Positions 1-64,000 of a stretch of 64,000 bases of DNA are shown here, piece after piece. The DNA lies in NCBI RefSeq assembly GCF_964213995.1, contig NW_027590137.1, positions 1,054,001-1,118,000 of the forward strand, read 5' to 3'. Numbering within the stretch: position 1 is the stretch's first letter; every line of letters begins with the position of its first letter. The translations under genes and the position numbers were made by a program. This DNA comes from Mustelus asterias (lineage: Eukaryota). The notes beneath the pieces are model-generated. The model was not told where the DNA came from. It ran no database searches and worked only from the letters and a program-made list of their open reading frames with translations.

Positions 1-600
1 GCTTGACCATCCGGTCTTTGGTCACACCAGCGAATTCACACAGGAGAGAAGCTATTCACCTGTTCCGTGTGTGGTAAGAGATTCACTCTGTCATCTAACC
101 TGCTGTCACACCAGCGAGTTCACACAGAGGAGCGACCGTTCAGTTCCACTTCCTGTGGAAAGAGGTTCAGGTCTTCATCCAACCTCAGTGCACACAAGCG
201 AGTACACACTGGGGAAAGGCCGTTCACCTGTCCACGTGTGGGAGGGAATTCACCAATTCATCCGGCCTCCTGTCACATCAGCGAATTCACACTGAGGAGA
301 AGCCATTTATTTGCACATACTGTGGAAAGAGTTTCAGGCAGTTATCAATTCTCACTGCTCATCAACGCACTCACACTGGGGAGAGACCATTCACTTGCTC
401 CATGTGTGGGAAGTGATTCACTCAGTCTGGCAGCCTGCATTTACATGATCTCACCCACACTGAGGAGAGGCCATTCACTTGCTCTGTGTGGGAAGGGATA
501 CACTCGGTCATCCCACTTGCTGACACATCTGCAAGTTCACAATTGTCAGCAGGAGTTAGGTTTTGCAGTTACTGCTGCTGTTAATCACATTCAGGATTGA
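1..600 (+). pseudogene. 3' end of a frameshifted C2H2 zinc-finger array
   Basis: HTGERPF linkers and CxxC...HxxxH units switch frame near 230 and 480; one finger lacks a Cys (SSTSCG); followed by the family 3' tail (AVTAAVNHIQD*). Confidence 0.85.
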
Positions 601-979
601 TATTCTGACAATATTGGTTTGTTTCTGCTGACATTAACAATCCCTACAATTGGAATTCTGCTTTAATATTCTGAGATGTCACTGATTTTCAGGGCTGTTG
701 TGTCCCCTTTTAAACGTACTATCTGTGATTTTTTTGTTTGTTTTATTCAGGAACTCTCAACAGGAACTTGTTTATAATACATTTTCCTTCAATCTGAAAT
801 TGACGTTTGGTACAAACTACAATTCAGTGTCTGAAAGATTCCACTGATTAAGATTTCCAATGAGAAAATGCTGACAATTCTTACTGACTTACACATTCTT
901 CACAGTGACACTTCCACGATCACATTAAATTGTTAAGGAACATAAAACAATGCACAGATACTTGTTGGTACTGAACTTG

Positions 980-1420
980 AATATTGCTGACAAGAGAGAC
1001 ATGTTGCTGAATCTTTTCAGCATGCACTCATCAGGACAAACGGAAGAATGCCAAATTTTAAATGATTGCAATTTATACTACAGGAGAAAAGGGTGCTAAT
1101 TGGTGGACTCTCATTGACTTGAAGCTTTGCCATGGAGAAACCAATAGGAGACTGTAGGTTTCTCAAGCTTCTGGGAAATTCAAAAAAGGTACAAGGCTTT
1201 TGTTTGCAGGGAAAGGATCGCTGCATATATATATGTATGTCACTTCTCGCAAATATAACTGAGCCATATTATGAACTCGACTGATTATCTTCAATTGATT
1301 GAGTGTAGCTATTGGCACACTCAGGATTGTTCAGCAAGTGCTGCCCAATCTGTAATCACAGTAAATATTGTATTTTTGGTTTTGTGAGTGTGGGCTGCTG
1401 AAAAGAAAATCACTACCTAT
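980..1420 (-). mobile_element. Degenerate Penelope-like terminal repeat with a hammerhead-like motif
   Basis: Minus strand 1040-1001 reads tttgtc-CTGATGA-gtgcatgct-GAAA-agattc-agcaa; stems are imperfect and the extent of the repeat is uncertain. Confidence 0.35.
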
Positions 1421-1479
1421 TATGAACAAATCAAGGAACATGCTGTTTTATTCTGTCAGCCATTTACTGGGCGAGCCGG

Positions 1480-4400
1480 CACTGTAATGTTCACCATTTT
1501 ACATTCAAATCTGGGGGGGATAATGTTCATTGTTTTATTTTCGGGTCTGGGTGTGATAATGTTCTCTGTTTTATACTCGAGTCTGGGCTATAATATTCAC
1601 TCTTTTCTCTTCAGGTCTGGGTCAATAATCTTCACTGTTTTATATTCGGGTCTGGGGGGGAGAATGTTCACAGTTTTATATTCGGGTCTGGGGGATAATG
1701 TTCACTGTTTTATATTCGGGTCTGGGGGGGAGAATGTTCACTGTTTTATATTCGGGTCTGGGGGGGATAATGTTCACTGTTTTATATTCGGGTCTGGGGG
1801 ATAATGTTCACTGTTTTATATTCGGGTCTGGGGGGGATAATGTTCACTGTTTTATATTCGGGTCTGGGGGATAATGTTCACTGTTTTATATTCGGGTCTG
1901 GGGGGGATAATGTTCACTGTTTTATATTCGGGTCTGGGGGGGATAATGTTCACTGTTTTATATTCAAATCTGGGGGGGATAATGTTCACTGTTTTATATT
2001 CGGGTCTGAGGGATAATGTTCACTGTTTTATATTCGGTTCTGGGGGATAATGTTCACTGTTTTATATTCGGGTCTGGGGGATAATGTTCACTGTTTTATA
2101 TTCGGGTCTGGGGGGGATAATGTTCACTGTTTTATATTCGGGTCTGGGGGGGGGATAATGTTCACTGTTTTATATTCGGGTCTGGGGGGGATAATGTTCA
2201 CTGTTTTATATTCAGGTCTGGGGGGGATAATGTTCACTGTTTTATATTCAGGTCTGGGGGGGGATAATGTTCACTGTTTTATATTCGGGTATGGGGGGGG
2301 ATAATGTTCACTGTTTTATATTCAGGTCTGGGGGGGATAATGTTCACTGTTTTATATTCAGGTCTGGGGGGGATAATGTTCACTGTTTTATATTTGGGTC
2401 TGGGGGATAATGTTCACTGTTTTATATTCGGGTCTGGGCGGGGATAATGTTCACTGTTTTATATTCGGGTATGGGGGGGGATCATGTTCACTGTTTTATA
2501 TTCGGGTCTGGGGGGGGATAATGTTCACTGTTTTATATTCGGGTCTGGGGGATAATGTTCACTGTTTTATATTCGGGTCTGGGGGGATAATGTTCACTGT
2601 TTTATATTCGGGTCTGGGGGGGATAATGTTCACTGTTTTATATTCGGGTCTGGGGGGGGATAATGTTCACTGTTTTATATTCGGGTCTGGGGTGGATAAT
2701 GTTCACTGTTTTATATTCGGGTCTGGGGGATAATGTTCACTGTTTTATATTCGGGTCTGGGGGGATAATGTTCACTGTTTTATATTCGGGTCTGGGGGGG
2801 ATAATGTTCACTGTTTTATATTCGGGTCTGGGGGGGGATAATGTTCACTGTTTTATATTCGGGTCTGGGGGGGATAATGTTCACTGTTTTATATTCGGGT
2901 CTGGGGGGGATAATGTTCACTGTTTTATATTCAGGTCTGGGGGGGATAATGTTCACTGTTTTATATTCGGGTCTGGGGGATAATGTTCACTTTTATATTC
3001 GGGTCTGGGGGGGATAATGTTCACTGTTTTATATTTGGGTCTGGGGGATAATGTTCACTGTTTTATATTCGGGTCTGGGGGGGGATAATGTTCACTGTTT
3101 TATATTCGGGTATGGGGGGGGATAATGTTCACTGTTTTATATTCGGGTCTGGGGGGGATAATGTTCACTGTTTTATATTTGGGTCTGGGGGATAATGTTC
3201 ACTGTTTTATATTCGGGTCTGGGGGGGATAATGTTCACTGTTTTATATTCGGGTCTGGGGGGGATAATGTTCACTGTTTTATATTCGGGTCTGGGGGGGA
3301 TAATGTTCACTTTTATATTTGGGTCTGGGGGGGATAATGTTCACTGTTTTATATTCGGGTCTGGGGGGGATAATGTTCACTTTTATATTTGGGTCTGGGG
3401 GGGATAATGTTCACTGTTTTATATTCAGGTCTGGGGGAGAATGTTCACTGTTTTATATTCAGGTCTGGGGGAGAATGTTCACTGTTTTATATTCGGGTCT
3501 GGGAGATAATGTTCACTGTTTTATATTCAGGTCTGGGGGGGGATAATGTTCACTGTTTTATATTCGGGTCTGGGAGATAATGTTCACTGTTTTATATTCG
3601 GGTCTGGGGGATAATGTTCACTGTTTTATATTCGGGTCTGGGGGATAATGTTCTCTGTTTTATACTCGAGTCTGGGCTATAATATTCACTCTTTTCTCTT
3701 CAGGTCTGGGTCAATAATCTTCACTGTTTTATATTCGGGTCTGGGGGGGAGAATGTTCACTGTTTTATATTCGGGTCTGGGGGGGATAATGTTCACTGTT
3801 TTATATTTGGGTCTGGGGGATAATGTTCACTGTTTTATATTCGGGTCTGGGGGGGGATAATGTTCACTGTTTTATATTCGGGTATGGGGGGGGATAATGT
3901 TCACTGTTTTATATTCGGGTCTGGGGGGGATAATGTTCACTGTTTTATATTTGGGTCTGGGGGATAATGTTCACTGTTTTATATTCGGGTCTGGGGGGGA
4001 TAATGTTCACTGTTTTATATTCGGGTCTGGGGGGGATAATGTTCACTGTTTTATATTCGGGTCTGGGGGGGATAATGTTCACTTTTATATTTGGGTCTGG
4101 GGGGGATAATGTTCACTGTTTTATATTCGGGTCTGGGGGGGATAATGTTCACTGTTTTATATTTGGGTCTGGGGGGGATAATGTTCACTGTTTTATATTC
4201 AGGTCTGGGGGAGAATGTTCACTGTTTTATATTCAGGTCTGGGGGAGAATGTTCACTGTTTTATATTCGGGTCTGGGAGATAATGTTCACTGTTTTATAT
4301 TCAGGTCTGGGGGGGGATAATGTTCACTGTTTTATATTCGGGTCTGGGAGATAATGTTCACTGTTTTATATTCGGGTCTGGGGGATAATGTTCACTGTTT

Positions 4401-5215
4401 TATATTCGGGTCTGGGGGATAATGTTCTCTGTTTTATACTCGAGTCTGGGCTATAATATTCACTCTTTTCTCTTCAGGTCTGGGTCAATAATCTTCACTG
4501 TTTTATATTCGGGTCTGGGGGGGAGAATGTTCACTGTTTTATATTCGGGTCTGGGGGATAATGTTCACTGTTTTATATTCGGGTCTGGGGGGGAGAATGT
4601 TCACTGTTTTATATTCGGGTCTGGGGGGATAATGTTCACTGTTTTATATTCGGGTCTGGGGGGGGAATAATGTTCACTGTTTTATATTCGGGTCTGGGGG
4701 GGGATAATGTTCACTGTTTTATATTCAGGTCTCGGGGGGATAATGTTCACTGTTTTATATTCGGGTCTGGGGGGGGATAATGTTCACTGTTTTATATTCG
4801 GGTCTGGGGGATAATGTTCACTGTTTTATATTCGGGTCTGGGGGGGATAATGTTCACTGTTTTATATTCGGGTCTGGGGGATAATGTTCACTGTTTTATA
4901 TTCGGGTCTGGGGGGGATAATGTTCACTGTTTTATATTCGGGTCTGGGGGATAATGTTCACTGTTTTATATTCGGGTCTGGGGGGGATAATGTTCACTGT
5001 TTTATATTCGGGTCTGGGGGATAATGTTCACTGTTTTATATTCGGGTCTGGGGGGATAATGTTCACTGTTTTATATTCAGGTCTGGGGGGGATAATGTTC
5101 ACTGTTTTATATTTGGGTCTGGGGGGGATAATGTTCACTGTTTTATATTTGGGTCTGGGGGGGATAATGTTCACTGTTTTATATTTGGGTCTGGGGGGGA
5201 TAATGTTCACTGTCT
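1480..5215. repeat. Minisatellite, unit ATAATGTTCACTGTTTTATATTCGGGTCT+G(5-9), 34-38 bp, about 100 copies
   Basis: Directly visible tandem array. A variant block (ttctctgttttatactcgag...) recurs near 1560, 3650 and 4425. Confidence 0.98.
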
Positions 5216-6545
5216 GGGGTTTGTTAGCTCGGGTTGTTTCTGCCTCATGGTGCATTCCAGGCTGTCAGAGCTGTCATTAAAAGCCCTAATTTCCAGTCAG
5301 TGACTGAGTTGTCTCTGATGGGATGGAGAATCAGAGTGGGGGTAATGTGCTTCATGGACAGCGATGGGTGGGAGTGAGTATAAAATAAACCAGGACTACA
5401 CCAAGTAGTTTTGAGAACATTGAAACCATCACAAAATATCACAGCATCATGTTGGAAAACAGAATACTTTATCTGAATCTTTGATCAATTTTGTTTGATT
5501 CAATATTGTGAGTGACTTGTTGGATTGCTGGTTATTTTCTAAAGGCAGCTCAGCACCATCATTTTGACCATCAACTCGGCCCTGGTAACTGCTGCTTTTT
5601 TTCTGCACCTTCTGTTTTAATTTTAAGTGGAACCTTAATATTTGCTTGGTACACCGGCCGATTGATCTTTCCAGGGGTGAGTGTGTCTGAGAAATATACA
5701 ACTAAAAACATTCTCTATTTACCTCCTGCATTGCTGCAGTAAATATACATTGTTCTGACTCTGCCAGCAGGGCTGTGGAATTAATTGGATCGATCTTAAA
5801 GAGAGCCCGGCTGGGCAGGATAAAGTCACAGAGGTTTACAGCATGGAAATGTGAGCCAAATGGTTTCCATCTGTGATGTATCATTGCATAAAACAGAATA
5901 TTCAGTCTCAGGAGAAAGAAAGTGAAATAAACCAGTTTCTGGGGGATTTACCCAATCAGTATGAGCACCTTCAGGAGAGCGGGGGGAGGGGGGAAACCAG
6001 TGAGAAATGTTTTAAAAACTCAGGGTGTTCCCACAGGAGAGCACTGGTTTAAATCAATTTTAGAAATAGAGAATGGCAGTGCACAAATTCAGAGGAATGT
6101 ATTTTAAAAAATTAATTGATCTCAATTGCACAAGATAATTTTCTATTATGTCTTTGATTGACAATGGCGCTGTTAATTCCCAGGTGCCCCTGCGGTTGTG
6201 AACGTGCCCTATTCTTCCGGTGAAGCGGGCAGAGAGGGGAGTGATTTTTGGAGGGCAGAACTGGAAGATAAGATAAGCTGAATTTATTTTTACTTACTTT
6301 TTTCGGAGTTGTTTTTTTCCTGAGAAACAGGAAACTGGAAGTCAGCCGTAGGGAGACCTGGGACGTTTTTTTTTTGCCCACTAAATTTGAACGGGGAGGT
6401 AACCCGAGACTCTACACGTGTATAGAGTCTCCCACCCTCCCTCCTCCTCTAACCTAAAAAAAAAGACTCGGTGTGAGAGCAGGTGAGCTTTCTTTTTCTT
6501 TTTCTTCTTTTCTCTTTCGTTTATTAGTTCGGGAAGTTAGCAGGG

Positions 6546-7469
6546 ATGTCAGTGCAGGCAGTGCAATGTTCCTCCTGTGGGATGTGTGAGGTGAGGGACA
6601 CCATTAGTGTCCCAGCTGAGTACACCTGCAGGAAGTGCACCCAATTCCAGCTCCTTGAAGACCATGTTAGGGATCTGGAGTTGGAACTGGATGAACTCAG
6701 GATCATTCGGGAGGCAGAGACAGTTATAGATAAAAGCTACAGGGAGGTTCATACTCCTAGGAATGAGGATACTTGGGTGACTGTTAGAAAGGGTAAGAAG
6801 CAGACAGTGCAGCGATCCCCTGTGGCCGTTCCTCTGTATAACAAGTATACCGTTTTGGATACTGTTGGGGAGGGCGACTTACCAGGGGTAAGCCATGGGG
6901 TACAGATCTCTGGCACAGAGTCTGTCCCTGTTGCTCAGAAGGGAAAGGGGGGGAGGAGTAGAGCATTAGTCATTGGGAACTGCATAGTTAGGGGGACAGA
7001 TCGGAGATTCTGTGAGAGCGAGAGGGACTCGCGGCTGGTGTGTTGCCTCCCAGGTACCAGGGTCTTTGATGTCTCGGATCGTGTTTTCAAGATCCTTAAG
7101 GGGGAAGGGGACCAGCCCCAAGTTGTGGTCCACACAGGCACCAATGACATAGGTAGGAAAAGAGATGGGGATATAAGGCAGAAATTCAGGGAGTTAGGGT
7201 GGAAGCTTAGAGCGAGAACAAATAGAGTTGTTATCTCTGGTTTGTTACCCGTGCCACGTGCTAGTGAGGAGAGGAATAGGGAGAGAGAGCAGTTGAACAC
7301 GTGGCTACAGGAATGGTGCAGGAGGGAAGGATTTAGATACCTGGATAATTGGCGCTCATTCTGGGGTAGGTGGGACCTCTACAAACGGGATGGTCTTCAC
7401 CTGGACCAGAGGGGTACTAATATCCTGGGGGGGAAATTTGCTAATGCTCTTCGGGAGGGTTTAAACTAA
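6546..7469 (+). CDS. CR1 ORF1p: zinc finger/leucine zipper plus SGNH-like esterase domain
   Basis: CxxC...CxxC followed by heptad leucines; esterase blocks VIGNCIVR (GDS-like), HTGTND and DGLHL; ends REGLN*. Confidence 0.92.
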   Translation: MSVQAVQCSSCGMCEVRDTISVPAEYTCRKCTQFQLLEDHVRDLELELDELRIIREAETVIDKSYREVHTPRNEDTWVTVRKGKKQTVQRSPVAVPLYNKYTVLDTVGEGDLPGVSHGVQISGTESVPVAQKGKGGRSRALVIGNCIVRGTDRRFCESERDSRLVCCLPGTRVFDVSDRVFKILKGEGDQPQVVVHTGTNDIGRKRDGDIRQKFRELGWKLRARTNRVVISGLLPVPRASEERNREREQLNTWLQEWCRREGFRYLDNWRSFWGRWDLYKRDGLHLDQRGTNILGGKFANALREGLN

Positions 7470-10294
7470 TTCGGCAGGGGGGTGGGAACCTGGATTTCTG
7501 CTCCAGTGTACAGGAGGATGTGAGTGGTGAGGTGATGAATAAGATTTCAAGGTCGCAGGAGTGTACCGGCAGGCAGGAAGGTGCTTTGAAGTGTGTCTAC
7601 TTCAATGCCAGGAGCATCCGGAATAACGTGGGTGAACTTGCAGCATGGGCTGGTACCTGGGACTTCGATGTTGTGGCCATTTCGGGGACATGGATAGAGC
7701 AGGGACAGGAATGGTTGTTGCAGGTTCCGGGGTTTAGATGTTTCAGTAAGATCAGGGAAGGTGGTAAAAGAGGAGGAGGTGCGGCATTGTTAGTCAAGGA
7801 CAGTATTACGGTGGCCGAAAGGATGTTTGATGAGGACTCGTCTACTGAGGTAGTATGGGCTGAGGTTAGAAACAGGAAAGGAGAGGTCACCCTGATGGGA
7901 GTTTTCTATAGGTCTCCGAAAAGTTCCAGAGATGTAGAGGAAAAGATTGCAAAGATGATTCTGGATAGGAGCGAAAGTAACAGGGCAGTTGTTATGGGGG
8001 ACTTTAACTTTACAAATATTGACTGGAAATGCTATAGTTCGAGTACTTTAGATGGGTCAGTTTTTGTCCAATGTGTGCAGGAGGGTTTGCTGACACAGTA
8101 TGTAGATAGACCAACAAGAGGCGAGGCCACATTGGATTTGGTACTGGGTAATGAACCAGGCCAGGTGTTAGATTTGGAGGTAGGTGAACACTTTGGTGAT
8201 AGTGACCACAATTCGGTTACGTTTACTTTAGCAATGGAAAGGGATAGGTATACACCGCAGGGCAAGTATTATAGCTGGGGGAAAGGAAATTATGATGCGA
8301 TTAGGCGAGATTTAGGATGCACAGGATGGGGAAGAAATCTGTAGGGGATGGGCACAATTGAAATGTGGAGCTTGTTCAATGAACAGCTACTGCGTGTCCT
8401 TGATAAGTATGTACCTGTCAGGCAAGGAGGTAGTGGTCGAGCGGGGGAACCGTGGTTTACTAAAGAAGTTGAATCTCTTGTGAAGAGGAAGAAGGAGACT
8501 TATGTAAAGATGAGACGTGAAGGCTCAGTAAGGGCGCTTGAGAGTTACAAGTTCGCCAGGAAGGAGCTGAAGAGAGAGCTAAGAAGAGCCAGGAGGGGAC
8601 ATGAGAAGTCTTTGGCAGGTAGGATCAAGGAAAATCCTAACGCTTTCTACAGGTATGTCAGGAATAAAAGAATGACTAGGGTAAGATTAGGGCCAGTCAA
8701 GGACAGTAGTGGGAAGTTGTGCGTGGAGTCTGAAGAGATAGGAGAGGCGCTAAATGAATATTTTTCGTCAGTATTCACACAGGAAAAAGACAATGTTGTC
8801 GAAGAGAATACTGAGATACAGGCTATTGGACTAGACGGGATTGAGGTTCATAAGGAGGAGGTGTTAGCAATTCTGGAAAGTGTGAAAATAGATAAGTCCC
8901 CTGGGCCGGATGGGATTTATCCTAGCATTCGCTGGGAAGCTAGGGAGGAGATTGCAGAGCCTTTGGCTTTGATTTTTATGTCATTGTCTACAGGAATAGT
9001 GCCAGAAGACTGGAGAATAGCAAATGTTGTCCCCTTGTTCAAGAAGGGGAGTAGAGACAACCCTGGTAATTATAGACCAGTGAGCCTTACTTCTGTTGTG
9101 GGCAAAGTTTTGGAAAGGATTAGAAGAGATAGGATTTATAATCATCTCGAAATTAATAATTTGATTAGGGATAGTCAGCACGGTTTTGTGAAGGGAAGGT
9201 CGTGCTTCACAAACCTTATTGAGTTCTTTGAGAAGGTGACCAAAGAGGTGGATGAGGGTAAAGCAGTTGATGTGGTGTTTATGGATTTAAGTAAAGCATT
9301 TGATAAAGTTCCCCACGGTAGGCTATTGCAGAAAATACAGAGGCATGGGATTGAGGGTGATTTTGAGATTTGGATCAGAAATTGGCTAGCTGTAAGAAGA
9401 CAGAGGGTGGTGGTTGATGGGAAATGTTCATCCTGGAGTTCAGTTACTAGTGTACCGCAAGGATCTGTTTTGGGGCCACTTTTGTTTGTCATTTTTATAA
9501 ATGGTCTGGATGAGGGCGTAGAAGGATGGGTTAGTAAATTTGCGGATGACACTAAAGTCGGTGGAGTTGAGGACAGTGTGGAAGGATGTTGCAGGTTACA
9601 GAGGGACATAGATAAGCTGCAGTGCTGGGCTGAGAGGTGGCAAATGGAGTTTGATGTGGAAAAGTGTGAGGTGATTCACTTTGGAAGGAGTAACAGGAAT
9701 ACAGAGTACTGGGCTAATGGTAAGATACTTGGTAGTGTGGATGAGCAGAGAGATCTCGATGTCCATGTGCATAGATCCCTGAAAGTTGGCACCCAGATTG
9801 ATAGGGTTGCTAAGAAGGCGTACAGTGTGTTAGCTTTTATTAGAAGAGGGATTGAGTTTCGGAGCCATGCTGTCATGTTGCAGCTGTACAAAACTCTGGT
9901 GCGGCCGCACTTGGACTATTGCGTACAGTTCTGGTCGCCGCATTATAGGAAGGATGTGGAAGCATTGGAAAGGGTGCAGAGGAGATTTACCAGGATGTTG
10001 CCTGGTATGGTGGGAAGGTCTTATGAGGAAAGGCTGAGTGACTTGAGGCTTTTTTCGTTGGAGAGAAGAAGTTTAAGAGGTGACTTAATAGAGGCATTCA
10101 AGATGATCAGAGGATTAGATAAGTTGGACAGTGTAAGCCTTTTTCCTCGGATGATGATGGCTAGCACGAGGGGGCATAGCTTTAAATTGAGGGGTGATAG
10201 ATATAGATCAGATGTCAGAGGTAGGTTCTTTACTCAGAGAGTAGTAAGGGTGTGGAATGCCCTGCCTGCAACAGTAGTGGACTCGTCAACATGA
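7466..10294 (+). pseudogene. CR1 ORF2 (APE endonuclease + reverse transcriptase) with an in-frame TAG at 8342-8344 and a probably premature TGA at 10292
   Basis: YFNARSI, GDFN and SDH APE motifs; [13 protein letters not shown] and FADD RT motifs. ORFs 7520-8344 and 8348-10294 are in the same frame. Confidence 0.95.
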
Positions 10295-10439
10295 AGGGCA
10301 TTTAAAGGGTCATTGGATAAACATATGGATGAGATTGGAATAGTGTAGGTTGGATGGGTTTAGATTCGTTTCACAGGTCGGTGCAACATTGAGGGCCGAA
10401 GGGCCTGTACTGCGCTGTAATGTTCTATGTTCTATAGTC

Positions 10440-10860
10440 ATTCCACAGGAGCCTATTGCGCAGGCGCAGTGCTGTATCTGGGGCATGCGCAGTGTCACTG
10501 CTCAGAGTCCTGAATGCGGGAGACGCTTTTTTCAGCGGGTGAGTCGGTTGGGCTGCGGGAGAAGTGGAGCCGGGAGTTGGGGTAGGGAGGGAGCGAGCGG
10601 AGGCTTCACAAACATCCGCTGTAGGCTGCACGGCCCGAATCAGACCCTGCAGGTCCCGGGTTTACAGCTCCCAGGCTTTTATCTCGGGAACAGGCCCCGG
10701 TTATCGGCCGCCATCTTGTTTCAGCGGGGAAGGAGGGCACATGCGCTGCTGTCTGTGACGGGTCACAATGGGCGTGGTTTCGGGGGCTGGTTCAGAACCT
10801 CTATCTTCAGAGGGACAATAGGTAGCAGGGCGCATGCGCAGCTATCCAAGAACATCGGAA
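10440..10860 (+). promoter_or_regulatory. CpG-island promoter/first exon of the ZNF gene at 14.5 kb
   Basis: NRF1-type TGCGCAGGCGCA and GCGCATGCGCA, YY1-type GCCGCCATCTT near 10708, and a donor-like GGTGAGT near 10548. Confidence 0.7.
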
Positions 10861-11625
10861 TAAGAATTCGAAACAGGAGCCCGTCATTCGGCCCATCGAG
10901 CCTGCTGCATCATTCAATAAGATCATGTCTACTTTGCTACCCCCAGCCCGTCCATACCCTTAACTCTCTTGTGGATCAAAACCTCAGCTTTGAATATATT
11001 CAATGACCTGCCTCCAATCCTCACTGGTGAAGACAGAGTTCCAAAGATCAACAACCCGCTGAGAGAAAAGATCTCTCTTCATCTTCATCTTAAATTTGAG
11101 ATCCTTTATTTTTACTTGATTCCCACACCTGAGGAAACATCCTCTCAGCATCTACCTTGTCAAGCACCTTATATCATATGAATCACAGAATCCCTACAGT
11201 GCAGAAGCAGGCCATTTGGCCCATCGAGTCTGTGCCGACCACAATCCCACCCAAGCCCCATCCCCACAACCCCATGCATTTGACACGAGGGTCAATTTAG
11301 CATAGCCAATCCACCGAACCACAGTCTTTGGACTGTGGAAGGAAACCAGAGCACCTGGAGGAAACCCACACAGACAGTGCACAGAAAATGTGCAAACTCC
11401 ACACAGACAGTGACCCAAGGCCGGAATTGAACCTGGGACCCTGGCGCTGTGAGGCAGCAGTGCTAGCCACCATGCCGCCCTTAAATTCCCAGATATTTCA
11501 ATAGGATTACTTCTCAGTCTTCTAAACTCCAAAGAGTACAGGCCCAAGCTGCTCAACCTGAAAGATAAAACCCCTCATTTCAGGAATCAACCAACTGGAT
11601 CTTCCCTGAACTGCCTCCACTGCAA
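10860..11625 (-). mobile_element. Old CR1 3' fragment interrupted by an HE1-type SINE (about 11185-11481)
   Basis: LGLYSLEFRRLR remnant; SINE with tRNA-like head and CR1-derived tail. Confidence 0.8.
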
Positions 11626-12034
11626 TTTTGTCCCAGCTGAAGTAATTCTGTGCCAGGTTAAAGGAGGAGTGAATGTTTGGAATTTCTGTTCTGGACAGAT
11701 GCTGATGGATTTTGGAAACTCCTTTTACAGGGGATTAGAAGGGAAAGATTTACACACAGCAAACTCAGACCAAAAGAAATGTTTGTCTGTCTTGAATTTC
11801 TAACCTTGAATTACACCTATAACTTTCCTCATTTACAGGGACAAGATTTGAAGATTGCAACATTTTTCCCGGACACCAATCTCTCTGAGATCTTTGCAGA
11901 TGTAGACTCCAGCGGATTTAAAATGTTGAAAACAGTGAAATGGTTTTGGGGTGAGTGCTACTGAGCATTAAGTTAAATTTAGAGCATGCTCTGATTCCAT
12001 GGATCTCGGGCTACTGTGACTCCTTTACCATGGA

Positions 12035-12315
12035 TGGGCAGGCAATGGTGCAGTGATAGTGTTATTGGATTAGTAATACAGGGATCCAGGGCAATGCACT
12101 GTGAACCCTGGGTTCGAATCCCACAGTGGCAGATGTTGAAATTTGAATTCAGTAAAAATCTAGAATTGGAAGTCCATTGATGACAATTGTTGTAAAAATC
12201 CATCTGATTTAATAATGTCCTTTAAAGAAGGAAATCTACCACATCCCCCAGCAATGCAAGCCACTCAGTTCAAGGGCAATGAGTTATGGGCAGTAGATGC
12301 TGATGCAGCCAGCAC
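12035..12315 (+). mobile_element. tRNA-derived SINE (family also near 20460-20640 and 28695-29630)
   Basis: B-box GGTTCGAATCCC plus shared body (aaggaaatct, aagccactcagttc, gggcaa). Confidence 0.7.
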
Positions 12316-13410
12316 ATAGAGTCATAGAGCAATACAGCACGGAAACAGGCCCTTAGGCCCAACTGATCCATGCCAACCATGGTGCCCTCCCAGCTAGTCC
12401 CAAATGCCCGTGTTTGGCTCATGAATTGGAAAGGATTAGAGAGATATGTACTTATCCAAATGCTTTTTAAATGTTTAAACCTGCTGTTTGAACATTCAAC
12501 CACTTTCTCTGGCAGCTCAATCCATGTACACATCACCCTCTGCATGAAGAAGTTGCCCCTCAGGTCCCTTTTAATCTTTCCCCTCTCATATTAAATCTAT
12601 GTCCTCTAGTTTTCAATTCCCCGACCCTGGCAAAAAGACAATGTGGGTTCATCCTATCTATGCCCCTCATTATTTAATACACCTCAATATAGTCACCCCA
12701 CATTCTCCAACATTCGAAGGAATAAACCCGAGCCTGTCCAACCTCTCATGATCATTCAGACCCATTAGTCCCGGCAACATCCTCATAAATCTTCTTTGCA
12801 CTCTTTACAGTTTATCAATGTTTTTCCTATAACAGGGTTACAAAAACTGTCCACAATACTCCAAGTGCAGCCTCACCAACGACTCATACAACTATAACAT
12901 AATGTCCCAACTCCTATACTCAGTGCCCTGACTGATGAAGGCCAGTGTGCTAAATGCCTTCTTCACCACTCTGTCTACCTGTGACATCACTTTCAACGAA
13001 CGATATACTTGTACTCCTGGGTTCCTCTGTTCCTCAACACTCCCCAGGGCCTTACCATTCACTGTATAAGTCCTACCCTGGTTTGACTTTCCAAAATGCA
13101 ACACTCACACTTAAGACCATAAGACATAGGAGCAGAATTAGGCCACTTGGCCCATTGAGTCTGCTCCGCCATTCAATCATGGCAGATATTTTTCTCATCC
13201 CCATTCTCCTGCCTTTTTGCGATCACCCCTGATCCCCTTATTAATCAAGAACCTATCTATCTCTGTCTTAAAGACAGTCAATGACCCGGCCTCCACAGCC
13301 TTCTGCGGCAAAGAGTTCCACAAATTCCCCACTCTCTGGCTGAAGAAATTCCTCCTTATCTCTGTTTTAAAGGATCGTCCCTTTAGCCTGAGGTTGTGCC
13401 TCTGTGCTCT
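12316..13410 (-). mobile_element. Two adjacent CR1 3' fragments (about 12316-13110 and 13115-13410)
   Basis: RT C-terminal peptides (LHFGKSNQGRTY) and CR1 terminal repeats (catagagtcatagag, cataagacatagg). Confidence 0.85.
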
Positions 13411-14503
13411 GTATTATTTGTACTGAAATCCATTTGCCAATCATCGGCTCACTTCCTTAACCGATCAACTGATGAAGATCCCCCTGTATATATATATATT
13501 TCCAGACGTCTCTTCCCTCAGAGGGCTGTTAGTCTTTTGGATTTCTCTTCTACAGGGACCAGTGGAGGCTGAGGATCATTGAATATATTCCAGTTAGACA
13601 GATCTTTGACTGACAAGGGTGTCAAGGGTTATGGGGAACAGACAAGAAGATGGAGCAAAAGCTAAGATGTGGGGGGATTTCTTCACTCAAGGATGTGGTA
13701 AAGCTTTGGAATTCTCAATCCCTGAGGACAGTGAAACCTCAGTCATCAACTACTTGCAAGAGAGCGATTGATTGGTTTTTAGATATTGAGGATATCAAGG
13801 GATATGGGTTTAGTGTGGGGAGAATGATGCTGAGGTAGATGAACGAATTATCTCATTGAATAGTTTAAAAGGCTCGATGGGCCAAATGGCCGACTGCAGC
13901 TCCTATTTGTTATGGTCTCTGTGTCCAGGACAAGAAGCAGTGAGCATGGATCTGTCAATCAGCACCTTCAGGAGAATTGGGAGGGTGAATATTAGATACA
14001 GCAGAGTGAGAATGGAGGGAGAGTGTGTGGGATGGCGATTTACAGCTTCTTGGGACTGAAATAGGAAAGAATGTTCGATAGAAACTAGAATTGTCTGTTC
14101 TGAATTTCTATCCTGTACTGATACTGATGACTTTTGTAAACTTGTTTTACAGGATATTGAAAGAGGAATCACAGGCCGAAATCTCAAACGTCACGTCTAG
14201 ATCTGACAGAGTCATATTCCATGGGAGCTGAATATCATCGGCCTTTGAATCTAGAAGGAGAAATGGTTGTCCAGTCTGTTGATTTGAAAAGATTTCAAAC
14301 ATCAGTGTGACTGGAAAAGCACCAACACACGGCCACACTGGAGTGAGAGTCTTCCAGTGCACTGACTAAAGAGCTTTAACCAGTTACACAGCCTGAATAA
14401 CTATCACACCATTCACAGCGGGGAGAGACTGTACCCGTGTTCTGTGTGTGAACAAGGCTTCAACTGATTGTCCACCCAAGGGAGAGGCAAGGACACCTGC
14501 ACC

Positions 14504-15514
14504 ATGGAGAAACCATGGAAATGTGCGGACTGTGCGAAGAGATACAGATACCCAAATGAGCTGGAAGCTCATTGGCGCAACCACATTGGGGAGAGGCCAT
14601 TCACCTGCTCTCAGTGTGGGAAGGGATTCACTCGGTTATCCATCCTGCAGTCACACCAGCGAGTTCACACTGGGGAGAGACCGTTCACCTGCTCTCAGTG
14701 TGGGAAGGGATTCACTCAGTTATCCACCCTGCAGAAACACCAGCGAGTTCACACTGGGGAGAGGCCATTCACCTGCTCTCAGTGTGGGAAGGGATTCACT
14801 CGGTTATCCATCCTGCAGTCACACCAGCGAGTTCACACTGGGGAGAGGCCGTTCACCTGCTCTCAGTGTGGGAAGGGATTCTGTGATCCATCCAGCCTGC
14901 GGATACACCAGCGGGTTCACACTGGGGAGAGGCCATTCACCTGCTCTCAGTGTGAGAAGGGATTCTGTAATCCATCCAGCCTGCTGAGACACCAGCGAGT
15001 TCACACTGGGGAGAGGCCGTTCACCTGCTCTCAGTGTGGGAAGGGATTCTATGATTCATCCAGCCTGCGGATACACCAGCGGGTTCACACTGGGGAGAGG
15101 CCATTCACCTGCTCTCAGTGTGGGAAGGGATTCACTTGGTCAAACCAGCTGCAGAGACACCAGCGAGTTCACACTGGGGAGAGGCCATTCACCTGCTCTC
15201 AGTGTGGGAAGGAATTCACTCGGTCATCCCAGCTGCAGAGACACCATGAAGTTCACACTGGGGAGAGGCCATTCACCTGCTCTCAGTGTGGGGAGGGATT
15301 CACTCAGTCATCCCACCTGCTGAGACACCAGCGAATTCACACTGGGGAGAGGCCGTTCACCTGCTCTCAGTGTGAGAAGGGATTCACTCGATTATCCAGC
15401 CTGCGGATACACCAGCGAGTTCACACTGGGGAGAGGCCATTCACCTGCTCTCAGTGTGGGAAGGGATTCAGTCTTTCATCCCAGCTGCTGAGACACCAAC
15501 GAGTTCACGAGTGA
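14504..15514 (+). CDS. C2H2 poly-zinc-finger protein, 12 fingers
   Basis: ATG in Kozak context accATGg at 14504 (MEKPWKC); 12 fingers with TGERPF-type linkers; acceptor ttttacag|GATATT near 14152. Confidence 0.93.
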
Positions 15515-15604
15515 TTCCAGGGGTTGGATTCTGCTGTTATTGTTTCTGCTCTCAGTTACATCCAGGACTGCATTTTGTTCATTCTCACAGTTGGTCAATG
15601 GGGA

Positions 15605-16012
15605 GGATGCTCTGATTGTGGGAAGGGATTCACTGATTCATCCGACCTGTTGAAACACCAGAGAATTCATAATAGGGAGAGGCCATTTATCTGCTCCGAG
15701 TGTGGGAAGGGATTTACTCAGTCATTCAACCTGCTAAAACACCAGCCAAGTCACACTGGAGAGAGGCCATTCACTTGCTCCAGTTGTGGGAAGGGATTTA
15801 TTGATTCATCCAGTCTGCGGAGGCACCAGCGAGTTCACACCAGGGAGAGACCATTCACCTCCTCTGATTGTGGCAAGGGATTCAGTCAATCATCCAACCT
15901 GGTAAAGCACCAGCGAATTCACACTGGGGACAGGCCATTCACCTGCTCCGTGTGTGGGAAGGGATTCACTCAATCACCTCACCTGCTGAAACACCATCAT
16001 GTTCACGAGTGA
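15605..16012 (+). pseudogene. Second five-finger C2H2 array, in frame with the upstream gene, without its own ATG
   Basis: ORF 15524-16012 starts at TTG; one finger lacks the first Cys (TSSDC). Confidence 0.75.
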
Positions 16013-16154
16013 CTGCAAGGACTGAATTTTGCTGTTAATCTCATTGAGGTCCCAACCATTTTCATTGGTGTCTGTTTCTGCTGATGTTAATAAACCCTGG
16101 CCCAGTTGTAAGATTTGTATTGTGGATTGTCTTGTCTGAGTCCTGAACTCGTAA

Positions 16155-16330
16155 ATAAAAACAAGAAGTGCTGTAAAAACTCAGCAGGTCTGACAGCATC
16201 TCTGGAGAGAGAAACAGAGCTAATGTTTTGACACTGAAGAAGAGTCACATTCAACTGGAAACATTAACTGTTCCTGTCTTTACAGATTCTGTCAGACTTA
16301 CTGAGATTTTGCAGCAACTTCTGCTTTTAG
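16155..16330. repeat. Palindromic MER6-like/Penelope-derived short repeat (relatives near 20370, 35855-36045, 42340-42810 and 54670-54760)
   Basis: Inverted arms (ctcagcaggtctgacagcatct ... agattctgtcagacttactgag) around CTGAAGA...GAAAC. Confidence 0.55.
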
Positions 16331-17039
16331 AATGACGGTGAATGCTGGATACATGAATCAGAGATTGGTGTAAAACTGGGATCTGCTCCTAAATGAAAGT
16401 GAAACAGCAGGTTAAAGTTTCCAGTCTGAAAAGTACCATGGTTGTTATACTATATATACCATTTTAAGGCTGGTTTTAACTCATTTAAAATAAACCTATT
16501 TAAAATATATTTGTTAAAGTCAGTATTAAAATATGAGTTGGATGAGTTCACAGGAGCCTGTTAACCGCTGGGACAATTATTCAACAAACATTGGATTTCC
16601 AGATAGAGAAGAAGCTGCAGTTTGTTTGCAGGAATTCCCTGTTTTATTGATGTGTGTGTGTTAGACATCAGGATAACTAAAACTGCACAAACCTGGACAT
16701 CAATGGTGATCTGATTGACAGTTACTCTGGGAATCACTCCCACTGTGAAACTTCAGCACTGACACTGCTGAATGTTGTAGGCTCAGGGAGTGGGGCCTCC
16801 AGGAGTGGACTGTAAAAAAGCTGGGTTTCAGTATCCTGACTAATATATGGTGAGGAACCAGAAAAATCCTTACTGAGGAACTCTCTGGGGTTTTACCAGT
16901 GTAGGTTCAGGGGCGAATGATTCCTGACTCCCTGAAATGTCTGATATTGAACCCAGTTTGGAACAAGATTCATTCAGTTTCCAGGAGAATAGAGACAAAT
17001 ATCACCCACAACTGAGAGAGAGAAAAACAGCCACCTTGA

Positions 17040-17560
17040 TCAATGACTTGGATGAAGCCAGAATTGATGATACAAAGATAGGTAGAAAAGCAAGTTGTGA
17101 GGTTGTGACAAAAAATCTGTAAGGGGCACAGATAAGTTACCTGAATGGACAGAAAAATGGCAGATGGAGTATAGTGCGGGAAAGTGGGAGCTTTTCCACT
17201 TTGGCAGGAAGAATAGAGAAGCAAAAAATTGTTTAAATATAGAGAAACTGAAGAATACTGCCGTAGAGAGGAATCTGGGTGACCTTGTACATGAATCGTG
17301 AAAAAATAGGATGAAGGTACAGCAAGTAAAGAAGAAGGCAAATGGAGTGTTGGACTTTACTGCAAGGGGGTGGAGTTTGAAAAAGGGAACTTGCTGCACC
17401 TACACAGGACATTGCTGAGATAGCAGCTGGAATACTGTGTACGGTTCTGGTCTCCCTACTGATGGAATGACATGCTTTCATTGGAATGAGTTCAGAGAAA
17501 GTTCACCAGGTCCATTCCTAAGATGAAGGTGTTGTCTTTTGAGGAAAGGTTGTGAAGGTG
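17040..17560 (+). mobile_element. Highly degenerate CR1 RT fragment
   Basis: DDTKIG and WQME-like remnants with many stops. Confidence 0.7.
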
Positions 17561-17934
17561 TAGGGGAGAATTCTCCCATCCCGCCCACCACAGGAATCGT
17601 AGAAGGCTGGGGGTTGGACCACACAAAGGTCCTTTGACCTCAGGGGGGGGGGATTTTCCAGTTTTGGGGCAAGTGAGGCCGCAGAATCCAACTCGTTGTC
17701 TTTTGGGGAAGGGTTGCACCTATACCCATTAGGTTTGGAAGAATGAGCAGTGAACATTCTGAAACATATAAGATTCTCATGGACAGTTGACAGGCGAGAG
17801 GCCAAGAGGATGATTCATGAAGGAGTCTTGAACTTGGTGCCACAGATCTACAAGGAAACCAAGGGTATTGTATTAGCCCTTACAGACACCAATACTTTAT
17901 CCTCAGTTTTAGTCAGGTTAGTCAGAGGTTTAGT

Positions 17935-18028
17935 CAGGTGTGGTGAAAGCTTCAACCAATCATCTGGCCTTTTGGAACATAATTGCAGTCACAGGGAGAT
18001 GCCATGGAAATGTGGGGATTGTGGGAAG
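17935..18028 (+). pseudogene. ZNF fragment truncated by a CR1 insertion
   Basis: [30 protein letters not shown] runs directly into the CR1 tail. Confidence 0.7.
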
Positions 18029-18736
18029 AACATAAGAACTAGGAGCAGGAGTAGGCCATCTGGCCCCTCGAGCCTCATGGCTGATCTTTTTGTGGACTCA
18101 GCTCCACTTACCCGCCCGCTCACCATAGCCCTTAATTCCTTTACTGTTCAATAATTTATCTATCCTTGCCTTAAAAACATTCAATGAGGTAGCCCCAACT
18201 GCTTCACTGGGCAGGGAATTCCACAGATTCACAACCCTTTGTGTGAAGAAGTTCCTCCTCAACTCAGTCCTAAATCTGCTTCCCCTTATTTTGAGGCTAT
18301 GCCCCCAAGTTCTAGTTTCACCCGCCAGTGGAAACAACTTCCCTGCTTCTATCTTATCTATTCCCTTCATAATCTTACATGTTTCTATAAGATCTCCCCT
18401 CATTCTTCTGAAATCCAATGAGTATAGCCCCAGTCTATTCAGTTTCTGCTCATAAGCCAACCCTCTCAACTCCGGAATCAACCTCGTGAATCTCCTCTGC
18501 ACCCCCTCCAGTGCCAGTATATCCTTTCTCAAGTAAGGAGACCAAAACTGTACACAGTATTCCAGGTGTGGCCTCACCAGCACCTTATACAGCTGCAACA
18601 TAATCTCGCTGTTTTTAAACTCCATCCCTCGAGCAATGAAGGACAAAATTCCATTTGCCTTCTTAATTACCTGTTGCACCTGCAAACCAACTCTTTGAGA
18701 TTCCTGCACAAGGACACCCCTGTCCCTCTGCACAGC

Positions 18737-19445
18737 GTAAGAAGTCTCACAACACCAGGTTAAAGTCCAACAGGTTTATTTGGTAGCAAATACCATAAGC
18801 TTTCGGAGCACTGCTCCTTCGTCAGATGGAGTGGAAATGTGCTCTCAAACAGTGCAAACAGACAAAATCAAATTGCAGAATACTGATTAGAATGCGAATC
18901 CTCCAGCCAGCCAGGTCTTAAAGGTACAGACAATGTGGGTGGGGGGAACAGTAAACACGGGTTAAAGAAATGTGTATTGTCTCCAGACAGAACAGCTATT
19001 AAGATTCTACAAGCCCAGGAGGCAAGCTGTGGGTGTTACTGATAATGTGACATAAATCCAACATCCCGGTTTAGGCCATCCTCATGTGTGCGGAACTTGG
19101 CTATCAGTTTCTGCTCAGCGACTCTGCGCTGTCGTGTGACGTGAAGGCCGCCTTGGAGAACGCTTACCTGAAGATCCAAGGCTGAATGCCCGTGACTGCT
19201 GAAGTGCTCCCCCACAGGAAGAGAACAGTCTTGCCTGGTGATTGTCGAGCGGTGTTCATTCATCCGTTGTCGTAGTGTCTGCATTGTTTCCCCAATGTAC
19301 CATGCCTCGGGACATCCTTTCTTGCAGCGTATCAGGTACACAATGTTGGCCGAGTTGCAAGAGTAGGTACCGTGTACCTGGTAGATGGTGTTCTCACGTG
19401 AGATGATGGCATCCGTGTCAATGATCCGGCATGTCTTGCAGAGGT
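18737..19445 (-). mobile_element. Penelope-like element 3' part: GIY-YIG endonuclease plus pseudo-LTR
   Basis: YLIRC...YIGET...LRQRMNEHR...HF...E..LI...GLNRD is the typical Penelope GIY-YIG domain. Confidence 0.9.
18793..18829 (-). ncRNA. Minimal type I hammerhead ribozyme
   Basis: Minus strand CCAT-CTGACGA-A-GGAGC-AGT-GCTCC-GAAA-GC-TT-ATGG: stem I CCAU/AUGG, stem II GGAGC/GCUCC, palindromic AGCU stem III. Confidence 0.8.
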
Positions 19446-19504
19446 TTGTTTGAGGTCATTAGGTTACATTGAAGCTTCATATGAAGCAATTTTTAAAAGC
19501 AGTA

Positions 19505-19541
19505 TCTCGGCCTTTTGGCTAAGATGCAAATGAGATCAAGT
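19505..19541 (+). pseudogene. U2 snRNA 5' fragment
   Basis: TCTCGGCCTTTTGGCTAAGAT matches U2 nt 7-27 exactly; after a 7-nt insert, AGATCAAGT matches nt 24-32. Confidence 0.75.
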
Positions 19542-21009
19542 CATAGAGGAGGAAGTGCTTTCCCTCCTCCAATCAGCTTGGCCTCTGCACAGTAGCACGC
19601 TGCAATTTTTTCCCATTTAAATAATAGTCAATTTTGCTGTTATTCCTACCAAAATGGATGACCTCACATTTACCAACATTGTACTCCATCTGCCAGACCC
19701 TCGCCCACTCACTTAGATTATCTATATCCCTTTGCAGACTTTCAGCATCCTCTGCACACTTTGCTCTTAGTGTCATCTGCGAATTTTGACACACTACACT
19801 TGGTCCCCAACTCCAAATCATCTATGTAAATCGTAAACAATTGCGGTCCCAACACTGATCCCTGAGGCACACCACTAGTCACTGATCTCCAACCAGAAAA
19901 ACACCCATTTACCCCCACTCTTTGCTTTCTGTTAGTTAACCAATCCTCTATCCATGCTAATACATTACCCGTAACACTGTGCACCTTTATCTTATGTAGC
20001 AGTCTTTGGTGCGGCACCTTGTCAAATGCCTTCTGGAAATCCAGATACACCACATCCACAGGTTCCCCATTGTCCACTGCACATGTAATGTTCTCAAATA
20101 ATTCCACCAAATTAGTCAAACATGACCTGCCCTTCATGAACCTATGCTGTGTCTTACCAATGGGACAATTTATATCCAGATGTCTCGCTATTTCTTCCCT
20201 GATGATAGATCCAAGCATTTTCCCTCCTACAGAAGTTAAGCTAACCAGCCTATAGTTACCTGCCTTTTGACTACCTCCTTTTTTAAATGTTTGCGATTTT
20301 GTGAAACCTGTTTTTGTTGTCTGAGCTGACTGGAATTAGAGCCAGAGCAGGAGTAATCCAGGGGAATGATTTGGAGATAAAGGAAAATCCAGCAGATGCT
20401 GGAATTCTGAATAAAACAGACTTGCTGAGTTTATCCAGCATTTTCTCTATTTATTATAATGATTTTGGGACCTGGGTTTGAATCCCACCACGTTTCAACA
20501 AAAATATTGATGAGCATGAATTAATTGTTGTAAAAACACATCTGGTTCTCTAATTCCCTTCAAGGAAGGAAATCTGCCGCCCTGATCCAGTCTAACCGAC
20601 ATGTGACTGGATTCACAAACAATTCAAGGGCTGACTGGGTAAACAGGGAATGTCACCATCAGAAAAACAGAGCCCCCTGGAGGGCAGAAGGGTTAGGACA
20701 GGTTACGGAGAGGTTAAAACTGTCATCATTGAGAACAACACAGACTTTAACGGAACAACTGGTCCCAAAAACAATCTCTTGTAGTTAGTGTGGCAGGGTG
20801 TGGTGAATCAGGTTTAAAAAGAGTCAAATTATATATGTTTTCTAGTTTGGACAACCACATTTAAATCTGGGACTCGGATGAGGATATGAATTGGTGTTTG
20901 GTGGTAAGATCTAAATCTGTGTATTACGCCGTGAAGCCTTAAACCCAGAGTGAGAATATTTCAAACCAGGGTTCAAAATAAATGGCTGTGGATGGTGAAT
21001 TCACTCTCA

Positions 21010-21600
21010 AAAGAAAACAAAGAAAATTACAGCACAGGAACATTCCTTCGACCCTCCAAGCCTGCACCAACCACGCTGCCCGACTGAACTGAAACCCCCT
21101 ACCCTTCTGGGGACCATATCCCTCCATTCCCATCCTATTCATGTATTTGTCAAGACGCTCCTTAAAAGTCACAATTGTATCTGCTTCCACTACCTCCCCC
21201 GGCAGCGAGTTCCAGGCACCCACCACCCTCTGGGTAAAAAATCTGCCTCGTACATCTCCTTTCAACCTTGCCCCTCGCACCTTAAACCTATGCCCCCGAG
21301 TAACTGACTCTTCTACCCTGGGAAAAAGCTTCTGACTATCCACTCTGCCCAAGCCCCTCACAATCTTGTAGACTTTGTCAGATCGCCCTCAACCTGCGTC
21401 GTTCCAGTGAGAACAAACCAGGTTTCTCCAACCTCTCCTCATAGCTAATGCCCTCCATGCCAGGCAACATCCTGGTAGATCTTTTCTGTACCCTCTCCAA
21501 AGCCTCCACATCTTTCTGGTAGTGTGGCGACCAGAATTGAACACTATATTCCAAGTGCGGCCTAACTGAGGTTCTATAAAGCTGCAACATGACTTGCCAA
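21010..21600 (-). mobile_element. CR1 3' fragment
   Basis: RPHLEYSVQFWSP and RGRFFTQRVV peptides. Confidence 0.9.
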
Positions 21601-22865
21601 AAGGCCCGCAGAAATTCTGTCTTGGGAGGAACTACTGGAAAAAATAAATCATCCTGTACATGGGAGAGACAGAAACTGTGAGGACCATCTCCTCCAATCA
21701 CAGATTCTGTCTCTCCTGATGTTGCTACATCTGCAGAGACAGTCTCAAACTGGAGGAACAGCTTTGCCACCTATTTTGAGAAAAGAAGTTCACTGACTCA
21801 GCAGCCTATCGGTGATGTGTGGAGGAGTTGTGTCTTCCTGCTACAGAACTAGTTTCATAGCAGTGTGAGCCTCAAAAGGAATGATCCGACCATCGGCAGA
21901 GCTTTCCCCATTCTGCTGAACAAGTCTTGATTATTTTTATATATCTCAGGAGGTGGGGTTTACAGCACAGGAATTTGAGTAAACAGATATTGTGAACGTA
22001 CTTACAATCACTTGGGTCGTCACATTAGAAATTGAGATCCATTCATCCAGGTTCATATTCTTAACTGCTTTTATTTGCAGTTTAACGTTCACAGACAACA
22101 TCCAGAATCCCCGGTCAGAGCTGATCTCAGCTGGTGTAGTGAGGTTATTGATGGGTTATCAATGTAAATCCACACACAATGAAGATCAGAATCGGGAGAG
22201 ATTTTTCCTGCTCCACCGTCTGAACCAGTGAACATCTGATTCAGTTACCTTGTGTCAAATAGTTAGAATTCTCATTTTGGAAAGAGAGTATGGGAGTATT
22301 TTTAAAACAAGTTAACAAAAAATATCATTCATAGATTCCAATTTAAAAGATTTAATATATACACAGTCTTCAGTATTTGTGCTATCTTATTCAAAGAAGT
22401 AAACTAACAGAAACACAAAAGGTAATGTTACTACGTGACTACATCACTAATAAAGGAGTTACTGAGAATGGAAAACGATGCCCTGGAAACCAAAAAATAG
22501 CCCTTAAAAATCAAAGAGCAGCTTTCCAGAAAATCTCAATACAAGCATTGAAAATAAATACTTTGTGCCCTGCAGATGGATCTTTCAGAGAATGAATTGT
22601 AGATTTTGCCCCAAAGATCAAATTAGAATTGAAGCAAAAGTTTTTAATTTTATTCTCAACAGGTTCCTGTGAGAGTTCTTCAGTTAAGAGGGAAGATCAC
22701 AGGTGTTGCTTTTAAAAAGTGACATTGCAGCCCCGAAAATCAGTGACATTTCCAGAATATTAAATTCCAACTAGTTATAGGGTTTGTTCACATCAGCAGA
22801 AATAAAATATTGTCAGACTGTCAATACTGAACAGCAGCAAAAACAGCAAAATCCAACCCCTGCAG

Positions 22866-23789
22866 TCACTTGTGAACTTGTTGATGTCTCAGGAGCCATT
22901 GTGACTGAGTGAATCCCTTCCCACACACAGAGCAGTTGAATGGCCTCTTAGTGTGAGTGCGTTGGTGAGCCAGCAGGTTGAAAGACTTTGCGAATCCCTT
23001 CCCACACACGGAGCAAGTGAATGGCCTCTCCCCTGTGTGAACTCGCTGGTGAGCAGAGAGGTTGGATGGCCGATTGAATCCCTTCCCGCACACGGAGCAT
23101 GTGAATGGTCTTTCTGCAGTGTGAGTGCGTCGGTGAGCAGTGAGGTTGGATGACTGCCTGAAATTCTTTCCACAGTCAGTGCAGCTGAATGGCTTCTCTT
23201 CAGTGTGAATTTTCTGGTGTCTCAGCAGGGTGGGTAAAACTGTGAATCCCTTTCCACACAAAAAGCAAGTAAACGGTCTCTCCCCAGTGTGAATTCGCTG
23301 GTGTGCAATGAGGGAGGATGCCTGTCTGAAACTCCGTCCACAGTCAGTGCAGCTGAATGGCTTCTCCTCAATGTGAACTCGCTGGTGTGACAGTAAGTGG
23401 GATGACCCAGTGAATCCCTTCCCACAGTCAGAGCAGGTGAACGGCCTCTCCCCAGTATGAACTCGCTGGTGTGACAGCAGGTGGAATGACTGAGTGAATC
23501 CCTTCCCACACACGGAGCAGATGAATGGTCTCTCCCCGGTGTGAGTGCGTTGGTGCACAGTGAGTGCTGAAGAATGCCTGAACCTCTTCCCACAGGAGGT
23601 GCAGGTGAATGGCTTTTCCTCAGTGTGAATTCTCTGGTGAGACCAAAGGCCAGATGACTGAATGAATCCCTCCCCACAGACAGAACAGGTGAACGGTCTC
23701 TCACCAGTGTGACTGCGCCGATGGTTTTCCAGCAGGGAAGGGTAACTGAATCCTTTCCCACAGTCCCCACATTTCCACGGTTTCTCCAT
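22866..23789 (-). CDS. C2H2 poly-zinc-finger protein, 11 fingers
   Basis: Intact ORF from MEKPWKC to HQQVHK*; acceptor ttttacag near 24122. Confidence 0.94.
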   Translation of the reverse strand: MEKPWKCGDCGKGFSYPSLLENHRRSHTGERPFTCSVCGEGFIQSSGLWSHQRIHTEEKPFTCTSCGKRFRHSSALTVHQRTHTGERPFICSVCGKGFTQSFHLLSHQRVHTGERPFTCSDCGKGFTGSSHLLSHQRVHIEEKPFSCTDCGRSFRQASSLIAHQRIHTGERPFTCFLCGKGFTVLPTLLRHQKIHTEEKPFSCTDCGKNFRQSSNLTAHRRTHTAERPFTCSVCGKGFNRPSNLSAHQRVHTGERPFTCSVCGKGFAKSFNLLAHQRTHTKRPFNCSVCGKGFTQSQWLLRHQQVHK

Positions 23790-24539
23790 GGTGCTGGTGT
23801 CCTTATGTTTCTCCAGGTTAAACGATCAGTTGAAGCCTCATCCACACACAGAACACGTGTACAGTTTTTCCTTGCTGTGAATGGTGTGATGTTTTTTAAG
23901 GCTGCGTAACAGGATAAAGCTCTTTCCACAGTCAACTCACTGAAACACTCTCACTCGGGTGTGCGCGTATCTTGGTGCTTTTTCAGTCACACTGATGTTT
24001 GAAATCTTCTCCTCCAGACAGAAGACAAACATTTCTCCTTCCACGTTCAAAGTCTGAGGATATTTAAGTCCAAGTGAATCGAGACTCTGTCTGATTTTGA
24101 TGTGATGTTTCTTCACCTCACCTGTAAAAGGAGTTTACAAAATTAATCACTGTCAGTCCAGGATAGAAATTTTGAACAGACAATTCTAATTCTCTGGAAC
24201 ATTTCTTCCTCTCTTGTTCCCCAAATCAATAAATTCCTGTCCCACAAATTCTCCCTCGGCTTAAATCCAAACCCATCTCACCATTTCTTTTCTCCACTCC
24301 CAGTTTTCTCCCTCCCTCTCCTCTGTCTGGGTTCAGTTCTCCAGCTCCTGTCTGCAGACTGACAATAAAACCAATGGGTCTTATTGGGGGTGTTGGGGCC
24401 TCCAGCGGGTGTTTGTGAATCCTCCCCGCCCACCTCCCAGGGTTTCCTTCCTTCCCAGAGATCAGAGTCCTCATTGATTTGAGGCCAAAGTGTAACCTCT
24501 TATTTATTGTCCCCCTCCCCCATCCTCTGATGTGAACCA

Positions 24540-25450
24540 TCCTCCAGTGGCTGAGCCAGGATGGGGCCGTTAACCTGGGCCTGTTCCCGGGAGGGAGGGA
24601 GGGAGAAGCCCCGCAGCTGCAAACCAGGGAGCTGACAATGATTCTGAAGGGTTTGCGGATCCACAAAGTGTTTCCAAATCCTCCCAGCCACCGCCTAACG
24701 CTGACTCCGCTTCTCCGGGACAAACAAGCGCCAAGGACAGCAATGACACTGCGCATGCTCCACATCACAATGCCCGGGCACTGATTGACGGCAGCTCCGG
24801 ACCAATAGGAAGAGGGGGCGGTGCTGGAGGACCGAGCGGGAGCGGCTGGTCCTCCAACCAATCGGAGTGAATGAGGGGCGGGGCTGGAGCAAATATTTCA
24901 GCACCGGGTGAAGCGCTGGAGCCGGCGGTTGGAGATTGGGGAGGATCCGCAAACCCTTCAGAATCATTGTCAGCTCCCTGGTTTGCAGCTGCGGGGCTTC
25001 TCCCTCCCTCCCTCCCTCCCTCCCTCCCGGGAACAGGCCCCGGTTAACGGCCCCATCCTGGTTGGAGCTGGAGCATGCGCAGTGCCTGCGGCAGACGGTA
25101 AGGAGCTCGAGCGAGCGGGTTTTAAATGGAGATTTTTACAAAGACCGAGTGCAGATCCAGAGCCCGAAATAAAACCGGAAACATAAATGGAGTTTGCGGG
25201 TGGATGGTGAGGCTTTATAAACACCCGGTGTCGGCCACAGTCCCTCAATTTGCAAAGCAAATTCCTCAGACCTTCTGATGGTTTCAGGCCGGAGTTCAAA
25301 TCCGCCATCTTTATAAAGGTCCGTGTACTGCAAAGCGCATGCGCATCCGCCATCTTTATTGAGGTAAATTGGAACAACGCATGCGCAGCCACCGTATTTG
25401 TTGAGGGTGAAACCAAATGAATAACCCACAGGGGACAAAAAAAATCAGAG
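24540..25450. promoter_or_regulatory. Bidirectional CpG-island promoter for the ZNF genes at 23 kb (-) and 27 kb (+)
   Basis: Two CCAAT boxes, GC boxes, and NRF1- and YY1-type motifs, lying between divergent genes. Confidence 0.75.
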
Positions 25451-25544
25451 TTTGATTTCATAACAAAATCGATGTGTTGTTGTAAAACCGGAAGTTAGGG
25501 TTACAGCCAACAACAACTTCTATTTATATAACACCATTAATATC

Positions 25545-25845
25545 AGGGTGGTTAGCACTGCTGCCTCACAGCTCCAGGGACCCAGGTTCGATCCCAGCCT
25601 TGGGTCACTGTCTGTGCGGAGTTTGCACGTTATCCCTGTGTCTGTGGGTTTCCTCTGGGTGCTCCGGTTTCCTCCCACCGCCCAAAGATGTGACGTTTAG
25701 GGGAATTGGCCATGCTATATTGCCCCTTCGTGTCCAAAGATGTGCGGGTAAGGGGGATTAGTGGGGTACAGATCAGGGGTAAAATATTCAGAGTCAGTGT
25801 AGACTTGATGGGCTAAATGGTTTCCTTCTGCACTGTAGGAATTCT
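25545..25845 (+). mobile_element. HE1-type SINE
   Basis: gtggttagcactgctgcctcacag head, gggtttcctctgggtgctccggtttcctccc core and CR1-like tail. Confidence 0.88.
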
Positions 25846-26029
25846 TTGAGAAGTCATCCTTGTGCACTGAAGGTCTAGTCACTAATGGTGGAGTGATTAA
25901 AATAGGGAATGTGCAGGAAACCAGAATCAGCACAGTGTTAGAGGTGATTCCAGAGATAGGGACAGGCCTTGGAGTGATTTGTACAAATTAGTTGTAAGGA
26001 TGCATGAAAAATACGCATTTCATTTGGAT

Positions 26030-26340
26030 CTCATAGAATTCTACAGTGCAGAGGGAGGCCATTTGGCCTATTGAGTCTGCACTGACCACAATCCCACCCA
26101 GGCCCTATCCCCATTACCACATGCATTTATCCTAGCTAGCCCCCCTGATACTCAGGGGTAATTTAGCATAGCCAATCTATCTAACCCGCACATGTTTGGA
26201 CTGTGGGAGGAAACCAGAGCACCTGCAGGAAACCCATGCAGACACGGGAGAACATGCAAACTCCACCCAAGCTGGGAATCAAATCGGGTCACTGGGGCTG
26301 TGAGGCACAGGGCTAACCACTGCGCCACCATGCCGCCCTC
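26030..26340 (-). mobile_element. HE1-type SINE
   Basis: Same family, inverted relative to the 25.5-kb copy. Confidence 0.88.
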
Positions 26341-26786
26341 TGCTCAGGGAAGAGGGAGAGTGTATGGGACAGATTTACTGTTTTGGGGAACAAGAGCAGA
26401 AAAGTTGTTCCTTAGAAATTAGACTTGTCTGATCAGAATTTCTATCCTGGACTGACAGTAGTTTTGTAAACTTCTTCTTTTGCAGGATATTTGATGGGGA
26501 AGATTTAGAGTCAGAAAAATTGAATCAAGATTTAACAGTCGCTCAATTCACCAGCACCTGAACACGATCAGCCTTTGAATGTGGAGTGCGGGAAAAGATT
26601 TCAAACATCAGTGTGACTGGAAAAGCACTGAGACAGACACACACCCGAGTGAGAGTTTTCCAGTGAACTGACTGTGGAAAGAGCTTTAACCAGTTACACA
26701 GCCTGAGAAAACATCACACCATTCATAGCAATGTGAATCTGTGCATGTGTTCTTTGTGTGGACGAGGCTTCAACTAATCACTCAAT

Positions 26787-27320
26787 ATGGAGAGACATGA
26801 TGATACTGACACCATAGAGAAACCGTGGATATGTGGGGACTGTGGGAAAGCATTCACTTGCCCATCCAAACTGGAAACTCATCGACGCACCCACACCGGG
26901 GAGAGACCCTTCAACTGTCCCATGTGTTGGAAGGAATTTACTCAATCATCCTGCCTAACATTACACCAGCGAGTTCACACTGGAGAGAGACCATACACTT
27001 GCTCTGTGTGTGGGAAGGGATTCGTCCAGATGTATAACCTACAATTACACAGGAGAGTTCACACTGGAGAGAGGCCGTTCACCTGCTCCGTGTGTGGGAA
27101 GCGATTCATTAATTCATCCAACCTTGTGACACACCAACGAGTTCACACTGAGGAGAGGCCATTCAGCTGCACTGACTGTGGAAAGAGCTTCAGACATTCA
27201 TCCAGCCTCAAAGCACATCAGCGACTTCACACTGGGGAGAGACCATTCACCTGCTCAGAGTGTGGGAAGGGATTCACTACCTCCTCCCACCTGGTGACAC
27301 ACCAGCAACTTCACGAGTGA
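26787..27320 (+). CDS. C2H2 zinc-finger protein, 6 fingers
   Basis: Intact ORF; the family start ATG has become ATA and an ATG nine codons upstream opens the ORF; acceptor ttttgcag|GATATT near 26486. Confidence 0.88.
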
Positions 27321-28694
27321 GTGCAGGGAGTGGATTCTGCTGTACCTGCTGCTGTAATCACATCCAGGAGTGAGCCACATTCATTCTGACATTTGAGGTT
27401 TGTTTCTGCTGATAATAATCCCTGTAACTGGGCTGGAGTTTAATATTCTGGATCTAGAGCTGATTGTGTTTTCAGGGTTGCCATTTCCCTTTAAGAACCA
27501 CTGTCTGTGATCTTTCCCCATCAGTCAGGAACTCTCGTCACAGATTCTTCACAGTACAGAAAGAGGCCGTTCAGCCCATCAAGTCTGCACTGGCTCACTG
27601 AAAGAGCCTTATCCCATTCCCCTGCCATACTCCTGTAACCTTGCACACTCTTTCTTTTCAGATAACAATCCAATTCTCTTGAGTACCTTGATCAAACCTG
27701 CCTCCACTGCTCTCACAGTCTCAGACTCCAACCACTCACGAGGTGAAAATAATTTTCCTCACATCAGTTTGACTCTGTTTTCCCCATTAACGTAGGTCTG
27801 TGCCCTCTAGTTCTTGATGTTCTCTTGGTGGGAACATTTTCTCACTTTCACCTGCCCAATTCCTCAGGATCTTGAATACCTGTATCAATCTCCTCTCGAC
27901 CATCTTCAATCAGACAATTAACATTTATTTCTTCTGATGTTAATCTCTAACTGACCTGGAATTTAATATTCTGAAATCTGTTAAATAAATCAGCTTTGTT
28001 TCAAACACACGGTGTGTTAAATCCTTGATTTCTCCAGGATAAGAGATTAATTGATGTCCTGTTACTGACTGTTCTGTTTTTTGGATCTTTTCTCCTTTCT
28101 AACTCTAGATTATTTCAGTCTCAGACCTTCAGTTACACTCATTTTTTAAAATTTGATTTATTATTGTCACAAGTATTAGCATAAAGTGAAAAGTATTGTT
28201 TCTCATCATGGACAAGTCCCAGCTCCCTATACCTTTCAGAGTGTCTCTCCCAGCCTTGAGATCCAGGGAAGTTTTCAAGATTTAAAAACACAAAATACTG
28301 GAAATTATAATCCATACTTTTCCAAGTGTCAGTTGATTGTGTCCCAGATTATTGGCTTTTCCCCACCGCTGATGTTAAGCTGATTGTTCTGTAATTGCTG
28401 TGTTTTTGAACAGGGATGTAACATTTACACTCTCTGTCCTTTGTCACTACGACTCGATAAGGATTGGAAGGTTGTGGCCAGAGCGCCACAAGCTCCATGT
28501 GAAGGATGGTGTGTGTCAGAGTGCAGCAGTCCCTCCGTGTCAGACTGCAGTGTCAGCCTAGATAATGTGCTCAGCTTGACGAATATTTCCTGTTGTTATT
28601 GATGTGGATCATTCAGAAACAATGGACTCTGATGATGTCATAGAGACTATTACATCACAGCGGAGCCTGAGTAGTGAAAACAGTTTTGTTCCAG

Positions 28695-29630
28695 GTGGGA
28701 GGTGATGGCCCAATGGTATTATCCCTGGACTTAATCCATAAGCTCAGCTAATGTTCTGGGGACTGGGTTCAAATCCCACCACAGCAAGTGGTGTAATTTG
28801 AACAAAGAACAAGAAAAAAGAAAATTATAGCACAGGAACAGGCTCTTTGGCCCTCCAAGCCTGCACTGATTATGCTGCCCGTCTGAACTAAAAAGGCCTC
28901 TGGGGACCATATCCCTCTATTCCCATCTTATTCATGCATTTGTCCAGTGTCCCTTAAAAGTCACTATCATATCTGCTTCCACTACCTCCCCCAGCAGCGA
29001 GTTCCAGGCACCTGCCACTCTTTGTAAAAAAAAAACTTGCCTCGTACATTTAATTCAATAAAAATAATTGAATTCAATTTTAAAAAATCAGAATTAAGAA
29101 TCTACTGCTGACCATGAAACCATTGTCAATTGTCAGAAAAAAACCATTTGGTTCAGTAAAGCAAAAAGTAAAGTTTATTTATTAGTCACAAGTAGGCTTA
29201 CATTAACAGTGCAGTGAAGTTACTGTGAAATTCCCCTGGTTGCCACACTCCGGCATTTGTTCGAGTCAATGCACCGAACCAGCATGTCTTTCAGACTGTG
29301 GGAGGAAACCGGAGCACCCGGAGGAAACCCACGCAGAGAACATGCAAACTCCACACAGAGACAGTGACCCAAGCCAGGAATCGAACCCGGGTCCCTGGCG
29401 CTGTGAGGCAACAGTGTGAACCACTGTGCCACCCCATGAATGTCCGTTTGGGGAAGGAAATCTGCTGTCCTTACCTGGTCTGGCCTACATGTGACTCCAG
29501 AGCCATAGCAATGTGACTGACTGTCAACTGCCCTCTGAAATGGCCCAGTGAGCCACTCAGTTCGATGGTAACTAGGGATGGGCAATAAATGCCGGCCATG
29601 CAGTGACGCCCATGTCCCACAAATGCATAA
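28695..29630 (+). mobile_element. SINE carrying a nested CR1 tail (about 28802-29050, -) and a nested HE1-head SINE (about 29160-29435, -)
   Basis: The host SINE sequence resumes collinearly after each insert. Confidence 0.75.
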
Positions 29631-29768
29631 AAAATCCTCTCAGTTTAAATTCACACAGCCATTCTGTCTCCTTTTGTAATTACCACTCACTTCACCAGTT
29701 TAAAAAAATGGACGTCAATGAACAGAATTCATTCCTGGATGTGATTTACAGTAAAATCCAGTCACTGA

Positions 29769-30806
29769 TTATTTGTGAACTCGCTGGTGACTCATCAGGG
29801 TGGATGAGCGAGTGAATCTCTTCCCACACACGAAGCAGGTGAATGGTCTCTCCCCAGTGTGAATTCGCTGGTGTCTCTGCAGGGTGGCTGATTGAGTGAA
29901 TCTTTTCTCACACTGCAAACAGATGAATGGCTTCTCCCCAGTGTGAACCCGCTGGTGTGCAGTCAGTTGACATAATTGTCTAAACCCAGTCCCGCAGTGA
30001 GAGCACCTGAACGGTCTCTCGTCAGTGTGAACAAGCTGATGGCGCATCAGGTCCACAGAACCTTTATAGCATTTCTCACAGTCAGCACATTTAAAAGGTC
30101 TCTCGTCAGTGTGAACTCGCTGGTGTTTCAGCAGAGTGGACGAATCGCTGAATCCCTTCCCACATTTGGAGCAGGTGAATGTTCTCTCCCCTGTGTGAAC
30201 TCGATGGTGTTGTAGAAGCCCTGATGATCGAGTGAATCTCTTCCCACATTTGAAACAGATGAACGGCTTCTCCCCAGTGTGAATTCGCTGATGTGCAGTG
30301 AGTTCAGATGATTGTCTGAACCCAGTCTCACAGTGAGAGCATCTGAAGGGTCTCTCGTCAGTGTGAACAAGCTGATGTCGCATTAGGTTCTGAGAACTTT
30401 TATAGCACTTCCCACAGTCCAGGCATTTAAATGGTCTCTCATCAGTGTGAACTTGCTGATGTTTCAGCAGAGTGGATGAATCAGTAAATCCCTTCCCACA
30501 CTTGGAGCAGGTGAATGGCCTCTCCCCAGTGTGAACTCGGTGGTGTTGTTGCAGCCCAGATGATCGAGTGAATCCCTTCCCACACTCAGGACAGGTGAAT
30601 GGCTTCTGCGCATTATGAACACGCTGGTGCCTCAACAGGTTGGATGACCAAGTGAATCCCTTCGCACACTCAGGGCAGGTGAATGGCCTCTCCCCAGTGT
30701 GACAGGGCTGATGAGTTTCCAGCTCAGACGGGGATCTGAATTCCTGCTCACAGTCCCCAGATTTCCACGGTTTATCTACACTGTGAACGTTGCTGTTTTC
30801 TTGCAT
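29769..30806 (-). CDS. C2H2 poly-zinc-finger protein, 11 fingers plus 1 degenerate (second subfamily)
   Basis: ORF 29769-31172. Acceptor tttcacag at about 30889 makes ATG 30806 (MQENS) the likely start. HTDERPFKC and RCSHC finger types. Confidence 0.9.
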   Translation of the reverse strand: MQENSNVHSVDKPWKSGDCEQEFRSPSELETHQPCHTGERPFTCPECAKGFTWSSNLLRHQRVHNAQKPFTCPECGKGFTRSSGLQQHHRVHTGERPFTCSKCGKGFTDSSTLLKHQQVHTDERPFKCLDCGKCYKSSQNLMRHQLVHTDERPFRCSHCETGFRQSSELTAHQRIHTGEKPFICFKCGKRFTRSSGLLQHHRVHTGERTFTCSKCGKGFSDSSTLLKHQRVHTDERPFKCADCEKCYKGSVDLMRHQLVHTDERPFRCSHCGTGFRQLCQLTAHQRVHTGEKPFICLQCEKRFTQSATLQRHQRIHTGERPFTCFVCGKRFTRSSTLMSHQRVHK

Positions 30807-31149
30807 GTTAAAAACCCGATGATATTCAGATCCTGATGTGATGTTTGGTTTCAGTTTCCCTGACTGCAAATCTTCCCCTTCTAATGCCCTGTGAAACTGA
30901 TTTAAAACAGAAAAAAGGGAGTGAGAGAGAACTCTCAAAAACAGAAAGGCAGGTTGTGAAATTGAGCTGGTTTTAGTGCCAATTTCCCACCCCCTCCCTG
31001 AATCCTTTGATTCCCTGAAAGATCTCTCCAGCTCTGGGCTAGAATTTTCCTCCATTTTAATCCTGGGAAAACTGCAGTTATTGTCACCGCTCTCTGCTAC
31101 AAATTCCACCCACTGACTCCATCCCTCTCCTCGGAAACTGTCTGAGACT

Positions 31150-34100
31150 GAGCCAGTCTGTTCACATAGCAAAATATTTCACCCAACCTGAGAATCTGAC
31201 CACAAATCCACATCATTACCAAGACCAGTTCCACCTCAGTAACATCACCCAACTCCAGTCTCCTCTCAGTTCATCTGCTGCTGAAACCGTCACCCATTCC
31301 TTTGTTTTGTTTTGATTTATTATTGTCACATGTATTAGTATACAGTGAAAAGTATTGTTTCCTGTGTGCTATACAGACAAAGCATACCGTTCATAGAGAA
31401 GGAAACAAGACTGTAGTGCTACAGTTATAGCTAGGGTGTAGAGAAAGATCAACTTAATGCAACGTAGGTCCATTCAAAAGTCTGATGGCAGCAGGGAAGA
31501 AGCTGTCCTCGAGTCGGTTGGTACGTGACCTCAAACATTTGTATCTTTTGCCCGACGGAAGAAGGTGGAAGAGAGAATGTCCGTGGTGCGTGGAGTCCTT
31601 AATTATGCTGGCTGCTTTAGCAAGGCAGCAGGAAGTGTAGACAGAGTCAATGGATGGGAGGCTGGTTTGAGTGATGGATTGGGCTACATTCACGACATTC
31701 TGTAGTTCCTTGCGGTCTTGGGCAGAGCAGGAGCCATACCAAGCTAATGCTTTCTATGGTGCATCTGTAAAAGTTGGTGAGAGTCATAGCTAACGTGGCA
31801 AATTTCATAGAGTCATACAGGTTTACAGCATGGAAACGGGCCCTTCAGCCCAACTTGCCATGCTGCCCTTTTTTTTAAACCCCTAAGCTCGTCCCAATTG
31901 CCCGCATTTGGCCCATATCCCTCTATACCCATCTTACCCATGTAACTATCTAAATGTTTTTTAAAAGACAAAATTGTACCCACCTCTACTACTACCTCTG
32001 GCAGCTTGTTCCAGACACTTTGCCCCCCTGGATCCTTTTGTATCTCTCCTCTCTCACCTTAAACCTATGCCCTCTAGTTTTAGACTCCCCTACCTTTGGG
32101 AAAAGATATTGACTATCTCGCTGATCTATGCCTCTCATTATTTTATAGACCTCTATAAGATCACCCCTCAGCCTTCTATGCTCCAGAGAAAAAAAGTCCC
32201 AGTCTATCCAGCCTCTCCTTACAACTCAAACCATCAAGTCCCAGTAGCATCCTAGTAAATCTCTTCTGCACTCTTCTAGTTTAATAATATCCTTTCTATA
32301 ATAGGGTGACCAGAACTGACACAGTATTCCAAGTGTGGCCTTACCAATGTCTTGTACAACTTCAACAACTCCTGTATTCAATGTTCTGACCAATGAAACC
32401 AAGCATGCTGAATGCCTTCTTCACCACTCTGTCCACCGGTGACTCCACTTTCAAGGAGCTATGAACCTGTACCCCTAGGTCTCTTTGTTCTGTAACTCTC
32501 CCCAATGGCCTACCATTAACTGAGTAAGTCCTGCCCTGGTTCAATCGACCAAAATGCAATATCTCGCATTTATGTAAATTAAACTCCATCTGCCATTTGT
32601 CAGCTCACTGACCTAATTGATCAAGATCCCGTTGCAATCCGAGATAACCTTCTTCACTGTCGACTATGCCACCAATCTTGGTGTCATCTGCAAACTTACT
32701 AACCATGCCTCCTATATTCTCATCCAAATCATTAATATAAAATGACAAATAACAGTGGGCCCAGCACTGATCCCTGAGGCACTCCGCTGGTCACAGGTCT
32801 CCAGTTTGAAAAACAACCCTCTACAACCACCCTCTGGCTTCTGTCATCAAGCCAATTTTGTATCCATTTAGCTCCCTCACCCTGGATCCCGTGAGATTTT
32901 CCTTAGTTTTCTGAGAAGGTAGAGGTGTTGGTGGGCTTTCTTAACTATAGTGTTGGCTTGGGGGGACCAGGACAGGTTGTTAATGATCTGGGCACCTAAA
33001 AACTTGAAGCTTTCGACCATTTCTACTTCATCCCTGTTGGTGTAGACAGGGCACGTTCTCCATTATGTTTCCTTAAGTCGATGGCAATCTCCTTCATTTC
33101 TGATTACAATGAGGGGGAGATTATTGTTGCCGCACCAGTTCCCCAGATTCTCTATCTCATTCCTGAACTCTGTCTCGTCATTGTTGGAGATCCGACCCAC
33201 TACAGGTGTCACCAGCAAACCTGAAAATCAAGTTGGAGGGGAATTTGGCCGCACAGTCACAGGTGTATAAGGAGTATAGTCAGGGCTGAGAACACAGCCT
33301 TGTTGGGCATCGGTGTTGATTTCTCACCCTTGTTCTCAAATCCCTCCATGGTTTCACCCCTCCCTATCTCTGTAATCTCCTCTCGCTTCACAACCCTCCA
33401 ATATCTGCATTCCTTGCCTTTCCTTACTGATTGTGGTCTGTGGGTTAGGAAGTTCAGCATTCAGTCGCAGAGGGAGGAGCCGAGCCCAGGCCACTGAGTT
33501 TGGAGATGAGTTTCGTGGGGATAATGATGTTGAAGGCTGAACTGTAGTCAATAAATAGGAGTCTGACATCGCTGTCTTTGTAATCTCGATGTTCCAGGGT
33601 TGAGTGCAGGGCCAGGGAAATGGCGTCTGCTGTGGACGTGTTGGGTGGTAGGCGAACTGTAGTGGATCCAGGCAGTCCGAGAGGCTGGAATTGATTAGTG
33701 CCATGACTAACCTTTCAAAGCACTTCATAATGATGGATGTTAGACCCACCGGATGATAGTCATTAAGGAATGCTGCTTGGCTTTTCTTTGGTACCGGGAT
33801 GATGGCCATCTTCTTGAAGCAGATAGGACCTCAGATTGTTGTAAAGAGAGGTTGATGATGTCTGCGAATACCCCCGTCAGCTGGTCCGTGCAGGATCTGA
33901 GTGCTTGTTACCATTAGACTTAATAATTCTAACACACCCCTGGCCGGTCTCCCTCGCTCAACCTGTCTATTAACTTGAGGTCATCACAATTCTGCTGCCC
34001 ACGTGTTTACTCATTCCAAATCTTGTTCACCCATCACCCCTGTGCTACAAAGGCTCCTGTTTATGAATCAACATTTTAAATTTCTCATCCTTGTTCTCAA

Positions 34101-34475
34101 GTCCCTCCATGGTTTCACCCCTCCCTATCTCTGTAATCTCCTCTCACCTCACAACCCTCCAATATCTCAGCATTCCTTTCATTCCGGCTTCCTCAGCATT
34201 CACAGTTTTAATCACTCCATCATACGTGTCCGCACTCCCAGTTACCAAGGCCATACTCTTTGGAATTTCCCCCTAAACTGCTCCCCCTCTGTATCTTCCT
34301 TCCCCCCTTTAAGATACTCATTAAAACTACCTCTTTAACCAAGCCTTCACCCATCCACCCTCATGTCTGCTCACATGACTCTATGTCAAATGTTGCTTTA
34401 TAACACACCTGAGAAACGCCTCAGAATGCTCCAGTACATGAAAGATGCTGTATAAATACACATTGTAATTGTTGA
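31150..34475 (+). mobile_element. Old L2 LINE 3' fragment (about 31150-31305 and 33906-34475) hosting a Rex1 insertion
   Basis: SPITPVL...FKFLILVLKSLHGFTPPYL...LWN L2 peptide and gctgtataaatac-type tail. Confidence 0.7.
31306..33905 (-). mobile_element. Rex1/Babar LINE fragment interrupted by CR1 (about 31807-32900, -)
   Basis: IIPVPKK...[19 protein letters not shown] and SFFPAAIRLLN peptides; tail ending caataataaatcaaa. Confidence 0.88.
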
Positions 34476-34584
34476 TTTGGAGATGTATCACTGTCCCTTC
34501 ATCATCACTGGGTGAATAGCCTGTAACTCTTGACCTAAAGGGGAGCACCTTCACCACATGGACTGCAGCTGATCAAGAAGATAA

Positions 34585-34925
34585 AACCCTACAGTACAGA
34601 AAGAAGCCATTCGGCCCATCGAGTCTGCACCAACCACAATCCCACCCAGGCCCTACCCCCATATCCCTACATATTTTACCTGCTAATCCCTCTAATCTAC
34701 ACATCCCAGGACACTAAGGGGCAATTTTTTTTTTTAGCATAGCCAATTAACCTAACCCACACATCTTTGGACTGTGGGAGGAAACCGGAGCACCCAGAGG
34801 AAACCCACGCAGATACGAGGAGAATGTGCAAACTCCACACAGACAGTAACCCAAGCCAGGAATCGAACCCAGGTCCCTGGAGCTGTGAAGCAGCAGTGCT
34901 AACCACTGTGCTACCGTGCCGCCCG
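34585..34925 (-). mobile_element. HE1-type SINE
   Basis: Full head-core-tail structure. Confidence 0.88.
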
Positions 34926-35099
34926 TTTTGGGGATGGGAAATATTTTCTGTTGGTCTTGTTAGTGAAAAGACAGGGTAGTGGGATGAGCTGATTCCCTTG
35001 TAGAGAACCAGCAAATGCATGATGGGTTAGTCATTTTCTGTAGTGTAATAATTCAATGTTTCTGTGGCTTAATGAAAAAGAGACCAATTCTGGAGGCCA

Positions 35100-35560
35100 G
35101 GAACTAACTTCTGGAATCAATGCCCACTGCCTCCAATCGAGGTGGCGGCTGCACATTGCCCCCTATAAAGATGGCCACCGTCCTGCTGTCCATTGCCCCC
35201 AATAAATATGGCGGCCATTGTTCTCGAAAGATGGAGGCTGCAAAATCGGTCAGGCAGGGCCTCGGGCGTCTTATTTGTGGTTTGAAGCTAATATCCGATG
35301 TTTATGAAAGCTCCGCTTCCTATACCGGGTGTTTGAGTCCTCCCTTTTGACTCTCAGGCTCCATTTCATCTCACTCACCCGCTATCTCCAATCAGTTTCT
35401 GGTCTCCCTGCTGCTCTGACACCACCCCATCCGACCACTGCCTACACCGCACTGCGCATGCTCCAGTCAGAGAGGCACTGAGCCTGCGCAATGATCTCCT
35501 GTATTGAAGATAGGGTATCGTCACCCTCTCGGTGCATGCTGGGTAATGGCACCGCCATTG
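35100..35560 (-). promoter_or_regulatory. CpG-rich promoter/first exon, probably of the 30-kb ZNF gene
   Basis: CTGCGCATGCT, repeated AA(G/T)ATGGC motifs and minus-strand donor GGTGAGT near 35375. Confidence 0.6.
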
Positions 35561-36524
35561 CCACTTGATATTGTCAAATACAAATATATCTTTTGTGGTC
35601 CATGATCAGAATGACTGGCCTGGCCGAGAATGGCTTACTCCTGTTCCTATTTTCTATGAAAATATATTTAAAAAAGGCTTATTTTAAATTACTTAACACC
35701 TTTCTTGAAATAGTGTGCACACTGTAATTACCACAATCATTTGTCAGTCTGGGAATTTAAACCTGCTGTTTCACTTTCAGTCAGGAGCACGTCCCAGTTT
35801 CACACTAATCTTTGATTTGATAGCACATTTCCAGCCTTCACCGTTGTTCAAAATTTTTGCAAACTCTTGGCAGCTGTGACGGAATTTGTAAAGACAGAAA
35901 CAGAGTCAATGTTTCCAGTCCAATATGACTCTTCAGTTCCAAAACATTAGCTCTGTTTCTGCAGAGATGCTACCAAACCTGCTGAGTTTTTCTAGCTTTG
36001 TTTTTATTTCCGATTTCCAGCATCTGTAATATTTTGATTTTCTTTCACAATTGTTCACCTAACTCGAAACATAGTTATAAAAGAGCCTTCTGTTCCATGT
36101 CTAGGAGCTCTGGACTATAGAAAAGAGCAGTTGGGACACATTTCTTACACACCTCAGGATTAACCCACTTTGCTGTCAGTGAAGAGAGATGAGAAAGTCC
36201 AAAGTGCTGTTTGTCCCTCTCAGTGTGACCCTATGGCAGGAACAGACTGCAGTTCTGTTCCTGCTGTGTGAACCTCCCCCAGATTGCCCTTCTGAGCTCC
36301 AGCCAGGCAATGTTAAACATTCAGCTGGGAAAGACGAACATCTGCAACTATGTATTCAAATATCACTGTTTTATTTCACATTTATTTAGAATATTAAACT
36401 CCAGTCCAGTTACAGGGATTATTAACATAATCAGAAACAAACTCCAAATATCAGAATGAACATAGTCCAGTCCTGAATGTGATTCACAGCAGCAGCAGTA
36501 ACAGCAGAATCCAGCCCCTGTAGT

Positions 36525-37215
36525 AACTTATGAACTTGCTGGTGTGTCAGAAGGTGAGGTAACCAAATGAATCTCTTCTCACATGGAATAGGTGAACAGC
36601 CTGTGAATGTGTTTGTGTATCAGCAGATACATTTTGCATTTAAATCTCTGCTCACAGTCAGAAGTTTGAAAAAGTTCCTTATCAGTGTGAACAAGTTGAT
36701 GTGCAGTGAAGTGGGATGACTGAGTAAATCTCTTGCTAAACATGGAGCAGGTGAACAGCCTCTCCCAGAGTGAGTGCACTGGTGGACACTGAGTTCACAT
36801 GACCAGCTGAACCCAGTCCCATAGTGAGAGACTCTGGATGGTCTGCTGTCAGTGTGAACCTGCTGATAGCACATCAGATTCATAGAAATTTTAAAACATT
36901 TCCCACACTCCAGACATTTGAAACACATTCCATCAGTGTGAACTCACTGGTGTGTTAACAAAACGAATGAATCAGTGAATTGCTTCCCACACATGGAGCA
37001 GGTGAATGACCTCTCCCTGGTGTGAACTCTCTGCTGTTGCTGCAGGATGGACAATCGCTTGAACCTCTCCCTGCACTGAGAGCAGATGAATGGAGTGGAA
37101 CGGACTGAATGCACTGGTGAACCATCAGTGAATGTGGGTTTTTAAAGCTCCTGTCACAGTCTCAGCATTTAAATCCTCTCTCTGCAGTATGAACCCACTG
37201 GTGTGTGTGGAGACT
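36525..37215 (-). pseudogene. Decayed C2H2 array (second subfamily)
   Basis: Finger remnants with frameshifts and lost ligands; family 3' tail at 36380-36525. Confidence 0.85.
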
Positions 37216-37474
37216 GGATGGAGAAAAGTGGAAGTTCGGGGCTCAGACAAGAGGGATGTTTAGAGACAGTTTGGCCCATTGGGCTAATGGAATGGAGCAA
37301 AGCAACAGAGACAGCTGATTGGATTATCTCAATCTTAGTGACAAAGTATTTCCATGAGCTCCTCACACTTGTTGTTGGATGTGAGGATGGAGGAAACGGG
37401 AGAGGGAGAGCCCTTCAAAAGGAACTGACTTGTATTAGAGTTATTAAAAATATTCACGATGTGAATATCTTTCG

Positions 37475-38720
37475 AACTTGATCGAGTTTTTCGAGGAAGT
37501 GATGAAGATGATTGATGAGGGTAGGGCAGTGGATGGTGTCTACATGGACTTCAGTAAGGCCTTTGACAAGGTCCCTTACGGCAGACTGGTGCAGAAAGTG
37601 AAGTCGCATGGGATCAGAGGTGAGCTAGCGAGGTGGATACAAAACTGGCTCGGTCAAAGAAGACAGAGGGTAGCAGTGGAAGTGTTTCTGAATGGAGGGC
37701 TGTGGCAAGTGGTGTTCTTCAGGGATCAGTGCTGGGACCTTTGCTGTTTGTAATATATATAAATGATTTGGAGGAAAATGTAACTGGATTGATTAGTAAG
37801 TTTGCGGACGACACAAAGGTTGGTGGATTTGCGGAAAGCGATGAGGACCATCAGAGGATACAGCAGGATATAGATCAGTTGGAGACTTGGGCGGAGAAAT
37901 GGCAGATGAAGTTTAACCCGGACAAATGTGAGGTAATGCATTTTGGAAGGTCTAATACAGATAGGAAATATACAGTAAATGGCAGAACCCTTAAGAGTAT
38001 TGATAGGCAGAGGGATCTGGGTGTACAGCTACACAGGCCACTGAAAGTGGCAATGCAGGTGGAGAAGGTAGTCAAGAAGGCATACAGCATGCTTGCCTTC
38101 ATCGGCCGGGGTATTGAGTTTAAAAATTGGCAAGTCATGTTGCAGCTTTATAGAACCTTAGTTAGGCCGCACTTGGAATATAGTGTTCAATTCTGGTCGC
38201 CACACTACCAGAAGGATGTGGAGGCTTTGGAGAAGGTATAGAAAAGATTTACCAGGATGTTGCCTGGTATGGAGGGCATTAGCTATGCGGAGAGGTTGGA
38301 GAAACTTGGTTTGTTCTCACTGGAGCGACGGAGGTTGAGGGGAGACCTGATAGAAGTCTACAAGATTATGAGAGGCATGGACAGAGTGGATAGTCAGAAG
38401 CTTTTTCCCAGGGTGGAAGAGTCAATTACTAGGGGGCATAGGTTTAAGGTGCGAGGGGCAAGGTTTAAAGGAGATGTTCGAGGCAAATTTGTTACGCAGA
38501 GAGTAGTGGGTGCCTGGAACACGTTGCCAGGGGTATAGTGGAAGCGGATACGGTAGTGACTTTTAAGGGGCATCTTGACAAGTCCCTGAATAGGATGGGA
38601 ATAGGCAGATATGGTCCCCGGAAGGGTAGGGGGTTTTAGTTAAGTCAGGCAGCATGGTCAGTGCAGGCTTGGAGGGCCGAAGGGCCTGTTCCTGTGCTGT
38701 AATTTTCTTTGTTCTTTGAT
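37475..38720 (+). mobile_element. 5'-truncated CR1 LINE
   Basis: YMDFSKAFDKV, QGSVLGP and FADD motifs plus the 3' tail. Confidence 0.93.
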
Positions 38721-38734
38721 GTTTAACACAAATC

Positions 38735-39006
38735 TAGAATACCTAGGTGCAGGAGGAGGCCATTTGGCCCATTGAGCATACACTGATAACAATCCCACCC
38801 AGGCCCTATCCTCGTAACTCCATGTATTTGCCCTGCTAATCCCCCTGACAATGAGGAGCCACTTAGCATGGCCAATCAACCTGACCCACAAACCTTTGGA
38901 CTGCCGGAGGAAATCCACGCAGTCATCCGGCATTCCAGGGCTGGAATTGAACTCGGGTCCCTAGCGCCGTGAAGCAGCAGTGCCAACAACTGTTACCGTG
39001 CCGCCC
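38735..39006 (-). mobile_element. HE1-type SINE, internally deleted
   Basis: Head and tail recognisable. Confidence 0.75.
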
Positions 39007-39089
39007 TGAGATGGAGTTTATTAACATCAGCAGAAACAGAGCCCAATGAATAGGGTTCATTTCTGAATGTAATTGATGGCAAAATCCAC

Positions 39090-40520
39090 TCACTTGTGAA
39101 CTCGCTGGTGTGTCAGCAGATTGGATGAATGAGCGAATCCCTTCCCACAAACAGAGCAGGTGTACGGCCTCTCCCCAGTGTGGACACGCTGGTGTATCAG
39201 CAAGTTGAATGAATGAGAGAATCCCTTTCCACATTCTGAGCAGGTGAACGGCCTCTCCCCAGTGTGAGTGCGCTGGTGCACAGTGAGGTGACATAATTCT
39301 CTGAATGCAGTCCCACAATCAGAGCACCTGAACGGTCTCTCCCCAGTGTGAACGCGTTGATGGGACACCAGATTGCTGGAAATTTTAAAGCCCTTCCCGC
39401 AGTCTGGACATTTAAAAGGTCTCTCCTCAGTGTGAACTCGTTGATGGCGTACCAGTTCCCCTGAACTTTTAAAGCATTTCCCACATTCTGGGCATTTAAA
39501 AGGTCTCTCCTCAGTATGAGTGCGCTGATGTGATGTGAGGGCAGGCGATGTCTTGAATCCAGTCCCACAGTGAGAGCACCTGAACGGTGTCTCATCAGTG
39601 TGAGTACGTTGATGGCACAGCAGCTTTGCAGAACTTTTATAGCACTTCCCACATTCTGGGCATTTAAATGGTCTCTCAGTCGTGTGAACTTGCTGGTGTG
39701 TCAGCAAGTTGGTGGACTGACTGAATCCTTTCCCACATTTGGAGCAGATGTAAGGTTTCTCATGAGTGTGAACTCGCTGGTGTCTCTGCAGACTAGATGA
39801 GTGAGTGAATCTCTTCCCACATTGAGAGCAGGAGAATGGCCTCTCCCCAGTGTGAATGCGCTGGTGTACAGACAGGTTACTCGATTGCCTGAATGCAGTG
39901 CCACACTGAGAGCATCTGAAACGTCTCTCATCAGTGTGAATGCGCTGGTGTTTAGTTAGGGCATAGGATGTCTTGAACCCACTCCCGCAATGAGAGCATC
40001 TGAACGGTCTCTCGTCAGTGTGAACACGTTGATGGGACATGAGTTCCCCAGCACTTTTAAAGCACTTCCCACAGTCTGGGCATTTAAAAGGTCTGTCCTC
40101 AGTGTGAACTCGCTGGTGTGCGAGCAGGTTAGGTGACCTTGAGAATCTCTTCCCACACTCGGAGCAAATGAATGGCTTCTCCCCGGTCTGAACTCGCTGG
40201 CGTTTCATCCCACACTCAGAGGAGGTCATTGGCCTCTTCCCACTGTGAACTTGCTGGTGTCTCAGCAAGTTGGTTAACTGAGTGAATCCCTTCCCACAGT
40301 CAGAGCAGGTGAATGGTTTCTCCCCAGTGTGACTGCGGCAATGCATTTCCAGGTGAGATGGGGATTGGAATCTCTTCCCACAGTCCTCACATTTCCACGG
40401 TTTCTTCCTGGTGTGACTGCGATTGTGTATCGACAGGTAAGATAATCGGCTGAAGCCTCTTCCACACACAGAACACGTGTACGGTTTCTCCCCAGTGTGA
40501 ACTGTGCTTTTTTCTGCCAT
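39090..40520 (-). CDS. C2H2 poly-zinc-finger protein, 16 fingers plus 1 degenerate (second subfamily)
   Basis: Intact ORF with ATG at 40520 (MAEKSTV); acceptor region near 40626-40700 is homologous to 30889-30965. Confidence 0.94.
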
Positions 40521-40966
40521 ATTCAAAATCTGATGATATTTACGTTGTGATAATAAGTTGTGCGACTGTCAGATCCAGATGTGATGTTTGGTTTGAATCT
40601 CCTGACTCCAAGCCCTCCCGAAACCCTGTGAAATTGATTTAAAACAGAAAAAAGGGAGTGAGAGAGAACCCACAAAAACAGGTTGTGAAATTGAGCTGAA
40701 TGAATCTGGTAATTTGTGGGGCCGGCACGAGGAAAACGTGACCATGAAAGCTGCCGGATTGTTGTAAAAACGCAACTGGTTCACTAATTTCCTTCAGGGA
40801 AAGGGGTGAGAAGGAGAAGATGGAAGAGACAGGGAGAGTCATAGCTACAATCAACCAGGACTTCTTTAAAATCTCCCAAACCCTCAACCTCTATCACTTA
40901 GAGAGACCAGGGTAACAGGAGTCTGTGAACATCATCACTGGCACTCGCACACTGTCCTGACTGAAG

Positions 40967-41440
40967 GTTGACCAGGATGTTGCCTGGTCTCGAGGGGGTC
41001 AGCTATGAGGAGTGGTTGAATGAACTAGGATTGTTTTCACTGCAAAGACGGAGGCAGAGGGGAGATCTGATAGAGGTCTACAAAATTCTGAAAGGCATAG
41101 ACAAGGTGGATAGTCAGACACTTTTTCCTAGGGTGGAAGCATCAATTACAAGGGGGCACAGGTTCAAGGTAAGAGGGGGGAAGTTTAAGTGAGATGTGCG
41201 GGGGGGAAGTTTTTCACGCAGAGAGTGGGGTGCCTGGAACATGCTGCAGAGGAGGTGGTGGAAGCAGGCACATTAGCAACATTTAAGAGGCATCTGGATG
41301 GGTACATGAATAAGGAGGGATTATAGGGATACGGACCAAGTAAGGGCAGAAGATACTTTTTGGATAATTTAGGGCACCATGATCAGCACGTGCTTGGAGG
41401 CCGAAGGGTCTATTCCTGTGCTGCATTTTCTTTGTTCTTT
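40967..41440 (+). mobile_element. CR1 3' fragment
   Basis: TRMLPGLEG...RGDLIEVYKI peptide and tail. Confidence 0.88.
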
Positions 41441-41749
41441 AATGCTTATGGCATCCAGTACTGGATGAACAGAAATTTCCTTTGTGAACTATCCAGATCC
41501 GAATGAATCCGGAGATTCTATCAATGTTGATGTGACGCTTGGCTTGAAATTCCCGTTGACAAATCCTCCCCCTCTAACTCCCTCAGTGCACCCGAACAGG
41601 CGCTAGAGTGTGGCGACTAGGGGATTTTCACAATAACTTCAATGCAGTGTCATTGTAAGCATACTTGTGACACTAATAAACAAACTCTAAACGCTGTAAA
41701 AGGAGTTTCAAAATCCATCACTGTCATTCCAGGACAGACATTCACAATC

Positions 41750-42085
41750 TCTCCTGCTGGCAGGGAGCATTGCACATGCGCATTGCTACACCTTGCCTCG
41801 GTAAAGATGGCGGCCGTTCTTCCGGGTTTGTCTCCGCGGGAAGAGGAGCGGCTTAGGACAAACTCGGAACTGGCCTGGAACCTTCTTAATCGAGGTTTGC
41901 AGCCTTCACTGGGTGTTTATGAATGCTTTCCGCCCTCCCTTTGCGCCAATCTCTCCCTCGGACACGTCACTTCCTTACCCGCCGCAAGGACAAGAAACAA
42001 GGAACTCCCGATCGCCAGCACTCCCACTGCGCAAGCTCAGAACATGGTCTGTACTGCGCCTGCGCGGAGTTCCTCTGTTGCCTGT
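41750..42085 (-). promoter_or_regulatory. CpG-island promoter/first exon of the 40-kb ZNF gene
   Basis: TGCGCCTGCGCG, GCACATGCGCA and AAGATGGCGGC motifs, ETS/CRE-like GGAAGTGACG, and minus-strand donor GGTAAG near 41975. Confidence 0.68.
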
Positions 42086-42091
42086 GAAGGG

Positions 42092-42270
42092 ATGAGGTGG
42101 AGATGCCGGCGTTGGACTGGGGTGGGCACAGTAAGAAGTCTCACAACACCAGGTTAAAGTCCAACAGGTTTATTTGGAATCATCAGCTTTTGGAGCGCTG
42201 CTCCTTCATCAGGTGAGCGACTCACCAGATGAAGGAGCAGCGCACCAAAACCTCGTGATTCCAAATAAAC
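42092..42270. mobile_element. Palindromic Penelope pseudo-LTR remnant with two back-to-back degenerate hammerheads
   Basis: Homologous to 18737-18830; arms at 42168-42217 and 42221-42270. Confidence 0.8.
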
Positions 42271-42386
42271 ATTTTCCCCTATTTTCTGTGGCTATGATTC
42301 ATCTTTCATTCCCTCACCCTGCAGTATAAATATCTCCCACTTTCTCTGCCTTTTAGCTTTGACAAAGGGTTATCTGGACTCGAAAC

Positions 42387-42727
42387 GGCATGGTGACATA
42401 GCAGTTAGCACTGTTGCCTCACAGCACCAGGGACCAGGTCCAATTCCTGGCTTGGGTCATTGTCTGTGTGGAATTTGCACGTTCTCTCCATGTCTGCATG
42501 GGTTTCCTCCGGGTGCTCTGGTTTCCTCCCACAGTCCAAAAGATGTGCAGGTTAGGTGCATTGGCCATGCTGAATTTCCCGTTTGTGTTCCGGGATGTGC
42601 AGGTTAGAGGGATAAGGGGGGTAAATATGTGGGGTTGTGGGGATAGGGCTTGGGTGGGATTGTTGTCAGTGCAGACTCGATGGGCCTAATAGCCTCTCTC
42701 TGCACTATAGGTATTCTATGATTCTAT
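42387..42727 (+). mobile_element. HE1-type SINE inserted into a MER6-like repeat
   Basis: Flanked by GAAAC on both sides; ATTCTATG tail repeats. Confidence 0.88.
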
Positions 42728-42986
42728 GAAACATCAGCTCTTTTCTCTCCTTACAGATGCTGCCAGAGCTGAGAAGATTTTCCAGCATTTTCTCTTTTGG
42801 TTTCAGATTCACAAATAGCTTATGATCATTCTTTTGCTTTTATCGGGTACAGGCTGGGACTGAATGGCCAACTATGAAATTAGGAAACAGATCACAGGGA
42901 GAATGTGTGGAGTCTGTATGGAAGTCACTCATTCTCCCCGTAACTGCATGGGTTTCCTCTGGGTGCTCCACTTTCCTCCCAGAGTC

Positions 42987-45960
42987 AAAGAACAAACGAA
43001 GAACAAAGAACAATACAGCACAGGAACAGACCCTTCGGCCCTCCAAGCCTGTGCTGCTCATGTGCCCACGAGACCATTCTTTTGTATCCCTCTATTCCCA
43101 CACTGTTCATGTGGTTATCCAGATAAGTCTTAAACAATCCCAGCGTGTCCACCTTAATCACCTTGCTTGGCAGTGCATTCCAGGCTCCCACCACCCTCTG
43201 TGTAAAATACGTCCCCCTGACATCTGTGTTGAACCTTGCCCCCCCTCACCTTGAACCCATGACCCCTTGTGTTCGTCACCTCTGACCTGGGAAAAAACTT
43301 CCCACAGTTCACTCTATCTATGCCCTTCATAATTTTATACACCTCTATTAGGTTGCCCCTCATCCTCCATCTTTCCAGGGAGAACAACCCCAGTTTACCC
43401 AATCTCTCCCGATAGCTAAGACCCTCTATACCAGGCAACATCCTGGTAAACCTCCTCTGTACTCTCTCCAAAGCCTCCACGTCCTTCTGGTAGTGTGGCG
43501 ACCAGAACTGGATGCAGTATTCCAAATGTGGCCGAACCATCGTTCTATACAGCTGCAACATCATATGCCAACTTTTATATTCTATGCCCCGTCCAACAAA
43601 GGCAAGTATGCCATATGCCTTCTTCACCACCCTCTTCCCCTGTGCTGCCACCTTTAAGGATCTGTGGACTTGTACACCTTTGTGTGTCTATACTCCTGAT
43701 GGCTCTGTCATTTATTGTACAGCTCCCCCTTACATTAGATCTACCGAAATGCATCACTTTGCATTTATCTGGATTAAATTCCATCTGCCATTTCTCCGCC
43801 CAATGTTCCAGCCTATCTATATCCTGCTGCATTCTCTGACAATGTTCATCACTATCCGCAACTCCAGCAATCTTTGTGTCGTCCGCAAACTTACTGATCA
43901 CACCAGCTACATCTTCCTCCAAATCATTTATATATATCACAAACAGCAGAGGTCCCAGTACAGAGCCCTGTGGAACACCACTAGTCACAGACCTCCAGCC
44001 AGAAAAAGACCCCTCCACTGCTACCCTCTGTCTTCTATGGCTAAGCCAGTTCTCCACCCATCTAGCTAGCTCACCTTTTATCCTGTGAGATTTAACCTTT
44101 TGCACCAGCCTGCCATGAGGGACCTTGTCAAACGCTTTACTAAAATCCATATAGACGACATCCACGGCCCTTCCCTTGTCAATCGTTTTTGTCACCCCCT
44201 CAAAAATCTCAACCAAATTTTTGAGGCATGACCTCCCTCGTACAAAACCATTCTGTCTATCGCTAATGAGATTATTCAGTTCTAAATGCGCATATATCTT
44301 ATCTCTAAGAATCTTCTCCAACAACTTCCCCACCATGGACATCATGCTCACCAGCCTATAATTATCTGGGTTATCCTTGCTACCCTTCTTAAATAACGGG
44401 ACCACATTTGCGATCCTCCAATCCTCTGGGACCTCACCTGTGCCCAGTGAAGAGACAAAGATTTCTGTTAGAGGCCCAGCAATTGCATCTCTCGCCTCCC
44501 TGAGGAGTCTAGGATAGATGCCATCTGGCCCTGGGGATTTGTCTGTCTTAATGTTTCCTAAAAAACCTAACACTTCCTCCCTTGTAATTGAGATTTTTTT
44601 CTAACGGGTCAACACATCTCTCTGAGACACTACCAGTCAACATGTCCCTCTCCTTTGTGAATACTGATGCAAAGTATTCGTTTAGGATCTCACCTACTTC
44701 CTTTGGTTCTAAGCATAATTCCCCTCCTTTTCCCTGAGAGGTCTGATTCTTTCCCTAACAACCCTCTTGTTCCTAACCTATGTATAAAATGCCTTAGGAT
44801 TCTCCTTAATCCTGTCTGCCAAAGACATTTCGTGACCCCTTTTAACTCCCTGTTCAGTTCTTTTCTACTTTCTCTGTATTCCTCCAGTGCGCCATCTGTT
44901 TTTAGCTGCCTGGACCTCATGTATGCCTCTTTTTTCTTTTTGATTAGACCCACAATTTCACTGGTTATCCACGGCTCCCGAATCCTACCTTTCCTATCCT
45001 TCCTCTTTACAGGCACATGCCTGTCCTGCAGTCCTATCAACTGCTCCTTACATGCCAGATGTGGATTTACCCTCGAACAGCCTCTCCCAATCAACAGCCA
45101 GCAAATCCTGCCTAATCCGGTTGTAGTTCGCCTTCCCCCAATTCAGCACCTTACCCATAGGACAACACTCAAGTTTTTCCATTACTATCCTAAAGTTTAC
45201 AGAATTGTGGTCACTATTTGCCACATGTTCCCCTACTGCAACTTTGATGACCTGACCGGGCTCATTCCCCAGTACTAGACCCAGTATTGCCCCCTCTCTC
45301 ATTGGACTGTCAACATATTGTTCCAAAGAACCTTCCTGTACGCATTTTATAAGTTCTTCCTCGTCCAGGCCCCCAGCCCTAAGCGATTTCTAGTCTATGT
45401 GAGGGAAATTAAAGTCTCCCACTACAACAACCCTATTTTTTCAGCACCTGTCCAGAATCTCCTTACATATCCGTTCCTCAACTTCCCGTGGGCTGTTGGG
45501 AGGCCTGTAGTATACCCCCAGCATAGTGACTGCGCCCTTCCTGTTTCTGAGCTCCACCCACAGTGACTCGTTACCTGACCCTTCCATATTGTCCACCCTC
45601 TGTACTGCTGTAATATGCTCCCTAACCAGCGTTGCTACTCCCCCACCTCTCTTAGCCCCTCCTCTGTCTCGCCTAAAACACTTATGCCCCGGAATATTCA
45701 GCTGCCAGTCCTGTCCTTCTTTTAACCAGGTCTCTGTCACTGCAACCGCATCCAAGTTCCGCGCAAGCATTAAGGCTCTAAACTCGTCTGTCTTGCCCGT
45801 GACGCTCCTTGCATTGAAGCAGATGCACTCCAGACCTCCAGGCCCACTGAGGTCATCCTCCCCCAGAATGGTCTTCCTCTTAGATAGCCTTGTCTTGGCC
45901 CCAACCTCATCCCCAGCCTCTATGCTTATTGACCTATTGTTCTTCCAACCTATTAGGTCG
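42987..45960 (-). mobile_element. CR1 LINE with nearly complete, frameshifted ORF2
   Basis: APE (ICFNARSV, ETWL) at 45441-45971 and RT at 43575-44573. Confidence 0.94.
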
Positions 45961-46887
45961 GTAATGATCACCTACCTAATCAGGGAGTACCATCTGTGTG
46001 TATATATATATAATATGGCAATGCACTGACACTCCTGATTCTGACTTTGTAACTGAAGCAATCTTAGGAGTGGAACTGAGTTTGTAAATAAAGGGAATCT
46101 GTTGAAGGGACACTGGTCTCTGAGGCGTTATTTCATGTACCACGTTTTGTTTAAACTCGTCCATGAGCTTTTGAGGTATATTGTTACAGACAGGGATGAA
46201 AACATGCTTTGTGACAATAAAGCTAAAAATAGTACATTTATTCATTAAGAGCACTGTCTCAAGAGGAGATTTTAGGCAAATCCTGATCCAACAACCTGCT
46301 CTGAAAACTCAGCTCACATTTGACAGCTGTGACAAATTCCACCCCAGCAGCCGAGATACTCCACAAAATCCTGAAACAATCAACAGTCAAAATAAAACAA
46401 ACCATAACAATCTAATAGAGAAAGTGAATTTGCCTGATCCCCCGTTGTGAACGGCTCCTTTATATAATTCCTAGATCCCGATCTTAACCAAAAATGAATC
46501 ATTTCTTCCAACGGCCATACTCGGTCAGTGTCCCAAGGTTTGGTGAAATCTATCCATTAGTTTGTGAGATAAATTATTTACAGCAGAATTATAGAGGGAA
46601 ACATTATCTCGATCTTCAGGGGCAGAGGGACTTTCAGCACATTGACCAGTCCCGATGTTCATTCTCAGCCAGCATTACAGAGGGAAAAGGGGTGGGATTC
46701 ACAGCTCAGCAAGTCAAAGTATCCTCTTTAAATGGTCAGGTCCCACAATGTATTCAGTGGCCTCTGAAGGGAAGCAGCCTGGGTTCACACTGGAAGTTCC
46801 TGTCCTCCCGCACTCAGCCGGCTTGTGCTGACTCCTGGTCCTCTGGACGATCTGTCCACAAGGATAGGAGCCTGTTAATTCATAAGG

Positions 46888-47305
46888 AAGCTTGCATTTA
46901 TATAGCGCCTTCCGCCTTTTGGGGAACCACAATGCATTTCACAGTCAACGCTTTCTGAAGATCGGCATGTGGCAGCCAATTTGCGCACAGCAAGCTCCCA
47001 CAGAAGGCAATGTGATGATGACCAGATCACCTGGTCTTACTTGTGGGATATTAATTGTGGGATAAATATCAGGCCCCAGGACAGCACGGAGTTACATCTG
47101 TCCTCTTCCAGCTGTTGCTGTTTGATCTTTTATGTCCGCCTGAGAGGGAGACAGGGCTCTCGGGTTAGTGTCTCACTCGAAACATGGTCGCTCTGCCAGT
47201 CCGGCTCTCCCTCGGTACTGGTACCGGGAATGCCAGCTCTGGTTTGGGAATTCAAACCCCTTCCCCCCAGCTCCTGACTCAGAGGCAAGAGAGATACCAA
47301 CTGTC
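46888..47305 (-). mobile_element. Degenerate Deu-domain SINE (SacSINE1-like)
   Basis: gcgctatataaatgcaag tail, gggagcttgctgtgcgcaaattggctgcc body and tRNA-like head. Confidence 0.6.
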
Positions 47306-47843
47306 ATGTCGTGCTGTACAGAATCAGCTAGCTGGTAATCCAGAATTGTGGAATGGCAAGACAGGAGGCCATTCAGCCCATTTTGTCTGTGCTAGCTCTC
47401 TGCAATAAAAATTCACACAGTGCCCATTTCCCCCACACCTGTCAATTTTTCCTCTTCAAAAAAATGATCCAATTCTCTATTGAAAACTATGACAATCTGC
47501 CTCCAAATTCTTTCATGCGTGACACATTCCAGCACATCTCCTTTGCACACACTCGAAAAATTCACATCTTTCCCCCAGTGTTGGGCCCATATAAACAGCT
47601 CCTATTGGAGTAGGTTCGGATTGGAAAGCAGGGGAGCTTATATTCAACTTGTTTTGAACCAGGATTAGACTGCACTGGGAGCACTGCCAACATCGGTGAA
47701 AGAACACCAGCCCACTGGAAGCCAAACTGAGAGACCGGCCAGTCCAGCAGAAAGAAATACTCCAACTCTCCCACTTTACCGACTGTCAAGATGAACATGG
47801 TTCAGTCCTGGATCTGATTAACAACAGAATCTAATCATTGCTT

Positions 47844-48770
47844 TCACTTGTGAACTTGCTGGTGTGTCACCAGACAGGATGACTGAGTGAATCCCTTCCC
47901 ACACACAGAGCAGGCTAACAAACTCTCCCCAGTGTGAACTTGTCGATGCCTCTGTAGGCTGCATAACTGACCAAATCCTTTCCCACACACAGAGCAGGTG
48001 AATGGCCTCTCCCCAGTGTGAATGCGCTGGTGTCTCAGAAGGGTGGATGAATCTCTGAATCCCTTCCCACACTCAGAGCAGATGGATGGCCTCTCCCCAG
48101 TGTGGACTTGCTGGTGCATCACTAGGTTGCATGACTGAATGAATCCTTTCCCACATTTAGAGCAGGTGAATGGCCTTTTCCCATTGTGAACTCGCTGGTG
48201 TGTCTGCAAGTGAGATAACTGAATGAATCCCTTCCCACATTCAGAGCAGATGAATGGTCTCTCTCCAGTGTGAATCCGCTGGTGCATCAGCAGGTTGGAT
48301 GACTGAGGGAATCTCTTCCCACACTCGGAGCAGATGAATGGCCTCTCTCCAGTGTGAACTCGCTTGTGTGTCAGGAGGGCAGATGAATCACTGAATCCCT
48401 TCCCACATTCTGAGCAGGTAAATGGCCTCTCCCCAGTGTGAGCCCGTTGGTGCATCAGAAGGTTGGATGACTGAGTGAATCCTTTCCCACATTCAGAGCA
48501 GGTGAATGGCCTCTCCCCAGTGTGAACACGCTTGTGTGTGAGCAGGTGAGATGAATTACTGAATCCCTTCCCACACTGTGAGCAGGTGAACGGTTTCTCT
48601 CCAGTGTGAATTTGTTGGTGTTTCAGCAGGGTGGATGACTGAGTGAATCCCTTCCCACACTGAGAGCAGGTGAATGGCCTCTCACCTGTGTGAACACGAT
48701 GATGAGTTTCCAGTGCAGATGGGGTGCAGAATCCCTTCCCACAGTCCCCACATTCCCACGGTTTCTCCAT
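47844..48770 (-). CDS. C2H2 poly-zinc-finger protein, 11 fingers
   Basis: Intact MEKPWEC...HQQVHK*; acceptor tttcacag near 49125. Confidence 0.94.
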
Positions 48771-49944
48771 GGTGCCGGTATCCTTATGTCCCTCCAGGTT
48801 GGATGATCAATTGAAGCCTCATCCACACATGGAACTTGAGTACGGTTTCTCCCCGCTGTGAATGGTGTGATGTTTTTTCCGGCTGTGTGAAGCTCTTTCC
48901 ACAGTCAGTTCACTGGAACACTCTCACTCGGGTGTGTGTGTGTGTCTCGGTGCTTTTCCAGCTACACTGATGTTGAAATCATTTCTCACAGATAGAACAG
49001 GCAAACATTTCTCCTTCCACAATCGAAGGACGATGATATTCAGATCCTGATTAATTGAGTGACTGTCAGATCTTGATGTGATATTTGGTTTGAGTTTTTC
49101 AAATGCAAATCCTCTTCGAGTGTCCTGTGAAAAGAGTTTACAAAAGTTATCACCGTCAGGACAGGATAGAAATTCAGAACAGACAATTGTAGTTTCAATG
49201 GAATAGTCTTGCCTCTTCCCCAAAAGCTGTAAGTGTCCACACCACACACCCTCCCTCCATTCTCACTCTGCTGTACCTAATATACTCCCTCCTAATTCTC
49301 CTGATTGACAGATACATGTTTACTGCTTCTTGTCCAGGGCACAACGGCCTGAAAACCACCACATAGGCTGCTGGCTTTGTGTATGTATATATTTAATATA
49401 CACAACATCACCTGATTAAGGATACAGAACTAACGCAAGGACAAGCTTTATTTCTGAGTGAATGTGCATGAGCAGGAACCTGCTACTTATGAGAATGGTG
49501 GAATTGGACATAATCGATGATTCCAAAATGAAATTGGATAGGCACTTGAAGAAATAACCTTGCAGGGGAGCAGAGATATAGAAGGGGAATGGGACTGACT
49601 GGATTGCTCCAACGATTGTCAGCATGGACTCAAGTTGCTGAATTGACTTTTTCTGTGCTGTAACTACAACTGGAAACATATAACGTAACTCGAGTATTAT
49701 ATTACAAGACTAAATAATAAATGAAGTTTATTGCAGATCGATAAATAATGTATCTAAAACATACCATATTACTCTCTGTCCTATATTAATTTACGTCCTT
49801 AAATCTTAGCATCTTCTGGGGAAACCACCCTTTTAATTGTGAACATTAGGAAAGAGGCCATCATTTCCGTGAGACAAATGAATGTATCAAGCTGAGGGAG
49901 CAAAGGATGTCAATCTCTTTAAGAGAGAGAGAGAGAGAGAGAGA

Positions 49945-50222
49945 GCCGCACGGTGACTCAGTGGTTAGCACTACTGCCTCACAGCGCCAGGGACCTGGGT
50001 TCGATTCCCGGCTTGGGTCACTGTCTGTGTGGAGTTTACACGTTTTCCCCGTGTCAGCGTGGGTTTCCTCCGGGTGCTCCGGTTTCCTCCCACAGTCTAA
50101 AAGACATGCTGGGTAGATGCATTGACAAGAACAGGCTTTGGAGTGTGGCGACTAGAGGAATTTCACAGTAACTTCATTGCAGTGTTAATGTAAGCCTTAC
50201 TTGTGACAAATAAATAAACTTT
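49945..50222 (+). mobile_element. HE1-head SINE with an alternative tail, inserted in an (AG)n tract
   Basis: Flanked by aagagagagagagaga on both sides; tail ...gtaagccttacttgtgacaaataaataaacttt. Confidence 0.85.
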
Positions 50223-50369
50223 AAAAGAGAGAGAGAGACCTGGGCTAACCTTTCCAGAGTCTGCAGCCTCCCTGGATTCACTTCCTTTCCCTTCAGTTGC
50301 TGCAAGTCCCCAATTTCCCCCAGAATGAGAAAAGAAATATAAAAGGATAGAAAATAAAGTGTTTTACTC

Positions 50370-51215
50370 ACAGATGTTTGACAGGGGAGGAGGTTGTACT
50401 ATGTGTGAAGCTCAATCTTCATTCAGAGGGAGAGGAGCAGCAGCTTTGCTGGGCCGTGATGAGCAGCTGAACAAGCTCCTCATTCACACAATGGGGGGGA
50501 TGATCCGTGCAGCCATTGGCACAAAGCGCGCGCCCTGATTGGCTGGAGGATTTAAGGTCCTCCAGGCGTTCCCATTGGTCAATCTCTGCCATGACGACAA
50601 TACGGGGGTAGGAGCCCACGTGGGGGTAGGAGACACTTTGACCTCCGAACGTGGGAGCTGTTGTCCAATCCGCAGTGTTGTGTTTGTGCTCCAATGGGTG
50701 ACTGAGTCCTGGGAACGCCCCTCTGAAAGCTTTGTGACATCCACAAAGGAGTCCTCCCTGAATCAGCCAATAGGAATCAGTCTGCTCCAAGGTGACATCC
50801 TGGGGTTCCAGTGCGCAGGCCCGGGCGAGCGGACACGGAAGCCCCGCCTCCCCCCTTTCCTCCCCCTCCACATGCCCATCCTGGAGCCAAGGTTTCCAGG
50901 CTGACGGCTCCGGCCAATCGGGAGCCCTGGCAGACCGGAAGGACTCTTGTCCTCCAGCCAATCAGAGGGTGGACTTTGTAACAATGGGGGTTGAGCTTCA
51001 CAGTAAGAAGTTTAACAACACCAGGTTAAAGTCCAACAGGTTTATTTGGTAGCAAAAGCACATGGTGTGGCTTTTGCTACCAAATAAACCTGTTGGACTT
51101 TAACCTGGTGTTGTTAAACTTCTTACTGTGTTTACCCCAGTCCAACGCCGGCATCTCCACAGGTTGAGCTTCACACAGACTGAACCTTCTTCCTGTGTCT
51201 CACATCTGTGAGTAA
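50370..51215. promoter_or_regulatory. Bidirectional promoter with mirror-image first exons for the ZNF genes at 48 kb (-) and 52 kb (+)
   Basis: Multiple CCAAT boxes and a GC box; acatct|GTGAGTAAAACA donors facing outward near 50370 (-) and 51208 (+). Confidence 0.75.
51003..51161. mobile_element. Palindromic Penelope pseudo-LTR insertion with a 14-bp direct repeat
   Basis: GGTTGAGCTTCACA at 50989-51002 and 51162-51175; perfect 61-bp arms. Confidence 0.88.
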
Positions 51216-51627
51216 AACAGTTTGTTTGTGTTGAACAGAAAGAGAAGAGGAACAGGCAGGGTCTGAGAGGTTTTCAGGATGGAAGGGGAAGAATTCAGTA
51301 ACTGAATAGTGAAGCTGTGAGTGGGAGATGGAGAGGAAGGAAATCTGAGCAGCTGGAAAAAAAACAGAACAAAAAGGCTGATTGGGAGAATCTAATTGTG
51401 AGAGATCCAGAGAATGTGACTCCTGGGGCTGCCTGTGGAAAAACACTTTGGGATCAACATATATTATTTATTTCGGATATAGACAAACAGGTTGCCTGAA
51501 GATTTTCGGGCCTGTTCACTGGACCGCAAGCAGTGAGCATGGATCTTTTGATCAGTCTGAATCATCACCTTCAGAATTGGGAGGATGTATGTTAGGTACA
51601 ACAGAATGAGAATAGTAGCAGAATGTT

Positions 51628-51940
51628 TAGAATCCCTACAGTGCAGAAGGAGGCCATTTGCGCCGCCGAGTCTGCATCGACCACAATCTCACCCAGGCCT
51701 TATCCCGTAACCCCATACATTCACCCCACTAATCCCCCGACACCAGGGTCAATTTAGAATGGCCAATTAACCTAATCCGCACATCGTTGGACTGTGGGAG
51801 GAAAGTGGAGCACCCAGAGGAAAACCCATGCAGATACAGAGAGAAAGGGCAAACTCTACACAGACAGTGACCTGAGGCCGGAATTGAACCTGGGACCCTG
51901 GCCCTGTGAGGCAGCAGTGCTAACCACTGTGCCACCATGT
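51628..51940 (-). mobile_element. HE1-type SINE
   Basis: Full head-core-tail structure. Confidence 0.88.
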
Positions 51941-52363
51941 GGGCCAGATTTACAACTTTTCAGGAATTAAAGAAGAAAAAATAGTTTTGTTGATTTGAGA
52001 ATTATCTGTTCTGAATTTCTTTTCTACAACACTGCGGATGGTATTGACTTTTGCAAACTTTTTCACAGGATATTACAAGGGGCGGATTTGCAGACAGAAA
52101 TATCAAAACAAAACATCACATTCAGATCTGAGAGTCATTCAAATAACCATAACGTGAATATCATTGGCATTAGAATCTAGAAGAAGAATTGCTTGTTTTT
52201 TTTCTGTCCGTGGGCAATGATTGAACATCAGTGTGACTGGAAAAGCACCAAGAAGTACAAACGTGAGTGAGAGTGTTCAGGTTACACAGCCTGAAAAGCA
52301 TTGCCCCATTTACATTGAGAGGGAGTGTACATCTGTTCTCAGTGAGGACGAGGCTTCATCTGA

Positions 52364-53526
52364 TTGTCAAACCTGGAGGGACAGGCGGCCTCCCGCATCA
52401 GGGAGAAACAGTGGAAATGTGGGGACTGTGGGAAAAGATTCAAAGCACCATGTGAGCTGGAGATTCATCGACGCAGTCACACTGGGGAGAAGCCATTCAT
52501 CTGCCCTGATTGTGGGAAGGGATTCTCTCAGTTATCCAACCTGCTGACACATCAGAAAATTCACACTGGGGAGAGGCCATTCACCTGCTCTGAATGTGGG
52601 AAGGGTTTCACTGATTCATCCCGTCTTCTGATACATGGACGCATTCACACGGGGGAGAGGCCTTTCACCTGCATTGAGTGTGGGAAAGGGTTCGGAGATT
52701 CATCCAGCCTCCGGAGACACAAGCGAGTTCACACTGGGGAGAGGTCATTTGCTTGCTCAGTGTGTGGGAAGGGATTCACTCTTTCATCCAACCTGCGGAG
52801 ACACCAGCGAATACACGCCAGGGAGAAGCTGTTCAGCTGCTCAGAGTGTGGGAAGGGATTCAGTGATTCCTCTGCTCTGCAGAAGCACCAGAGAGTTCAC
52901 ACCGGGCAGAGGCCGTTCACCTGCACCGTGTGTGGGAAGGGATTCAGTGCATCATCTACCCTGCAGAACCACCAGGCAGTTCACACTGGGGAGAGGTCAT
53001 TCACCTGCTCCGTGTGTGGGAAGGGATTCACTCAGTTATCAACCTTGCTGCGACACCAGGCAGTTCACACTGGAGAGAGGCCATTCCCCTGCTCTGTGTG
53101 TGGGAAGGGATTTACTAGGTCCACTAGTCTGCTGACACACCAGCGAATTCACTCTGGAGAGAGACCGTTCAGTTGCACTGAGTGTGGGAAGGGATTCACT
53201 GATTCCTCCTGCCTCTGGAAACACCGGCGAGTTCACACCGGGGAGAGGCCATTCATCTGCTGTGTGTGTGGGAAGGGATTCTCTGAGTCGTCCAGTCTGC
53301 GCGCACACCGTCGAGTTCACACCGGGGAGAAGCCTTTCACCTGCTCTGAATGTGGGAAGGGATTTGCTGATCCTTCCAGCCTGCGGAAACACAAGCAAGT
53401 TCACACGGAGGAGAGAGGCTGTTCACCTGCTCTGAGTGTAGGAAAGGATTCACTGAGTCATCCAACCTGCTGAGACATTATGGCAGTCACACCGATTAGA
53501 GACCTTTTAAATACTCTGACTGTGGG
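52364..53526 (+). pseudogene. 12-finger C2H2 array lacking an ATG, with a 3' frameshift and LTR truncation (status uncertain)
   Basis: Family ATG replaced by AGG (atcAGGgagaaa); no Met in the ORF; extra GA near 53412 shifts finger 13. Confidence 0.75.
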
Positions 53527-54380
53527 TGTTAATTGTATAATTTGGGGTTAAATATATACAAGCAGTGGACATTGATTAGATGTTTACATGAGCACATATA
53601 GACACTTACTGACAGAGCATGGAATGGTATTAGGAGTTATATACCTGTAATGTTTCACTCTGTGAATAAATTTATATCAAGTAAAGATTGGAACCAGTTT
53701 CCTCCTTCACCAGAAGGCGGTCAGGATTATAACGTGGTAACAGAGAATGCTTAAAAGTACCTGACGTTTCCAATCTGAATGTTTGAGAAGGAATAATGAA
53801 AGCTTTGATAAAAATCAGAAGGGAAAGATGCAAATTATCTTAAAACTACACAGACAATTTGTTCACACTACTTGCCAAAGATTAAAAATCCTGCTTCAAG
53901 ATGCAGGAGCAGTTGATGAAGAGTATCTGAGACTCATACAAGAGACCAGTGCAAAGTGTACAATGTATAAAAATTATTGGAGGATGCCATCACATCCCAA
54001 TAGTAAACCTTCCCTTGGCCCTTGGGGCTGGAGCTGTGGCACCAGCTCAGTTTCTGAATGATGAGTTTTGAGACGTGTGAAAACATGAACATTCTGGTCA
54101 GGAACACGGCAGCTGAAAGTCCTTTCAGTGATGGACTCTGTGAAAGGAATCACACGGTGATCGATGAAATGCTGCAGAAAATCTCAGCTGATCAGCCAAA
54201 CTGCAAGTTGATAGCTGCACCGGCCTGGACGATTCAGGGAAAGAATTCACTTCAGACGGTTGGAGAGTATAATCCCTGTTAATTGGTCAGTGGGAAAAAT
54301 TCCAAATGACCCTCTGCTGGGGATAACCCTCCTGATTCAGAAGGGATGACAATTAGTACAATTTTTATTCATTTACCTGA
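53527..54380 (+). mobile_element. Copia-like (GalEa-type) LTR retrotransposon remnant: LTR, PBS and integrase fragment
   Basis: LTR TGTTA...TAACG at 53527-53734; PBS TGGTAACAGAGAATG (13/15 match to the tRNA-iMet complement); LHRQFVH and TAAESPFSDGLCERNH integrase motifs. Confidence 0.7.
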
Positions 54381-55089
54381 TTGTTTCACTGCTGCTCGAG
54401 CTAAGAAATTATTGTAGATCCTCGATGAGGGGTGTCTTATAGTGTAATACTTTGTACAAAATAAAGACCATCATGGTTTTATTTTTCAAATAGTTTTGAA
54501 ATATTGTGTGTTGTTATAATTCGGGTCGAGAACATTAACGTTCAGTGAGAAATCCAAACACCCATCACAAGATTCCAGGTTTTTAAACAAAATCAAACTT
54601 CACTGAATATAAACAGAATATTAAAAACCAGCTCGATTAATTATATTTTGTAAAGATTTATGCTCTAAACTCAGTTCTGACTCAAAACATGAACTCTGTT
54701 TTCACTCTCTACAGATGCTGCCAGACCTGCTGAGGTTTTGCAGCATTTTTCCTTTTTTGTACTTTACTCCTCGACAAGAATGCCCTTATACTTAATATCT
54801 TGAATGTACATTCACTTCTGTTCCTGGGACAAATCCCAAAGGTATGTCAAAGCTCCCAGAATTCACTTTAATTCTCCTCAGTATCCCAGCTATTCTCCAG
54901 ACTCCAAGATTTCATGAGGATCCTTCTATTAGCTTTCGGCTAAACAACTCTCCAACTTTCCTTTGAGATTTCAAAATTGACTCAAAACATGGACTCCTCA
55001 ATCCAAGCATGGACTTCACTGCCTTCTTGCTGAGGGATTTAAACATTGGGAACACCCATGATTCCTAATGACCTCCTCGGCTTCTGGTC

Positions 55090-55411
55090 TCACAGCTGGT
55101 TCACAGCTCCCGGTCCCACAGTTGGTTCACAGCTCCCGGTCCCACAGCTGGTTCACAGCTCCCACTCCCACAGCTGGTTCACAGCTCCCGGTCCCACAGC
55201 TGGTTCACAGCTCCTGCTCCCACAGCTGGTTCACAGCTCTCGGTCCCACAGCTGGTTCACAGCTCCCGGTCCCACAGCTGGTTCACAGCTCCCGGTCCCA
55301 TAGCTGGTTCACAGCTCCCGGTCCCACAGCTGGTTCACAGCTCCCGGTCCCACAGCTGGTTCACAGCTCCCGGTCCCACAGCTGGTCCACAGCTCCCGGT
55401 CCCACAGCTCC
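55090..55411. repeat. 26-bp tandem repeat CACAGCTGGTTCACAGCTCCCGGTCC, about 12 copies
   Basis: Directly visible. Confidence 0.97.
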
Positions 55412-56619
55412 CAAGCTAACTGCAGACTGCCTGCTTTCTGTGAGAAACACCCAGAATTCCAACCAAGACCACCCTGAATCACTTCTCCTCATGGTAACAG
55501 ACCAGTAGGGATGTCCAAAAGATGTTTAAATTAATTAACTTTTAGTTTCAGAACCAAACCTTTTTTCTTGAGGTCTGCGTGAAGATTTCCCCTCTCGAAC
55601 AAAGACAGGAAAAAAATTGTCAGACCCGATGTCTCCAGCTAAAAGAGCCCAGCTGCCGTGTTACACTTGTTCTTACCCTTCTAGTTTTGACTTCTCAAAC
55701 CAACATGGGCCACACCTTGTGACTGCGGATTCCCTCAGGGTGTTTTTATCAGATTCTCAAACCAGGTTTTCCAGTTGTTACATTTTTTTAAAAATCCAAA
55801 ATTAATATTTCTGAAACACATGAATTATTAAACTAAATCTTCACAACATATTCCCTGGAAGAAATGAAAATGTATCACAATAATATCCCAATTAGAATAT
55901 TACAATGTAAAACATACTGGATATCTTAACAGCAGCCATGATCTAATCGAATGGTGGAGCAGGCTCGAAAGGCCAAATGGCCAACTCCTTTTCCTAAGTC
56001 CACTGTTTTCCTATGTTTAACTATCTTATAACCTGCAACAGACATAATAATCCCCCCATTGTCCACTTCACATTCACAAGTCCAGCTTGGTAACAGCACA
56101 CTGCTGGGTTCCATGTCCAGGAATCTCAGTCCACTGAAGATGGAAAATATTATTGGTTTCAGTGTTTTCTGAAAGTTTTCTTTCAATAATTATCGTAATT
56201 TTTACTAATTATAGTTTCTTCTGCAAGAGGACAGTCCTCATTGCTGTTCAGTTGTGGATTTCCAATTCTGAAAACAGTCTGTTCAGAGTTCACATTTTGA
56301 ACTTTACTTTCTTCCATGTTTGTAGTTCCTCCATTGTTTAAATCCAGAGAGAATATTCCAGTTAATTCCACATTGAAATGTCTTCTTCTTGCTCTGTTGT
56401 AGCTGCAGCTTCATTTTTAACTCCACTTCCCAGAATCAAACATTCTGGATTCTCTTTTGAAGAGAGCAACTTCAAAATGGCTTCTTTCTGTGCCAACAAC
56501 TCCTTCCTTCATTGGTCAAAATCTTCTTTAGCCACTTTAAGAATGTTGTTAAAATGCTTTTAATGTTAAGCAAAAAGGTCTGATATTCTTGTTTGGAGCA
56601 TTTTGGATCTTGGACTTAA

Positions 56620-57010
56620 GAAATCGGGGAATTGAGAACAGAAGCAGGGAATTTATTCTGATAGTTTTTAAAGCTCTGGTGAGGCCACAACAGAATACCG
56701 AGCCCAGTTCTGGTCACCATACTTTAGGAAGGATGTGAGGGTCCTTGAGAGAGTCCAGAGGAGATTTACCACAATGGTTCCAGAGATGAGGAAGATGACG
56801 CAAATGTGGAACTCACCACTACAGCCAGTGGTTGAGGTGAACAGCATGAATACATTGAAGGGGAAGCTGGATACATACATGAGGGAGAGAGGAATAGAAG
56901 GATATGCTGATGGGGGAGATGAAGAGGGGTGGGTGGAGGCTCATGTGGAGCATAAATACTGACACAGACCAATTGAGCCGACTGGCCCGGCCCTGTGCTG
57001 TAGACTCAAT
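56620..57010 (+). mobile_element. Degenerate CR1 3' fragment
   Basis: QFWSPYFRKDVRVLERVQRRFT peptide. Confidence 0.8.
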
Positions 57011-57246
57011 GGAACAGAGACAAATGTATTTATTTTAGATTTACTTAGTGTTTGTGGATCATCTCAGTAAAATGTGCACTCCCAAATTCAAACAGCATCG
57101 ACCCACTGGCAGCAAAGCCATGAGATTGGTCAGTCCAGCAGAAAGAAACCCTCTGACCCTCTCACTTCAGCAACTGTCAGAATGAACATGGTTCAGTCCT
57201 GGGTGTGATCAACAGCAGCAATAACAGCAGAATCCAACTCCTGTCA

Positions 57247-58087
57247 TCACTTGTGAATTCGCTGGTGTCTTAGCAGGTGAGACGACCGTTTAAATCTATT
57301 CCCACACTCAGAGCAGCTGAACGGCCTCTCCCCAGTGTGAACTCGCTGGTGTGTGAGCAGATTGGAGATCTGAGTGAATCCCTTCCCACAGTCAGAGCAA
57401 GTGAACGGCCTCTCCCCAGTATGAACTCGCTGGTGTGCCAACAGGGTGGATGAATGACTGAAACCCTTCCCGCACACAGGGCAGGTGAAGGGTGTCTCCC
57501 CAGTGTGAACTCGCTGGTGTATCAGCAGTTGGGATGATGTTCTAAATCTCTTCACGCAGTAAGAGCAGCTGAACGGTCTGTCCTCAGTGTGAATGCGCTG
57601 GTGGCCCATCAGAGTCTGAGAGCTTTTGAAGCTACGCCCACAGTCTGAGCATTTAAGGTCTCTCATTCGTGTGAGTGACACGGTGTGTCTGCAGGGTGGA
57701 TGAATGACTGAATCCCTTCCCACACACACAGCAGGTGAACGGCCTCTCCCCAGAGTGAACTTGCTGGTGCCTCCACAGGGTGGAACGATCGCTGAATCCT
57801 TTCCCACAGTCTGAGCAGGCGAAAGGCCTCTCCCCGGTGTGAACTCGCTGGTGGGTCAGCAGGCTGGATAACTGAGTGAATCCTTTCCCACACACGGAGC
57901 AGGTGAACGGCCTCTCCCCAGAATGAACTCGCTGGTGTCTCAGCAGGGTGGTTGATATACTGAATCCCTTCTCACACACGGAGCAGGTGAACGGCCTCTC
58001 CCCAGCATGAACTCGTCGATGTGTGTCCAGTGCAGATGGGCACTGGAATCCCTTCCCACAGTCCCCACACTTCCATGGTCTCTCCAT
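57247..58087 (-). pseudogene. 10-finger C2H2 gene with one frameshift near 57655 (5+5 fingers)
   Basis: ATG at 58087 (MERPWKC); agacct-taaatgc lacks two T relative to the consensus cct ttt aaa tgc. Confidence 0.85.
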
Positions 58088-58959
58088 GGTGCCAGTGTCC
58101 TTTTGATAATGAGTTGATTCCACATCCAAGTACAGAACACATGTACAGTTTCTCCTCGCTGTGAATGGTGTGATGTTTTTCAGGCTGTGTTACTGGTTGA
58201 AGCTCTTTCCACAGTCAGTTCACTGGAACACTCTCACTCAGGTGTGTGGGGTCTCCATTCTTGTCCAGTCACACTGATGTTTGAAATCTTTTCCCACAGA
58301 GAGAACAAAGAAACATTTCTTCTCATACATTCAAACGGCAATTATATTCAGGTCCTGATGACTCCAGTGACTTTGTAACATCTTGTTGTGACATTTGGTG
58401 TGAGATTTCAGTCTGTACATTCTCTCCTTCTAATGTCCTGTTTATAGAAGTTATCAGTGTAAGTATAGGACTGAAATTCAAAACAGACCATTCTAGTTTC
58501 CATGGAATATTCTTTGCTTTCTCATTCCCTAAGGTTGTAAATCTCCATCCCACACACTCTCCCCCCATTGTCACACTGCTGTACCTAATACACACCCTCC
58601 CAATTCTCCTGAAGGTGCTGATTCAGGCTGATTGACAGACCCATGCTCCTGTCCAGTACAAAGAGACCTGAAAATCTTCATACAGGCTACTAGCCAATGT
58701 CCACATTACTAAACATATTATTTGATCAGCAATAGAAAGGAGATGTGAGGAACAATTTTATTCACGAGTGGTCACAACCTGACCTCACTGCTTCTGTGCA
58801 TGGTGGAATCAGAAATGATCAATGATTTGAAAAATAAATCAGATAGGTGTGAAGGAATTAAAAAGGGAACAGAGTTATGGAGAGGAAATGGGACTGAGTG
58901 GATTGATGTACAGAGAGTCAGCATGGACTTCTTCCAACTACCACTGGAATATATACAAA

Positions 58960-60187
58960 ATTTCAGGCAATGTAGTGGAAAACATGCCCTGTCTACATCA
59001 ACGGTGACAAAGTGGAAATGGTTGAGAGCTTCAAGTTTCTAGGTGTTCAGATCACAACAACCTGTCCTGGTCCCTCCATACCGCTGCTTTAGTTAAGAAA
59101 GCCCACCAACACCTCGACTTTCTCAGGAGGCTAAGGAAATTCGACATGTCGACATGTCAGCTACGACTCTCACCAATTTTTACAGGGACACCACAGAAAG
59201 CATCCCATCCAATTGTATCACAGCTTGGTATTGCTGCTGCTCTGACCAAGAGCGTAAGAAACTACAAGGGGTATGAATGTGGCCCAGTCCATCACGCAAA
59301 TCAGCCTCTTATCCATTGAGACTGTCTACATTTCCTATTGCCTCAGAAAAGCAGCCAGCATAATCAAGGACCCCACTTATCCTGGACATTCTCTTTTCTC
59401 TCTTCTTCCGTCGGGAAAAAGATACAAAAGTCTGAGGTCACACACCAACCGACTCAAGAACAGCTTCTTCCCTGCTGCTGCCATCGGACTTTTACAAACA
59501 AAGATCAAAGAAAATTACAGCACAGAAACAGGCCCTTCGACCTTTCAAGCCTGCACCGACCATGCTGCCCGACTGAACTAAAACCCCCTACCCTTCCGGG
59601 GACCATATCCCTCTATTCCCATCCTATTCATGTATTTGTCAAGATGCCCCTTAAAAGTCACTGTCATATCTGCTTCCACTATCTCCCCCGGCAGCAAGTT
59701 CCAGGCACCCACCACCCTCTGTGTAAAAAACTTGCCTCTCCTTTAAACCTTGCTCCTCACACCTTAAACCTGTGCCCCCCAGTAATTGACTCTTCCATCC
59801 TGGGAAAAAGCTTCTGACTATCCACTCTGTCCATGCCCCTCAATAATCTTGTAAACTTCTGTCAGGTCTCCCGTCAACCTCCGTCGTTCCAGTGAGAACA
59901 AACCAAGTTTCTCCAACCTCTCCTCATAACTAATGCCCTCCATACCAGGCAACATCCTGGTAAATCTTTTCTGTACCCTCTCCAAAGCCTCCTCCTTTTG
60001 AATGGACCGACCTCATATTAAGCTGATCTTTCTCTTCACCCTTTCTGTCATTGCAACACTATATTCTGCACTCTCTCCTTTCCTACTCCCCTATGTACTC
60101 TATGAACAGTATGATTTATCTGTATACCGCGCAAGAAACAATGCTTTTCACTGTATCCCAATACATGTGACAATAAATCAAATCAAA
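58960..60187 (+). mobile_element. Rex1/Babar 3' fragment interrupted by a CR1 tail (about 59493-59995, -)
   Basis: LLPSGKRYKSLRSHTNRLKNSFFP peptide; ends caataaatcaaatcaaa. Confidence 0.88.
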
Positions 60188-60199
60188 CCCATTGCTGCA

Positions 60200-60930
60200 T
60201 TTCCTTCCTGAAGCCACATTTGTCCACTGGGGCCTGACCCCGGGAGAAAGCGCTGCAGCTGCCGTTGTGTTGGGTGTTGAGGCGGTGCCGCTAGTTCCTT
60301 ATTGGGGGTGTTGAAGCCTCCACTGGGTGTGTGGAGCCTCCCCTCCCACCCACTGCCCCTAACGCTGCCTCCGCTTATCCGCCTCCTTCCCGCCTGAAGA
60401 TCAGACAAACAAGCGCCTGTCCCTGGACATGAGCCGCACTGCGCATGCCCAACGTCACAATGCCCGAGGGCTGATTGACGGCAGCTCTGGACCAATAGGA
60501 AAAGGGAGCGGGGCTGGAGGACCGAGCGGGAGCGGCTGGTCCTCCAACCAGCATGAACAGGGGAAGGATCTGAAGCATGCGCAGTGCGGGTAATGGCGGC
60601 GGACGGACGGTTCTCACTCGGATCCGAGATCAGTTCAAGGTAAAGGGCGGCGCGCAGAGAGCGATGAATGTGGCGGGTGGGTGGAGAGGCTTCGTAAACA
60701 TGTTGTTCAAACCAAATTTCGGAAAATAACTTCCCGGGCGCCCTGTTGGTACCACATTGGAGGCGCAACTTGTCGTGTTGGGCCTGGGCTGACGGCCGCC
60801 AATCTGTCGGTGGCAATGTCTATCAGTGCGCATGTGCGGCCGGCATCTTTGTAAGGGGCGAACTGGAGCAGCGGGCAGGCGCAGACGCCATATTTATAGG
60901 GGGCAGTGGGGCGCAGGAGCGGCGACCTTT
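60200..60930. promoter_or_regulatory. CpG-island, probably bidirectional, promoter paralogous to the 24.7-kb promoter
   Basis: 60405-60550 closely matches 24720-24860; NRF1- and YY1-like motifs. Confidence 0.75.
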
Positions 60931-60939
60931 GTGACCTGA

Positions 60940-61215
60940 ACCCACTGCAGTCCATGTGGTGCAGGTACATCCACCCTGCTGGTAGGGAGGGAATTCCAGC
61001 ATTTTGTCCCAGCGACTGTGAAGGAACGGCGATATATTTCCAATTCAGGATAGTGATTGGCTTGGAGAGGAGCTTGCAGCTGGTGGTGTTCCCATACCTC
61101 TGCTGCCCTTGTGCTTTTAGATGGAAGTGGTTGTGGGTTTGGAAGATGCTGAGGTGAATTTCTGCAGTGCATCTTGTAGCTAGTACACACTGCTGCTCCT
61201 GAGCGTCAGTGGTTA
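60940..61215 (-). mobile_element. Old LINE (CR1/L2 group) 3' fragment
   Basis: SFTVAGTKCWNSLP-type C-terminal peptide. Confidence 0.55.
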
Positions 61216-61377
61216 GAGCTTGTTCCCCATTGTTCAGAATGGAGACAACTTGTCCATCAAACTGCATCAACCCTCTGAGTCCCAATGTCTTATTGATCAG
61301 ACAGAGCGATGGCAGAGAAGGAAAGAAAAGGAAGCAAATCCTGCTCTCCGGTTCCTACTCCCTCATGAGACATCCGA

Positions 61378-62120
61378 GTCTCATAGAATTCCTACAGAGC
61401 AGAAGGAGGCCATTTGGCCTATCGAGTCTGCAACGACTCTCCGACAGAGCATCTTACTCCAGCTCTAACCCCGTAACCCCACACATATACCTCACCAATC
61501 CCCCTAACCTGCACATCTTTGGACACTAAGTGGCAATTTAGAATGGCGAATCCACCGAACCGCACATCTTTGGGCTGTGTGTTTATAGATCAGCAGTCAC
61601 ATGAAGACCCATGGCAGAAACTCACAACCCTAAGAAGACACGGGTGACACGGTGGCAGAATGGTTAGTATTGCAGTGTTAATGTAAGCCTATTGTGGCAC
61701 TCATAAATAATTTAACTTAAGTCACCCAAGACTGGAATCAAACCCAGGTCCCTGGTGCTGTGATTCCAGTCTTGGGTGACTTAAGTTAAATTATTTATGA
61801 GTGCCACAATAGGCTTACATTAACACTGCAATGAAGTTGCTGTGAAAATCTGTGACATTTACACTCGTGTCTGCGTGGGTTTCCTCCGGGTGCTCCGAAT
61901 TCCCCCCCACAGTCCAAAAATGTGCAGGTTAGGTGGATTGACCATGATAAGTTTCTCCTTAATGTCCCAAGATGTGGAGATAAGGGGGCTTAGTTAAGAT
62001 AAATGTTTGAGGCTATGGGGATAGGCTGGGCAAGAGGGCCTGGGTAAAGTACTCTGTCAGTGAGTTGGTGTAGACCCGATGGGTCGAATGGCCTCCTTCT
62101 GAACTGTAGGGATTCTGTGA
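61378..62120. mobile_element. Rearranged HE1-type SINEs (about 61378-61580 -, 61643-62120 +) with an internal foldback
   Basis: SINE heads, cores and tails; 72-bp inverted repeat. Confidence 0.8.
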
Positions 62121-62121
62121 T

Positions 62122-63698
62122 GATAGATGTCATCCTCAAATTGAGGGACTGTTGACGATGACAAGCAAAGACCCTCCTGCGGTTCTTCTGGGACAATCGA
62201 CTGCACTGGGTCCCTGCTGCGGTCCTGTATCTCCCGCTTGAGGAGGGCGGACAAGGTCTGGTGTGCCTCCGCACTCAGATAGCGACCTTCCGCCTCCAGG
62301 CCCTGCAGAGGTAGCTTTACGTTGAGCCCCCTCCACAATGGTGTGCCATGGTGACGTATTTCTTCCGCCAGTGGCACGGCCTCAATTATGACGTGCAGCT
62401 CCTGCATATCGAACTGGGGCGTGCTTCGACCGCCCTGCAGGAGTTGCCCGTCTTTTACCAGGACCTCCTCACCATCTGGAACACGGTCGCCTCGCGACGC
62501 AGCTCCCCCCCGTCAGGAGTAGCGGCTCTCGTGCGAGAGCCGCTGCTCAGGAATCCGCTCCTCCAGCTGTATAACTTCAGATGGCTGGCGGAGAGGAGGG
62601 CTGTGGACGCCGGGGTGACCAGAATCGGGGACGTGCTCGATGGCGGAGGGGCGGGCTGGATGAGTCCCCGCGTGCTGGCTGAGCGCGCGGGGACGACTGT
62701 CCGGCACGCGGCCAAAGCCAACCTAGACCTTAGGACGGTCGTGCTCGGCCCGAAACTGCACGCAAACTCGAGGCGGCGCAGGCATGCGGTGGGATCCCGC
62801 CTGAGCGTTCCCCTGTTCGGGCGGAATTCCACATTGGCCCAAAACCTCAACCCCCCTCCCTGGGTGAGGTGCCCCACAGCCTGAGCCGCCTCGCGGAAAT
62901 GTCCTCCATGCCCTTTTCTACTGCGCTGAGGCGTTTCCTGTGCGGGCTGCTGCTGCACACCCTCCACTACCGCCTCCTCGCCTGTCGCCCGGATACACCT
63001 TGGCGGGCCTTGTTGCCGCCGGGCGGCGGAGGTCCCCGGTGGAGGTCCCTCCACGGAGGGATCTCCCCCAATTACATCGGGGACCTGGGGTGGAGGGTGA
63101 TGCATGCAGCAGTTCCGCACAACCGTAGGATTCACTAGTTCACGGGCTCCGAAGACTGCCCTTTCTGTGGCCTTGTGGAGTCCGTGGACCATGTCTATGT
63201 TGTGTGTCTTAGGCTGCACTCCCTTTATGTTTTCCTAAAGAACCTTTTGTTGATGTTTTGTTTGCACTTCAGTCCCACGCTCCTGATCTACGGACACCCG
63301 GTGCGGAGAGGGGCAGGGTCGGGATGGCGACTTCCTCGTGAACCTGCTCCTGGGCCTGGCGAAACGCGCCATTTACCGGTCCAGGCTGCGGGCGATCGAG
63401 GGGGCCGTCCATCCTGACTGTCTGCCCCTCTACCGCGGCTACGTTCGCGGCCAGGTGTCCCTGGAGAGGGAGCATGCGGTGTCCACGGGCGCGGTTGATG
63501 CCTTCTGCGCCCGTTGGGCACCGCAAGGGTTGGGGTGCGTTATCGACCCTAATAATCACATTTTAATTTGATGTCTTTAAGTTTCCTTTGTACTTTGATT
63601 TTTGTTCGGGCTGTTCCCCCTCCTTTTGGGGAGCTGCCCCTTTTACTTTGTCCTGATTTAACTTGAGTTTGTTTATTTGTTTTGACATAAAAGAGGCC
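62122..63698 (+). mobile_element. 5'-truncated Tx1-clade (L1 group) non-LTR retrotransposon
   Basis: FFWDNRLHWV...LYLPLEEGGQGL, ELPVFYQDLL and CPFCGLVESVDHVYVVC zinc knuckle; T-rich 3' UTR. Confidence 0.85.
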
Positions 63699-63868
63699 AA
63701 CATCTGTGAGTAAAACACTTTCTTTTCTCCCCTTTTCCATTTCTTTTCTCATTCTGCGGGAAATTGGGGACTTGCAGAAACTGAAGGGAAAGGAAGTGAA
63801 TTTAGGGAGGGTACAGTCTCAGGAAAGATTGGCCCAGGTCTCTGTCTCTCTCTTAAAGACATTGATAT
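63699..63868 (+). other. Exon-1 donor and intron-1 start of a further ZNF paralog extending beyond the window
   Basis: Closely matches the reverse complement of 50225-50380 plus 49907-49925. Confidence 0.7.
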
Positions 63869-63874
63869 AGAAAC

Positions 63875-64000
63875 AGAGATGATAGGAGCAGGAGGAGGCC
63901 CTTTGGCCCTTCGAGCCTGCTCCGCCATTCATTACGATCATGGCTGATCATCCAACTCAATAGCCTAAACCTGCTTTTTCCCCATAACCTGTGATCCCAT
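63875..64000 (-). mobile_element. CR1 3' end
   Basis: ataggagcaggaggaggcc...cgagcctgctccgccattca terminal motif. Confidence 0.75.

Follow-up and report, generated by a model that had tools for sequence, protein, structure and literature searches.

Esterase-type CR1 LINEs, members of a very abundant group of vertebrate mobile elements, probably produce an ORF1-ORF2 fusion protein that joins the endonuclease and reverse transcriptase (RT) to the ORF1 product through programmed -1 ribosomal frameshifting, a reading to which we assign a probability of about 0.8 on comparative sequence grounds. The copy described here lies in the window, i.e. the 64,000-nucleotide stretch of Mustelus asterias DNA that was analysed (Table 1). 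The original prediction of a -1 shift at U_UUA_AAC yielding an esterase-APE-RT fusion passed the comparative tests, while the stimulator proposed with it is unsupported. The element is assigned to the esterase-type CR1 LINEs by the homology of its ORF1 and by the likeness of its junction, judged by eye, to named shark CR1 consensus sequences. Its ORF1 contains an SGNH esterase domain (PF13472, E 4.1e-12, above the cut-off) and has homologues in sharks, rays and birds, and its ORF2 contains APE and RT domains (PF03372, PF14529 and PF00078), with no other families listed. It ends in short repeats, and 3'-terminal short tandem repeats are a feature of CR1 LINEs. The CR1 families of PMC13343379 and PMC4120745 likewise combine Cys motifs and an esterase in ORF1 with APE and RT domains in ORF2, and an ORF1 of type IVB, CR1 subgroup 7, characterizes the esterase-type vertebrate CR1 (PMC4120745).

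Table 1. Features of the CR1 element and its ORF1/ORF2 junction, in window coordinates
Feature	Position	Strand	Remarks
CR1 ORF1	6546..7469	+	307 aa; N-terminal Cys motifs, coiled-coil-like segment, SGNH/GDSL esterase; C-terminus EGLN*
Overlapping heptamer G_GGT_TTA (GGGTTTA)	7457..7463	+	present in window; not conserved across families
Slippery heptamer T_TTA_AAC, predicted -1 shift site	7460..7466	+	ORF1 phase; junction conservation
Open -1-frame linker	7466..7588	+	41 codons, shift site to APE motif KCVYFNARS; reading of frame
ORF1 stop TAA	7467..7469	+	adjoins heptamer; elsewhere TAG or TAA, rarely TGA
Conserved GGGGG-NN-GGG block, candidate 3' stimulator	7477..7486	+	10 nt after heptamer
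Proposed hairpin	7490..7506	+	copy-specific; rejected as general stimulator
In-frame ATG	7535..7537	+	18 codons before APE motif; family-specific
ORF2 body, APE then reverse transcriptase	7589..10348	+	PF03372 E 5.7e-17, PF00078 E 1.6e-33
Short TTCTATG-type repeats, 3' end of element	about 10417..10436	+	by eye from sequence

The ORF1 that opens at ATG 6546 ends GAG GGT TTA AAC TAA, and direct reading of positions 7457-7469 confirmed the predicted pair of overlapping heptamers, both in X_XXY_YYZ phase, the stop codon and the -1 phase. The -1 frame, which reads CTA ATT CGG CAG GGG, is open from 7445 to a TAG at 8342; it runs across the APE domain with ATG 7535 in frame, again as had been claimed. 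The TTTAAAC heptamer goes beyond chance because its place and phase are conserved: it lies near the profile-projected end of ORF1 in 158 of 168 distinct CR1 junctions, counts that are not independent as the lineages are related, and a stop codon directly follows it in 148 of these 158 (TAG 108, TAA 39, TGA 1). The expected conservation of heptamer, stop and -1 phase is thereby upheld. The heptamer is also present in five of six junctions drawn from 600 kb sampled without regard to the element and in 8/9 bird-type contigs. The G_GGT_TTA heptamer failed to generalize, the codon before the Leu being a Gly codon in 0.38 of the family weight.

We compared codon usage in 19 family groups, using as anchor a profile that lacks the last 11 residues; most loci had been retrieved with LN-terminated queries, a bias on the amino acids and not on the codons. 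This revealed that the heptamer is conserved at synonymous sites: 1) the terminal Leu codon is TTA at a frequency of 1.0, versus 0.11 elsewhere; 2) the terminal Asn codon is AAC at 1.0, versus 0.32 elsewhere; 3) the third base of the codon before TTA is T at 0.99, versus 0.26 elsewhere, though the amino acid encoded there varies; 4) third-position conservation within the heptamer is 0.99, 1.00 and 0.94, and that of 29 upstream third positions has a mean of 0.60 and a maximum of 0.87. At the protein level, ORF1 ends in LN in 40/69 and 95/120 homologues among the matches listed. By eye, 18 of 23 places in the portion of a published consensus library that was covered are junction-like, and the junctions in that portion come from alligator, crocodile, lizard, frog, coelacanth, bowfin, halosaur, chimaera, rays and sharks. 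A scan of viral contigs returned no relatives, and one of prokaryote contigs returned two weak matches, both without the junction.

The linkers between the ORF1 stop and the APE domain range from 95 to 233 nt and are not alignable between families. Nevertheless, 8 of the 9 families with a shared modal linker length have that length in -1 phase, and the linkers of the ninth are removed from a -1-phase length by two distinct single-base deletions. In modal copies the -1 frame can be read through, and the other two frames are mostly closed (e.g. 28/0/0 of 32, 20/0/0 of 21 and 17/0/0 of 17 copies), and the anticipated absence of stops up to ORF2 held in nearly all families. The summed shuffle probability for the open linkers, log10 -16.9, is not treated as a P value, since open copies served as representatives and the lineages are related. 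On the upstream side the -1 frame is usually closed by a stop 3-15 nt before the heptamer. Against frameshifting, one family with four modal copies has frame 0 open in three and the -1 frame in one, and another count gives 3/6 open. Further, 39 of 153 copies do not keep the -1 phase; we read these as decayed, which is demonstrated for some of the 39 only.

The best surviving alternative, which we consider improbable, is termination followed by reinitiation: ribosomes would restart near the ORF1 stop, either at an AUG (TAATG, TAG-NN-ATG or ATG 7535) or on a codon other than AUG, with the conserved bases acting as a signal for the coupling. Such a reinitiation or stop-start route has been described for SART1 and L1 (PMC3894237, PMC2881922), and L1 ORF2 initiation is thought to be independent of the presence of an AUG (PMC5009743). 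In CR1 an overlapping, SART1-like TAATG in the ORF2 frame occurs in one of 14 shark lineages and in ScyCan_CR1-1a, the window having TAATT at this place. An in-frame linker ATG in 5/14 shark lineages and an ATG two codons beyond the shift point in 5/9 bird-type junctions likewise count against frameshifting. ATG 7535 itself is kept in 17/17 modal copies of the window's family, and an AUG-independent restart right at the stop would predict an open linker just as frameshifting does. However, in 9 of the 14 shark lineages the frame reaches the APE motif without an ATG, the first Met of these lineages lying most commonly 20-134 codons into the APE domain, and elsewhere the position of the linker ATG varies with the lineage (codon 1, 18, 23, 25 or 46). 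ATG 7535, noted in the original prediction, is family-specific: the sister lineage L113 has TTG at the matching place and most other lineages also lack it. A conserved ORF2 AUG following a non-coding spacer, as in L1, was not found in these junctions, the spacer being an open coding frame. Moreover, the heptamer is kept also in lineages that have an ATG, and reinitiation does not predict a perfect in-phase X_XXY_YYZ that includes the T before TTA. Both frameshifting and reinitiation could operate in some CR1 lineages.

It is very unlikely that there is no recoding signal at all and that Leu-Asn-stop is kept for the sake of the protein, with codons and phase retained by descent or chance. The lineages do share a common ancestry, and TTTAAAC is not a rare word, occurring 24 times in the 64-kb window (10 on the plus and 14 on the minus strand). 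Yet other well-kept Leu and Gly columns nearby use 3-4 codons, the lineages have a median identity of about 42% over the compared protein stretch, with unalignable linkers, and those without an ATG would be left with no route to ORF2 translation; the codon-level test largely refutes this reading. We give as little credence to an altered RNA, in which a donor-like CAG/GTRAG in the 5' UTR is spliced to an acceptor CAG/G (7475-7478) or a frame is restored when the polymerase slips on the G run: donor-like sites are seen by eye upstream of ORF1 in several families, CAG/G is present in many shark families and the G run differs in length between copies, but several families have no AG there, a pyrimidine tract is absent, splicing would supply no AUG, the G run lies 3' of the ORF1 stop so that the frames cannot be fused there, and the heptamer would remain unexplained. 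Among the matches listed in contigs of 8 runs (the kinds of run being guessed, and 6482-6519 being skipped as a repeat) there was no GT..AG joint into the junction, a result that weighs neither for nor against splicing.

Under programmed frameshifting, most ribosomes would terminate at the stop codon of ORF1, giving free ORF1p of 307 aa. In a minority, the tRNA-Leu on UUA and the tRNA-Asn on AAC would re-pair on UUU and AAA, with CUA read next, and these ribosomes would yield, at a low fixed ratio, a protein of about 1,270 aa with an esterase-linker-APE-RT arrangement. A stable 3' stem-loop or pseudoknot, 5-9 nt downstream, is usual at canonical -1 sites. The CR1 site had been called canonical in this sense, as a heptamer with a pseudoknot, and this does not stand: no conserved 3' stem-loop or pseudoknot was detected in the window folds, in 19 family copies or in 14 same-family copies, and hence the efficiency of frameshifting could be low. 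The letters of the proposed hairpin are indeed present (CTGGA 7490-7494, TTTCTGC 7495-7501, TCCAG 7502-7506), but the window does not fold better than its shuffles (z of -0.37 over 7467-7520 and of +0.28 over 7467-7540) and the hairpin is not its minimum-energy fold. Of 14 copies of this family that were inserted independently, three have a perfect CTGGA/TCCAG stem and none has the TTTCTGC loop; other families lack both. A hairpin or pseudoknot spanning 7474-7506 was accordingly rejected; its geometry would also leave 0 bases between the two 3' strands.

The downstream GGGGG-NN-GGG block has G at 0.90-0.99 at its eight positions in the family comparison, and its third positions stay G; related contigs cease matching at 7486-7491. 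Fold z values of this region range from -1.89 to +1.78 in 19 family copies, with no conserved fold, and folding predicts a G-quadruplex in 6/18 copies, the window copy not being among them. A C-rich tract at 6422-6445 pairs with the block in the window's family (-27.6 kcal/mol) and similar tracts exist in two other families; a long-range partner was rejected, as none is common across families. We regard the block as a candidate stimulator of a non-pseudoknot kind, with a putative role. In what is the weaker part of the model, the ribosomal pause may be due to the stop codon together with the G block, which would bind a protein or adopt a non-canonical structure, and not to a pseudoknot. The fuller proposal is tentative, and we would place it somewhat below even odds: that in jawed-vertebrate CR1 the U_UUA_AAC-stop fusion covalently ties the esterase to the RT, and is stimulated by an element of a new kind, an unstructured GGGGG-NN-GGG 10 nt downstream that either forms a G-quadruplex or is bound by ORF1p itself or by a host protein that recognizes G tracts. 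Natural G-quadruplex stimulators of frameshifting were anticipated but not known as of 2016 (PMC5009743).

The CR1 heptamer is identical to the U_UUA_AAC of the coronavirus (IBV) 1a/1b junction, which is listed with the most shift-prone heptamers for mammalian ribosomes (PMC5009743), and as in retroviral gag-pol a structural protein lies upstream of a polymerase in the -1 frame. Unlike these systems, CR1 conserves no 3' pseudoknot or stem-loop, its stop adjoins the heptamer, and the domain search of the window element found no protease domain able to cleave the fusion. In the PRRSV nsp2 frameshift the motif CCCANCUCC, 11 nt 3' of the shift site, is bound by nsp1-beta and PCBP (PMC5009743). It resembles the CR1 block, at 10 nt, as a low-complexity motif in spacing alone, for the CR1 motif is G-rich and that of PRRSV C-rich, the heptamers differ, and a binding protein in CR1 is a candidate only. 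Among APE-type non-LTR elements, the Dictyostelium TRE5-A and TRE3-A, of a different clade and with a different ORF1, are stated in a figure legend of PMC5911963 to need a -1 frameshift for ORF2, and by this precedent frameshifting in CR1 would not be categorically new. SART1, with its UAAUG coupling, and mammalian L1, with reinitiation, share with CR1 a bicistronic LINE RNA and a low ORF2 output. They make a separate ORF2p, whereas the CR1 ORF2 mostly has no AUG and overlaps a conserved slippery site.

Our literature search found no description of -1 frameshifting at the CR1 ORF1/ORF2 junction, and the 1997 accounts of chicken and turtle CR1 (reportedly the original ones, by Haas and by Kajikawa) may mention the overlap. 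The word "frameshift" occurs 0 times in the searchable portions of the main texts of PMC4120745 and PMC13343379 and of the supplement of the latter, and the relevant portion of PMC3894237 treats LINE ORF2 translation as an open question, listing reinitiation, IRES and stop-start coupling and not frameshifting. If the frameshift reading is correct, a gag-pol strategy would be at work in a LINE clade that is dominant in sharks, reptiles and birds, the active CR1 enzyme would carry the ORF1 esterase, ORF2 annotations that begin at the first ATG would be wrong, and the native junction would have to be built into any engineered assay of CR1 retrotransposition. The window copy itself is a dead relic that still bears the slip signal: its ORF2 is interrupted by TAG at 8342-8344 and TGA at 10292-10294, and its ORF1 has GNC at the site where its relatives have GDS.

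The CR1 copy in the window encodes a GDSL esterase in ORF1 and endonuclease and RT domains in ORF2 (Pfam), and the closest named protein to its ORF1 (98%) comes from Mustelus asterias. Both heptamers proved to lie at the ORF1 end in the positions and phases originally described, and the -1 frame is open as claimed; it runs from 7445 to 8341 with the APE domain inside it. This copy is dead: its ORF2 is interrupted by stops at 8342 and 10292, its esterase motif reads GNC instead of GDS, and its APE has SGTW where most family members have SETW. The best 24 DNA matches in its own genome, the window itself among these, are 99-100% identical, and the three of them whose flanks were inspected have common upstream DNA; because of this shared DNA and identity, the near-identical copies look like a segmental repeat and not fresh insertions. 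The 8342 stop is common to 22 of the 23 near-identical copies read at that position. The dead CR1 (window 5900-10440 and loci L001-L024) seems to be part of a large repeat, of which no fewer than 24 copies, 99-100% identical, are spread over several small or mid-sized contigs (C71, C87, C89, C96, C105, C108, C118 and others). As the window copy is dead and its near-identical copies are repeat-like, the junction was tested on independent families.

ORF1 and slippery heptamers of the window CR1 copy
Feature	Position	Strand	Remark
CR1 ORF1, 307 aa	6546-7469	+	ends GAG GGT TTA AAC TAA
G_GGT_TTA heptamer, in phase	7457-7463	+	read from sequence
T_TTA_AAC heptamer, in phase	7460-7466	+	read from sequence

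Four queries against the own genome (3.68 Gb) gave 140 loci, to which 60 further listed places, 60 evenly spaced 10-kb stretches and 38 metagenome loci were added as junction sources; stop positions were projected by an ORF1-tail profile without its last 11 residues. Removal of identical junctions reduced 217 candidates to 168, and since each search scored only the best 126-150 of 45,000-67,000 candidates, these junctions are few and lean towards well-preserved copies. In this sample TTTAAAC lies between -45 and +15 relative to the projected stop in 158/168 distinct junctions (own genome 150/159, bird-type contigs 8/9; unselected stretches 5/6), and the next codon is TAG in 108, TAA in 39, TGA in one and a sense codon in 10. 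A codon-level comparison of 138 copies in 19 equally weighted family groups, from which copies carrying a stop or shift among their final 32 codons had been removed, showed that: 1) the third-codon positions of the heptamer have conservation values of 0.99, 1.00 and 0.94, whereas 29 third positions farther upstream average 0.60 and reach 0.87 at most. 2) The terminal Leu is TTA and the terminal Asn AAC in every case, these codons having frequencies of 0.11 and 0.32 elsewhere. 3) The codon preceding Leu-Asn ends in T, while its amino acid varies. Judged by these synonymous sites, the heptamer is under selection as an RNA sequence and not for the protein, and the predicted in-phase conservation at the ORF1 end is borne out. 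At the protein level, a C-terminal LN occurs in 40/69 homologues of the window ORF1 and in 95/120 among the matches listed for a bird-type ORF1; many homologues lacking it seem to be incomplete or wrongly predicted, and other endings are seen in four distant ORF1s from fish (25-34% identity). Within the first 400 characters per cell, the supplementary consensus library of PMC13343379 holds at least 23 places with TTTAAAC plus a stop, of which, by eye, 5 are unrelated and 18 look like ORF1 ends, from alligator, crocodile, bearded dragon, bullfrog, coelacanth, bowfin, halosaur, chimaera, rays and sharks. The junction feature is genuine, and its conservation extends over the jawed vertebrates.

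The start of APE could be located in 153 copies; the linker, from the ORF1 stop to the APE start motif, is in -1 phase in 114 of them, +1 in 23 and frame 0 in 16. The commonest linker lengths of eight families (122, 122, 128, 131, 140, 167, 182 and 218 nt) are all in -1 phase; the mode of a ninth, 232 nt (two copies), represents two different single-base deletions from a 233-nt form. Lineages seen once or twice add -1-phase linkers of 95, 107, 116, 137, 182 and 185 nt, and five damaged singleton lineages are out of phase, without the heptamer or closed by stops. In most families the modal copies have the -1 frame open and the other two blocked, with one exception (-1 open in 1/4 modal copies, frame 0 in 3/4). 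Phase and openness of the linker are thus conserved as anticipated. The CR1 junction is, with a probability that we place at about 0.8, a site of -1 frameshifting, and would work like a gag-pol frameshift site minus the canonical 3' RNA structure.

Termination-reinitiation, as in SART1 and L1, is unlikely to be the main route to ORF2. Fourteen shark lineages have a copy in -1 phase, and 9 of them lack an in-frame ATG ahead of the APE motif; in these 9 the first Met most often lies 20-134 codons inside the APE domain, where a start would remove the first APE motifs. The other five have linker ATGs at differing positions, scattered on a tree in which 8 of 15 inner branches are weakly supported; the window ATG at 7535, originally offered as a reinitiation start, is indeed in the ORF2 frame, and the sister lineage L113 has TTG at the matching place. 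Reinitiation draws support from an ATG two codons past the shift point in 5/9 bird-type junctions and from one shark lineage with a TAATG stop-start overlap, its ATG in the ORF2 frame, like SART1 (available text of PMC3894237). Further, L1 is thought to initiate ORF2 independently of AUG (available text of PMC5009743), so that an ATG-less open linker is by itself compatible with reinitiation too. However, lineages with TAATG or a linker ATG retain the heptamer, and a perfect in-phase slippery heptamer is unexplained by reinitiation. Frameshifting and reinitiation may both operate in some lineages. Some linkers (loci L131-L133, L191, L197) seem to combine sequence from two families, such as the 5' part of one with the APE start of another, suggesting recombination or template switching within the linker.

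Of the canonical site in the original prediction, the in-phase heptamer stood but the 3' RNA structure, a hairpin or pseudoknot stimulator, failed: folding gave z of -0.37 and +0.28 in the window and none under -1.9 across families, and independent copies of the window's family kept a perfect stem in 3/14 and the loop in 0/14. A GGGGG-NN-GGG block at 7477-7486, 10 nt past the heptamer, has G conserved at 0.90-0.99, and within it the third base of each ORF2-frame codon remains G, also at codons that differ in their amino acid; matches to contigs of related organisms end at 7486-7491. No pairing partner of this block common to the families was found, and a G-quadruplex is predicted for it only occasionally. 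Its spacing from the shift site resembles that of the protein-bound motif of PRRSV (available text of PMC5009743), which we take only as a lead. At 6405-6445 an inverted repeat, GAGACTCT...AGAGTCTC, precedes a C-rich tract complementary to the G block in the window's family, and similar tracts are present in two other families.

-1 frameshifting is already stated for Dictyostelium non-LTR elements, and a figure legend in the available part of PMC5911963 says that TRE5-A and TRE3-A need it. For CR1 no description was found in the full-text literature searched, a scope of non-subscription papers including the available parts of PMC3894237, PMC13343379, PMC4120745, PMC2734521, PMC2881922, PMC4255032, PMC11835228 and PMC11818727; that of PMC5009743 yielded no mention of CR1. 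Repbase notes, and the descriptions of chicken and turtle CR1 reportedly published in 1997, may mention an ORF1/ORF2 overlap.

Directly 5' of the ORF1 ATG, 6480-6529 carries a splice-donor-like CAG|GTGAG and then a pyrimidine tract with TAG at its end, which may be a U1 site or a short intron in the 5' UTR; several other families likewise have donor-like sites ahead of ORF1. Directly after the CR1 3' end, a GC-rich, CpG-containing stretch (10460-10850) with repeated GCGCATGCGC-like words, which we take to be an NRF1-like motif, looks like a promoter. A shark-type CR1 ORF1 protein (P0008, 71% identity) is labelled a Pseudomonas aeruginosa SGNH hydrolase at NCBI, probably through host contamination of the record. 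The window further contains a long G/T-skewed minisatellite (about 2000-5250, units of roughly 33-35 nt), numerous 3' CR1 fragments, and a second CR1 of another family on the minus strand (45960-43144), 5'-truncated inside its linker and without ORF1 or junction.
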